Shown here: positions 1-21,334 of the stretch, piece after piece
Layout of the letters: every line of letters begins with the position of its first letter
How positions within the stretch are numbered: position 1 is the first letter of the stretch
IMG/VR virus record: IMGVR_UViG_2534682338_000003
Span: 1-21,334 of that record
DNA: 21,334 bases
Strand: one strand, 5' to 3'
Source of the DNA: a virus
Lineage: Duplodnaviria; Heunggongvirae; Uroviricota; Caudoviricetes
The notes under the pieces: generated by a model
What the model was told of the DNA's origin: nothing
The model's input: the letters and a program-made list of their open reading frames with translations, nothing else
Databases searched by the model: none
Position numbers and translations under genes: made by a program

Positions 1-438
1 GGCTGGCTGTATCTGGCAGTGGTCATTGACCTGTGGTCACGTGCCGTTATTGGCTGGTCAATGTCGCCACGCATGACGGCGCAACTGGCCTGCGATGCCC
101 TGCAGATGGCGCTGTGGCGGCGTAAGAGGCCCCGGAACGTTATCGTTCACACGGACCGTGGAGGCCAGTACTGTTCAGCAGATTATCAGGCGCAACTGAA
201 GCGGCATAATCTGCGTGGAAGTATGAGCGCAAAAGGTTGCTGCTACGATAATGCCTGCGTGGAAAGCTTCTTTCATTCGCTGAAAGTGGAATGTATCCAT
301 GGAGAACACTTTATCAGCCGGGAAATAATGCGGGCAACGGTGTTTAATTATATCGAATGTGATTACAATCGGTGGCGGCGGCACAGTTGGTGTGGCGGCC
401 TCAGTCCGGAACAATTTGAAAACAAGAACCTCGCTTAG
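1..438 (+). CDS. insF: IS3 transposase OrfB (DDE integrase core), 5'-truncated by the window edge
   Basis: Translation from base 1 gives [23 protein letters not shown]...[14 protein letters not shown]...[17 protein letters not shown]...[11 protein letters not shown], matching my recollection of the IS3 OrfB C-terminus; the ORF track shows only 19-438 because it starts at the first in-frame GTG. Confidence 0.8.
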
Positions 439-468
439 GCCTGTGTCCATATTACGTGGGTAGGATCA
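1..468 (+). mobile_element. IS3 insertion sequence, 3' portion; the window begins inside the element and its right terminal inverted repeat ends near 468
   Basis: Transposase reading frame is open from base 1; it is followed by GGCCTGTGTCCATATTACGTGGGTAGGATCA at 438-468, which I recognise as the IS3 right end. Confidence 0.8.
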
Positions 469-582
469 GTTCACCTGTACAGCGTTGTGTTAATCATATT
501 TCTGAACCGGATACAGAAATTCCGCCTGGTTTCAGAGGATAAGTGTTGATTTCAGGTCATGAGGTAATTTTAAGGGGGACTT

Positions 583-1038
583 GTGGCAAAAGTTTTTACA
601 CAAGAAGAGCGGGAAAAAATTAAAGGGCAGGTGGTGGAACTCGTGCGCCAGAGCGGTCGTGAGACGTTACGGCAACTGGAAGCTAAAACAGGTGCGACTA
701 GATATCTGATGAGCGTTCTTGCCAGAGAGCTGGTAGCCAGTGGCGATGTATACAACTCCGGCTACGGGTTATTCCCGTCTGAACAGGCGCGTAAGGACTG
801 GCAAAACGCCCGCAAAAAACTCTCGAGGGCAAAGGTGAAGAAACCTGCTGTGGTTGATCCGGACCTTATCTGGTCATTACCTGACGGAGAAATACGTCGC
901 TACGACAGTCGTCTAAACATAATCTGTCGCGAGTGCCGGAAGAGCGAAGTGATGCAACGCATACTGGCGTTTTATCAGGGAAATGTTCAGCATTTTGAAG
1001 TAACGATATTAAAGTGCATTAGTTCAAATGTGAAATGA
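583..1038 (+). CDS. Hypothetical 151-aa protein with a possible N-terminal helix-turn-helix and a C-terminal CxxC
   Basis: ORF-track ORF; GTG start 3 nt after AAGGGGGA (572-579); in-frame TAA at 571-573 bounds it upstream; segment TLRQLEAKTGATRYLMSVLARELVASG looks HTH-like; I do not recognise the family. Confidence 0.5.
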   Translation: MAKVFTQEEREKIKGQVVELVRQSGRETLRQLEAKTGATRYLMSVLARELVASGDVYNSGYGLFPSEQARKDWQNARKKLSRAKVKKPAVVDPDLIWSLPDGEIRRYDSRLNIICRECRKSEVMQRILAFYQGNVQHFEVTILKCISSNVK

Positions 1039-1284
1039 CATTTCTGTTGTATAGGATTAGATTAAAACTGGCATTGTTGCAGCTTTGTACTAGGAGTGAC
1101 CGTTTACACAGACCACGTCCCAGTAGACGCTCTTGACATAATCGTTGAGATGTCCAACTTTCGGAGCTCACCTCATGCCCCAGATGTTTTTTGTTCTCAG
1201 GAGAAAACTATATCGCAGAACTACGAACTAAACTTATGTCATAACTCATGCAAAAAACTCTTCGGCTAAACATTAAAAAAATCT

Positions 1285-1290
1285 TATAAT
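1285..1290 (+). promoter_or_regulatory. Candidate -10 hexamer (TATAAT) upstream of the AIPR gene; no convincing -35
   Basis: Consensus TATAAT at 1285-1290, about 39 nt before the ATG at 1329. Confidence 0.25.
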
Positions 1291-1328
1291 GCGAATCATA
1301 TTTTGTTACATGTTCAGGAGCGCAAAGG

Positions 1329-3104
1329 ATGTCCCAGTACGACAAAGCCACGCAAACAGCAGGTTTAGTACGCATAACTAATCAATTAGAGTCTATATAC
1401 GGAACTTTTATTGATATGAAAGATATTAATTCCGTAGGAGAGCATAGGAAAGAAACTCTAATTACACGCTGTGTAGCTGCGCATGCAATCAGCTTGTATG
1501 GTGATGAACCAGACCCTGAGTTAGCTGCTAATGCTGTCTGCGATGGAAAAGATGATGGCGGGATAGATGCAGTTTATGTTAATAAAAATTCGAGAAAGAT
1601 AGTAATAGTTCAGTCAAAATATATTAAAAATGGCGACGGTTCTATAACCACAAGAGAATTCGGAAGATTCAAAGACGCATGCGCAAAAGTAATAGCCAGC
1701 GACTTTACAACATTTAACGAAAGGTTTTTAAGAAACAAAGACTCCATAATTGAAGCAATCTCAGGATTTACATATAAATGTATATGTGTATTTATATATA
1801 CAGGGGTTCATGAGCCAAGCGAAGAAGTAAAATCAGACATAGAGTTTTGGGAAAAGGTTCAGAATCGGTCTCTATTATTTAAAGATATAGAGAATAGAGA
1901 TGAGTATTCAGTGCTATTCGAGCCGGCAGGTATACAAGTGATAATGGATGGTCTTTCTAATGATCGATCAAAATCTATAAATGTTAGCAATGTTCACCTT
2001 GAAAGTTATGGAGAGATAGCAGAACCTTATAAAGCAATATACGGAACAATATCCGCAAGGATCCTATACGACTGGTGGGAAAAGTACAAGTACTCTCTGT
2101 TCGAGAAAAATATAAGAAGTGTCCTCGGTAATTCATCCATAAACTCTGGGATAAAGAAAACATTAAGTGAAAAGCCGGAGAATTTTTGGTACTATAACAA
2201 TGGGATAACTGCTGTATATAGTGATGTAGAAGAAAGCATGATCAACTTAAGTACAAGCAGGAAGTACGGGCTATTTAGTTTTAAAAGTCTGAGTATAATA
2301 AATGGAGCTCAAACTGTAAGCACTATTGGTGAAGTGTTCAACTCTTTACCCGAAGAAAAAAAAGATCTAATCAAGGTGAGCATTAGATTTATCAGTGCAG
2401 CAAAAGAAGATTTTTTAACCTCTGTCACTAAATTCAACAATACACAAAACAGGGTTACTGGAAGAGATTTCTCATCACAGAGGCCCGAGCAACAAAGAAT
2501 ACAAAGAGAAATAAACTTTATTGGCGGATATAGCTACAAACTACTCAGGCAAGAAGACTCCAGCCAGACAGGTGGTAATACCATTGATATTGATGATGCT
2601 TTAAACGCATTAGTGTGTGCCTCTAAAGATGAAACATTGATATCTTCCTTAAAACTAAATAGAGGACGTTTTTTTGAAAGCTGGGGAGGTCTTTATGAAA
2701 AAGTATTCCCAGCTGAAAATGGTCCTACCGGTTTAGATATAATAAATAAAGTAAATGCTTATAGATTAGCAAATGATATATTGCAAGAAAGTATAGTTAA
2801 ACTACTATCAGTAGATATGGAAAATCAGAAGCAGATTCATCAAATAATGATTCATGGAAATTATGTTTTAATATCCATACTCATGAATAAAATAGAAGTT
2901 TCCTCTGTGGAGAATCACATCTTCTCTTATAGCCGAAACGTTTCACTGGAGGAATGTATAGAGCTGGCTTCTGATACTTATAATCACATACAGGAAGTCT
3001 TCCCCAATAGTTATATAGCAAGATTCTTCCAGAACAGAGAAAAAGTATTAAATATTATTAATCATCTACTAGGTAAAGAGCAGATCATCGAATTGCAAGA
3101 GTAA
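1329..3104 (+). CDS. AIPR-family abortive-infection-type protein (591 aa) with an N-terminal PD-(D/E)xK-like nuclease motif
   Basis: ORF-track ORF; ATG after AGGAGCGCAAAGG; contains IINGAQTVSTIG (the NGxQT motif I associate with the AIPR domain) and upstream GIDAVYV...IVIVQSKY (D...QxK); markedly AT-rich relative to its neighbours. Confidence 0.75.
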   Translation: MSQYDKATQTAGLVRITNQLESIYGTFIDMKDINSVGEHRKETLITRCVAAHAISLYGDEPDPELAANAVCDGKDDGGIDAVYVNKNSRKIVIVQSKYIKNGDGSITTREFGRFKDACAKVIASDFTTFNERFLRNKDSIIEAISGFTYKCICVFIYTGVHEPSEEVKSDIEFWEKVQNRSLLFKDIENRDEYSVLFEPAGIQVIMDGLSNDRSKSINVSNVHLESYGEIAEPYKAIYGTISARILYDWWEKYKYSLFEKNIRSVLGNSSINSGIKKTLSEKPENFWYYNNGITAVYSDVEESMINLSTSRKYGLFSFKSLSIINGAQTVSTIGEVFNSLPEEKKDLIKVSIRFISAAKEDFLTSVTKFNNTQNRVTGRDFSSQRPEQQRIQREINFIGGYSYKLLRQEDSSQTGGNTIDIDDALNALVCASKDETLISSLKLNRGRFFESWGGLYEKVFPAENGPTGLDIINKVNAYRLANDILQESIVKLLSVDMENQKQIHQIMIHGNYVLISILMNKIEVSSVENHIFSYSRNVSLEECIELASDTYNHIQEVFPNSYIARFFQNREKVLNIINHLLGKEQIIELQE

Positions 3105-3108
3105 AAGT

Positions 3109-3132
3109 AAGAGCCACCTGCGGGTGGCTCTT
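3109..3132 (+). terminator. Rho-independent terminator after the AIPR gene
   Basis: AAGAGCCACC-TGCG-GGTGGCTCTT, a perfect 10-bp stem with 4-nt loop beginning 5 nt after the stop codon, followed by a T-rich stretch. Confidence 0.6.
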
Positions 3133-3481
3133 ACTTATTTGACGCTACCATATGCTCGCATTTGCCATAACATATGTTGCGTACGCTCAGAAATACGTGG
3201 AGGGCGTTTCTGGTCTAAAATCGTCAAGACACTCCATCATATATTCAGGAAATTGCTAATAATCGTGTAGGTGAATACTGCTTAAAATTCATATATATGA
3301 AATTGAACCTGTTGGCTTGCGTCGGACTTTGCGTATTAAAAGAAGTGCTGGTGGTGACTAGTGGTTGAGCTCCATTTCCACAGAAAAATCAGAGAAACCA
3401 TACCCAATAGTTGTATTGAATCACGGACGAGACAGCCTCATATTTATCAGGACTGGTGTACGTCCAATACAGGAGGTTGTG

Positions 3482-3571
3482 GTGCTGGTTCTCAAATGTG
3501 CGCTGGCTATTACGGCTGTAATGGCGATTTATTGTCTTGCTATTGTTCTTATGGATCGCCTTTCTGACTGA
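3482..3571 (+). CDS. Candidate 29-aa hydrophobic peptide (possible small membrane protein or type I toxin-like peptide)
   Basis: AGGAGG at 3471-3476, 5 nt before GTG 3482; translation (M)LVLKCALAITAVMAIYCLAIVLMDRLSD is a single predicted transmembrane helix; no homolog recognised. Confidence 0.25.
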   Translation: MLVLKCALAITAVMAIYCLAIVLMDRLSD

Positions 3572-3858
3572 TTTCATATTGGCGAGGTAAAGGTAGTTAA
3601 GTAGAATGGCTGCGGGTGCTTGAGGCTATCTGCCTCGGGCATGAACACCAAAGGCAGATAGAGAAAAGCCCCAGTTAACATTACGCGTCCTGCAAGACGC
3701 TTAACATTAATCTGAGGCCAATTTCATGCTAGACACATGTAGGTTAGCCTCTTACGTGCCGAAAGGCAAGGAGAAGCAGGCTATTGTTAACACCAAGCTG
3801 TAATGTCCCCTTTGAACCATTCTAAAATGTCCCCAGACAATTCTCTGGGGGATTTTTC

Positions 3859-5199
3859 ATGATCAAAGAGACTGTTACGATGAGTCATAAGGAACTCCAC
3901 CGACTTCAGATTATTCAGGAGTCAATTAATCGACATATTACTCAGGAACAAGCTGCGGCACGCATTGGCATTTCTATTCGGCAGGTTAAACGTCTGGTGC
4001 AACGGTATAGAAATGAAGGGCCTTCTGGTCTGGTTTCCCACCGACGTGGAAAGCGTCCTAATAATTCCTTTTCTACTGAATTCAGAGCAACAGTAATTTC
4101 ACTCCTCAAAGGCCGTTACGCTGATTTTGGACCTACGTTTGCGTGCGAAAAATTGCGCGAGATACACGGTTTATCTTTATCCGTTGAAACTCTCAGAAAG
4201 TGGATGATAGAAGAGGGGTTATGGCGTGAACGCCGTCGTAAAATTGCCCGTATATATCAACGCCGCATGCGACGACCATCTTACGGTGAACTGATCCAGA
4301 TTGATGGCTCACCTCATGACTGGTTTGAAAATCGAGGCCCCAGATGTACACTGATCGTTTTCATTGATGATGCCACCAGTGCGTTGATGGCGTTGCGTTT
4401 TGTGCCTGCTGAAACAACCCGGGCTTACATGGAAACCCTCCGGGGTTACCTTAATGATCATGGCGTACCGCTCGCTCTCTACTCTGATAGACACAGTATA
4501 TTCAGGGTAAATAACCCAGAGCGGGAAGGTGAGCTGACCCAGTTCACTCGTGCGATAAAGACACTGGGCATCGAGCCAATCCATGCCAACAGCCCGCAGG
4601 CAAAAGGGCGGGTAGAGCGCGCCAATCAGACACTACAGGACAGGCTGGTCAAAGAAATGCGGCTTCAGAATATCAGTGATATTGAAACAGCAAATGCATG
4701 GTTGCCGACCTTTATTGAAGCCTATAACAACCGGTTCGCTACGTCGCCTCGTACTACTGATAATGCTCATCTTGATGTGCACCATTCTGAAGAGGAACTG
4801 GGTTATATCTTCAGCCTACAGGCGAAGCGCGTTCTGTCTAAAAATCTCACTTTCCAGTACAAAAGCAGTGCGTTTCAGGTACGCAGTGAGAGCCGGGGAT
4901 ATCGACTTAGGCATTCGGTTGTTACTGTATGCGAGAACTTTGACGGTGAAATTAACGTTCTGTATGACGGGAAAGTGCTGGGCTGGGAAAAGTATGTTGA
5001 TGGCCCGGAGCCTATACCACTGGATGATGAAAAGAGTGTCCATGAACGAGTGGATAATGCCCGTATTGATTTACGCTCAAAATACTATGTTAAACCTAAA
5101 GCTGACCATCCCTGGCTTACGCGCCGAACGCAAAGTCATCAGCAAGTTAAGCCCCCGAAGTTACCTAAAAAGAAGCCTGATCCCGATAAAAAAGATTGA
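3859..5199 (+). CDS. DDE transposase, ISNCY/IS481-like (N-terminal HTH plus integrase catalytic core), 446 aa
   Basis: ORF-track ORF; N-terminus HKELHRLQIIQ...ISIRQVKRLVQRY is HTH-like, followed by an rve-type core (LIQIDGS...FIDDATS...SDRHSIF...GRVERANQTLQ); element ends not resolved. Confidence 0.8.
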   Translation: MIKETVTMSHKELHRLQIIQESINRHITQEQAAARIGISIRQVKRLVQRYRNEGPSGLVSHRRGKRPNNSFSTEFRATVISLLKGRYADFGPTFACEKLREIHGLSLSVETLRKWMIEEGLWRERRRKIARIYQRRMRRPSYGELIQIDGSPHDWFENRGPRCTLIVFIDDATSALMALRFVPAETTRAYMETLRGYLNDHGVPLALYSDRHSIFRVNNPEREGELTQFTRAIKTLGIEPIHANSPQAKGRVERANQTLQDRLVKEMRLQNISDIETANAWLPTFIEAYNNRFATSPRTTDNAHLDVHHSEEELGYIFSLQAKRVLSKNLTFQYKSSAFQVRSESRGYRLRHSVVTVCENFDGEINVLYDGKVLGWEKYVDGPEPIPLDDEKSVHERVDNARIDLRSKYYVKPKADHPWLTRRTQSHQQVKPPKLPKKKPDPDKKD

Positions 5200-5635
5200 A
5201 ACCAAGATCGATTCGGTTGAGTGCATATCCATTCATAGGGTAGATTCTTAAGTCGCGTTTCTGGTGTTCATTTTCGGGTGGTTTGTTACTTGTTTTACTG
5301 GGGATATGCCAGAAACGCGCTGAGTCAGTCTGGGCGGTGCGCGTAATGAGGCGTTATGGTAAATAGCCTATGCTAATGTCCGCTAAGAGCAAGAAGCGGA
5401 AGTTGGCAGTTTTGTGGACTGTCCCCACAAAAGTGACTACAGAAATAGTTGCAATTCATAATTGATCATGGGTTGTCAGTTAAACTCGTGGCGATTTAAA
5501 TAGACTAATTGGGAGTGCGTCCATTACTTATATCTTGTAATGTTAACTATCAGAAATGATACAAAGATAATATGTCTTTAAAGAAAAGGCTGATGGCGAA
5601 AAGTGGCCCGATGAGGGCCACAATACGGCTGTCAC

Positions 5636-5968
5636 TTAGACGTAAATATCAATGGTGCCAGCGGTATTTGTATCGTCTTTTTTCTCTTCTTTTTTATCAG
5701 GCTGAACTGTCGCGTCTTCATTCTTTTTCTCTGCCTGCTGCCTTAACAACTGCTCCAGTTGAGCCCTGAGGCTTTCAATTTGCTTCTGTACCAATGCAGC
5801 CATTTCTTTTTTCTGCTGTGTCGTCATCCCCTCTTCCGATGAGATTTTCCCAAGCTTTTCAGTCAGCACCTGAATTTGTCTTGTGATTTTGGCTATTTCT
5901 GATGTTCCTTCCGGGGCGGAGTTGTTTGAAATAACGGTTGAGGTATTTCCCTGAATTGTGACAGACAT
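5636..5968 (-). CDS. flxA: FlxA-like protein (FliA-regulated prophage protein), 110 aa
   Basis: ORF-track ORF beginning MSVTIQGNTSTVISNNSAPEG, matching my recollection of Qin-prophage FlxA; sigma-28-type promoter immediately upstream. Confidence 0.8.
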   Translation of the reverse strand: MSVTIQGNTSTVISNNSAPEGTSEIAKITRQIQVLTEKLGKISSEEGMTTQQKKEMAALVQKQIESLRAQLEQLLRQQAEKKNEDATVQPDKKEEKKDDTNTAGTIDIYV

Positions 5969-5991
5969 AGATTTCTCCTTTTAAAAAAGCA

Positions 5992-6018
5992 CTATCGGCA
6001 TGCACAAAAAAATCTTTA
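5992..6018 (-). promoter_or_regulatory. Sigma-28 (FliA) type promoter for flxA
   Basis: Minus strand reads TAAAGATT-N11-GCCGATAG against consensus TAAAGTTT-N11-GCCGATAA; the -10 element ends about 24 nt upstream of the flxA ATG. Confidence 0.6.
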
Positions 6019-6170
6019 ATCGTATTTCTTGTGTCATTAATTGTTTGATGTTCAGATTGTTTTCCTAGCGGGCTGGCGCGCCTCAGAAAGTAAAGCTTGT
6101 TGACAGGGGTAAACGTTCGGCAATAATTTTCTGCCGCATGCGGGTGTTGCATAAAACGTGCTACGTTCCT

Positions 6171-6476
6171 TTATCGACAGGTCAGGTCACCGCTCACCCG
6201 CCGACGAGAAAGCAACACTGACATGCTAAAGCAAAAAATAGATGAATAAGTTGAGTTGTGCATATGTAGCCTGACCGTCACAAAGTATATGGTGTCTGTA
6301 CCAGTAAGATGATGGCCGGACTCTTTAAAAATGAGCTGACCTGCACAATACAGGATGGACTTAGCAATGGCTGCTCCTGGCACAAAGCGGACAGTGATCA
6401 CCGTTCTTACGACTACTTTCTGACTTCCTTCGTGACTTGCCCTAAGCATGTTGTAGTGCGATACTTGTAATGACAT
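6171..6476 (-). CDS. ydfV: YdfV-like hypothetical ORF (101 aa), doubtful as a coding gene
   Basis: ORF-track ORF in the position and with the length I recall for Qin ydfV between flxA and relB; low-complexity and it runs across the relBE operator. Confidence 0.3.
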   Translation of the reverse strand: MSLQVSHYNMLRASHEGSQKVVVRTVITVRFVPGAAIAKSILYCAGQLIFKESGHHLTGTDTIYFVTVRLHMHNSTYSSIFCFSMSVLLSRRRVSGDLTCR

Positions 6477-6489
6477 TTGTAATTACAAG
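6464..6489 (+). promoter_or_regulatory. relBE operator/promoter inverted repeat
   Basis: CTTGTAATGACATTTGTAATTACAAG immediately upstream of the relB SD (AGAGGTG) and ATG at 6501. Confidence 0.6.
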
Positions 6490-6500
6490 AGGTGTAAGAC

Positions 6501-6740
6501 ATGGGTAGCATTAACCTGCGTATTGACGATGAACTTAAAGCGCGTTCTTACGCCGCGCTTGAAAAAATGGGTGTAACTCCTTCTGAAGCGCTTCGTCTCA
6601 TGCTCGAGTATATCGCTGACAATGAACGCTTGCCGTTCAAACAGACACTCCTGAGTGATGAAGATGCTGAACTTGTGGAGATAGTGAAAGAACGGCTTCG
6701 TAATCCTAAGCCAGTACGTGTGACGCTGGATGAACTCTGA
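6501..6740 (+). CDS. relB: RelB antitoxin (79 aa)
   Basis: ORF-track ORF MGSINLRIDDELKARSYA...KPVRVTLDEL; sits directly upstream of relE. Confidence 0.95.
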   Translation: MGSINLRIDDELKARSYAALEKMGVTPSEALRLMLEYIADNERLPFKQTLLSDEDAELVEIVKERLRNPKPVRVTLDEL

Positions 6741-7027
6741 TGGCGTATTTTCTGGATTTTGACGAGCGGGCACTAAAGGAATGGCGAAAGCTGGGCTCGA
6801 CGGTACGTGAACAGTTGAAAAAGAAGCTGGTTGAAGTACTTGAGTCACCCCGGATTGAAGCAAACAAGCTCCGTGGTATGCCTGATTGTTACAAGATTAA
6901 GCTCCGGTCTTCAGGCTATCGCCTTGTATACCAGGTTATAGACGAGAAAGTTGTCGTTTTCGTGATTTCTGTTGGGAAAAGAGAACGCTCGGAAGTATAT
7001 AGCGAGGCGGTCAAACGCATTCTCTGA
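6740..7027 (+). CDS. relE: RelE mRNA interferase toxin (95 aa)
   Basis: ORF-track ORF MAYFLDFDERALKEWRKLG...; its ATG overlaps the relB stop (TGATG). Confidence 0.95.
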   Translation: MAYFLDFDERALKEWRKLGSTVREQLKKKLVEVLESPRIEANKLRGMPDCYKIKLRSSGYRLVYQVIDEKVVVFVISVGKRERSEVYSEAVKRIL

Positions 7028-7098
7028 ACCAAAGCATGACATCTCTGTTTCGCACCGAAGGTGACACTTCTGCTTTGCGTTGACAGGAGAAGCAGGCT

Positions 7099-7254
7099 AT
7101 GAAGCAGCAAAAGGCGATGTTAATCGCCCTGATCGTCATCTGTTTAACCGTCATAGTGACGGCACTGGTAACGAGGAAAGACCTCTGCGAGGTACGAATC
7201 CGAACCGGCCAGACGGAGGTCGCTGTCTTCACAGCTTACGAACCTGAGGAGTAA
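7099..7254 (+). CDS. hokD: Hok-family membrane toxin HokD/RelF (51 aa)
   Basis: My own translation MKQQKAMLIALIVICLTVIVTALVTRKDLCEVRIRTGQTEVAVFTAYEPEE; below the ORF-track length cut-off; third gene of the relBEF arrangement. Confidence 0.9.
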   Translation: MKQQKAMLIALIVICLTVIVTALVTRKDLCEVRIRTGQTEVAVFTAYEPEE

Positions 7255-7323
7255 GAGACCCGGCGGGGGAGAAATCCCTCGCCACCTCTGATGTGGCAGG
7301 CATCCTCAACGCACCCGCACTTA

Positions 7324-7348
7324 ACCCGCTTCGGCGGGTTTTTGTTTT
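7324..7348 (+). terminator. Rho-independent terminator downstream of hokD
   Basis: ACCCGC-TTCG-GCGGGT hairpin followed by TTTTGTTTT. Confidence 0.6.
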
Positions 7349-7469
7349 ATTTTCAACGCGTTTGAAGTTCTGGACGGTGCCGGAATAGAATCAAAAATAC
7401 TTAAGTAGCGCGCAGGGATAAGAGGGATGGTCCCTTAAAGGGGAGAGCTAATTATCCGGAAGGATTCTG

Positions 7470-7721
7470 ATGATGAACATCGAAGAACTGCGTAAAATTT
7501 TTTGTGAAGATGGCCTCTATGCTGTGTGCGTTGAAAATGGAAATCTTGTTAGTCATTACCGCATTATGTGTTTGCGAAAGAATGGGGCTGCGTTAATTAA
7601 TTTTGTGGATGCTCGGGTCACGGACGGATTTATCTTGCGCGAAGGTGAGTTTGTCACTTCATTACAGGCATTGAAAGAGATCGGAATAAAAGCTGGCTTT
7701 TCTGCTTTTTCAGAAGAATAA
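7470..7721 (+). CDS. rem: Rem protein (83 aa)
   Basis: ORF-track ORF MMNIEELRKIFCEDGLYAVCVENG...; GGAAGG SD upstream; position after hokD as in Qin. Confidence 0.8.
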   Translation: MMNIEELRKIFCEDGLYAVCVENGNLVSHYRIMCLRKNGAALINFVDARVTDGFILREGEFVTSLQALKEIGIKAGFSAFSEE

Positions 7722-7787
7722 ACTCATCTACAATCTTGCGCGGGGCTGAACTCCCGCTGAGTAACACCGTGCCACCGGAGAAAACCG

Positions 7788-8066
7788 ATGGCACGCAACG
7801 CAAAATATTACAATTCTGATAATTCGCCCGTTCTTGCCTGCACGCACGGGCGGTATTCTCACGCATTCAAGTCTGAATGGTTCCAGCACCCTCCATGCAC
7901 TGCAGAACAGGCCGAATGGCTGATTCATTCTTACCGCAGGCGCGGGTTCGAGGTTAAGAAAGCTCTCAGTCTCGACTATCGGCACTGGATAATCTCTGTC
8001 AGGCTGCCTTATTCCGAACGCCCACCACGTGCGTCCCGCACTTTCCAGCAACGGATCTGGAGGTAA
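7788..8066 (+). CDS. Hypothetical 92-aa protein, translationally coupled to ydfU
   Basis: ORF-track ORF; GGAG 7 nt upstream of the ATG; its TAA stop (8064-8066) lies between the ydfU SD and the ydfU GTG start. Confidence 0.5.
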   Translation: MARNAKYYNSDNSPVLACTHGRYSHAFKSEWFQHPPCTAEQAEWLIHSYRRRGFEVKKALSLDYRHWIISVRLPYSERPPRASRTFQQRIWR

Positions 8067-8067
8067 C

Positions 8068-9117
8068 GTGCGGGTATTACTTAGACCTGTTCTGGTGCCT
8101 GAGCTTGGGCTGGTGGTCCTTAAGCCGGGCCGTGAATCCATACAGATATTTCATAATCCTCGAGTGCTGGTGGAACCGGAACCAAAAAGCATGCGTAATC
8201 TGCCATCCGGAGTCGTTCCTGCCGTTCGCCAGCCGCTGGCGGAAGACAAAACATTGCTGCCGTTTTTTAGTAACGAACGGGTGATTCGTGCTGCTGGCGG
8301 CGTTGGCGCATTGTCCGACTGGCTATTACGTCATGTTACATCCTGCCAGTGGCCTAATGGCGATTACCATCACACTGAAACAGTCATTCACCGTTATGGT
8401 ACCGGCGCAATGGTGTTGTGCTGGCACTGCGACAACCAACTGCGTGACCAGACATCGGAATCACTGGAGCTGCTTGCTCAACAAAATCTGACAGCATGGG
8501 TGATTGACGTCATCCGTCACGCAATAAGCGGTACGCAGGAGCGGGAATTATCTTTGGCTGAATTATCCTGGTGGGCGGTCTGCAATCAGGTGGTGGATGC
8601 ACTACCTGAGGCTGTATCGCGTCGTTCGCTGGGATTACCAGCGGAAAAAATCTGCTCGGTGTACCGCGAAAGCGACATCGTACCGGGAGAGCAGACCGCC
8701 ACCAGCATATTGAAACAACGCACAAAAAATCTTGCACCGTTGCCTTACGCCCACCAGCAACAAAAATCACCACAGGAAAAGACGGTGGTAAGCATCACCG
8801 TTGATCCAGAGTCTCCGGAATCTTTCATGAAGCTGCCTAAACGTCGCCGCTGGGTTAAGGAGAAATACACACGTTGGGTTAAGACACAGCCGTGTGCTTG
8901 CTGCGGTATGCCAGCCGACGATCCGCATCATCTGATTGGTCACGGGCAGGGCGGAATGGGAACAAAAGCACATGATCTCTTTGTGTTGCCTTTGTGCAGA
9001 AAGCATCACAACGAGCTGCATACGGATACAGTGGCATTTGAAGATAAGTATGGCTCCCAACTGGAGCTGATATTTCGTTTTATCGATCGCGCGCTGGCAA
9101 TTGGCGTACTGGCGTAA
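8068..9117 (+). CDS. ydfU: YdfU, DUF968 protein with a C-terminal HNH-like Cys/His motif (349 aa)
   Basis: Same frame as ORF-track 8029-9117; I prefer GTG 8068 because GGAGG sits at 8059-8063 and the length then matches the 349 aa I recall; motif CACCGMPADDPHHLIGHG...CRKHHNELH. Confidence 0.75.
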   Translation: MRVLLRPVLVPELGLVVLKPGRESIQIFHNPRVLVEPEPKSMRNLPSGVVPAVRQPLAEDKTLLPFFSNERVIRAAGGVGALSDWLLRHVTSCQWPNGDYHHTETVIHRYGTGAMVLCWHCDNQLRDQTSESLELLAQQNLTAWVIDVIRHAISGTQERELSLAELSWWAVCNQVVDALPEAVSRRSLGLPAEKICSVYRESDIVPGEQTATSILKQRTKNLAPLPYAHQQQKSPQEKTVVSITVDPESPESFMKLPKRRRWVKEKYTRWVKTQPCACCGMPADDPHHLIGHGQGGMGTKAHDLFVLPLCRKHHNELHTDTVAFEDKYGSQLELIFRFIDRALAIGVLA

Positions 9118-9130
9118 GTGGAGAACGAGC

Positions 9131-9883
9131 ATGAACCTTGAAGCCTTACCAAAATATTACTCCCCAAAATCTCCAAAATTGAGCGATGACGCTCCAGCGA
9201 CAGGCACCGGTTGTTTAACAATTACGGATGTAATGGCAGCGCAGGGGATGGTGCAGTCGAAAGCACCACTTGGGTTGGCCTTATTTCTGGCAAAAGTTGG
9301 TGTTCAGGACCCTCAGTTTGCGATTGAAGGCCTGCTAAATTACGCGATGGCACTGGATAACCCGACATTGAACAAATTGAGTGAAGAAATCCGGTTACAG
9401 ATTATTCCTTACCTCGTGAGTTTTGCCTTTGCTGATTACTCCAGGTCTGCGGCAAGTAAGGCTCGCTGTGAGCATTGTTCAGGTACGGGATTTTATAATG
9501 TATTGCGCGAAGTGGTGAAACACTACAGACGCGGGGAATCTGTAATCAAGGAAGAATGGGTGAAGGAACTATGTCAGCATTGCCATGGTAAGGGCGAAGC
9601 CAGCACAGCGTGCAGAGGGTGTAAGGGTAAAGGGATTGTTCTGGATGAAAAAAGAACCCGGTTTCATGGCGTACCGGTATATAAGATTTGTGGGCGTTGT
9701 AATGGAAACCGGTTTAGTCGTTTACCGACCACGCTGGCACGACGTCATGTCCAGAAGCTGGTACCAGACCTGACCGATTATCAGTGGTATAAGGGGTATG
9801 CGGACGTCATTGGTAAACTGGTAACAAAGTGCTGGCAGGAAGAAGCATACGCGGAAGCGCAATTGAGGAAGGTGACGAGATAA
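9131..9883 (+). CDS. quuQ: Late-gene antiterminator Q (250 aa)
   Basis: Same frame as ORF-track 9101-9883; start chosen at MNLEALPKYY to match the length I recall; Cys-rich zinc-binding region CEHCSGTG...CQHCHGKGE...CRGCKGKG. Confidence 0.85.
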   Translation: MNLEALPKYYSPKSPKLSDDAPATGTGCLTITDVMAAQGMVQSKAPLGLALFLAKVGVQDPQFAIEGLLNYAMALDNPTLNKLSEEIRLQIIPYLVSFAFADYSRSAASKARCEHCSGTGFYNVLREVVKHYRRGESVIKEEWVKELCQHCHGKGEASTACRGCKGKGIVLDEKRTRFHGVPVYKICGRCNGNRFSRLPTTLARRHVQKLVPDLTDYQWYKGYADVIGKLVTKCWQEEAYAEAQLRKVTR

Positions 9884-9914
9884 ATGATTTTTGCTGAAGA
9901 TGGCGACATGATGT

Positions 9915-9943
9915 TTGCATTTTTCAAAAAATATGGATAAAAT
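9915..9943 (+). promoter_or_regulatory. PR'-like late promoter (TTGCAT-17 nt-TAAAAT) just downstream of Q
   Basis: -35 TTGCAT 9915-9920, 17-nt spacer, -10 TAAAAT 9938-9943; position matches the late promoter/qut region of lambdoid phages. Confidence 0.5.
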
Positions 9944-9989
9944 TTTTTCAACGATGGGCTTTGTATACCCGACGTTAAGAAAAAGTAGA

Positions 9990-10016
9990 AAACCCGCTGA
10001 TGAGCGGGTTTTGTGC
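9990..10016 (+). terminator. tR'-like rho-independent terminator
   Basis: ACCCGCT-GATG-AGCGGGT hairpin followed by TTTGTGCTTT, about 50 nt downstream of the candidate late promoter. Confidence 0.6.
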
Positions 10017-10304
10017 TTTAAATGGGGCAATGGTAATGTTGAATCTCATCCCGGGACTCATGTCTGTTAACTTATTATTTAGCTGGTGACTTGGTTATTT
10101 GCCTGATGTTTAAAATGTTTTCTTCCAGTACAATGTCCCTAAACACAATGAGTCTGCTTATTATATTATTAGCAGAGCTATTACGGCCAAAGTACAGCAT
10201 AAGCTTTTAAAGCCAATCAACCAGTCATCAAGACAGACGGGGTTATTCATAAAAACTCTCCATGTGTGATCCGATGGGGCCTGAAATTAAAGCTTTAATA
10301 TAGC

Positions 10305-10517
10305 TCATGAAAGGTAAACATTGGCAGCTGAAGGGCCACGCAGACCATTTATCCGGCAAAATTCCACGCGTAATCCGGTGGTAATTTCTTCTGCATCGCG
10401 GAGATTGAGCGCTGAGACATGAAGCTGGACATCGATACGACCATCGGATGGGGTGATAAGACCCTTGCCGCTTTTGCCGTCAAAGGTTTTGACAATTCCT
10501 GTCATTTTACGGGACAA
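10305..10517 (-). CDS. cspF: Cold-shock protein family member CspF (70 aa)
   Basis: ORF-track [29 protein letters not shown]...; divergent from cspB. Confidence 0.9.
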
Positions 10518-10817
10518 AAAAATTCCTTAATACTGATAACTTGGCGCACTATACACACGTTCCTGAAGAAAGCTATAGTTTTTTGATGGGGTTGAAGATG
10601 GCTGGATGTCTAAAATAAACATTGCTTCATATGTTCAACTATGCGTTAATGATTGCGTCGGTTTGAAGAACAGACGATATACGAAGTAGTTTACTAAAGC
10701 AGTTCTCATTTCAGGTGTTATTCACTTATTCCTTCTTTGAGTCTCTCCAATTAAGTACGAAGTCGTTTCTGTTATGCAAACCATTTATGCCGAAAGGCTC
10801 AAGTTAAGGAATGTAGA

Positions 10818-11033
10818 ATGTCAAATAAAATGACTGGTTTAGTAAAATGGTTTAACGCTGATAAAGGTTTCGGCTTTATTTCTCCTGTTGATGGTAGTAA
10901 AGATGTGTTTGTGCATTTTTCTGCGATTCAGAATGATAATTATCGAACCTTATTTGAAGGTCAAAAGGTTACCTTCTCTATAGAGAGTGGTGCTAAAGGT
11001 CCTGCAGCAGCAAATGTCATCATTACTGATTAA
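10818..11033 (+). CDS. cspB: Cold-shock protein CspB (71 aa)
   Basis: ORF-track [37 protein letters not shown]...; long 5' leader typical of cold-shock genes. Confidence 0.9.
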
Positions 11034-11314
11034 AATTCATCGCTCGTCTGTATACGATAACGAAGAAGGCTGATGCCTGAGTAGAGATACGGACAGAGTA
11101 GTGAATATTGGATCTCTTTAATAAAAAGTAAGGAGGTCCAATACATGAAACAATGGCTAGCATATTTGGCAAAATCTTAATCAGGAAAAGTATGCTAACC
11201 ATTGTGGTGAAGTGCAGGTTTGCTGCATGAATAGTTTTACAGCAGAAGCTAACTGCTGGCATGGCAAAACAAAGTGCGTAAGTGGATGACTCCCACAAAA
11301 AGCACCACAATCTC

Positions 11315-11338
11315 AAACCCGCTCAGGCGGGTTTTTTA
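11315..11338 (+). terminator. Rho-independent terminator
   Basis: AAACCCGC-TCAG-GCGGGTTT followed by TTTTTT. Confidence 0.6.
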
Positions 11339-11396
11339 TTATCTGCTTTAAATATATTATTAAAATATAAAAAATACTTGTTACTAATAAAATCAA

Positions 11397-11567
11397 TCAG
11401 GCTACAGCTTTAAGATTTGTCTGGAATACTTTGTTGCAATGAGGGCAGATCAAAAGGGCACCTTTTTGTACTCTTGAAAAACTGTGTTCTGACTCTTGGG
11501 TGCAGTTTGGGCAGGAACATTTAACGAGATAATTACGGCGTGATTTTGAGTTTTTACGTTCTGACAT
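11397..11567 (-). CDS. YdfK/YnaE-like zinc-ribbon small protein (56 aa from the internal ATG)
   Basis: Same frame as ORF-track 11397-11618; start chosen at MSERKNSKSRRNYLVKCSCPNC...CPHCNK because AGGAAA lies 5 nt upstream, while the longer start has no SD. Confidence 0.55.
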   Translation of the reverse strand: MSERKNSKSRRNYLVKCSCPNCTQESEHSFSRVQKGALLICPHCNKVFQTNLKAVA

Positions 11568-11786
11568 AGGCTTTTCCTGTATAAATGGCCGTATACAGTA
11601 CACTAAATATGAAAACATTTCTCGTATTATTATTTTATATATGACTTTCTTTCAAAATAATTACCCACATTTTTAATGTGTATGTTTTTTTAGCGCCGTT
11701 GAGAACAACGTGTGCTGTCAAAACTACCCCGTAGACTCCGATCTTTTCAAACATATTGCACCATCCGTGTACATCGGGGTGAGGAT

Positions 11787-12002
11787 ATGAAATCAATGGA
11801 TAAGTTAACAACAGGTGTTGCCTATGGCACATCGGCGGGTAATGCTGGTTTCTGGGCATTGCAGTTACTCGATAAAGTAACTCCGTCACAGTGGGCTGCA
11901 ATCGGTGTGCTGGGTAGCCTGGTTTTTGGCCTGCTGACGTATCTGACAAATCTTTATTTCAAGATTAAAGAAGACAGGCGTAAGGCTGCGAGAGGAGAGT
12001 AA
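11787..12002 (+). CDS. essQ: Phage-21-type pinholin (S21-like holin) with dual-start motif MKSMDK (71 aa)
   Basis: Same frame as ORF-track 11712-12002; start at ATG 11787 after GGGGTGAGGA; sequence [26 protein letters not shown]...[13 protein letters not shown]. Confidence 0.85.
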
Positions 12003-12006
12003 TCCA

Positions 12007-12314
12007 ATGACTCAAGACTATGAACTGGTTGTGAAAGGAGCCCGTAATTTTGAGAATAAAGTTACGGTAACTGTAGCCTTACAGGACAAAGAACGCTTTG
12101 ACGGTGAAATTTTTGACCTGGATGTCGCCATGGACCGTGTTGAAGGAGCTGCGCTGGAGTTTTATGAGGCAGCAGCCAGAAGGAGCGTCCGGCAAGTCTT
12201 CCTGGAAGTAGCAGAAAAATTGTCAGAAAAAGTTGAGTCTTATCTGCAGCATCAGTACTCCTTTAAGATTGAAAATCCTGCCAATAAGCACGAGCGTCCT
12301 CATCATAAATATAT

Positions 12315-12318
<4 letters not shown>
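12007..12318 (+). CDS. ydfR: YdfR (103 aa), uncharacterised protein within the lysis cassette
   Basis: ORF-track ORF; stop overlaps the rrrQ start (ATGA). Confidence 0.75.
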
Positions 12319-13342
<1,024 letters not shown>

Positions 13343-13705
13343 GGTAATATTAAATCGGAACATTTACATCGCGGAATGTAAAATTTAAATAAAAAGGACT
13401 CTTCCATGAGCCAAAATTCCTGAAATCTTAAGGGTAAGATAAAAGGTCTTAATCAGAATGACACGTTATTATTAATAAATAAAGCTATTCTTTCATTGCT
13501 GTGTTTTTCTTTACAAAAGTAATCCTTGCTATGGGTGGTTAATCATGCGTTAATGGTGTTCTGGTTTGTTACAAATTTATCTGAAGCAGTCATTGTTATA
13601 ATTTTATTATTTGTACCTCTTGAGATTTCCTTGTTGGTTTTTCTCTCTGATATTTTTTTTCGGACCATTCTGCCCAAGGGCTAATTTCTTCAAAAGGTAA
13701 TAATT

Positions 13706-13918
13706 ATGTCTAACAAAATGACTGGTTTAGTGAAATGGTTTAACCCTGAAAAAGGTTTTGGTTTCATCACGCCGAAAGATGGCAGCAAAGATGTGTTTGT
13801 CCATTTCTCAGCAATTCAGAGCAACGATTTCAAAACATTAACTGAGAATCAGGAAGTTGAATTTGGTATTGAGAACGGACCTAAAGGTCCTGCCGCTGTT
13901 CATGTAGTGGCGCTTTGA
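13706..13918 (+). CDS. cspI: Cold-shock protein CspI (70 aa)
   Basis: ORF-track [37 protein letters not shown]...; long AT-rich 5' leader. Confidence 0.9.
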
Positions 13919-14006
13919 GGTAGACAATATTACAAACCATATTCACTTTAGATGCCCGTGTTGTCATGGTTCCCAGTATAGAACATCATCTTTTGATGTT
14001 TCTGAC

Positions 14007-14117
14007 ATGAATCCTTTCGGGGCAAAATGTATCTTTTGTAAATCAATGATGATTACATTTGATAATATTTCACAATACTTAAATGCCAGCCGTCTGTCGT
14101 TGGATTTAAAAAAGTGA
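14007..14117 (+). CDS. ynfN: YnfN-like zinc-ribbon small protein; start uncertain (reading frame open from 13908 but first canonical start is ATG 14007)
   Basis: In-frame translation ...HIHFRCPCCHGSQYRTSSFDVSDMNPFGAKCIFCKSMMITFDNISQYLNASRLSLDLKK; a terminator follows directly; position between cspI and gnsB as in Qin. Confidence 0.45.
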   Translation: MNPFGAKCIFCKSMMITFDNISQYLNASRLSLDLKK

Positions 14118-14122
14118 AAATG

Positions 14123-14146
14123 AAGGCTCCTTCGGGAGCTTTTTTG
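14123..14146 (+). terminator. Rho-independent terminator after the ynfN-like ORF
   Basis: AAGGCTCC-TTCG-GGAGCTTT hairpin followed by TTTTGC. Confidence 0.55.
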
Positions 14147-14227
14147 CTTGGTATCTATTCGATGGATACTCACATACTACGGTAACATCATGAAAAAAAT
14201 CATAGTTTTTTTAACTCTGAACCTGCA

Positions 14228-14419
14228 GTGGTAGTGCCAGCGATGACTGGAGTTAACACCATCATGCGTGAATATCCAAATGGCGAAAAAACACACCTTA
14301 CTGTAATGGCCGCAGGGTTTCCATCTCTGACCGGAGATCATAAAGTCATTTATGTAGCCGCGGATCGACATGTTACTTCAGAAGAAATTCTGGAAGCAGC
14401 AATAAGGCTCTTGAGTTGA
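14228..14419 (+). CDS. Hypothetical small protein (63 aa), uncertain
   Basis: ORF-track ORF with protein-like composition but no clear SD; not recognised. Confidence 0.3.
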   Translation: MVVPAMTGVNTIMREYPNGEKTHLTVMAAGFPSLTGDHKVIYVAADRHVTSEEILEAAIRLLS

Positions 14420-14590
14420 TTTGATGCTATTGTATTGATAATTCAGGAAAATTTTCTTTGTCTGTTTGTGTAAAATTTAGACTATCGTATGTTGATTATT
14501 GCGATGTTTCATCTTATCTTTTACACGTTTGCACCATATAATCGACTTACTGTGTAACTGGAAAGTCATAACAGACTAAAAGAGGAAATG

Positions 14591-14764
14591 ATGAATATTG
14601 AAAACTTAAAAACAAAAGCAGAAGCAGATATTTCTGAATATATAACAAAAAAAATTATTGAACTTAAGAAAAAGACCGGGAAAGAAGTTACCAGTATTCA
14701 GTTTACCGCACGGGAAAAAATGACGGGTCTTGAAAGCTATGATGTCAAGATTAATTTAATCTGA
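14591..14764 (+). CDS. gnsB: GnsA/GnsB-family protein (57 aa)
   Basis: My translation MNIENLKTKAEADISEYITKKIIELKKKTGKEVTSIQFTAREKMTGLESYDVKINLI; AAGAGGAA SD upstream; an extra in-frame ATG at 14588. Confidence 0.8.
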   Translation: MNIENLKTKAEADISEYITKKIIELKKKTGKEVTSIQFTAREKMTGLESYDVKINLI

Positions 14765-14915
14765 TGTATTCAATAATAAAATTTATCCATAAACCTCGTT
14801 TTTACGGGGTTTTGTTATATTTGAATGGTTCCGAATATCTAAATCACAATTGTTGATGGTTTTTATTAAACCAATGCAGTCCGGCTCAGGAGTGAGAGAA
14901 GCCGGACGTTATGGT

Positions 14916-15326
14916 TTAGCGTGGTAAGATCTGTGTAGTTTTCTGGATGCTTTCAGTAAATAGTAATGAATTATCAAAGGTATAGTAATATCTTTTTTGT
15001 TCGTGGATATTTGTAACCCACCGAAAAACTCCTGCTTTAGCAAGGTTTCTTCTGTATTCCTGAAATGTGATCTCTCTGGATTTCAGCTTATTAGAGGTCG
15101 TTTCTATAAGATGCCTATCCTTTGAAAATTTGACAGACACAATGTTTTTTAGGCCCTTTAATAACACTGTATTATCATTTTTTAATACAATATGAACATT
15201 CTCTGTGGCTAAATAGTAAATGTAATGTGAGACATTGTGACGTTTTAGCTCAGAATAAAACCATTGATAGTTTAAATCGTTTCGAACTTTATCAAATATT
15301 TGTTTAAAAATGACTACCTGATCCAT
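14916..15326 (-). CDS. ydfO: YdfO, DUF1398-family protein (136 aa from the internal ATG)
   Basis: Same frame as ORF-track 14916-15341; start chosen at MDQVVIFKQ because GGAAGG lies 7 nt upstream. Confidence 0.75.
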
Positions 15327-15383
15327 AGATAAACCTTCCATGTGATATGAGGGGGCGTAGTCTGCACGATTATCTAAATTGCT

Positions 15384-15617
15384 TCAATCTGGTCTGACCT
15401 GTTTTCTGAGCAATTCAGTAATGTCACTCTTTTCTTTGTTTGCTTCAGAAGAAACTCTTTTTTCTGAGCACAGTCTCCGGCGGCAGGCTTCAATGACCCA
15501 GGCTGAGAAATTCCCGGACCCTTTTTGCTCAAGAGCGATGTTAATTTGTTCAATCATTTGGTTAGGAAAGCGGATGTTGCGGGTTGTTGTTCTGCGGGTT
15601 CTGTTCTTCGTTGACAT
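15384..15617 (-). CDS. ynfO: YnfO-like protein with a ribbon-helix-helix-like N-terminus (77 aa)
   Basis: ORF-track ORF; RNIRFPNQMIEQINIALEQKGSGNFSAWVIEACRRRL resembles an RHH DNA-binding fold; position next to the terminase small subunit as in Qin. Confidence 0.55.
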   Translation of the reverse strand: MSTKNRTRRTTTRNIRFPNQMIEQINIALEQKGSGNFSAWVIEACRRRLCSEKRVSSEANKEKSDITELLRKQVRPD

Positions 15618-15649
15618 GAGGTTGTCCCGTATTCAGTGTCGCTGATTTG

Positions 15650-16005
15650 TATTGTCTGAAGTTGTTTTTACGTTAAGTTGATGCAGATCAATTAATACGA
15701 TATCTGCGTCATAATTGATTATTTGACGTGGTTTGATTGCGTAGATGCACGTTGTGACATGCAGATGATAATTATTATCATTTTGCGGGTCCTTTCCGGC
15801 GATCCGACAGGTTACGGGGCGGCGACCTCGCGGGTTTTCGCTATTTATGAAAATTTTCCGGTTTAAGGCATTTCCGTTCTTCTTCGTCGTAACTTAATGT
15901 TTTTATTTAAAATACCCCCTGAAAAGAAAGGAAACGACAGGTGCTGAAAACGAGCTTTTGGGCCTCTGTCGTTTCCTTTCTCTGTTTTTGGCCGTGGAAT
16001 GAACA
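15650..16005 (+). other. Lambda-type cos site (cosQ, cosN with 12-nt cohesive end GGGCGGCGACCT at 15817-15828, cosB)
   Basis: GACAGGTTACG|GGGCGGCGACCT|CGCGGGTTTTCGCTATTTATGAAAATTTTCCGG matches my recollection of the joined lambda right and left ends; lies immediately upstream of Nu1. Confidence 0.85.
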
Positions 16006-16525
16006 ATGGAAGTCAACAAAAAGCAGCTGGCTGACATTTTCGGTGCGAGTATCCGTACCATTCAGAACTGGCAGGAACAGGGAATGCCCGTTCTGCGAGG
16101 CGGTGGCAAGGGTAATGAGGTGCTTTATGACTCTGCCGCCGTTATAAGATGGTATGCCGAAAGGGATGCTGAAATTGAGAACGAAAAGCTGCGCCGGGAA
16201 GTTGAAGAACTGCGGCAGGCCAGCGAGACAGATCTCCAGCCAGGGACTATTGAGTACGAACGCCATCGACTTACGCGTGCGCAGGCCGACGCACAGGAGC
16301 TGAAAAATGCCAGAGACTCCGCTGAAGTGGTGGAAACCGCATTCTGTACTTTCGTGCTGTCGCGGATCGCAGGTGAAATTGCCAGTATTCTCGACGGGAT
16401 CCCCCTGTCGGTGCAGCGGCGTTTTCCGGAACTGGAAAACCGACATGTTGATTTCCTGAAACGGGATATCATCAAAGCCATGAACAAAGCAGCCGCGCTG
16501 GATGAACTGATACCGGGGTTGCTGA

Positions 16526-16551
<26 letters not shown>
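16006..16551 (+). CDS. nu1: Terminase small subunit Nu1 (181 aa)
   Basis: ORF-track ORF MEVNKKQLADIFGASIRTIQNWQEQGMPVLRGGG..., lambda Nu1-like. Confidence 0.95.
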
Positions 16552-20232
<3,681 letters not shown>

Positions 20233-20252
<20 letters not shown>

Positions 20253-21334
20253 TCTCCCGCATATTGCCAGCATGGCTTTTAATGAGCCGCTGATGCTTGA
20301 ACCCGCCTATGCGCGGGTTTTCTTTTGTGCGCTTGCAGGCCAGCTTGGGATCAGCCGCCTGACGGATGCAGTATCCGGCGACAGCCTGACTGCCCAGGAG
20401 GCACTCGCGACGCTGGCATTATCCGGTGATGATGACGGACCACGACAGGCCCGCAGTTATCAGGTCATGAACGGCATCGCCGTGCTGCCGGTGTCCGGCA
20501 CGCTGGTCAGCCGGACGCGGGCGCTGCAGCCGTACTCGGGGATGACCGGTTACAACGGCATTATCGCCCGTCTGCAACAGGCTGCCAGCGATCCGATGGT
20601 GGACGGCATTCTGCTCGATATGGACACGCCCGGCGGGATGGTGGCGGGGGCATTTGACTGCGCTGACATCATCGCCCGTGTGCGTGACATAAAGCCGGTA
20701 TGGGCGCTGGCCAATGACATGAACTGCAGCGCAGGTCAGCTGCTTGCCAGTGCCGCCTCCCGGCGTCTGGTCACGCAGACCGCCCGGACAGGCTCCATCG
20801 GCGTCATGATGGCTCACAGTAATTACGGCGCTGCACTGGAGAAACAGGGCGTGGAAATCACGCTGATTTACAGCGGCAGCCATAAGGTGGATGGCAACCC
20901 CTACAGCCATCTACCGGATGATGTCCGGGAAACATTGCAGTCCCGGATGGATGCAACCCGCCGGATGTTTGCACAGAAGGTGTCGGCATATACCGGCCTG
21001 TCCGTGCAGGCTGTGCTGGATACCGAGGCTGCAGTGTACAGCGGTCAGGAGGCCATTGATGCCGGACTGGCTGATGAACTTGTCAACAGCACCGATGCGA
21101 TCACCGTTATGCGTGATGCACTGGATGCACGTAAATCCCGTCTCTCAGGAGGGCGAATGACCAAAGAGACTCAATCAACAACTGTTTCAGCCACTGCTTC
21201 GCAGGCTGACGTTACTGACGTGGTGCCAGCGACGGAGGGCGAAAACGCCAGCGCGGCGCAGCCGGACGTGAACGCGCAGATCACCGCTGCGGTTGCGGCA
21301 GAAAACAGCCGCATTATGGGGATCCTCAACTGTG
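20233..21334 (+). CDS. C: Head protease / minor capsid protein gpC (ClpP/S49-like), 3'-truncated by the window edge
   Basis: GTG at 20233 after AGGAGGAGAAGA; translation MTAELRNLPHIASMAFNEPLMLEPAYARVFF...; frame stays open to the window end; absent from the ORF track because it has no stop in the window. Confidence 0.85.
20947..21334 (+). CDS. Scaffolding protein Nu3, nested in-frame in the C gene, 3'-truncated
   Basis: In-frame ATG (MDATRRMFAQK) 714 nt after the C start, the offset I recall for lambda Nu3 within C; inferred by analogy only. Confidence 0.45.
   Translation, partial: MDATRRMFAQKVSAYTGLSVQAVLDTEAAVYSGQEAIDAGLADELVNSTDAITVMRDALDARKSRLSGGRMTKETQSTTVSATASQADVTDVVPATEGENASAAQPDVNAQITAAVAAENSRIMGILNC

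Follow-up and report, generated by a model that had tools for sequence, protein, structure and literature searches.

What is the small open reading frame that lies upstream of an abortive-infection gene of the AIPR family in this viral DNA, and do the two genes act together? The window, by which we mean the whole stretch of 21,334 nucleotides that was analysed, carries both genes on the plus strand. An earlier note, made from the sequence alone, described the product of the reading frame as an unrecognised protein with a helix-turn-helix-like N-terminus. It proposed that the protein could be a regulator or partner of the AIPR gene, or else a remnant prophage regulator.

A conserved gene in a Qin/Rac-type prophage

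The reading frame occupies 583..1038 on the plus strand. It begins with a GTG codon at 583, encodes 151 amino acids and ends with a TGA stop codon at 1036-1038. A good Shine-Dalgarno sequence, AAGGGGGA, was read from the sequence at 572-579 on the same strand, 3 nt 5′ of the GTG. An in-frame TAA at 571-573 leaves 9 nt between that stop and the start codon. From the TGA to the start of the AIPR gene at 1329, on the same strand, the spacer is 290 nt (1039-1328). We were thus able to confirm the start codon, length, upstream stop, Shine-Dalgarno sequence and distance to the AIPR gene given in the earlier note.

The start position is kept among 14 sampled alleles, 11 of which use GTG and three ATG. 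In two near-identical E. coli prophages (L001 and L002), RefSeq has a CDS with these bounds whose product, WP_001151182.1, is identical. The sampled alleles are nearly invariant, with about 91-97% protein identity. When dN/dS was computed over codons 1-133 only, values of 0.04-0.09 were obtained against 11 intact alleles, with dS reaching 0.61. Because the reading frame has a Pfam match (DUF977, described below), a RefSeq CDS, a kept start and a low dN/dS, we conclude that it is a genuine gene and that purifying selection on it is strong. We refer to it below as the DUF977 gene.

The end of the gene is peculiar to this allele. Most of the listed relatives are 140-142 amino acids long, as opposed to 151 here. 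Comparison of the tails of 14 alleles, together with a DNA alignment (A4), placed a deletion of 1-2 nt in a T-run at about 993-996 relative to the 140/141-amino-acid alleles. This deletion shifts the frame, so that residues ~137-151 (991..1035, plus strand) form an allele-specific C-terminal extension read from DNA that is normally non-coding but conserved. The AlphaFold2 model gave residues 134-151 a pLDDT below 50.

The window is a Qin/Rac-type lambdoid prophage, and the prophage origin suggested for the reading frame was borne out. Further right, the window encodes ydfU (DUF968), the antiterminator Q, lysis genes, a large terminase of the lambda type and a portal. An uninterrupted relative, L001, lies beside rspB. 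Its left part carries, in order, an integrase, an excisionase, an exonuclease, dicB, a leftward repressor gene, a rightward dicC/cro-like gene and a ydaT-like gene. These are followed by a replication gene of 321 amino acids, the DUF977 gene, the AIPR gene, hokD, rem, ydfU and Q.

We found that the DUF977 gene lies directly 3′ of the replication gene or genes in every examined locus with an intact left side. The same position after the replication gene is seen in E. coli prophages and in the phages Rac-SA53, mEp460_ev081 and Evi. The 321-amino-acid gene is named "phage replication protein O", "Primosomal protein I" or "hypothetical" in the records, and its full-length product gave no Pfam match at E<=1e-3.

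In the window the replication gene is interrupted. Positions 1..468 (plus strand) hold the right-hand part of an IS3 element that is cut by the window edge and that RefSeq calls "IS3-like element IS3 family transposase" in L002. Reading across the junction places the end of the element, ...TGGGTAGGATCA, at 457-468. The trinucleotide GTT at 469..471 flanks both IS3 ends when L001 is compared with L002 and the window, and represents a 3-bp target-site duplication. The replication gene is left as a remnant of its last 23 codons and stop codon (471..542, plus strand), cut off by IS3. The insertion is thus in the 3′ end of the replication gene, 24 codons before its stop, and 114 nt upstream of the DUF977 start.

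As a consequence, more than 1.2 kb of IS sequence now separates the DUF977 gene from its native early-right promoter. Since IS3 lies between the two, any expression here would have to come from read-through or from a promoter borne by the IS. A promoter scan from the IS3 end (468) to the start codon gave no convincing promoter, and the only site returned was a weak 9/12 match at 1035-1063, at the cassette border.

A second element, of the IS1202/ISEsa1 type, starts at 3785 (its first part covers 3785..5199, plus strand), with a transposase ORF at 3859-5199 that has Pfam HTH and rve_3 matches. It is inserted where hokD starts in L001, and homology to L001 and to L020 stops at 3784. RefSeq names an ISEsa1-like element in L002 and L024.

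Family membership and relation to phage lambda Ren

The statement that no family could be assigned to the protein turned out to be wrong. The product matched the Pfam family DUF977 (PF06163) with 103.1 bits against a cutoff of 22.1 (E 1.7e-29). The match runs from end to end, with protein residues 1-136 aligned to positions 1-134 of the 134 in the model. It also matched PHROG 142, "Ren-like exclusion protein", with an E-value of 2.1e-46. The protein had zero matches among the NCBIfam profiles and zero among the PADLOC models.

[quoted passage not shown] As Pfam, PHROGs and RefSeq all list the gene already, it is not new; our literature search for DUF977 and LygF found no functional study. An exhaustive HMMER search of 1.84 billion representatives indicated that the family is narrow. 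Only 102 clusters were recovered, of which many are fragments; the full-length members have identities as low as about 31-41%.

The family alignment (A1) shows a winged helix at the N-terminus, followed by a conserved G-x-F-P-S-E-Q...W segment and a basic linker that varies; then come a C-terminal motif with strong conservation and a variable tail. The motif reads Y-D-R-x-x-N-x-I-C-x-E-C-R-x-S-x-x-M-Q-R-V-L-A-F-Y in the family. In our protein it spans residues 107-133 (901..981, plus strand) and reads Y-D-x-R-x-N-I-I-C-R-E-C-R-K-S-E-V-M-Q-R-I-L-A-F-Y-Q-G. N112, C118 and R119 are invariant in A1, and Y107, C115, E117, S121, M124, R126 and F130 reach at least 90% conservation. Within the family, it is this motif that is conserved most strongly, and not the recognition helix. 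A zinc site at the CxxC formed by C115 and C118 was considered and dropped, since these are the only two conserved cysteines and lambda Ren lacks the first of them.

We modelled the protein with AlphaFold2. The model has an N-terminal winged helix-turn-helix domain (residues 1-66; 583..780, plus strand) made up of helices at 7-24, 29-36 and 40-53 and wing strands at 57-59 and 62-64. Residues 10-80, which cover the winged helix and one further helix, have pLDDT above 90. The helix-turn-helix-like N-terminus of the earlier note is thus supported, with residues ~7-64 modelled as a winged helix. The linker and the C-terminal helix were modelled with low to moderate confidence, and confidence for the C-terminal half is low.

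The top Foldseek matches were all winged-helix proteins (MarR, GntR, IclR and others). None was significant (E >= 0.027), and the matches span only the generic winged helix of 60-70 residues. Foldseek against the PDB and the viral models in BFVD gave matches of this generic, insignificant kind only and did not recover lambda Ren. A sequence search of solved structures returned nothing below E 0.27. The protein is basic, with a pI of 9.7 overall and 10.1 for the linker.

Lambda Ren (NP_040633) also matches PHROG 142 (E 1.6e-41). It does not reach the threshold of the Pfam DUF977 model. We compared a DUF977 alignment of 23 sequences (A2) with a Ren alignment of 15 sequences (A3) using hhalign. 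The two aligned with a probability of 97% and an E-value of 8.7e-11 over 88 columns, and the aligned region includes the winged helix as well as the C-terminal motif. By BLASTP, the protein aligned with lambda Ren in the C-terminal motif only, where NIICRECRKSEVMQRILAFY pairs with NLVFKECRQSAAMKRVLAVY at 10 of 20 identical positions (E 2e-6). Identity between the two proteins is about 23%.

Because the profile-profile match covers both parts of the proteins, sequence comparison indicates that the DUF977 and lambda Ren families are homologous, if distantly. This alignment comparison makes the link between DUF977 and Ren explicit, at the level of sequence, beyond their grouping in one PHROG.

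The AIPR gene is a neighbour and not a partner

The AIPR-family abortive-infection gene (1329..3104, plus strand) encodes 591 amino acids and was identified by Pfam AIPR (E 4.5e-33), PHROG 1841 (E 7e-103) and the PADLOC AbiU model (E 6.9e-24). Directly after its stop codon is a terminator-like hairpin with a perfect 14-bp stem (3105..3136). The gene lies in a cassette at 1044..3310 (plus strand) that we delimited by homology boundaries and by G+C. Homology to loci with other cargo stops at about 1042-1043 and resumes at 3310/3311. G+C is about 0.52 in the DUF977 gene and drops at the left border to 0.27-0.40 for the cassette. The conserved right flank (3311..3784, plus strand) was defined by blastn against L001, L005, L016 and L020 and corresponds to the region upstream of hokD in uninterrupted prophages.

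The AIPR cassette is the current occupant of a variable cargo slot, which begins about 5 nt after the DUF977 stop and ends before hokD. Among 17 comparison loci we found about a dozen different slot contents. Several are recognised defence systems. L005 has a type I-C retron RT-Toprim (PADLOC 2.7e-221), and L022 has Kiwa KwaA and KwaB (PADLOC 1e-101 and 3e-159) with QueH before them. PD-T7-1 (PADLOC 7e-157) is present in L023 and in phage mEp460_ev081 (L028), and 448 of 450 amino acids are identical between the two copies. QueH, a Dcm methyltransferase and a NgoMIV-type restriction enzyme occupy the slot in L019 and L025.

Other loci carry a SMEK-domain protein (L016), a Sll1717-type ATPase (L021), three hypothetical genes and a DUF4145 protein (L015), a SAM-dependent methyltransferase and a DUF7167 protein (L006), or small hypothetical genes that include a DUF4014 protein (L018). 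A BCCT transporter is found in L017, an alpha/beta hydrolase in L026, and a transcriptional regulator with an acetyltransferase in phage Evi (L027). L024 has an IS directly after the DUF977 gene. The slot of the BL21-type locus L020 is empty, and the deletion there also takes the 3′ end of the DUF977 gene.

Could the DUF977 protein nevertheless serve the AIPR gene as a dedicated regulator of its transcription, or as its partner in a two-gene defence system, as had been proposed? The two genes are on one strand, 290 nt apart, and the DUF977 protein has a winged-helix N-terminus. In addition, the AIPR cassette is joined to the DUF977 gene in 37 of the 38 E. coli genomes that hold most of the cassette. 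However, DNA matching the DUF977 gene is present in 4045 of 5426 complete E. coli genomes, and the cassette (queried as 1048-3300) in only 39 of them. All 39 copies are at least 99% identical, which points to one recent acquisition and not to independent co-occurrence. Across genomes, the two genes were thus not seen to occur together repeatedly and independently.

Where the AIPR cassette is absent, its place is taken by a retron, Kiwa, PD-T7-1, a restriction-modification system, transporters or nothing. None of eight distant AIPR loci from other phyla has a DUF977 neighbour; these relatives, 27-41% identical and found in Bacteroidota and Acidobacteriota MAGs, serve as a negative control but are uninformative on enterobacterial contexts. 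The drop in G+C at the cassette border and the lack of any PADLOC match for the DUF977 protein also argue against a two-gene system, which we consider extremely improbable.

The AIPR gene is therefore a neighbour of the DUF977 gene and not its partner, and the two became adjacent through one recent insertion of a low-G+C cassette. The gene proposed as a regulator or partner instead shows clear homology to a prophage protein and has no AIPR linkage elsewhere. This removes a false lead, and the DUF977 gene should be treated neither as part of an AIPR defence system nor as a new kind of regulator. That the protein is DUF977/Ren-like and no partner of AIPR we hold with high confidence.

Proposed role and comparison with known systems

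The backbone order of these prophages is a leftward repressor gene, a rightward cro/dicC-like gene, a ydaT-like gene, the replication initiator, the DUF977 gene, the cargo slot, hokD, rem, ydfU and Q. The explanation that we favour, with a probability of roughly 60%, is that the DUF977 gene is a conserved, DUF977/Ren-like backbone gene of Qin/Rac-type prophages which closes the replication module and has a Ren-like role. This figure combines our confidence in the classification with that in the mechanism. For the mechanism taken by itself, a Ren-like action of the DUF977 protein is a tentative proposal from sequence, to which we give somewhat less than even odds.

On this proposal the protein would, like lambda Ren, be produced along with the replication proteins once the prophage is induced or a cell infected. 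At the phage replication complex it would then serve as a small accessory factor. The C-terminal motif would mediate protein-protein contacts, and the winged helix might contact DNA. As an outcome, phage replication would be kept from abortion by Rex-type exclusion. The functional assignment rests on distant homology (about 23% identity to lambda Ren). Counting against a Ren-like role, this prophage type has no annotated lambda-P-like loader adjoining the gene. L001, an intact relative, showed no rexAB in its early region.

The same winged helix is open to another explanation, in which the protein is no more than a transcription factor of the phage and has no part in replication or escape from exclusion. 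It might, for instance, control delayed-early or nin-region genes in a MarR-like manner. The winged helix is confidently modelled, its nearest folds are MarR, GntR and IclR regulators, and the protein and its linker are basic. Lambda Ren itself has weak MarR and Crp HTH matches, and the MarR family label is attached to some truncated Ren fragments. However, the structural matches to regulators were insignificant and generic, the dimerisation helices of MarR proteins are absent from the DUF977 protein, and conservation peaks in the C-terminal motif instead of the recognition helix. The protein gave no MarR Pfam match at E<=1 and so does not qualify as MarR-type. We judge a plain transcription factor to be unlikely.

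A further explanation concerns expression in this genome. The gene could be an intact but silent relic in a decaying prophage, cut off from the early-right promoter by IS3. Consistent with this, IS3 interrupts the operon 114 nt upstream of the start, a second IS is present at about 3785, the interval between the IS3 end and the start codon has no promoter-like site, and the C-terminal tail is frameshifted. On the other hand, codons 1-133 are intact, with two non-synonymous changes relative to the closest alleles that lack IS3 (L005 and L006), and IS3 is transcribed in the same direction, which makes read-through possible. We regard silence here as rather improbable, and it is in any case compatible with a function at the level of the family.

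The position of the gene beside the slot suggests two related ideas. In one, the DUF977 protein is a self-immunity factor that, on induction, stops the cargo in the prophage's own slot from aborting the lytic cycle. The gene is always directly upstream of a slot that often holds systems of the abortive-infection type, and there is a parallel in lambda, where Ren shields the phage from its own RexAB. However, the protein hardly varies, whereas the cargos of different strains are unrelated in mechanism, and one small protein is unlikely to neutralise them all. The gene is also kept where the slot cargo is non-defensive. We give this idea little credence.

In the other, which we rate just as poorly, DUF977/Ren-like proteins would be general shields against abortive infection that mask the phage replication complex, the presumed trigger of Rex-type systems. 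If they were such shields, a place at the edge of the hotspot would let an induced prophage replicate despite its own abortive-infection cargo. They would then form a widespread class of anti-defence or self-immunity proteins, carried by some three quarters of E. coli genomes.

For the Ren-like role that we favour, the closest known system is lambda. Lambda Ren protects the phage from the lambda-encoded Rex system, according to the supplement of a preprint (bioRxiv 10.1101/2021.04.19.439022). The same supplement states, citing Toothman & Herskowitz 1980, that heteroimmune lambda lacking ren grows poorly on Rex+ lysogens. It also states that suppressors of the ren-minus defect map to O and P, that O, P and ren are co-expressed from pR, and that Ren contacts RexB in the yeast two-hybrid assay and RexA/RexB in the bacterial two-hybrid assay (bioRxiv 10.1101/2021.04.19.439022, supplement). 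Ren is described there, citing Weigel & Seitz 2006, as going with replication modules that consist of an initiator and a helicase loader. The anti-Rex phenotype is known for lambda Ren only.

Lambda Ren and the DUF977 protein have in common the winged helix and a motif of the form N-x-I/V-x-x-E-C-R-x-S-x-x-M-x-R-V/I-L-A-x-Y. Each gene closes the replication module of its rightward early operon and precedes the nin/Q region; the lambda order is cro, cII, O, P, ren, nin and Q. In contrast to the DUF977 proteins, lambda Ren is 96 amino acids long and lacks the basic linker of about 45 residues, the G-x-F-P-S-E-Q...W segment and Cys115. Lambda ren overlaps P by 4 nt, whereas the DUF977 gene follows its replication gene after a 40-nt gap (542 to 583) and has its own Shine-Dalgarno sequence. 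The terminal overlap and translational coupling of O, P and ren were thus not found for the DUF977 gene. Experiments on Ren would bear on a gene that is present in about 75% of complete E. coli genomes.

The Rac prophage of E. coli K-12 offers a second comparison. There, the replication genes ydaU and ydaV are directly followed by ydaW, whose product, YdaW, is likewise small and has a winged helix. This gene has been reported as a blocker of the retron-Sen2 toxin RcaT (bioRxiv 10.1101/2020.06.22.160242). However, YdaW combines its winged helix with DUF1627 (PF07789), whereas the product of 583..1038 has no DUF1627 match, and BLASTP found no similarity between the two proteins. We therefore rejected YdaW as a DUF977 protein. 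Since YdaW belongs to a different family, its retron-blocker activity cannot be transferred by homology. In some prophages, DUF1627 and DUF977 genes lie side by side.

The slot next to the gene can also be set beside known systems. In the literature that we searched we found no description of this slot for Qin/Rac-type prophages. The DUF977 gene marks its left border and so provides an anchor for mining defence genes carried by prophages. Defence hotspots have been described in P2-like phages and P4-like satellites (Rousset et al. 2022, PMC9122126). Like the slot described here, these are fixed sites between conserved phage genes that hold interchangeable anti-phage systems, AIPR-domain genes and retrons among them. 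Unlike them, the present slot is in lambdoid prophages of the Qin/Rac type, between a ren-like gene and hokD, and it also accepts cargo with no role in defence.

Relatives and 3' end of the AIPR gene

In a species-representative genome collection, we found that the AIPR protein (gene at 1329-3104, + strand) has only distant relatives outside E. coli, sharing 27-41% identity, and that all of these relatives (loci L007-L014) lie in metagenome-assembled genomes (MAGs) of Bacteroidota or Acidobacteriota. This suggests that the source of the low-GC AIPR cassette lies far beyond the enterobacteria. A perfect palindrome with a 14-bp stem, AAGTAAGAGCCACC-CGCA-GGTGGCTCTTACTT, occupies 3105-3136 and begins 1 base past the AIPR stop codon. 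Placed at the 3' end of the gene, it likely terminates transcription in both directions.

The replication module and the IS3 insertion

An IS3 element with its GTT target duplication spans 1-471 and interrupts the prophage replication gene 24 codons ahead of its stop, leaving a 3' remnant at 471-542. The insertion splits the early-right promoter from the DUF977 gene (583-1038, + strand), and the same insertion is found in E. coli strain VG12A2 (L002). In the uninterrupted E. coli relative L001, the replication gene is complete (8109-9071) and encodes a 321-aa protein that records name 'phage replication protein O', 'Primosomal protein I' or 'hypothetical'; Pfam gave no match for this protein at E<=1e-3. 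Prophages of this type have no helicase-loader gene between the replication gene and the DUF977 gene. Prophages that carry a DnaC-like ATP-binding replication gene (L019, L025 and L026, from O157:H7 and NCTC9112) have a DUF1627 gene, YdaW-like with two winged helices, after the replication genes and before the DUF977 gene. Two different small winged-helix proteins are therefore able to close the replication module.

The interval between the DUF977 gene and hokD

The downstream flank of the AIPR cassette ends where an intact IS1202/ISEsa1-like element begins (~3785-5400, transposase ORF 3859-5199), exactly at the position where hokD starts in uninterrupted L001. The L002 copy of this element is interrupted by IS1414, which means that the window derives from a strain other than VG12A2. 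In some E. coli genomes, DUF977 is joined in-frame to a Hok/Gef toxin domain (PF01848), giving a protein of 177 aa (P0010 in the DUF977 family alignment). This fusion probably arose by a deletion spanning an empty slot.

In Qin/Rac-type lambdoid prophages, and in live phages too, the stretch from the DUF977/ren-like gene to hokD is a cargo slot whose content varies (L005, L006 and L015-L028). Here the slot is 1044-3310, flanked by ~990-1043 and 3311-3784. Which cargo is present depends on the strain: AIPR, a type I-C retron, Kiwa (KwaAB), PD-T7-1, a restriction-modification pair (Dcm/NgoMIV), or SMEK, Sll1717 ATPase or DUF4145 proteins; elsewhere the same slot carries non-defence genes or is empty. 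The slot between the DUF977 gene and hokD behaves like a defence hotspot.

What the first reader, a model, noticed from the sequence alone, without database searches (positions are those of the whole stretch)
1100..3140. AT-rich AIPR-family gene with an N-terminal PD-(D/E)xK-like motif: candidate single-gene anti-phage (abortive infection) system carried inside a prophage
The 591-aa ORF contains NGAQT, which I associate with the AIPR (abortive infection phage resistance) domain, preceded by a D...QxK arrangement (GIDAVYV...IVIVQSKY) typical of restriction-endonuclease-like nucleases. Its base composition is strikingly AT-rich compared with the flanking prophage and IS genes, and it has its own candidate -10 element and a clean terminator. 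That pattern suggests a horizontally acquired defence cargo gene. AIPR proteins are poorly characterised, so the mechanism and any target are open.
Basis: partly seen in the sequence, partly recalled or inferred. Interest (0 to 1): 0.7.

Follow-up and report, generated by a model that had tools for sequence, protein, structure and literature searches.

The report
AbiU-like AIPR defence gene in prophage

Summary
ORF 1329..3104 (+, 591 aa) carries NGAQT, GIDAVYV and IVIVQSKY. It has 35% GC against about 48-51% in its flanks and is followed by a strong hairpin. It matches Pfam AIPR (E 4.5e-33), PADLOC AbiU (E 7e-24) and a full-length phage family, PHROG_1841 (E 7e-103).

- an N-terminal PD-(D/E)xK nuclease of the Mrr/MspJI/FokI type, with invariant D80, Q95 and K97;
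- a central ParB/sulfiredoxin-like core holding NNGIT and NGAQT;
- a helical C-terminal domain.

The window is a defective Qin-like E. coli prophage. The gene lies in a 2.3-kb insert (about 991-3310) between the DUF977 gene and a hok/sok leader. Other strains carry other cargo in this slot, including candidate defence genes. Homologues stand alone on 5.6-kb plasmids, in a small island and in P4 satellites, which fits a single-gene unit.

None of this is new. RefSeq already calls it "AIPR family protein", and AbiU-1 is already listed as a single-gene PD-(D/E)xK defence. A 35%-identical E. coli AIPR gene was tested in 2022 and is not among the systems reported to protect. The mechanism of the family is still unknown.

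The parts
991..3310 (+). Strain-specific cargo insert carrying the AIPR gene (35.9% GC)
   Evidence: Window 469-990 and 3594 onward align to strain S51, but 991-3593 do not. Segment 3311-3593 is shared by 1755 E. coli genomes, whereas the full 3140-3593 stretch occurs in only 38. GC.
1285..1290 (+). Candidate -10 hexamer TATAAT, 38 nt upstream of the ATG (weak evidence)
   Evidence: Exact hexamer, but at chance frequency in this window. No paired -35 was reported by the scan.
1316..1320 (+). Shine-Dalgarno-like AGGAG, 8 nt before the ATG
   Evidence: Read directly from the sequence.
1329..3104 (+). AIPR/AbiU-like protein gene, 591 aa (RefSeq WP_000084874.1, 'AIPR family protein')
   Evidence: Found at 99% identity or more in 39 of 5426 complete E. 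coli genomes.
1533..1970 (+). PD-(D/E)xK (Mrr-type D...QxK) nuclease domain, about aa 69-214. Catalytic candidates are D80 (nt 1566-1568), Q95 (1611-1613) and K97 (1617-1619).
2100..2567 (+). AIPR core, aa 258-413, with invariant NNGIT (aa 290-294) and NGAQT (aa 325-329, nt 2301-2315); ParB/sulfiredoxin-like fold
2586..3101 (+). Helical C-terminal domain, aa 420-591, function unknown
   Evidence: Mostly confident in the model. No specific fold match. Not covered by the second half of the Pfam AIPR profile.
3105..3136 (+). Terminator-like hairpin: 14-bp perfect stem, 4-nt loop, short T-tract
583..1038 (+). DUF977 prophage gene, left border of the cargo slot
   Evidence: RefSeq annotation of the identical locus. 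The same gene borders the slot in other strains.
3614..3785 (+). hok/sok leader, right border of the cargo slot
   Evidence: Rfam RF01794, 112.5 bits. Directly joined to hokD in strains Combat13F7, GPEC1042, 700481 and SCU-123.

Best explanation
The gene encodes a stand-alone AbiU-like (AIPR family) anti-phage protein. It is carried as accessory cargo in the slot between the replication module (DUF977 gene) and the hok/sok locus of a defective Qin-like E. coli prophage.

The protein has three parts: an N-terminal Mrr-type PD-QxK endonuclease domain, a central ParB/sulfiredoxin-like AIPR core, and a helical C-terminal domain.

Most likely mechanism, which is inferred and not shown: the nuclease is the effector. 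The strongly conserved ParB-like core, possibly with the C-terminal domain, acts as the DNA- or nucleotide-binding sensor or gate that keeps the nuclease off host DNA until infection. Cutting or nicking of phage DNA early in infection would then delay phage transcription, as reported for lactococcal AbiU.

Shown here: family membership, domain folds, invariant catalytic-type residues, acquired origin, the variable slot and the solitary occurrence of homologues. Inferred: the defence role of this particular gene, its substrate, its trigger, and whether the infected cell survives.
For: Family:
- Pfam AIPR E 4.5e-33, PADLOC AbiU E 6.9e-24, PHROG_1841 full-length E 6.9e-103.
- RefSeq annotates it as 'AIPR family protein'.

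Folds:
- AF2 model with pLDDT 85.
- With residues 1-239 removed the top matches are BrxU, PadC and sulfiredoxin, with further DUF262, ParB and KorB hits.

Residues:
- D80, Q95, K97, NNGIT, NGAQT and NNxQN...RD are invariant across 64 homologues down to 30% identity.
- The hhalign optimum against E. coli Mrr is the GGIDG...VQAK catalytic motif.
- Weak Mrr_cat_2 hits occur in 8 of 64 members.

Context:
- The insert has 35% GC.
- The same slot holds PADLOC PDC-S33 (a RelA/SpoT protein), a SMEK/Aga-like protein plus a methyltransferase, or unknown genes in other strains.
- Homologues are solitary in a Cronobacter islet next to an integrase remnant, beside the Pectobacterium phn operon, on 5.6-kb mobilizable plasmids and in the P4 satellite hotspot.

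Literature:
- AbiUi alone confers resistance and delays phage transcription, and its AF2 model resembles FokI (PMC13064643).
- A Vibrio AbiU is among the defences said to be counteracted by experimentally characterised phage anti-defence proteins; the one against AbiU is named Surt (bioRxiv 10.1101/2024.06.14.598830).
- AIPR was described as a ParB-superfamily domain fused to other nucleases (PMC3632139).
Against: - No experiment exists on this protein.
- A 35%-identical single-gene AIPR from an E. coli P4 satellite (pFR77) was cloned with its native promoter and challenged with eight coliphages. It is not among the seven systems reported as protective.
- Lactococcal AbiU gives only a 10- to 100-fold drop in plating efficiency.
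- Similarity to a lactococcal AbiU-type protein is limited to 36% over 106 aa of the core, and the AbiU profile is covered only over positions 44-366 of 537.
- The promoter is not demonstrated.
Confidence: 0.55

Rival explanations
1. It is a Type IV-like (modification-dependent) restriction endonuclease that directly cleaves modified phage DNA without killing the host. It would be functionally akin to Mrr, MspJI or GmrSD rather than to an abortive-infection protein.
For: The best structural matches of the nuclease domain include the modification-dependent enzymes AspBHI and MspJI. The catalytic motif aligns with Mrr. The central domain resembles the DUF262 domain of the GmrSD-family enzyme BrxU and of SspE. 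The gene is a solitary nuclease with no methyltransferase partner.
Confidence: 0.2
2. It is not a defence gene. It would be a selfish maintenance or competition factor of mobile elements, for example a ParB-like nuclease that helps plasmids and prophages persist or exclude rival elements.
For: A 59%-identical homologue is the main non-backbone gene of 5.6-kb mobilizable plasmids that also carry a RelE/ParE toxin-antitoxin pair. The gene sits next to hok/sok and relBE addiction modules here. The tested E. coli AIPR is not among the systems reported to protect against phages.
Against: Family members gave phage resistance in Lactococcus, and a Vibrio AbiU is reported as a defence that a phage anti-defence protein counteracts. 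Alternative occupants of the same prophage slot match defence-candidate profiles. No partner antitoxin-like gene is conserved next to homologues.
Confidence: 0.12
3. It is an RNA-targeting HEPN-type toxin, as suggested for AIPR proteins in a 2012 hypothesis paper.
For: [quoted passage not shown]
Confidence: 0.03

Closest known systems
Lactococcus AbiU (AbiUi/AbiU1), prototype of the DefenseFinder/PADLOC 'AbiU' single-gene system
   Same: Almost the same length (589 vs 591 aa). Both have a QSK motif in the N-terminal part and the NNGIT...NG(A/L)QT core. This protein matches the PADLOC AbiU profile at E 7e-24. Published AF2 work also finds a FokI-like nuclease domain in AbiUi, and a single gene is sufficient.
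   Different: Direct similarity is only 36% over 106 aa. This protein scores 83 bits on the AbiU profile, against 590 bits for a lactococcal plasmid AbiU-type protein. There is no AbiU2 (HEPN) neighbour. The host is a Gram-negative prophage rather than a lactococcal plasmid.
E. coli P4-satellite hotspot AIPR (plasmid pFR77, strain E1167; Rousset et al. 2022, PMC9122126)
   Same: Same subfamily: 35% identity over 398 aa with conserved GIDA...IVQSK, PENFWYYNNGIT and NGAQTVS motifs. It is also a single gene in a mobile-element cargo hotspot of E. coli.
   Different: It sits in a different element (P4 psu-int hotspot, not the lambdoid DUF977-hok/sok slot) and is 65% divergent. It is not listed among the seven protective systems in that study.
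GmrSD / BrxU / SspE (DUF262 ParB-like NTPase domain plus DUF1524 HNH nuclease)
   Different: The nuclease here is a PD-QxK type placed N-terminally, not a C-terminal His-Me finger. There is no sequence similarity to BrxU. DGQQR is replaced by NGAQT, which lacks the Arg.
Mrr / MspJI / AspBHI / FokI cleavage domains
   Same: The PD-(D/E)xK fold with a D...QxK catalytic arrangement.
   Different: Those enzymes pair the nuclease with DNA-recognition domains (winged helix, SRA-like, FokI recognition domain). Here it is paired with an AIPR core.
MzaE of the five-gene MZA candidate system
   Same: It shares the AIPR core (E 7e-15 and 8e-16).
   Different: The NCBIfam equivalog score is 57.6 against a cut-off of 1050, and there are no mzaABCD neighbours.

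Membership tests
Pfam AIPR (PF10592) | Profile match above the curated gathering score | tested here: met
   115.7 bits against a cut-off of 25, E 4.5e-33, aa 258-413. All 64 aligned homologues match.
Pfam AIPR (PF10592) | Match over the whole profile (308 positions) | tested here: not met
   Only profile positions 1-158 are matched. The C-terminal domain of this subfamily is not covered.
AbiU (PADLOC PDLC02357; lactococcal AbiUi) | Significant match to the AbiU profile | tested here: met
   E 6.9e-24, 82.9 bits, profile positions 44-366 of 537. A lactococcal plasmid AbiU-type protein scores 590 bits over the full length, so this protein is a distant relative.
AbiU (PADLOC PDLC02357; lactococcal AbiUi) | Functions as a single gene, with no obligatory partner | tested here: met
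   By context only. Homologues at 59-85% identity have unrelated neighbours, and one is the main cargo of a 5.6-kb plasmid. The P4 hotspot lists AIPR as a one-gene system.
AbiU (PADLOC PDLC02357; lactococcal AbiUi) | Confers phage resistance and delays phage transcription | not testable with these tools
   This needs plaque and transcription assays. It is reported for lactococcal AbiU.
PD-(D/E)xK nuclease superfamily (Mrr-like D...QxK) | Restriction-endonuclease-like core fold | tested here: met
PD-(D/E)xK nuclease superfamily (Mrr-like D...QxK) | Conserved acidic residue at the start of one core strand and (D/E/Q)xK in the next | tested here: met
   D80, Q95 and K97 are invariant in 64 sequences. 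D80 precedes strand 81-85 and Q95/K97 end strand 90-97. hhalign aligns them with the GGIDG...VQAK motif of Mrr, E 0.024.
PD-(D/E)xK nuclease superfamily (Mrr-like D...QxK) | Significant sequence-profile match to a curated nuclease family | tested here: inconclusive
   Mrr_cat_2 appears only below threshold, in 8 of 64 members (best E 0.021). There are no PDB sequence hits.
PD-(D/E)xK nuclease superfamily (Mrr-like D...QxK) | Metal-dependent nuclease activity | not testable with these tools
   This needs biochemistry.
ParB/sulfiredoxin superfamily (DUF262-like) | ParB/Srx fold | tested here: met
ParB/sulfiredoxin superfamily (DUF262-like) | GxxR / DGQQR phosphate-binding motif with its Arg | tested here: not met
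   By my own reading of the model, the topologically equivalent motif (strand 322-325, then the start of helix 327-339) is the invariant NGAQT, with Thr where the Arg would be.
ParB/sulfiredoxin superfamily (DUF262-like) | Detectable sequence similarity to a DUF262 protein | tested here: not met
   hhalign of the family profile against BrxU gives E 0.57, in the wrong region. No DUF262 or ParBc Pfam hits were found.
GmrSD/BrxU Type IV restriction enzymes | C-terminal DUF1524 His-Me finger nuclease | tested here: not met
MzaE (MZA system) | NCBIfam equivalog score and mzaABCD neighbours | tested here: not met
   57.6 bits against a cut-off of 1050. The neighbours are prophage and IS genes.
HEPN | HEPN fold and Rx4-6H motif | tested here: not met

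The most novel reading that the evidence does not exclude
AIPR/AbiU proteins may be a mechanistically distinct class of single-polypeptide immune nucleases. In this reading a degenerate ParB/sulfiredoxin-type module (NNGIT/NGAQT, lacking the canonical Arg) senses a nucleotide, a DNA structure or a phage protein and licenses an Mrr-type PD-QxK nuclease. That would be the GmrSD logic rebuilt with a different nuclease and a different domain order. This enterobacterial subfamily, which sits in a lambdoid prophage hotspot, would be a convenient E. coli model to work it out.
Probability: 0.3. Interest if true: 0.5.

Novelty: new member of a known kind. Interest (0 to 1): 0.22.

Why it matters
It matters little as a discovery. 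The gene is already annotated and its family is already in defence-system catalogues. Its value is practical. No AIPR/AbiU protein has a solved structure, and I found no described biochemical mechanism for the family in the papers I read. This E. coli version, with clear catalytic candidates (D80, Q95, K97; N325, Q328), is a tractable starting point. The DUF977-hok/sok slot of Qin/lambdoid prophages also looks like a cargo hotspot that could be mined for further defence genes.

Tried and rejected
- Foldseek of the whole model against the PDB found nothing below E 0.1. Sequence and profile searches of the PDB gave no real hit.
- Megablast of the gene against the phage collection found no match. 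Only distant protein-level relatives exist there: Aggregatibacter phage S1249 at 31% and Klebsiella phages at 26%.
- hhalign against BrxU gave no similarity.
- The weak EF-hand and Kiwellin Pfam hits at aa 86-153 were judged spurious. They are below threshold, and the loop after QSK does not fit the EF-hand consensus.
- I considered the small hydrophobic ORF at 3482-3571 as a possible partner. I rejected this because its segment (3311-3593) is prophage backbone shared by 1755 genomes, most of them without the AIPR gene.
- MzaE and HEPN readings were rejected.
- The original AbiU paper (Dai et al. 2001, PMC93294) is not held, so its content is cited through PMC13064643 and PMC13099982.
- I did not run the large representative-protein search or the metagenome scans, because the answer did not depend on them.
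Full report
**1. The observation**

The window holds one long ORF in the stated interval, 1329..3104 on the + strand (ATG start, 591 aa). No antisense ORF of 60 aa or more lies within it.

The gene has 35.2% GC (30% at third codon positions). This compares with 50.7% to its left and 47.6% for the rest of the window. Two csp-gene regions of the prophage are similarly AT-rich.

A perfect 14-bp hairpin starts one base after the stop codon. It folds at -27.8 kcal/mol, z = -5.8. Its T-tract on the + strand is short.

The "-10 element" is a perfect TATAAT at 1285-1290. Such hexamers occur at chance frequency in this window, and no -35/-10 pair was reported by the scan upstream of the gene.

**2. Where the gene is**

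The window is 100% identical to the chromosome of E. coli VG12A2, apart from an extra IS1414 there. It is a Qin-like lambdoid prophage at the rspB/ydfJ locus. The prophage is defective:
- IS3 interrupts the replication gene, and window 1-469 is that IS.
- In VG12A2 the integrase is truncated next to an IS1 copy.
- In Combat13F7 the structural genes are largely gone.

RefSeq annotates the ORF as "AIPR family protein", WP_000084874.1. The 2-kb segment occurs at 99% identity or more in 39 of 5426 complete E. coli genomes, always on the chromosome.

Comparison with other strains delimits a strain-specific insert of about 2.3 kb (991-3310). On the left it replaces the last codons of the DUF977 gene. 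On the right it meets a backbone segment (3311-3593) present in 1755 genomes, followed by a hok/sok leader at 3614-3785.

In other strains the same slot holds different cargo:
- a RelA/SpoT-domain protein that matches the PADLOC candidate PDC-S33 at E 5e-119;
- a SMEK-domain protein (matching an Aga REase-PNTD profile) with a methyltransferase and a hypothetical gene;
- pairs of unknown genes;
- a decayed methyltransferase.

This is the pattern of a cargo or defence hotspot.

**3. What the protein is**

Profile searches are unambiguous at family level:
- Pfam AIPR, E 4.5e-33.
- PADLOC AbiU, E 6.9e-24, and MzaE, E 7e-15.
- NCBIfam MzaE far below its cut-off.
- PHROG_1841, "Abi alpha-like abortive infection mechanism", E 6.9e-103 over the full length.

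More than 1100 homologues were retrieved. Those at 55-87% identity listed with names come from Cronobacter, Ewingella, Pectobacterium and Serratia. A large cluster at about 35% identity includes other Enterobacterales, Pseudomonas, Shewanella, Aeromonas and cyanobacteria.

In an alignment of 64 homologues the invariant residues fall in two blocks:
- D72, D76, D80, Q95 and K97.
- N290-N291-G292-x-T294, N325-G-A-Q-T329, R353, N370-N371-x-Q373-N374, and R379-D380.

**4. Domain folds**

An AlphaFold2 model built on that alignment is confident per domain (mean pLDDT 85) but not in the relative placement of domains (pTM 0.47).

The nuclease fold therefore lies in residues 1-239. In the model D80 sits at the start of strand 81-85 and Q95-x-K97 end strand 90-97, which is the canonical geometry. 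The AIPR core is a ParB/sulfiredoxin-type fold, as Makarova and colleagues stated from sequence analysis (PMC3632139).

At sequence level:
- The single best hhalign match between the family profile and E. coli Mrr pairs DDGGIDAV...VIVQSK with GDGGIDGV...VYVQAK, Mrr's catalytic motif. This is statistically weak (E 0.024) but positionally exact.
- Eight of 64 members give sub-threshold Mrr_cat_2 hits.
- The ParB-like assignment has no sequence support against BrxU.
- NGAQT lacks the Arg of the GxxR/DGQQR motif, so nucleotide binding cannot be assumed.
- The C-terminal helical domain has no informative match.
- No solved structure of any family member exists.

**5. Is it a single-gene unit?**

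The 85%-identical Cronobacter gene lies in a small islet next to an integrase remnant. The 59%-identical Pectobacterium gene lies beside the phn operon, with HTH and CcdA fragments nearby. A 59%-identical gene is the main cargo of 5.6-kb mobilizable plasmids of Klebsiella and Salmonella.

Rousset et al. list AIPR as a one-gene system in the P4 satellite hotspot. No neighbour is conserved. The small hydrophobic ORF downstream (3482-3571) belongs to the common backbone, not to the insert.

**6. What is known about function**

- Lactococcal AbiU: AbiUi alone gives resistance, phage transcription is delayed, and protection is modest (plating efficiency 0.1-0.01). Its AF2 model resembles FokI (PMC13064643).
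- AbiU-1 is listed among single-gene PD-(D/E)xK defence systems (bioRxiv 10.1101/2024.10.26.620412; PMC13099982).
- A Vibrio AbiU is among the defence systems reported to be counteracted by experimentally characterised phage anti-defence proteins; the one against AbiU is named Surt.
- The protein here is a distant relative of the lactococcal type: 36% identity over 106 aa of the core, and 83 against 590 bits on the AbiU profile.
- Its nearest tested relative is the P4-hotspot AIPR of E. coli E1167 (35% identity over 398 aa). That gene was cloned with its native promoter and challenged with eight coliphages. It is not among the seven systems reported as protective.

**7. Mechanism**

The best-supported reading is a stand-alone nuclease effector (PD-QxK) controlled by the conserved ParB-like core and the C-terminal domain. 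It would act on phage DNA early enough to delay transcription. Whether the cell survives is open.

The rivals are:
- a modification-dependent Type IV-like restriction enzyme, suggested by the Mrr/MspJI-type nuclease and the GmrSD-like core, but with no modified-base reader domain;
- a mobile-element maintenance function;
- an HEPN RNase, which the fold results reject.

**8. Verdict**

The added value here is fourfold: the domain assignment, including the ParB-like nature of the AIPR core; the exact borders of the insert; the recognition of the DUF977-hok/sok slot as a variable cargo site; and the link to a tested but apparently silent E. coli relative.

The gene is a new, uncharacterised member of a known and catalogued family. 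It is not a new kind of system. Interest is low to moderate.

**9. Noticed in passing**

The 3.3-kb block at 3785-7085 looks like a single transposed unit inserted at the hokD start codon. It contains the ISEsa1-family transposase, ydfW, flxA, ydfV and relBE. The evidence:
- It has 5'-TGT...ACA-3' ends.
- The best inverted-repeat partner of its left end, among 2100 candidate positions, lies exactly at its right border (19 of 26 matches).
- It is flanked by a 15-16-bp exact direct repeat.
- "Empty" sites, in which the hok/sok leader continues straight into hokD, exist in several strains.

These points rest. Details are in the notebook.

Noticed in passing
window 3769-7100: The 3301-bp block 3785-7085 (ISEsa1-family IS1202-type transposase, ydfW, flxA, ydfV, relB, relE) looks like one transposed unit that split hokD from its hok/sok leader. 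Its ends are TGT...ACA. Its terminal inverted repeat (19 of 26) is the best match among 2100 candidate right ends. It is flanked by the exact direct repeat (A)GGAGAAGCAGGCTAT (15-16 bp), a duplication length typical of one IS1202-family subgroup. Empty sites (leader fused to hokD) exist in Combat13F7, GPEC1042, 700481 and SCU-123. The full unit is in 760 of 5426 E. coli genomes, and K-12 derivatives keep only its right two-thirds. This suggests that the classical relBE-hokD arrangement arrived as the passenger load of an IS. I did not find this described in the held literature.
   Followed up: partly
window 583-3785, compared with loci L003, L008-L012: The interval between the DUF977 gene and the hok/sok leader of Qin/lambdoid prophages is a variable cargo slot. 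Different strains carry AIPR, a RelA/SpoT protein (PADLOC PDC-S33), a SMEK/Aga-like protein plus a methyltransferase, unknown gene pairs, or decayed genes.
   Followed up: partly
window 3471-3571: An unannotated small hydrophobic ORF (…LVLKCALAITAVMAIYCLAIVLMDRLSD) is preceded by AGGAGG. It lies in a backbone segment (3311-3593) conserved in 1755 E. coli genomes just upstream of hok/sok. It may be a small membrane peptide or a type I toxin-like gene.
   Followed up: no
window 1-469: The window starts inside an IS3 copy that interrupts the prophage replication gene. Together with the IS elements further right, this marks the prophage as defective.
   Followed up: yes
window 10657-11049 and 13560-13945: Two cspA-type thermoregulator 5' leaders (Rfam RF01766, 159 and 113 bits) precede the prophage cold-shock genes cspB and cspI.
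   Followed up: no
locus L014 (NZ_CP138750.1, 5627 bp): Small mobilizable Klebsiella and Salmonella plasmids carry a 59%-identical AIPR gene as their main cargo, together with a NadS family protein gene next to a RelE/ParE-family toxin gene.
   Followed up: no

Follow-up and report, generated by a model that had tools for sequence, protein, structure and literature searches.

Closest described systems

MgtS, AcrZ, KdpF, PmrR and CydX are non-toxic small inner-membrane regulators of E. coli. They resemble the open reading frame (ORF) described here in their length of about 30 residues, single transmembrane helix, own Shine-Dalgarno sequence (SD), expression in growing cells and the ease with which they are missed in annotation, but they belong to the core genome and have known partner proteins, whereas the present ORF is prophage-borne and confined to Escherichia and Shigella. 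The enterobacterial type I toxins (Hok/Gef, Ldr, Ibs, ShoB, TisB, DinQ and ZorO) likewise have a size in common with it, together with a single hydrophobic helix and a polar or charged end, and the likeness is increased by its mobile-element setting next to a genuine hok/sok locus. In contrast to these toxins, the ORF has no sequence-family match, and an antisense partner for it was not found; its 5′ UTR is short and variable with a strong, exposed SD, and growing cells freely translate a homologue.

Hücker et al. (2017, PMC5597208) reported that homologue, XECs145, from E. coli O157:H7 Sakai as a "novel small gene". The product of XECs145 is a predicted inner-membrane protein; the RNA RPKM was 79.1 and the RIBOseq RPKM 346.1 in the first growth condition, and the ribosomal coverage value in growing Sakai was 4.35 with a coverage of 0.99 (PMC5597208). 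For the surrounding region the nearest described locus is hokW-sokW of phage Sp5/933W (Takada et al. 2021, PMC8621323), to which positions 3579–3784 of the window are homologous (94% over 203 nt, with a full Rfam match); the window is the whole 21,334-nt stretch of DNA analysed here. Where the window has the small ORF, the 933W locus carries a hydrophobic ORF of 27 aa (MTWPEAF...YSICRWR) that is unrelated to it, and, unlike in 933W, the hok ORF of the window has been displaced by a transposon. Elements of the IS1202 family, to which that transposon is compared below, have 5′-TGT...ACA-3′ ends with imperfect terminal repeats of ~24–28 bp, a transposase of ~440–460 aa with HTH and DDE domains and, in one subgroup, a long (>15 bp) target duplication (PMC10132070).

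The original prediction described a strong SD followed by a 29-codon hydrophobic ORF in an otherwise unassigned spacer, resembling type I toxins and small membrane proteins. The features of the region are as follows.

1329–3104: AIPR gene (Pfam match, PF10592)
3105–3136: hairpin 3′ of AIPR, between AIPR and the small ORF
3416–3421, + strand: candidate −35 hexamer (TTGAAT) for a separate small-ORF promoter, proposed from lineage conservation
3439–3444, + strand: candidate −10 hexamer CATATT, proposed from its near-invariance between lineages and its position 17 nt past the −35 hexamer
3471–3476, + strand: SD AGGAGG, read directly in the sequence
3482–3571, + strand: small ORF (sequence and ORF list), with GTG at 3482–3484, 29 codons and TGA at 3569–3571
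3579–3607, + strand: hok promoter (consensus scan), with −35 TTGGCG at 3579–3584, 17 nt and −10 TAGAAT at 3602–3607
3614–3784, + strand: hok mRNA leader (Rfam RF01794), cut at the AT of the hok ATG
3664–3734 (about), − strand: Sok antisense RNA gene, by position, transferred from sokW of phage 933W (AF125520)
3726–3803, + strand: truncated mok frame (mokW start mapped to 3726; ORF list), the Mok N-terminus running into IS sequence
3769–3784: left 16-bp direct repeat AGGAGAAGCAGGCTAT (target-site duplication), repeated exactly at 7085–7100
3785–7085, + strand: 3.3-kb IS1202-family transposon-like unit
3859–5199: transposase, 446 aa, with HTH_28 and rve_3 domains
5636–5968, − strand: flxA
6501–6740: relB
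6740–7027: relE
7085–7100: right 16-bp direct repeat, which supplies the SD and the AT of the hokD start
7099–7254, + strand: hokD (relF) toxin ORF, 51 aa MKQQKAMLIALIVICLTVIVTALVTRKDLCEVRIRTGQTEVAVFTAYEPEE, apart from its leader and now following relE

The predicted translation signals were borne out, with AGGAGG separated from the GTG by the 5-nt spacer TTGTG (3477–3481). The translation reads (M)LVLKCALAITAVMAIYCLAIVLMDRLSD, that is, the GTG and 28 further sense codons, and the product MLVLKCALAITAVMAIYCLAIVLMDRLSD forms one predicted transmembrane helix. With a maximum 19-residue Kyte-Doolittle mean of 2.58, it is a small hydrophobic membrane peptide of the kind encoded by type I toxin–antitoxin (TA) loci. 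The exact 29-aa peptide is held in GenBank as a hypothetical protein (OSK45992.1). In 2,000 dinucleotide shuffles of the 722-nt spacer, with both strands counted, AGGAGG with a start 4–9 nt on and an ORF of at least 25 codons arose by chance at a frequency of 1.45%; when the weaker motif GGAG was allowed but the product also had to contain a hydrophobic segment (19-residue Kyte-Doolittle mean ≥ 2.0), the frequency was 0.45%. A second GTG is located at 3479, merely 2 nt from the SD, and the frame is open further upstream to a TTG at 3365 (68 aa).

The ORF appears to form a compact module of ~180 bp, consisting of a candidate sigma-70 promoter, a ~30-nt 5′ UTR, the SD, the GTG and the coding frame. 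The candidate promoter agrees with 8/12 consensus positions, under the 9/12 cut-off of our consensus scan, and from it a transcript start is predicted near 3450. The stop codon lies 8 nt ahead of the −35 element of the hok promoter, and there is no terminator between the two. Within Qin-like lambdoid prophages, the module belongs to the early-right (nin) region.

The neighbouring split hok/sok locus

The original prediction correctly placed the ORF between the AIPR terminator and the transposase gene but left out a complete hok/sok leader (3614–3785) in the same spacer. The description of the spacer as unassigned was wrong: a type I TA remnant, comprising the hok promoter, the leader, the mok start and the Sok gene, is found 43 nt downstream of the ORF. 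The RF01794 match at 3614–3785 spans positions 1–157 of the 157 in the model and scores 112.5 bits, against a gathering score of 59. The hok promoter is the sole sigma-70 match of at least 9/12 in 3050–3900 and is correctly placed for the 5′ end of hok mRNA at 3614. It is this neighbouring element, and not the small ORF, that combines a full-length RF01794 match with a promoter in place, as a hok/sok locus should. Sok was transferred through an ungapped 94% match of 3582–3784. The original prediction had also proposed a search of the opposite strand for a complementary small RNA; Sok does lie nearby (~3664–3734, minus strand), although its pairing partner is the hok leader and not the small ORF.

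In uninterrupted relatives, the hokD coding sequence starts at the position equivalent to 3783. The hok locus of the window has been split at the hok start codon by the 3.3-kb IS1202-family unit carrying relBE, which leaves an orphan block of small ORF, hok promoter and leader, and sok upstream of the transposase. The unit ends in TGT (3785) and ACA (7083–7085), with imperfect terminal inverted repeats matching at 20/27 positions (21/28 by hand count from the TGT...ACA termini). No simple inverted repeat closing the IS was found near 5250–5450; the matching end is at 7085, which is the best right-end-like site within 4900–7300. The bases flanking the two 16-bp repeats differ on both sides, and the empty insertion site is found in relatives, including an uninterrupted locus (L001) to which 7085–9117 of the window aligns from position 4170 with 93.9% identity. 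RefSeq names the same transposase gene IS1202-like ISEsa1 family, and the unit at 3785–7085 shows the IS1202-family traits given above, including a flanking direct repeat of 15–16 bp. Its length is, however, double that of a usual IS, and for ISEsa1 itself no detectable duplication was reported. A minus-strand ORF within the unit lies at what we take to be the position of ydfV in K-12 Qin.

The spacer contains the regulatory half that the K-12-type relBE-hokD arrangement lacks, and the local annotation is corrected. This suggests that the "relBEF operon" arose by insertion of an IS1202-family unit with relBE into the hok start codon. The small ORF is intact despite the 3.3-kb relocation of the hok ORF, and it is identical to copies that stand beside an intact hok.

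Conservation of the 29-codon frame and its translated relative

A search of 5,426 complete E. coli genomes finds the small-ORF segment in 1,972, mostly unannotated. PGAP annotates the ORF just occasionally (WP_000960667.1), and its products are labelled "hypothetical" or "putative membrane protein" in GenBank. In a sample of 129 copies from E. coli and IMG/VR loci, which are related and recombining so that counts do not represent independent events, the ORF is intact in 119, and neither frameshifts nor stops occur among the homologous copies. The start at the position of 3482 is GTG across lineages and ATG in one of them (L011), which also carries an in-frame 3-nt deletion within the ORF. The codon at 3479–3481, on the other hand, varies freely (GTG, GCC, TAT, AAC, GTC, GTT, ATC, ATG), and the upstream extension from 3365 to the start is unconserved among relatives. 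The SD takes the forms AGGAGG, GGGAGG, AGGAGA or AGGGGG at a constant 5 nt before the start in nearly all lineages; the exceptions are a rare variant with AGAAGA (L060) and a lineage with a distance of 7 nt (L016). Mean column identity is 0.92 for both the SD and the candidate −10, 0.77 for the candidate −35, 0.65 for the 17-nt spacer and 0.59 for the sequence beyond the −35. Most of ten diverged upstream lineages retain TTGAAN, which two (L093 and L111) lack. The contrast in conservation between the −35 and the spacer is modest.

For most of the sample, the search pattern itself held the last 8 codons constant, and the tests were repeated outside it; the BLAST-derived loci are free of this bias. 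Outside the pattern, variable sites at codon positions 1, 2 and 3 number 8, 6 and 17, and 19 synonymous variants are seen against 15 non-synonymous ones, with 27% synonymous expected (p = 4e-4). Values of pN/pS are mostly 0.12–0.6, with a median of about 0.27, and in an ORF this short each such statistic is built on few sites. In a six-frame control, only the small-ORF frame was both open (24/24) and enriched in synonymous changes (p = 0.001). The replacements are all conservative hydrophobic changes, and the 50 nt directly upstream have diverged far more than the ORF. The small ORF is thus under purifying selection as a protein, and the check by conservation of the reading frame, proposed with the original prediction, came out in favour of constraint.

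The family comprises two branches, one of 29 aa as in the window and one of 34 aa ("MSDD..."), which share 63–68% nucleotide and 48–52% amino acid identity with pN/pS of 0.3–0.56; V13, Y17 and L23 are invariant in the alignment across the family. Profile searches matched Escherichia proteins of 28–68 aa only, and the family is limited to Escherichia and Shigella. Members of both branches immediately precede hok/sok loci of the hokD/hokW type. An in-frame ATG five codons upstream of the start is present in some lineages, giving 34-aa forms, and the corresponding codon of the window is ATA. By homology and by its position upstream of a hokD-type leader, the window ORF belongs to the Escherichia prophage family of WP_000960667.1, WP_001278450.1 and XECs145. 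XECs145 contains the 34-aa peptide, whose core is RefSeq WP_001278450.1. Growing lysogens of O157:H7 Sakai translate the 34-aa branch efficiently.

In comparison to the window ORF, XECs145 shows 48% amino acid identity over 29 residues, the common motif ALA..AV.A.YCL..V.LMDRL, one predicted transmembrane helix, a strong SD and, within a lambdoid prophage, a place immediately upstream of a hokD-type locus. It differs in being 5 residues longer with an acidic N-terminus (MSDDI...), in following another small hydrophobic ORF without a separate promoter where the window ORF has a candidate promoter of its own, in a 20-bp palindrome between it and the hok promoter, and in the distance from its stop to hok +1, which is 74–76 nt versus 42–43 nt in the 29-aa branch. 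The ribosome footprints are a feature of a 48%-identical homologue in a different upstream context, not of the window allele. The main texts that we searched for the peptide strings and WP accessions contained no mention of them, "The Cryptic Bacterial Microproteome" mentions neither hok nor prophages, and no description of the small ORF's placement beside hok/sok was found in the searched literature.

Several other identities for the region or its frames were rejected. PasA, or another prophage small RNA, does not fit, as the Pas paper places PasA beside holin, lysozyme and sialate-esterase genes and not in the nin region. A structured RNA instead of a coding sequence is disfavoured by the loss of the terminator-like hairpin at 3506–3525 in one lineage (L010) and by whole-transcript folds that are not significant. 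The 62-aa minus-strand ORF at 3389–3577, annotated in one phage record, is open in 20/24 haplotypes but is not enriched in synonymous changes (8 against 28 non-synonymous, p = 0.19). The 68-aa frame from TTG 3365 and the upstream gene-finder starts (forms of 37–68 aa) fall in sequence that is unconserved between lineages and has a stop in L011, and the 23-aa hydrophobic ORF at 3297–3368 has an unconserved start and is disrupted by a 14-nt deletion in relatives.

Readings of the small ORF

The conserved SD and start, the in-frame indel, the synonymous bias and the homologue with ribosome footprints support the view that the sequence is a real translation unit, and this part of the original prediction, a translated single-helix hydrophobic peptide, stands. 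Many E. coli prophages carry the 29-codon frame immediately ahead of hok/sok, and it is very probably a genuine gene for a small membrane protein. Taken as a whole, the evidence makes it probable that 3482–3571 is a real gene for a 29-residue single-pass inner-membrane peptide, an accessory product that is linked to hok but separable from it and is not an antisense-controlled toxin. The peptide would be made in the lysogen from its own promoter and, because the ORF is co-oriented with the early-right genes, may also be made in lytic growth by read-through of the early-right operon. It would insert into the inner membrane and serve there as an accessory ("moron"-type) small protein, whose most likely role is to bind or modulate another membrane protein. 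Although genetically linked to hok, the peptide would not be obligatory for the hok/sok mechanism, since either element can be found alone: 13 copies have an intact ORF but no hok, and 10 have hok with the 5′ part of the ORF replaced. The best reading is an ordinary small membrane protein, a lysogen-expressed single-pass peptide. Searches of Pfam, NCBIfam and PHROGs with the peptide and two related small-ORF types returned sub-threshold generic transmembrane matches only; those to KdpF, SecE and ATP synthase subunit c came from the related small ORFs rather than the window peptide and reflect generic transmembrane-helix similarity.

The adjacency to hok could conceivably mean that the ORF is a functional third component of hok/sok, whether as Hok's partner in the membrane (co-toxin, modulator or immunity peptide) or as a cis element that tunes the hok promoter by read-through, with no terminator separating the ORF from that promoter. 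The stop lies at a fixed 42–43 nt from hok +1 in 106 of the 129 copies, and the 34-aa branch is also found directly upstream of hok, both in O157 prophages and, as the diverged homologue P0059, in a non-prophage chromosomal islet. The 27-aa ORF of 933W-type loci occupies the same position, although it was rejected as a homologue of the family (hhalign probability 3%). By our tally, ~79 of 120 sampled hokD/W-type loci (roughly two-thirds) carry one of these upstream ORFs, and the exact small-ORF pattern is present in 40 of 120 viral contigs found via the hok leader (about a third). Against this, about a third of prophage hok loci are without such an ORF, and an upstream small ORF is not a general rule for hok loci, as K-12 hokB and hokC lack a hydrophobic ORF of at least 18 aa upstream. 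Tight packing of the nin region and physical linkage could also account for the adjacency, and the separable copies noted above, together with the integrity of the small ORF in the window after relocation of the hok ORF, speak against such a role. We consider a third-component role unlikely. The same low likelihood attaches to the more specific proposal that the single-helix peptides upstream of the hok promoter, from this family and from the 933W-type 27-aa ORF, are membrane partners that set the threshold or timing of Hok damage as co-toxin or antidote. If a third-component role were true, the two-part model of hok/sok would be incomplete for the hokD/hokW class.

The resemblance to type I toxins noted in the original prediction would make the ORF a membrane-depolarising peptide whose mRNA is silenced by an unrecognised antisense small RNA. 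The product is indeed short and very hydrophobic with a charged C-terminal tail like that of Fst, Ldr or TisB, the ORF adjoins a real type I locus, its start is non-ATG in most lineages (GTG; TTG in L145), and the minimum-free-energy fold pairs the SD with CCUUUCUG at the 3′ end of the ORF. However, neither the 29-aa nor the 68-aa translation matched Hok/Gef (PF01848), Ldr, Ibs, TisB, Fst or any other toxin family in Pfam or NCBIfam at E ≤ 10. The folds are no more stable than those of shuffled sequences (z = −1.46 for 3450–3580 and −0.65 for 3450–3500) and the putative anti-SD is missing from the 34-aa branch, so that sequestration of the SD by mRNA structure is not seen; the 5′ UTR is also short and the most variable part of the module. 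On the strand opposite 3440–3600 no Rfam family is matched beyond a 20-bit echo of the hok hairpin. This sole opposite-strand match (3530–3672, far under the gathering score of 59) was considered as a second sok-like RNA and rejected, since it reflects the near-palindromic 5′ hairpin of hok. Minus-strand promoters fell below the scan threshold, in a scan that we regard as of low sensitivity, as the Sok promoter was also missed. Type I toxins show little or no translation in growing cells, whereas XECs145, the homologue on which this point is judged, is among the better-translated small ORFs during growth and is therefore unlike a silenced toxin. With no family match, no SD-sequestering fold and a translated homologue, the toxin part of the prediction was not supported; this reading is disfavoured and, in our estimate, decidedly improbable.

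A conserved DNA segment with an incidental frame, as a regulatory region upstream of the hok promoter or a recombination flank, might be argued from the absence of PGAP annotation in most genomes, from the 3′ 25–35 nt that stay joined to the hok promoter where the rest is replaced, and from statistics on few sites in so short an ORF, but it is very hard to reconcile with a third-position bias and synonymous enrichment specific to this frame, the GTG-to-ATG start switch and in-frame deletion, an SD conserved at fixed spacing, a module that persists without hok, and an amino acid sequence conserved at 63–68% nucleotide identity in the 34-aa branch, where translation is observed.

If the preferred reading of the ORF as an accessory small membrane-protein gene is true, about one-third of sequenced E. 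coli genomes carry a selectively maintained, prophage-expressed gene for a 29-residue membrane peptide that is nearly never annotated. The known small membrane proteins of bacteria would gain one family and, while current understanding is not overturned by this solid but modest addition, the hok-adjacent placement raises the question of whether prophage hok loci work with accessory peptides.

A selectively maintained 29-codon gene

The original prediction of a strong Shine-Dalgarno sequence, a 5-nt spacing and a GTG opening a 29-codon hydrophobic frame is borne out by the sequence and by the ORF listing.

3471–3476, plus strand: Shine-Dalgarno AGGAGG, read from the sequence
3482–3571, plus strand: small ORF, comprising GTG, 28 more sense codons and TGA (3569–3571); spacer after the Shine-Dalgarno TTGTG, 5 nt

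The product, (M)LVLKCALAITAVMAIYCLAIVLMDRLSD, has a maximum 19-residue Kyte-Doolittle mean of 2.58, well inside the transmembrane-helix range and in agreement with the predicted single-helix peptide. A second GTG lies beside the start at 3479, and the frame is open upstream as far as a TTG at 3365. In dinucleotide shuffles of the 722-nt spacer, AGGAGG with a start and at least 25 codons was returned in 1.45% of cases, and an ORF led by GGAG and containing a hydrophobic stretch in 0.45%; judged from the window sequence alone, the combination is uncommon, not extraordinary.

Comparative evidence was drawn from 129 copies in E. coli loci and on IMG/VR contigs, most of them picked through a search pattern lying in the final 8 codons; loci obtained by BLAST, which are free of that bias, give the same picture. 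No frameshift or stop was found in the homologous copies of this sample. Codon 3482 is GTG across lineages and ATG in one, which also carries a 3-nt in-frame deletion, and the preceding codon is free to vary (GTG, GCC, TAT, AAC, GTC, GTT, ATC, ATG). Outside the search-pattern stretch, variable sites at codon positions 1/2/3 number 8/6/17, and 19 synonymous versus 15 non-synonymous changes were counted where 27% synonymous was expected (p=4e-4, for a short ORF and sequences that are related and recombining). Replacements are of the types A/V/T, V/I/L, M/V/I and C/G/F. In a six-frame control with 24 haplotypes, only the small-ORF frame is both open in all and enriched in synonymous changes (p=0.001); the antisense frame sharing its third positions gives a weaker synonymous echo and is closed in all haplotypes. 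Pairwise pN/pS is mostly 0.12–0.6 (median ~0.27), and the ORF diverges at 10–20% of sites versus up to 60% in the preceding 50 nt. The proposed check for constraint on the reading frame thus found it, as third-position bias and synonymous enrichment. Together these features define a 29-codon gene with a strong Shine-Dalgarno sequence and a single transmembrane helix that is selectively maintained.

The Shine-Dalgarno sequence varies among AGGAGG, GGGAGG, AGGAGA and AGGGGG, with column identity 0.92 and the 5-nt distance to the start kept. Further upstream, TTGAAN, 17 variable nt and CATATT recur across lineages whose spacers differ throughout. Column identity is 0.92 in the -10 element and 0.77 in the -35 element, compared with 0.65 across the spacer and 0.59 farther upstream. 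This candidate sigma-70 promoter matches 8/12 consensus positions and lacks its -35 in two lineages; it would be of moderate strength and initiate near 3450. The predicted transcript folds no better than shuffles (z = -1.46, -0.65), and an internal hairpin at 3506–3525 was rejected as it is not kept across lineages.

The segment 3290–3580 is present in 1,972 of 5,426 complete E. coli genomes at 77–100% identity, and the small ORF within it is nearly always without annotation. PGAP calls it in strain GF8 (WP_000960667.1), and the peptide was already in databases as a hypothetical protein, the exact window form being GenBank OSK45992.1. This E. coli prophage sequence also occurs on 2–3 kb contigs (L019, L020, L022) filed in metagenome-assembled genomes named Collinsella, 'Candidatus Scatousia' and Haemophilus, a placement that is probably a binning error and not true host range.

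The adjoining hok/sok leader and the edge of a cargo site

The surrounding spacer had been described as otherwise unassigned, a description that does not hold, as it contains a complete hok leader with its promoter. Rfam RF01794 (hok leader/sok) matches full-length at 3614–3785 on the plus strand (112.5 bits versus a gathering score of 59; model 1–157 of 157), and the promoter is placed correctly for this transcript. The remaining positions were transferred from phage 933W via a 94% ungapped match.

3579–3607, plus strand: hok promoter, -35 TTGGCG at 3579 and -10 TAGAAT ending 3607; the region's single strong sigma-70 match
~3664–3734, minus strand: sok, mapped from sokW of 933W
3726, plus strand: mok start, mapped from 933W
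3783, plus strand: position of the hok ATG, mapped from 933W

The small ORF ends 8 nt ahead of the hok -35, outside both the hok transcript and the region shared with 933W, and no terminator was found between it and the hok promoter.

Among the 129 copies, 106 have an intact ORF and a hok leader at fixed distance, 13 have an intact ORF without hok, and 10 retain hok with the 5' part of the ORF swapped for unrelated DNA. In several diverged lineages homology is gone upstream of ~3437; in others it stops ~25 nt past the small-ORF stop, with no hok following. The linkage of the small ORF to hok/sok is therefore tight but separable. Its generality was gauged from 120 viral contigs collected by the hok leader alone. 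The exact small-ORF pattern lies upstream of hok in 40 of these and variants in 4; 18 carry the diverged 34-aa branch with a 27-aa hydrophobic ORF in tandem before it, 17 the 27-aa ORF alone (MTWPEAF...YSICRWG), and the rest small-ORF remnants whose 5' part has been exchanged, or no hydrophobic ORF at all. In 933W (locus L003, 1408–1491) the unannotated 27-aa ORF, MTWPEAFANVGTVMAVVLVVYSICRWR, overlaps the preceding gene's stop codon (ATGA), and its end lies 42 nt upstream of the hokW +1; it is kept in many Stx-type prophages and in comparison loci L152, L164, L198 and L216. It is not a homologue of the small-ORF family (hhalign probability 3%). No comparable ORF was found upstream of K-12 hokB or hokC, and from this and the contig tally a small ORF ahead of hok is frequent in the prophage hokD/hokW class, neither universal nor obligatory.

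The upstream neighbour (window 1329–3104; equivalent positions in loci L008, L009, L011, L013 and L018) differs by strain: AIPR, restriction endonuclease, DUF2326, DUF4145, QueH, IS3 or hypothetical proteins. The small ORF therefore marks the fixed boundary of a cargo site with changing contents. The flanks of this site are steady, a DUF977 gene at one end and the small ORF with hok at the opposite end, and the site resembles a hotspot for cargo or defence genes in Qin-like prophages. Elsewhere in the window, the cspA thermoregulator RNA (RF01766) is matched twice over its full length, at 10657–11049 (158.8 bits) and 13560–13945 (112.8 bits), which implies two cold-shock-protein genes flanking the prophage lysis region.

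A translated homologue and the nature of the product

No Pfam, NCBIfam or PHROG match to the peptide was obtained at E<=10, and no Rfam RNA family covers the ORF. A profile search with the family returned only Escherichia proteins of 28–68 aa, including MSEDILLAMEGALAVAAVMAIYCLVVFLIDRSGG and MSDDISLAMEGALAVIAVVGVYCLVVFLMDRLGN, which form a diverged group of 48–52% identity. The MSEDILLAMEGALAVAAVMAIYCLVVFLIDRSGG member, with AAGGAGG and a TTG start, resides in a non-prophage chromosomal islet ordered cybC, a cytochrome c peroxidase gene, the small ORF, hok, a BOF-domain gene, mrp and metG, with a full Rfam hok leader 76 nt downstream of the small ORF. The MSDDISLAMEGALAVIAVVGVYCLVVFLMDRLGN form was found in 732 genomes, chiefly O157:H7 and other EHEC, at a median of 3 places per genome. 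Immediately upstream of hokD, it carries the PGAP annotation WP_001278450.1. Between branches, nucleotide identity is 63–71% and pN/pS 0.3–0.56.

The O157 form is contained within XECs145, a 'novel small gene' that RIBOseq identified in strain Sakai as one of 465 small ORFs with translation (Hücker et al. 2017, PMC5597208). In the first condition its RNA RPKM is 79.1, RIBOseq RPKM 346.1, ribosomal coverage value 4.35 and coverage 0.99; the ribosomal coverage value is 1.14 in the second and 0.01 in the third (order in Table 1 of that paper: LB, BHI control, BHI stress), and the predicted location of its product is the inner membrane (PMC5597208). These values indicate that a homologue of the small ORF is efficiently translated in a growing lysogen.

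O157-type loci (L165; L251 ~1130–1160) also contain a 20-bp perfect palindrome, GATATGGGAATTCCCATATC, between the 34-aa ORF and the hok promoter, with a variant in L145 (3115–3134); the window allele, in contrast, is without it. With no T-run after it on either strand, the palindrome resembles a site for protein binding or a hairpin for RNA processing more than it does a terminator.

We regard a real, translated small membrane-protein gene, not an antisense-silenced toxin, as the probable identity of the small ORF. It would be transcribed in the lysogen from its own promoter and, during lytic growth, by early-right read-through; the peptide would enter the inner membrane and might act there as an accessory protein that modulates a membrane function of the host or the phage. 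That it works as a dedicated partner of Hok, as the recurrent adjacency might suggest, is unlikely given copies that stand without hok. The resemblance to type I toxins drawn in the original prediction rests on the hydrophobic helix; an antisense partner, an occluded Shine-Dalgarno sequence and silence during growth were absent or, by the limited means used, not detected, making this identity quite improbable. On the opposite strand, where a complementary small RNA had been proposed, no RNA family was found, and the sole 20-bit 'sok' match traces back to the near-palindromic hairpin of hok. An identity as PasA was also rejected: this prophage small RNA, frequently located within 10 kb of Sok (Pas paper), is situated elsewhere in the prophage. 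That the frame is not a gene is very hard to credit beside its codon-level constraint.

Nothing was found in the searchable literature on a function of the small ORF or its place beside hok. It is a new, well-supported member of the prophage small membrane proteins, and its recurrent arrangement with hok is a modest point beyond what is known.

A 3.3-kb IS1202-family unit within hok

The query 3100–3860 was matched over at least 80% of its length in 38 E. coli genomes. Where the locus of these relatives is uninterrupted, the match runs straight into annotated hokD, whereas in the window it breaks off after the 'AT' of the hok ATG. From 3785 on the sequence is an IS1202-family element, whose 446-aa transposase (3859–5199; HTH and rve_3 domains) belongs to a gene named IS1202-like ISEsa1 family in RefSeq. 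No right end was found near the transposase stop.

6501–6740, plus strand: relB
6740–7027, plus strand: relE
7099–7254, plus strand: hokD/relF, intact, followed by rem and ydfU

The order relB-relE-hokD-rem-ydfU is that of K-12 Qin, and one ORF inside the unit sits at what is presumably the ydfV position there. The 16-nt AGGAGAAGCAGGCTAT forms an exact direct repeat at 3769–3784 and 7085–7100, with neighbouring bases differing on both sides. The segment between the repeats (3785–7085) has TGT at one end and ACA at the other, and its termini are imperfect inverted repeats (20/27 aligned; 21/28 by hand count from the termini). Position 7085 is the best right-end-like site within 4900–7300, and alignment of 7085–9117 to the uninterrupted locus begins exactly at the duplicated sequence (93.9%). 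IS1202-family elements have TGT...ACA ends, terminal repeats of ~24–28 bp and, in one subgroup, target duplications of 16–28 bp (PMC10132070); the unit shares with them its ends, imperfect terminal repeats and long flanking direct repeat.

Two further observations concern the inside of the unit. AATGTCCCC occurs twice by the left end, at 3802 and 3826 (3802–3834), with near-copies in the same orientation at 5375 and 5418 (5375–5426); these may be transposase-binding repeats. A terminator-like hairpin (3830–3851) followed by ATTTTT stands immediately ahead of the transposase ATG and could shield the transposase from small-ORF/hok promoter read-through.

The simplest reading is one insertion of a 3.3-kb unit, carrying the IS1202-family transposase, flxA, the ORF at the presumed ydfV position, relB and relE, into the hok start region. 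The hok promoter, leader, mok start and sok would thereby have been left on one side, and the hok ORF with its Shine-Dalgarno sequence on the other, behind relE. The mok frame starts normally at 3726, enters the IS and stops after 25 codons (3726–3803), so that translation from mok would now give a short chimeric peptide and not open the hok start. With the hok locus cut, the small ORF now adjoins a transposase. A transposon origin of the relBE-hokD arrangement is a modest point beyond what is known; such an insertion would explain a K-12 hokD without its regulatory leader, account for the K-12 'relBEF' arrangement, where hokD is without mok and sok, and also mean that relBE moves on a transposon-like unit.

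Follow-up and report, generated by a model that had tools for sequence, protein, structure and literature searches.

Upstream of ydfU in the Qin prophage of E. coli lies an open reading frame of 92 codons, here called ORF92, and the locus raises the question of whether the two are one gene split by an ancestral frameshift, a two-component unit, or separate genes that are translated together. The window, the whole 21,334-nt stretch of DNA that was analysed, is the E. coli Qin prophage, a defective (cryptic) lambdoid prophage with the gene order relBE-hokD-rem-ORF92-ydfU-Q; all coordinates refer to the window and all features are on its plus strand unless stated otherwise. The answer that is considered probable, with good confidence, is that ORF92 and ydfU are separate nin-region genes of Qin, the one encoding a PHROG 1212 protein and the other the HNH-like YdfU of the DUF968/YbcO group, that lie immediately 5' of Q and are expressed as a single, translationally coupled cassette. 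The segment that holds both genes (7400-9300) was matched in 4920 of 5426 complete E. coli genomes, and ydfU, a gene of the y-ome, is present in about 90% of complete E. coli genomes, often in several copies.

The slot of the pair, as the original prediction had it, is one where lambdoid phages often carry recombination or nuclease accessory genes upstream of Q: it is the nin region, flanked by the replication genes and by Q, and the gene directly 3' of ydfU is ydfT (9131..9883), a Q-type late antiterminator by annotation and by Pfam Antiterm (3.6e-54). Qin itself is without RusA. In other E. coli prophages, the homology blocks start 17 nt before ORF92 and stop at the ydfU stop codon, and the pair therefore travels as a single cassette. 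The MG1655 reference record shows a 346-nt 'intergenic' gap from rem to ydfU and has no annotation of ORF92, while PGAP calls ORF92 (hypothetical protein WP_012304870.1) and ydfU each as an intact CDS.

ORF92 (7788..8066) begins at ATG 7788, ends at the TAA at 8064-8066, and has an SD of its own, as had been predicted (GGAG, 7777..7780, 7 nt 5' of the ATG and kept in most alleles). A total of 129 homologues were found. For the whole gene, pN/pS was 0.21 in frame 0 and 1.4-1.65 in four of the five other frames; the fifth, the antisense shadow frame, gave 0.31. The antisense 137-aa ORF at 7728-8141 was rejected as a candidate gene: its apparent constraint (0.31 in one reverse frame) is what a sense frame commonly casts on its antisense, and its composition is unlike that of a protein. 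ORF92 is a real, protein-coding gene whose core and tail are under purifying selection. Both ORF92 and ydfU are under purifying selection and are present in intact, inducible phages, e.g., PhiR42_1, HannyBb, and Tritos.

The N-terminal extension of ORF92 (codons 1-26, 7788..7865), found in the Escherichia long form only, is near neutral (pN/pS 0.84-1.06), carries indels of whole codons that always retain the frame, and is predicted to be disordered (AlphaFold2, mean pLDDT 48-66 per 10-residue block); short-form relatives begin at the position of residue 27. The conserved core (residues 28-75, 7869..8012, pN/pS 0.13-0.20) is predicted by AlphaFold2 to form a beta-alpha-beta-beta fold with strands at 28-33, 55-60, and 67-75 and a helix at 39-52, with per-block pLDDT of 91-94 over residues 31-70. 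The basic C-terminal tail LPYSERPPRASRTFQQRIWR (8004..8063, pI 11.8, pN/pS ~0.11) is near-invariant, and its ...QQRIW[RG] ending is common to the whole family. Among 28 alleles, pN/pS was 0.13 in the core and 0.12 in the tail, and with diverged alleles added it was 0.20 and 0.11, respectively; pS was 0.24-0.27 in core and tail alike among close alleles, and 0.24 in the tail versus 0.51 in the core with the diverged alleles added. In a Foldseek search of the ORF92 model against the PDB, no significant match was obtained, the weak matches to an R3H domain, PlyG, and ACT-like proteins all having E>0.1; in BFVD, the sole match was the homologous N15 'Orf QD1'. A literature search by coordinate, accession, or PHROG id returned nothing relevant to ORF92.

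The 'intergenic' gap between rem and ydfU thus holds a conserved, selected 92-aa gene, which matters where the gap is treated as an untranslated leader, for example in work on the Rho-dependent terminator upstream of ydfU. In K-12, this terminator has been reported to be strong (PMC9160355), which is consistent with poor translation of ORF92 in the silent prophage. Scans for sigma-70 promoters and terminators around ORF92 gave counts not above those of shuffles. The consequences are mainly for annotation, and the understanding of lambdoid nin regions is unchanged.

ORF92 matches PHROG 1212 (E=1.7e-35), its residues 27-92 lying on profile positions 1-66 of 66. This is a family of small, mostly basic, stand-alone phage proteins of ~66 aa with a beta-alpha-beta-beta core and a conserved tail, ...PRPSRxYQQRIWR. 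The ORF92 family was found by tblastn in 63 phage records across Enterobacterales, and a profile search against 1.84e9 representative proteins gave 75 clusters, nearly all stand-alone and 65-70 aa long. PHROG 1212 members are encoded by stand-alone genes of the nin region that lie 3' of the replication/NinB genes and 5' of Q; N15 and PY54 depart from this layout. In a locus sample drawn from IMG/VR with two seeds plus annotated phages, which is seed-biased and consists mostly of one RusA-type clade and close Qin-type copies, the gene 3' of the long form was DUF968 in 82 of 82 loci, and the gene 3' of short forms was RusA (61), NinG (3), YbcO (2), or DUF968 (2). NinG also lies directly 3' of the PHROG 1212 gene in SPN3UB and GF-2, the PHROG 1212 gene directly precedes YbcO in mEp237 and phiES15, and in Klebsiella/Raoultella-type elements a short form lies directly before DUF968, with stop and start overlapping. 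Six further diverged E. coli alleles (63-71% identity) all show the small gene, 1 nt, and DUF968, with RusA next after DUF968 in five of them. The PHROG 1212 gene is followed by other genes in phages of Erwinia, Pantoea, and Hafnia and in PY54.

ydfU (8068..9117) encodes a 349-aa DUF968 protein from a GTG start and matches PHROG 96 'HNH endonuclease' (E=2.8e-171). A 362-aa version from GTG 8029 was rejected: that start is absent from diverged alleles, and therefore 8068 is the real start. Homologues in other genera have ATG at the same start position, and full-length DUF968 homologues across Enterobacteriaceae are 335-353 aa long and begin with MR(A/V)LL at the YdfU start residue. The Pfam DUF968 match covers residues 160-346 (8545..9105; E=1.4e-76, 256.8 bits against a cut-off of 27.8) and profile positions 1-171 of 171.

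In the YdfU C-terminus, the CxxC...HH...CxxHH spacing that had been noted as reminiscent of HNH nucleases was located as C276-A-C-C279 ... H287-H288 ... C310-R-K-H313-H314 ... H318. These residues, together with D303, mark an HNH-like beta-beta-alpha-metal core (8893..9021; C276, C279, H287, H288, D303, C310, H313/H314, H318). Across 53 homologues (50-90% identity), C276, C279, H287, H288, D303, C310, H314, and H318 are invariant, and position 313 is His or, in some, Cys, giving CxxCH. This set accounts for what the His-Me finger superfamily requires: a catalytic His behind strand 1, an Asn/Asp, a metal-binding His within the helix, and two zinc-binding Cys pairs. The AlphaFold2 model places predicted strands at 285-288 and 306-309 and a predicted helix at 311-319; the per-block pLDDT is 81-93 except in the loop. 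The motif aligns with the HH...N...CxxCHxxxH of McrA, which a PDB profile search returned at E=0.076; hhalign against YbcO gave E=5e-4 (probability 31%); the Pfam HNHc_6 (PF16784) score was borderline, 26.3 bits, just below the gathering cut-off of 26.6; and a Foldseek search of the full-length model against the PDB put HNH proteins on top (Cas5-HNH, IscB, Cap5) at non-significant E of 0.5 or more. The HNH-like reading is thus supported by the Pfam DUF968 match, the sub-threshold HNHc_6 score, the YbcO alignment, the predicted beta-beta-alpha fold, and the invariant Cys/His/Asp residues. It is also already known, YdfU having been classified with YbcO (DUF968 + DUF1364) in His-Me finger group 7 (PMC5714182). 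Since the set of zinc-site and catalytic residues is intact, YdfU is most likely a metal-dependent DNA endonuclease. Its substrates would probably be replication or recombination intermediates, as for RusA and Rap/NinG, which hold the same slot in related phages. A literature search for experimental activity of YdfU, YbcO, or any PHROG 1212 protein found no report.

YbcO (DUF1364, PF07102, PDB 3G27), the putative nuclease of DLP12 and phage 82, belongs to the same His-Me finger group 7 as YdfU (PMC5714182). The alignment of the YdfU C-terminus with YbcO takes in the Cys pair and the His as well as the G-x-K-x-x-D segment and the C-x-x-[CH]-H helix, and YbcO occupies the same genomic slot, just before RusA and Q; 3G27 was not reached in a PDB sequence search with the YdfU profile. 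YbcO is ~96 aa long and consists of the HNH-like module alone, whereas YdfU, of 349 aa, has an extra N-terminal part and a second Cys/His cluster. This cluster (8344..8436; C93 ... Y100-H101 ... C118-W-H-C121-D-N123) is invariant in the 53 homologues and lies inside a confidently predicted domain (residues 61-190), where it is modelled as a beta-hairpin (105-118) and then a helix (119-125), with per-block pLDDT of 91-94 over 61-120. It can be put in register with the C-terminal HNH module at a non-significant score (hhalign E=0.15). The N-terminal part, of 260 aa, is without Pfam, NinB, or YbcN similarity, and residues 1-60 are modelled with low confidence (AlphaFold2). Assignments of the N-terminus to Orf/NinB (hhalign E=0.51 against lambda NinB, no NinB Pfam match) and to YbcN (hhalign E=0.044 over only 20 columns of phiES15 YbcN) were rejected. 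The HNHc_6 'Orf-HNH' proteins of Listeria and Staphylococcus phages (Curtis et al. 2014, PMC4118853), phage recombination-region proteins historically also labelled DUF968, likewise carry a C-terminal zinc-finger HNH motif, but are defined by an N-terminal Orf/NinB-like (RAGNYA) domain that is not detectable in YdfU.

At the junction of the two genes, the ORF92 TAA lies between the SD and the start of ydfU, as predicted: GGAGG at 8059-8063, TAA at 8064-8066, C at 8067, and GTG at 8068. The ydfU SD (8059..8063) is taken from the Trp91-Arg92 codons of ORF92, namely the last G of TGG plus AGG, and the stop-to-start spacer is 1 nt. The arrangement TGG AGG TAA C GTG was observed in 83 of the 83 long-form loci fetched, and Arg92 is the rare codon AGG in all 83, whereas Arg89 varies synonymously (CGG 45, CGC 37, CGT 1). 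A TGGAGG-stop ending was also found in 59 short-form genes, where it precedes RusA. This geometry is not due to chance. The invariant stop/SD/start arrangement, with AGG fixed at codon 92 while codon 89 varies, supports the proposed coupled translation of ORF92 and ydfU, and we infer that the coupling is obligatory.

A hairpin is predicted in the RNA at the start of ORF92 (7768..7795; MFE -16.1 kcal/mol, z = -4.5), in which the U and G of the start codon, together with the five nucleotides after it, base-pair with sequence 5' of them to form a 7-bp lower stem, and the upper stem and loop contain the SD GGAG. Folding of six diverged alleles gave an equivalent hairpin every time (-11 to -16 kcal/mol). 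In a comparison of nine distinct alleles, paired cells make up 94% and six of the ten pairs differ on both sides, so that the hairpin covaries; none of 500 shuffles reached it, and slid controls were 17-42% paired. In a second predicted hairpin (8035..8074; -19.3 kcal/mol, z = -2.7), codons 83-87 of ORF92 base-pair with the SD and GTG of ydfU. In four diverged E. coli alleles its energies are -12 to -18 kcal/mol, the z-scores overall are moderate (-1.2 to -2.7), and it is absent from RusA-type and Klebsiella-type junctions. Because the region is too conserved for a covariation test, this hairpin stands as a prediction; if formed, it would make translation of ydfU depend on ribosomes finishing ORF92.

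In the mechanism proposed, the conserved first hairpin would occlude the ORF92 start, the last two ORF92 codons, TGG AGG, would act as the ydfU SD with the stop 1 nt before the GTG, and the second hairpin would pair the ydfU SD and start with ORF92 codons, so that YdfU would be made only if ORF92 is translated. This resembles classical masked-start coupling (e.g., MS2 coat/replicase, trpE/trpD) in that a single nucleotide parts the stop from the next start, the SD of the second gene lies inside the upstream CDS, and this SD and the start are predicted to pair with upstream codons; in contrast to those systems, the coupling here is a prediction, and the masking hairpin is moderately supported.

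The pair had also been suggested to be one gene split by an ancestral frameshift; ORF92 would then be the former N-terminus of a longer DUF968 protein and the locus a decaying pseudogene in a cryptic prophage. The two do lie in adjacent frames (+1), no stop interrupts the ydfU frame in the 25 codons before its start, the prophage that carries them is defective, and one 438-aa ORF92-YdfU fusion protein exists in the database (P0122). However, P0122 is a single sequence on a single contig and stems from a short deletion, both genes are under purifying selection in intact inducible phages, and relatives of ORF92 exist as genes in their own right beside unrelated nucleases. In the alignment to full-length DUF968 homologues, ORF92 does not correspond to their N-terminus: among the >2,500 DUF968 matches listed, the member sequences, which number in the thousands, are 335-353 aa long and share the first residue of YdfU with the MR(A/V)LL start, also where the start codon is ATG; P0122 stands alone among clusters that represent thousands of sequences of 349-352 aa; and the profile search of 1.84e9 representative proteins found no ORF92-like sequence inside any DUF968 protein. 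The split-gene proposal is refuted by these sequence comparisons, and virtually no weight is given to it. No more credible is a programmed +1 frameshift at UGG AGG UAA C that would give an ORF92-YdfU fusion besides the two separate products. The last sense codon is always the rare AGG adjoining the stop, the +1 frame runs straight into ydfU (GGU AAC GUG), and the ORF92 tail has roughly half the pS of the core, but after a +1 slip tRNA-Trp would face GGA in place of UGG and could not pair with it, GGAGG would sit on the P and A sites and not 3 nt upstream as in prfB, and no fusion-length family was found. The TGGAGG-stop ending also occurs before RusA with different spacing and frame, and its function as an SD explains it simply.

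The original prediction of a two-component unit stood in that the pair is inseparable in E. coli, and was weakened in that the small-protein family precedes four kinds of nuclease (DUF968, YbcO, RusA, NinG). In its dedicated form, with ORF92 as a YdfU-binding subunit, specificity factor, or regulator and the coupling setting the stoichiometry, this reading is unlikely, though it deserves some weight. The genes are never separated in Escherichia, neither in the 82 long-form loci nor in the six diverged alleles, and move as one cassette among E. coli prophages; short forms stand directly before DUF968 in Klebsiella/Raoultella-type elements and before YbcO in mEp237 and phiES15; the low-confidence YdfU residues 1-60 would, speculatively, be compatible with folding on a partner; and the strict linkage of the long form with DUF968 in E. 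coli could reflect a specific partnership and not shared inheritance. Against this, the family lies directly upstream of RusA (61 loci) and NinG/Rap, whose folds are unrelated or only distantly related; the other genes that follow the small gene in Erwinia, Pantoea, and Hafnia phages and PY54 in some cases separate it from the nuclease; and the nucleases of lambda and DLP12 type work without it, lambda having the non-homologous NinE and NinF between NinB and NinG. That YdfU is a toxic nuclease and ORF92 its co-translated inhibitor, as in a toxin-antitoxin (TA)-like or abortive-infection pair, is very improbable. The order of a small protein gene followed by a coupled enzyme gene recalls type II TA operons, TA loci abound nearby (relBE, hokD; ParDE in another allele), and expression appears tightly gated, with Rho silencing ydfU; but neither PADLOC nor NCBIfam has a family for ORF92 or YdfU, the small protein is basic where nuclease immunity proteins are usually acidic, the family accompanies the non-toxic resolvases RusA and NinG, and the cassette fills the canonical nin recombination slot from the replication genes to Q.

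With separate, coupled nin-region genes as the preferred reading, we would most readily take the small protein for an accessory factor, nucleic-acid-binding or active in recombination, and not for a dedicated subunit of YdfU; the wider proposal that PHROG 1212 proteins are general accessory factors of phage junction/branch nucleases is rather doubtful. If an accessory role holds, the protein might bind a host factor or particular forms of DNA (e.g., branched, single-stranded) and serve to load, target, or restrain the adjoining nuclease (DUF968, YbcO, RusA, or Rap), and the double hairpin with the coupling in the E. coli cassette would then act as a purpose-built gate by which a potentially dangerous nuclease with two zinc modules stays switched off as long as the small protein is lacking. 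The repeated occurrence of one small-protein family before four nuclease kinds is a modest lead to its function. The lambda NinE and NinF proteins are comparable, since they are likewise of ~60 aa, lie between an Orf/NinB-type mediator and a junction nuclease, and overlap tightly with their neighbours. An identity of ORF92 with NinE or NinF was rejected (hhalign E=0.52 and 0.43, no Pfam NinE/NinF match at E of 1 or less), and the two are positional analogues of ORF92, not homologues.

Of the structure-specific endonucleases of lambdoid phages that stand directly 3' of the PHROG 1212 gene in relatives, in many cases with stop and start overlapping, NinG (Rap) is a His-Me finger protein like YdfU (PMC5714182), whereas the fold of RusA is unrelated. 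In most E. coli copies RusA follows DUF968 and does not stand in its stead, and therefore YdfU is not simply a RusA substitute.

The stretch at 7400-9300 was 100% identical to E. coli chromosomes in the genome comparison, where the annotated genes are rem, one hypothetical gene, ydfU (DUF968) and ydfT (the Q antiterminator), with relB-relE-hokD and cspF/cspB on the flanks. The locus belongs to the cryptic lambdoid prophage Qin. Matches were found in 4920 of 5426 complete E. coli genomes, at a median of 2 and a maximum of 11 places per genome. The hypothetical gene, here called ORF92 after its 92 codons, is annotated by PGAP in other strains (WP_012304870.1), and the MG1655 reference record carries no annotated gene between rem and ydfU (NC_000913.3 1644305-1644650, or 2806-3151 of compared locus L159, equal to window 7722-8067). 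For practical purposes, the K-12 reference annotation lacks one gene, and a testable hypothesis is available for a nuclease of the y-ome. ORF92-ydfU is an ordinary lambdoid nin-region operon and the present details are refinements; the new points are the assignment of ORF92 to a family, its last two codons doubling as a Shine-Dalgarno (SD) sequence, and two predicted start-masking hairpins.

ORF92 reads on the + strand from ATG at 7788 to TAA at 8064-8066, with an SD (GGAG, 7777-7780, +) 7 nt 5' of the ATG. The protein database held 129 relatives with 58-99% identity, nearly all of 90-92 aa. Among 28 distinct alleles, pN/pS was 0.13 for codons 27-72 and 0.12 for codons 73-92, and 0.20 and 0.11, respectively, after six more diverged alleles were added. 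Four of the five other reading frames gave 1.4-1.65, and the fifth, which is antisense, gave 0.31, a value that is the shadow usually cast by the sense frame; the Arg/Pro/Ser-rich 137-aa antisense ORF across all of ORF92 (7728-8141, -) is for this reason most likely not a gene. Residues 28-75 were predicted by AlphaFold2 (48-sequence alignment) to form a beta-alpha-beta-beta unit with per-block pLDDT of 91-94 over 31-70. In Foldseek searches the model had no significant relative among solved structures, and its sole match among predicted viral structures was the homologous N15 'Orf QD1'.

Residues 27-92 matched PHROG 1212 (function unknown) over its entire 66-position profile (E=1.7e-35), the consensus being MKxxWFxHxxxTxxEAxELxxxYRxRGxxxxKxLSxDxxxWxVSVxLPESxxxPRxSRxxQQRxWx. 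Members are mostly basic (median pI 9.7), and by tblastn 63 phage genomes carried relatives, from phages of Escherichia, Klebsiella, Salmonella, Cronobacter, Edwardsiella, Yersinia, Hafnia, Erwinia and Pantoea. When 1.84 billion representative proteins were searched exhaustively with the profile, only 75 clusters were found, nearly all stand-alone, 65-70 aa long and starting at the equivalent of residue 27. Codons 1-26 showed pN/pS of 0.84-1.06, whole-codon indels and low pLDDT. Judged from these family boundaries and the behaviour of codons 1-26, Escherichia ORF92 is the PHROG 1212 family protein plus a weakly constrained 26-aa leader, which supplies its only available start codon. ORF92 had no match in Pfam, NCBIfam or PADLOC, and the family had no similarity to lambda NinE or NinF.

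The original prediction of translational coupling between ORF92 and ydfU was right, and the SD, the stop codon inside the spacer and the CxxC...HH...CxxHH pattern that it described were confirmed from the sequence. The ydfU SD (GGAGG, 8059-8063, +) is built from the Trp91-Arg92 codons of ORF92, and the ORF92 stop sits between this SD and the ydfU GTG (8068, +), leaving 1 nt from stop to start. The junction TGG AGG TAA C GTG was present in all 83 long-form loci examined (Escherichia ORF92 with the leader). Arg92 was always the rare AGG, whereas Arg89 varied synonymously (CGG 45, CGC 37, CGT 1), showing selection at the nucleotide level for the ydfU SD. A TGGAGG-stop ending was also observed 5' of RusA in 59 short-form loci (relatives of about 66 aa), where the GTG of RusA either overlaps the stop or starts 2 nt after it, so that the Trp-Arg end as SD of the next cistron is a family trait. 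DUF968 genes of Klebsiella-type elements have an ATG that overlaps the small-gene stop as ATGA or TGATG. In a hairpin predicted for the E. coli cassette at 8035-8074 (+; -19.3 kcal/mol, z -2.7; -12 to -18 kcal/mol in diverged alleles), the SD and GTG of ydfU pair with codons 83-87 of ORF92; it would mask both and make ydfU initiation dependent on ORF92 translation, the classical arrangement for obligatory coupling, which we infer here. Synonymous divergence in the basic C-terminal tail was about half that in the core (0.24 vs 0.51, diverged alleles included), which fits an extra SD/hairpin constraint.

A second hairpin is predicted at the ORF92 start (7768-7795, +; -16.1 kcal/mol, z -4.5), its 3' arm made up of the last two bases of the AUG plus the five that follow, with the SD in the upper stem and loop. 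An equivalent was found in all six diverged alleles folded (-11 to -16 kcal/mol), one of which has a GTG start and almost unrelated sequence. Over nine distinct alleles, 94% of cells were paired and 6 of 10 pairs changed on both sides; 0 of 500 shuffles reached the observed level, and slid controls were 17-42% paired. One of the strongest Rho-dependent terminators reported in K-12 is placed 'upstream of ydfU', and impairing Rho raises ydfU but not rem (PMC9160355). This terminator is probably located inside the unannotated ORF92 gene, and we infer a link to the start hairpin: poor initiation would leave the ORF92 RNA untranslated.

The relation of the two genes had been put as either one gene split by an ancestral frameshift or a two-component unit. 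The first is wrong. Among more than 2,500 matches listed in two database searches with YdfU-type queries, clusters representing thousands of sequences were 335-353 aa long. A 53-sequence alignment (Escherichia, Klebsiella, Raoultella, Citrobacter, Salmonella, Leclercia, Kluyvera and others) began uniformly at MR(A/V)LL, other genera having an ATG at the position of 8068 (MRALL...), so ORF92 does not correspond to the N-terminus of full-length homologues. The ORF92 profile had no match inside any DUF968 protein among the 1.84 billion representatives. Longer entries are few and come from internal duplication, read-through into Q or RusA, or extension by the gene caller; in the 438-aa P0122, a singleton on one contig, a short deletion fuses ...TFQQR to MRVLL.... 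A 362-aa ydfU version from GTG 8029 was rejected because this codon is missing in diverged alleles. Separately, a 607-aa YdfU-Q fusion (DUF968 + Antiterm; P0123, P0124 and P0126; window 9101-9131) occurs in several assemblies, its variants on 4, 6 and 1 contigs, one of them a 4.68-Mb chromosome, implying a 1-nt indel near the ydfU end in some strains that may be either a true mutation or a sequencing artefact.

The two-component unit is at best unproven. DUF968 was next in 82 of 82 long-form loci with readable downstream sequence, and also in 6 of 6 alleles with 63-71% protein identity and differing upstream neighbours (hok, ParDE, others), five of which had RusA after DUF968. In other prophages the blocks of homology run from 7771 to 9117, and the Escherichia pair is one unit in the sense of inheritance. 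Short forms, however, directly precede RusA (61 loci), NinG/Rap (3), YbcO (2) or DUF968 (2), proportions that are indicative only, the locus sample being biased by the seeds used. NinG directly follows the small gene in SPN3UB and GF-2, other genes intervene before NinG in Hafnia, Erwinia and Pantoea phages, and unrelated genes follow in PY54 and one Enterobacter phage; upstream lies usually an Orf/NinB-type or DUF1367 protein. Most simply, the ORF92 family is read as a nin-region gene defined by its position immediately ahead of the nuclease slot rather than as a subunit dedicated to YdfU; a general role of the PHROG 1212 protein with junction nucleases is a less likely reading. Most E. coli copies have DUF968, RusA, then Q (L002, L003, L167-L169, L171 and L172 compared with window 9117-9131), whereas Qin and L170 lack RusA and have, directly after DUF968, another type of Q (Antiterm plus a zinc finger of the DnaJ-like form CxxCxGxG).

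The HNH-like C-terminus of the 349-aa YdfU (CACCGMPADDPHHLIGHGQGGMGTKAHDLFVLPLCRKHHNELH) was also correctly recognised and is already published, with nuclease activity putative: DUF968 and DUF1364 (YbcO, PDB 3G27) form group 7 of the His-Me finger superfamily, where YdfU is named explicitly and RusA and Q are noted as neighbours (PMC5714182). Pfam DUF968 covered residues 160-346 (E=1.4e-76), HNHc_6 (26.3 bits vs 26.6) and RecA_dep_nuc matched below threshold, and PHROG 96 'HNH endonuclease' matched the full length. Profile comparison gave E=5e-4 and probability 31% with YbcO (hhalign), and E=0.076 with McrA in the PDB, motifs in register. In the AlphaFold2 model, strands 285-288 and 306-309 precede helix 311-319; C276, C279, H287, H288, D303, C310, H314 and H318 were invariant in 53 homologues, and residue 313 is Cys in some, giving the canonical CxxCH. 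Foldseek with the whole, flexibly linked model was non-significant, with HNH proteins at the top. These sequence and model comparisons agree with the published assignment and are not independent proof of it. The N-terminal 260 residues had no Pfam match and no detected relation to NinB/Orf or YbcN; the 'Orf-HNH fusion' proposed for Gram-positive phage proteins (PMC4118853) is therefore not transferable to YdfU, which, unlike them, has no detectable Orf/NinB-like N-terminus. Experiments on YdfU or YbcO were not found in the literature search. Another invariant Cys/His cluster of YdfU (C93, Y100-H101, C118, C121, N123; residues 93-123, 8344-8436) maps to a beta-hairpin and helix predicted within a domain of high confidence. 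It can be aligned in register with the C-terminal HNH module (W...C...HH...C..[CH]; non-significant, hhalign E=0.15) and is possibly a duplicated HNH or zinc module that has degenerated. The strongly conserved linear motif VDPESPxxFMxRPKRRRW (residues 245-262, 8800-8853), in the variable low-confidence linker (pLDDT 40-44) joining the two folded parts, could be a docking or DNA-binding motif.

Upstream of ORF92, a GC-rich hairpin without a T-run (GCGGGG-CUGAAC-UCCCGC, 7740-7757, +) was observed in the rem-ORF92 spacer, immediately preceded by a weak sigma-70-like match (TTTTCA-16-TACAAT, 7707-7734); the count of promoter-like sites around ORF92 was not above chance. Just 3' of hokD, 7263-7344 (+) gave a sub-threshold Rfam match over the full model length to the Hfq-binding sRNA isrK (25.1 bits vs gathering score 50, E=0.01), ending at a terminator-like hairpin and T-run at 7323-7340.

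Follow-up and report, generated by a model that had tools for sequence, protein, structure and literature searches.

The stretch of viral DNA analysed here, 21,334 nt long and called the window below, very probably contains, directly after the Q gene of a Qin-type lambdoid prophage, a cassette for late-gene control that is organised as in lambda. Such a cassette has been defined as gene Q, a promoter, a pause element, a terminator and the downstream genes, in this order (PMC9388147). An earlier note on this DNA had described the motif TTGCAT-17-TAAAAT and a terminator after Q, and both their sequence and their coordinates are as it gave them. Its reading of the two as a pR'/qut/tR' cassette is strongly supported by the family to which the Q protein belongs and by the presence of the lambda pause element at the same position, as well as by the conservation of the cassette together with Q in front of different cargoes and by an RNA 3' end mapped in the terminator tail in Escherichia coli K-12.

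Gene order and identity of the locus

The features on which the analysis relies are the following, in window coordinates.

8029-9117: ydfU, directly before the Q gene in the gene order
9131-9883, plus strand: Q gene ydfT/quuQ (RefSeq name ydfT), 250 aa, lambda-Q family
9915-9920, plus strand: -35 hexamer TTGCAT, read from the sequence
9921-9937, plus strand: 17-nt spacer TTTTCAAAAAATATGGA, expected place of the Q binding element
9938-9943, plus strand: -10 hexamer TAAAAT, read from the sequence and from a consensus scan
9950-9958, plus strand: predicted transcription start (9950) and pause element AACGAT-GGG, equal to +1 to +9 of lambda pR'
9950-9976, plus strand: predicted 5' RNA hairpin AACG.UGGG / CCCG.CGUU, pairing the RNA copy of the pause element (single-sequence fold)
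9989-10019, both strands: intrinsic terminator tR', with its stem at 9989-10012, plus-strand tail TTTTGTGCTTT and minus-strand tail CTACTTTTTC
10161-10250, minus strand: ynfS, hydrophobic small protein of 29 aa (RefSeq annotation)
10305-10517, minus strand: cspF, convergent with pR' (Pfam CSD, E 5.6e-22, and annotation)
10657-11033, plus strand: cspB leader and gene, coding sequence 10818-11033 (Pfam CSD, E 9.8e-32)
11315-11334, both strands: second terminator, 3' of the plus-strand gene cspB and of the minus-strand gene ynfU
11397-11567, minus strand: ynfU, zinc-ribbon protein (Pfam PF23499 YnfU, E 6.4e-31, and RefSeq)
11787-13342, plus strand: lysis cassette (Pfam PF04971, PF07041 and PF00959, and annotation)
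11787-12002, plus strand: essQ, S21-type holin
12007-12318, plus strand: ydfR
12315-12848, plus strand: rrrQ, lysozyme
12845-13342, plus strand: rzpQ, spanin

In a 3-kb comparison, positions 9100-12100 of the window are 100% identical to E. coli IAI1 and to many other strains, and the gene order of the window is that of the cryptic prophage Qin of E. coli K-12. Over 9870-10320 the Qin sequence of K-12 MG1655 does not differ from that of the window, and window position x corresponds there to position 1642502-(x-9870) of NC_000913.3 and the plus strand of the window to the minus strand of K-12. Beyond the lysis genes are found cspI and more small genes, then the terminase, portal and capsid genes; the lysis, terminase, portal and capsid genes all lie downstream of the cassette and on the strand of the late transcript. 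The arrangement including the csp genes occurs in 1608 complete E. coli genomes, and the module formed by Q, pR' and tR' in 2415 of 5426 (about 45%).

The cassette is absent from the annotation of the RefSeq records examined, and literature searches for quuQ, for ydfT with cspF and for Qin csp antitermination gave no description of a Qin late promoter. The Qin cassette is an unannotated member of a textbook kind. An open reading frame at 9915-10070, carried as a hypothetical protein in phage PhiR42_1, was rejected as a gene, since promoter, pause signal and terminator all lie within it.

The candidate late promoter and its pause element

The -35 hexamer starts 32 nt past the stop codon of the Q gene, and the sequence AACGATGGG (9950-9958) begins six bases after the -10 hexamer. 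The consensus scan reported the neighbouring register TTTGCA-18-TAAAAT with a score of 9/12. Taken alone, the promoter match is no better than chance, 10 promoter-like sites being found for 8.7 expected; the site is lifted above chance because AACGATGGG sits six bases after the -10 hexamer. The combined pattern TTG-N20-TAAANT-N5-CAACGATGGG has a single match in the window and none in 100 shuffled sequences.

The automatic alignment with lambda introduced a gap in the -35 region, and an ungapped manual register from -35 to +9 was taken instead. In this register 32 of the 44 bases are identical to lambda pR', including all nine bases from +1 to +9. In lambda, the AACGAT at +1 to +6 of pR' resembles a -10 element and is re-bound by sigma70, which leads to the pause at +16/+17 that is required for Q loading (PMC4005639), while the GGG at +7 to +9 beside it plays the part of a discriminator-like sequence (PMC5001585). 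By analogy with lambda, transcription is predicted to start at 9950 and a pause would be expected near +16/+17, at 9965-9966.

The spacer between the two hexamers is identical to the lambda spacer TATTGAATAAAATTGGG at 11 of 17 positions. In the work of Yarnell and Roberts from 1992, lambda Q is said to bind between -35 and -10, and the Q binding element of Qin would be expected in the 17-nt spacer. The Q binding site has been described as 13 bp long (PMC9388147).

The Q protein

YdfT matches the Pfam family PF03589 (Antiterm, E 3.6e-54) and also PF00684 (DnaJ_CXXCXGXG); it matches the structure of lambda Q (PDB 7ubm) with an E value of 4.6e-36 and is 41% identical to lambda Q. By these matches, the gene upstream of the promoter is a member of the lambda Q family. 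The protein contains an insertion of about 39-47 residues, at about 117-160, which is absent from lambda Q and which forms a second pair of CXXC motifs (a CXXCXGXG zinc finger) in the 'arm'. In lambda Q, the zinc-ribbon arm makes contact with sigma region 4 and with the distal end of the Q binding element (PMC9388147). Since the insertion of YdfT lies in this arm that contacts DNA and sigma, the cognate DNA site may differ in detail, and since the spacer itself differs from lambda at 6 of 17 positions, we can only infer the geometry of Q binding.

The terminator and the RNA 3' end in K-12

The stem of tR' (9989-10012) consists of 10 bp, AAAACCCGCT/AGCGGGTTTT, closed by a loop of 4 nt. The 73-nt RNA from 9950 to 10022 is predicted to fold into the 5' hairpin and the terminator hairpin with -30.4 kcal/mol (z = -6.1), and none of 200 shuffled sequences was as stable. 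The hairpin scan called tR' on the minus strand only, because the plus-strand T run lies partly within the stem; tR' folds well on both strands, indicating that the terminator is bidirectional, and it probably ends the cspF-ynfS transcripts as well. The flank on the 5' side of the hairpin is A-rich in all 59 loci with a convergent csp gene, and this feature is missing in 21 of the 22 informative loci where no csp gene is convergent. The A-rich flank would supply the U tail of the minus-strand transcript and fits a terminator common to pR' and cspF-ynfS, the association being weak evidence because the loci are related to one another. The earlier note had passed over this bidirectionality of tR', and the pause element AACGATGGG too.

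An RNA 3' end has been mapped at this terminator in K-12. In the Term-seq data of Adams et al., recorded under uninduced growth, a 3' end of the class 'orphan' is listed at 1642356(-) of NC_000913.3, with scores of 103591 and 55368 in two datasets, and the flank shown there is the plus strand of the window (PMC7815308, supplementary file 1). This end corresponds to window position 10016 on the plus strand, 8 nt past the G+C core of the stem, that is, at the base predicted for termination in the tail. A start at 9950 and an end at 10016 lead to a predicted RNA of 67 nt (K-12 1642422-1642356, minus strand). Such a strong 3' end is in keeping with constitutive activity of pR', which is the situation in lambda and the Stx phages (PMC7547250).

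In an Rfam search of 9880-10320 nothing reached the gathering score. A match to isrK, at 16.6 bits for a gathering score of 50, was treated as chance, the matches at permissive threshold being driven by the terminator.

Pairing at the 5' end of the RNA

A consensus fold of 14 close variants retains every one of the 8 pairs in the 5' hairpin, and the changes are one-sided. Among 21 dissimilar pR' regions of the Q-lambda family, 19 contain CGTT at +20 to +27, for a shuffle expectation of 2.6 out of 23 on average and 9 at the maximum in 2000 trials; the two exceptions still pair, through G-U pairs or in a shifted register, and the lambda RNA can form AACGA/UCGUU. True covariation is not visible in this hairpin because its 5' arm is fixed by the pause element, and the support for it is that a complementary arm is retained at variable distance. 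We know of no described function for this 5'-terminal pairing. It may, for example, protect the short RNA as well as the long late mRNA against decay that depends on the 5' end, or alternatively it may act after Q loading. That the 67-nt RNA is a trans-acting sRNA like StxS, or that the 5' hairpin is functional across the Q-lambda family, lambda included, is a proposal that we regard as doubtful; if it were true, a constitutive and unannotated sRNA would be present in about 45% of the complete E. coli genomes, K-12 included.

Conservation and modularity of the cassette

A YdfT-type Q is carried by 35 records of the phage collection. In SfV, mEp460, Ayreon and 15 Stx2c phages, a similarity of about 90% extends from the first base of Q to window position 10012 and then ends, and in most of the 35 records the homology stops at this same position, which is the last base of the hairpin. 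This extent of homology implies that Q, the promoter, the pause element and the terminator form one mosaic module, behind which the cargo varies between SfV, mEp460, Ayreon and the Stx2c phages.

In a survey of viral contigs, 80 loci with a YdfT-type Q were found, 79 of which reach the promoter region. All 79 have kept the promoter, the pause element and a terminator, and in all of them TTGCAT is preceded by C or T; a few loci have single-base variants of the pause element, AATGAT or GACGAT. Among Q relatives of 63-72% identity the -35 hexamer is TTGCAA, and the -10 hexamer varies among relatives to TAAGAT and TAGGAT, lambda having TAAATT. Three different hairpin sequences are found at the position of tR' in relatives, and three stem pairs show compensatory changes.

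More distant relatives were sought in one genome per species, after discarding hits in unrelated taxa that were lambda itself. Relatives of Q with 36-72% identity were found in Enterobacter, Kosakonia, Mangrovibacter, Phytobacter, Atlantibacter, Buttiauxella, Pectobacterium, Edwardsiella, Erwinia, E. albertii and other hosts. Nearly all of the 27 Q relatives from other Enterobacterales (36-93% identity) share the layout of the cassette, with a promoter, (C/T)AACGATGGG or a near variant, and a hairpin with a T run within about 40-80 nt of Q. Two of them have the near variants AATGATAGG (L102) and AACGATGAGG (L110), three (L100, L106 and L108) have no AACGAT-like match and one (L136) has a truncated Q. 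The spacer is conserved within the YdfT subfamily and different between Q subfamilies, a pattern that would be expected of a sequence containing the Q binding site.

Predicted route of late transcription across the csp cargo

The distance from the predicted start at 9950 to the ATG of the holin gene at 11787 is 1837 nt, in agreement with the 1.8 kb estimated earlier between the late promoter and the lysis genes. A transcript that continues beyond tR' would be antisense to ynfS, cspF and ynfU, and would carry the cspB leader and cspB in sense orientation. The path proposed in the earlier note, antisense through cspF and then through cspB before the holin, holds for these two genes and had omitted ynfS, whose protein has been detected by epitope tagging (PMC6001520); the gene that was called 'ydfK-like' is instead ynfU, according to both PF23499 and RefSeq, and lies antisense to the late transcript.

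The cspB leader matches the cspA thermoregulator family (Rfam RF01766, 158.8 bits), and in K-12 the cspB leader and the start of the ORF are subject to Rho-dependent attenuation. Past cspB, the late transcript must also read through the terminator at 11315-11334, beside which the Term-seq data place a 3' end at 1641060(+), corresponding to window position 11312 on the minus strand. Q-dependent read-through across the csp genes would follow from this geometry. The induction of csp genes upon prophage induction and the antisense silencing of cspF, which had been suggested for this locus, we only infer. As Qin is cryptic in K-12, Q-dependent late transcription may never occur in that strain.

The same arrangement exists in phages deposited as complete: 2H10, Tritos and PhiR42_1 have Q, pR'/tR', cspF on the minus strand, cspB on the plus strand, ynfU on the minus strand and the holin gene. 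Behind the Q module, csp cargo is found in 52 loci and other cargo in 27, and each of the 52 loci with csp genes has cspF convergent with pR' and cspB in the same orientation as pR'. That this order is kept in csp-bearing phages argues that late transcription copes with it. In one common variant the end of cspF is only about 40 nt from the hairpin and ynfS is absent.

The cargo between tR' and the lysis genes varies among phages that share the flanking modules, and cspB has its own leader and terminator. In other phages this cargo site is occupied by the stx genes (PMC7547250). In SfV a methyltransferase gene lies between tR' and the holin gene, and in DLP12 nmpC is found on the opposite strand between quuD and essD. 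In both SfV and DLP12 a terminator lies directly upstream of the holin gene, so that antitermination is required there too, which is the expected situation if no polymerase other than the Q-modified one gets to the lysis genes. The arrangement with csp cargo is ordinary in kind, a convergent cargo at this site being already familiar.

Comparison with known systems

The closest parallel is the pR'/qut/6S RNA/tR' cassette of lambda, which occupies the same place after a Q of the same family, with the same 17-nt spacing and an identical AACGATGGG; in both systems an intrinsic terminator is followed by the lysis genes, and both RNAs can form an AACG(A) 5' hairpin. The two differ in the length of the terminated RNA (about 67 nt in Qin, 194 nt in lambda), in the Q protein, which in Qin has 250 aa and, unlike lambda Q, the second CXXCXGXG zinc motif in the arm, and in the terminator, which is bidirectional in Qin, unlike that of lambda. 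The holin gene is about 400 bp away from tR' in lambda; in Qin, about 1.8 kb of csp cargo lies between the two, and the opposite strand carries half of this cargo.

The modules of SfV, mEp460 and the Stx2c phages are about 90% identical to Qin in DNA from the start of Q to the end of the hairpin, and share with it the promoter, the pause element and the position of the hairpin, which the SfV record annotates as a putative rho-independent terminator. Their hairpins have a 5' flank that is not A-rich, and the terminators would be one-directional, unlike that of Qin. The cargo also differs, SfV carrying orf47 and the DNA methyltransferase gene instead of csp genes and the Stx2c-converting phage, whose record is unannotated, having a downstream sequence unrelated to that of Qin.

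StxS (EcOnc15) is made constitutively in lysogens from the pR' of Stx phages and ends at tR' (PMC7547250). StxS and the Qin RNA would both be short, Q-independent by-products of antitermination control, and the 3' end at the predicted base in K-12 fits this picture of constitutive synthesis. No sequence relationship was found between the two RNAs. StxS is cut by RNase E from a 258-nt precursor, binds Hfq and activates rpoS. In DLP12, known here by gene order and length, the succession of quuD, nmpC on the minus strand and essD places an opposite-strand gene between Q and an S21-type holin, like in Qin, with a terminator-like hairpin directly upstream of the holin. Its QuuD (127 aa) is much shorter than YdfT, and its cargo is a porin gene, not cold-shock genes.

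Alternative explanations

The 3' end at 10016 could come from the Q-gene mRNA instead of pR', and in its complete form this explanation states that the only transcripts ended by the hairpin are the plus-strand mRNA of the Q gene and the minus-strand RNA of cspF-ynfS, that the promoter is a decayed relic and that the 3' end belongs to a ydfU-ydfT transcript. The bidirectionality of tR', the A-rich flank found in all 59 loci with a convergent csp gene and the classification of the 3' end as merely 'orphan' would all agree with it. However, the hairpin accompanies Q in phages without a csp gene, and K-12 and deposited phage genomes have an intact promoter and pause element of the same sequence. 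The score of the 3' end (103591) is also above that of the hokD mRNA end (44933), which would be odd for an mRNA whose product should turn on the lysis genes, and separate 3' ends downstream of rem and hokD, at 1644572 and 1645082 (PMC7815308), indicate that upstream transcripts mostly stop before ydfU. We consider this explanation very improbable. A constitutive 67-nt regulatory RNA as the main present role of the locus in lysogens and in the cryptic Qin, with late-gene control secondary or lost, seems unlikely to us. It would account for the RNA 3' end in uninduced K-12, and in the predicted molecule the A-rich linker UAAGAAAAAGUAGAAAA joins the 5' hairpin to a terminator that ends in a U tail; StxS, the lambda 6S RNA and IsrK are precedents, and many such RNAs have been predicted by the authors of the StxS study (PMC7547250). 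The presence of the module in 2415 of 5426 complete E. coli genomes would also agree with such a role. Yet the RNA belongs to no Rfam family at threshold, isrK included (16.6 bits, where 50 are needed), and the linker at +28 to +40 is freely variable among close relatives, which speaks against a conserved seed.

The last alternative concerns the lysis genes, which could have their own sigma70 promoter in the spacer between ynfU and essQ, read-through from 9950 then not being required. Genomic SELEX lists TTTATA-16-AATAAT as a promoter for essQ-rrrQ-ydfP (PMC3946193), and this sequence is found at 11634-11661 of the window with a score of 9/12. It overlaps, however, a higher-scoring minus-strand promoter of ynfU (TTGAAA-18-AATAAT, 10/12, 11655-11626), and ynfU is missing from the SELEX gene map, given there as essQ < cspB, so that the polymerase binding may be that of ynfU (PMC3946193). 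The region upstream of essQ is not conserved with that of DLP12 essD or of the SfV holin beyond about 40 nt, and an independent conserved essQ promoter was rejected on this ground. In addition, the homologous holins of DLP12 and SfV are preceded by a terminator, and a constitutive holin/endolysin promoter would harm the host. The probability that the lysis genes have such a promoter of their own is quite low in our estimation.

Proposed mechanism and significance

For the late-gene control cassette that we favour, the following sequence of events is proposed. RNA polymerase with sigma70 would start at about 9950 from TTGCAT-17-TAAAAT, and sigma region 2 would re-bind AACGAT and GGG within the first nine transcribed bases, causing a pause near +16. 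In the case where Q is missing, the polymerase would resume, terminate in the tail of the 9989-10012 hairpin and free the 67-nt RNA (9950-10016). In the presence of Q (YdfT), the spacer would be bound and the paused polymerase loaded, which would make it resistant to terminators; the modified polymerase would then pass through tR', antisense over ynfS and cspF and in the sense direction over the cspB leader and gene, past 11315-11334 and antisense over ynfU, into essQ-ydfR-rrrQ-rzpQ and beyond. The csp genes would be an autonomous cargo that brings promoters and terminators of its own and occupies the usual site for such insertions, and the hairpin would double as the terminator of the convergent cspF-ynfS unit.

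Our general understanding of such cassettes is unchanged by this locus, which offers for studies of Q a natural short-range variant of the lambda system, with the terminator about 40 nt from the start and an extended zinc arm. The cassette would account for the published 'orphan' 3' end in K-12 and names a start point for the late operon of Qin. It also leads to the prediction that, whenever YdfT is produced, ynfS, cspF and ynfU would be transcribed in antisense, and cspB and the lysis genes in sense orientation.

The 5' end of the late transcript and its antiterminator

In the transcript of the late promoter pR', sequence comparison within the Q-lambda family shows a CGTT at +20 to +27 that is complementary to the first 4-5 transcribed bases (AACG/AACGA), in which the pause element is copied into RNA. 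This complementarity was found in 19 of 21 dissimilar family members, against approximately 2.6 of 23 expected from shuffles, and it predicts a 5'-terminal hairpin conserved across the family, at the following positions:

9950-9976 of the window, 5'-terminal hairpin region
788-810 of the lambda locus (L003), 5'-terminal hairpin region
loci L095-L141, 5'-terminal hairpin region in the relatives compared

The antiterminator itself varies in size. Most of the Q family members found are 250-277 aa long, so the lambda Q (207 aa) is a short outlier of its family. In the YdfT-type Q proteins (gene at 9131-9883 in the window) the zinc-ribbon arm contains an insertion of about 47 residues, at Q residues 117-160 approximately, which supplies a second CXXC motif pair (match to Pfam DnaJ_CXXCXGXG). 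A Q of 207 aa was also present in many assemblies of unrelated organisms, including Oceanobacillus, Bradyrhizobium, Shewanella, Kitasatospora and Segatella, on genome contigs of very low coverage (loci L117-L135 and L147), a number of which measure about 48.4-48.5 kb; these occurrences are almost certainly lambda DNA contaminating the assemblies. In some Q-lambda-family prophages a tRNA-like sequence (GCTCAGTGG... / GCTCAGTCGG...) immediately follows the terminator tR' (loci L111 and L140). The same arrangement, with the tRNA-like sequence directly after the terminator, is known in Stx phages.

Transcription around and beyond tR'

The K-12 Term-seq data contain an additional 3' end at window position 10184 on the plus strand (1642188 on the K-12 minus strand, score 87904 in one dataset). 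It falls at the base of a hairpin that spans 10153-10181, and is antisense to the last ynfS codons. This end implies either that some transcripts pass tR' or that an unrecognised start lies between 10020 and 10150. On the opposite strand, the K-12 bicyclomycin data place a Rho-dependent termination region antisense inside ydfT, at 1643015 (+), i.e., window 9357 (-), which indicates that transcription on the cspF-ynfS strand can cross the bidirectional terminator and enter Q antisense.

Further downstream, a 2014 genomic SELEX study gave TTTATA-16-AATAAT to essQ as a sigma70 "constitutive promoter". Within window 11626-11661 it overlaps a better-scoring minus-strand promoter of ynfU, a gene missing from that study's map of the spacer, and its assignment to essQ may need revisiting.

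Further RNA elements of the window:

3614-3785, plus strand, sok antitoxin RNA beside hokD, adjoining relBE (112.5 bits)
13560-13945, plus strand, second cspA-type thermoregulator, cspI leader and gene (112.8 bits)

With cspI and its thermoregulator, the cold-shock genes of the late operon number at least three.

The strongest local Term-seq 3' end (window 11146-11148; 1641226/1641224 (-), scores 604404 and 1233565) lies 113 nt downstream of the cspB stop codon and coincides with the start codon (ATG) of an 11-codon ORF that carries no annotation (MKQWLAYLAKS; 11146-11181, plus strand) and is preceded by a strong Shine-Dalgarno, AAGGAGG. Across window 10657-10830 (plus strand), the K-12 data show a Rho-dependent 3' end in the cspB leader at 1641634 (window 10738) and a highly significant Rho termination region at the ORF start (1641537). 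In the conditions of that experiment Rho therefore attenuates cspB, an effect that polymerase modified by Q should overcome.
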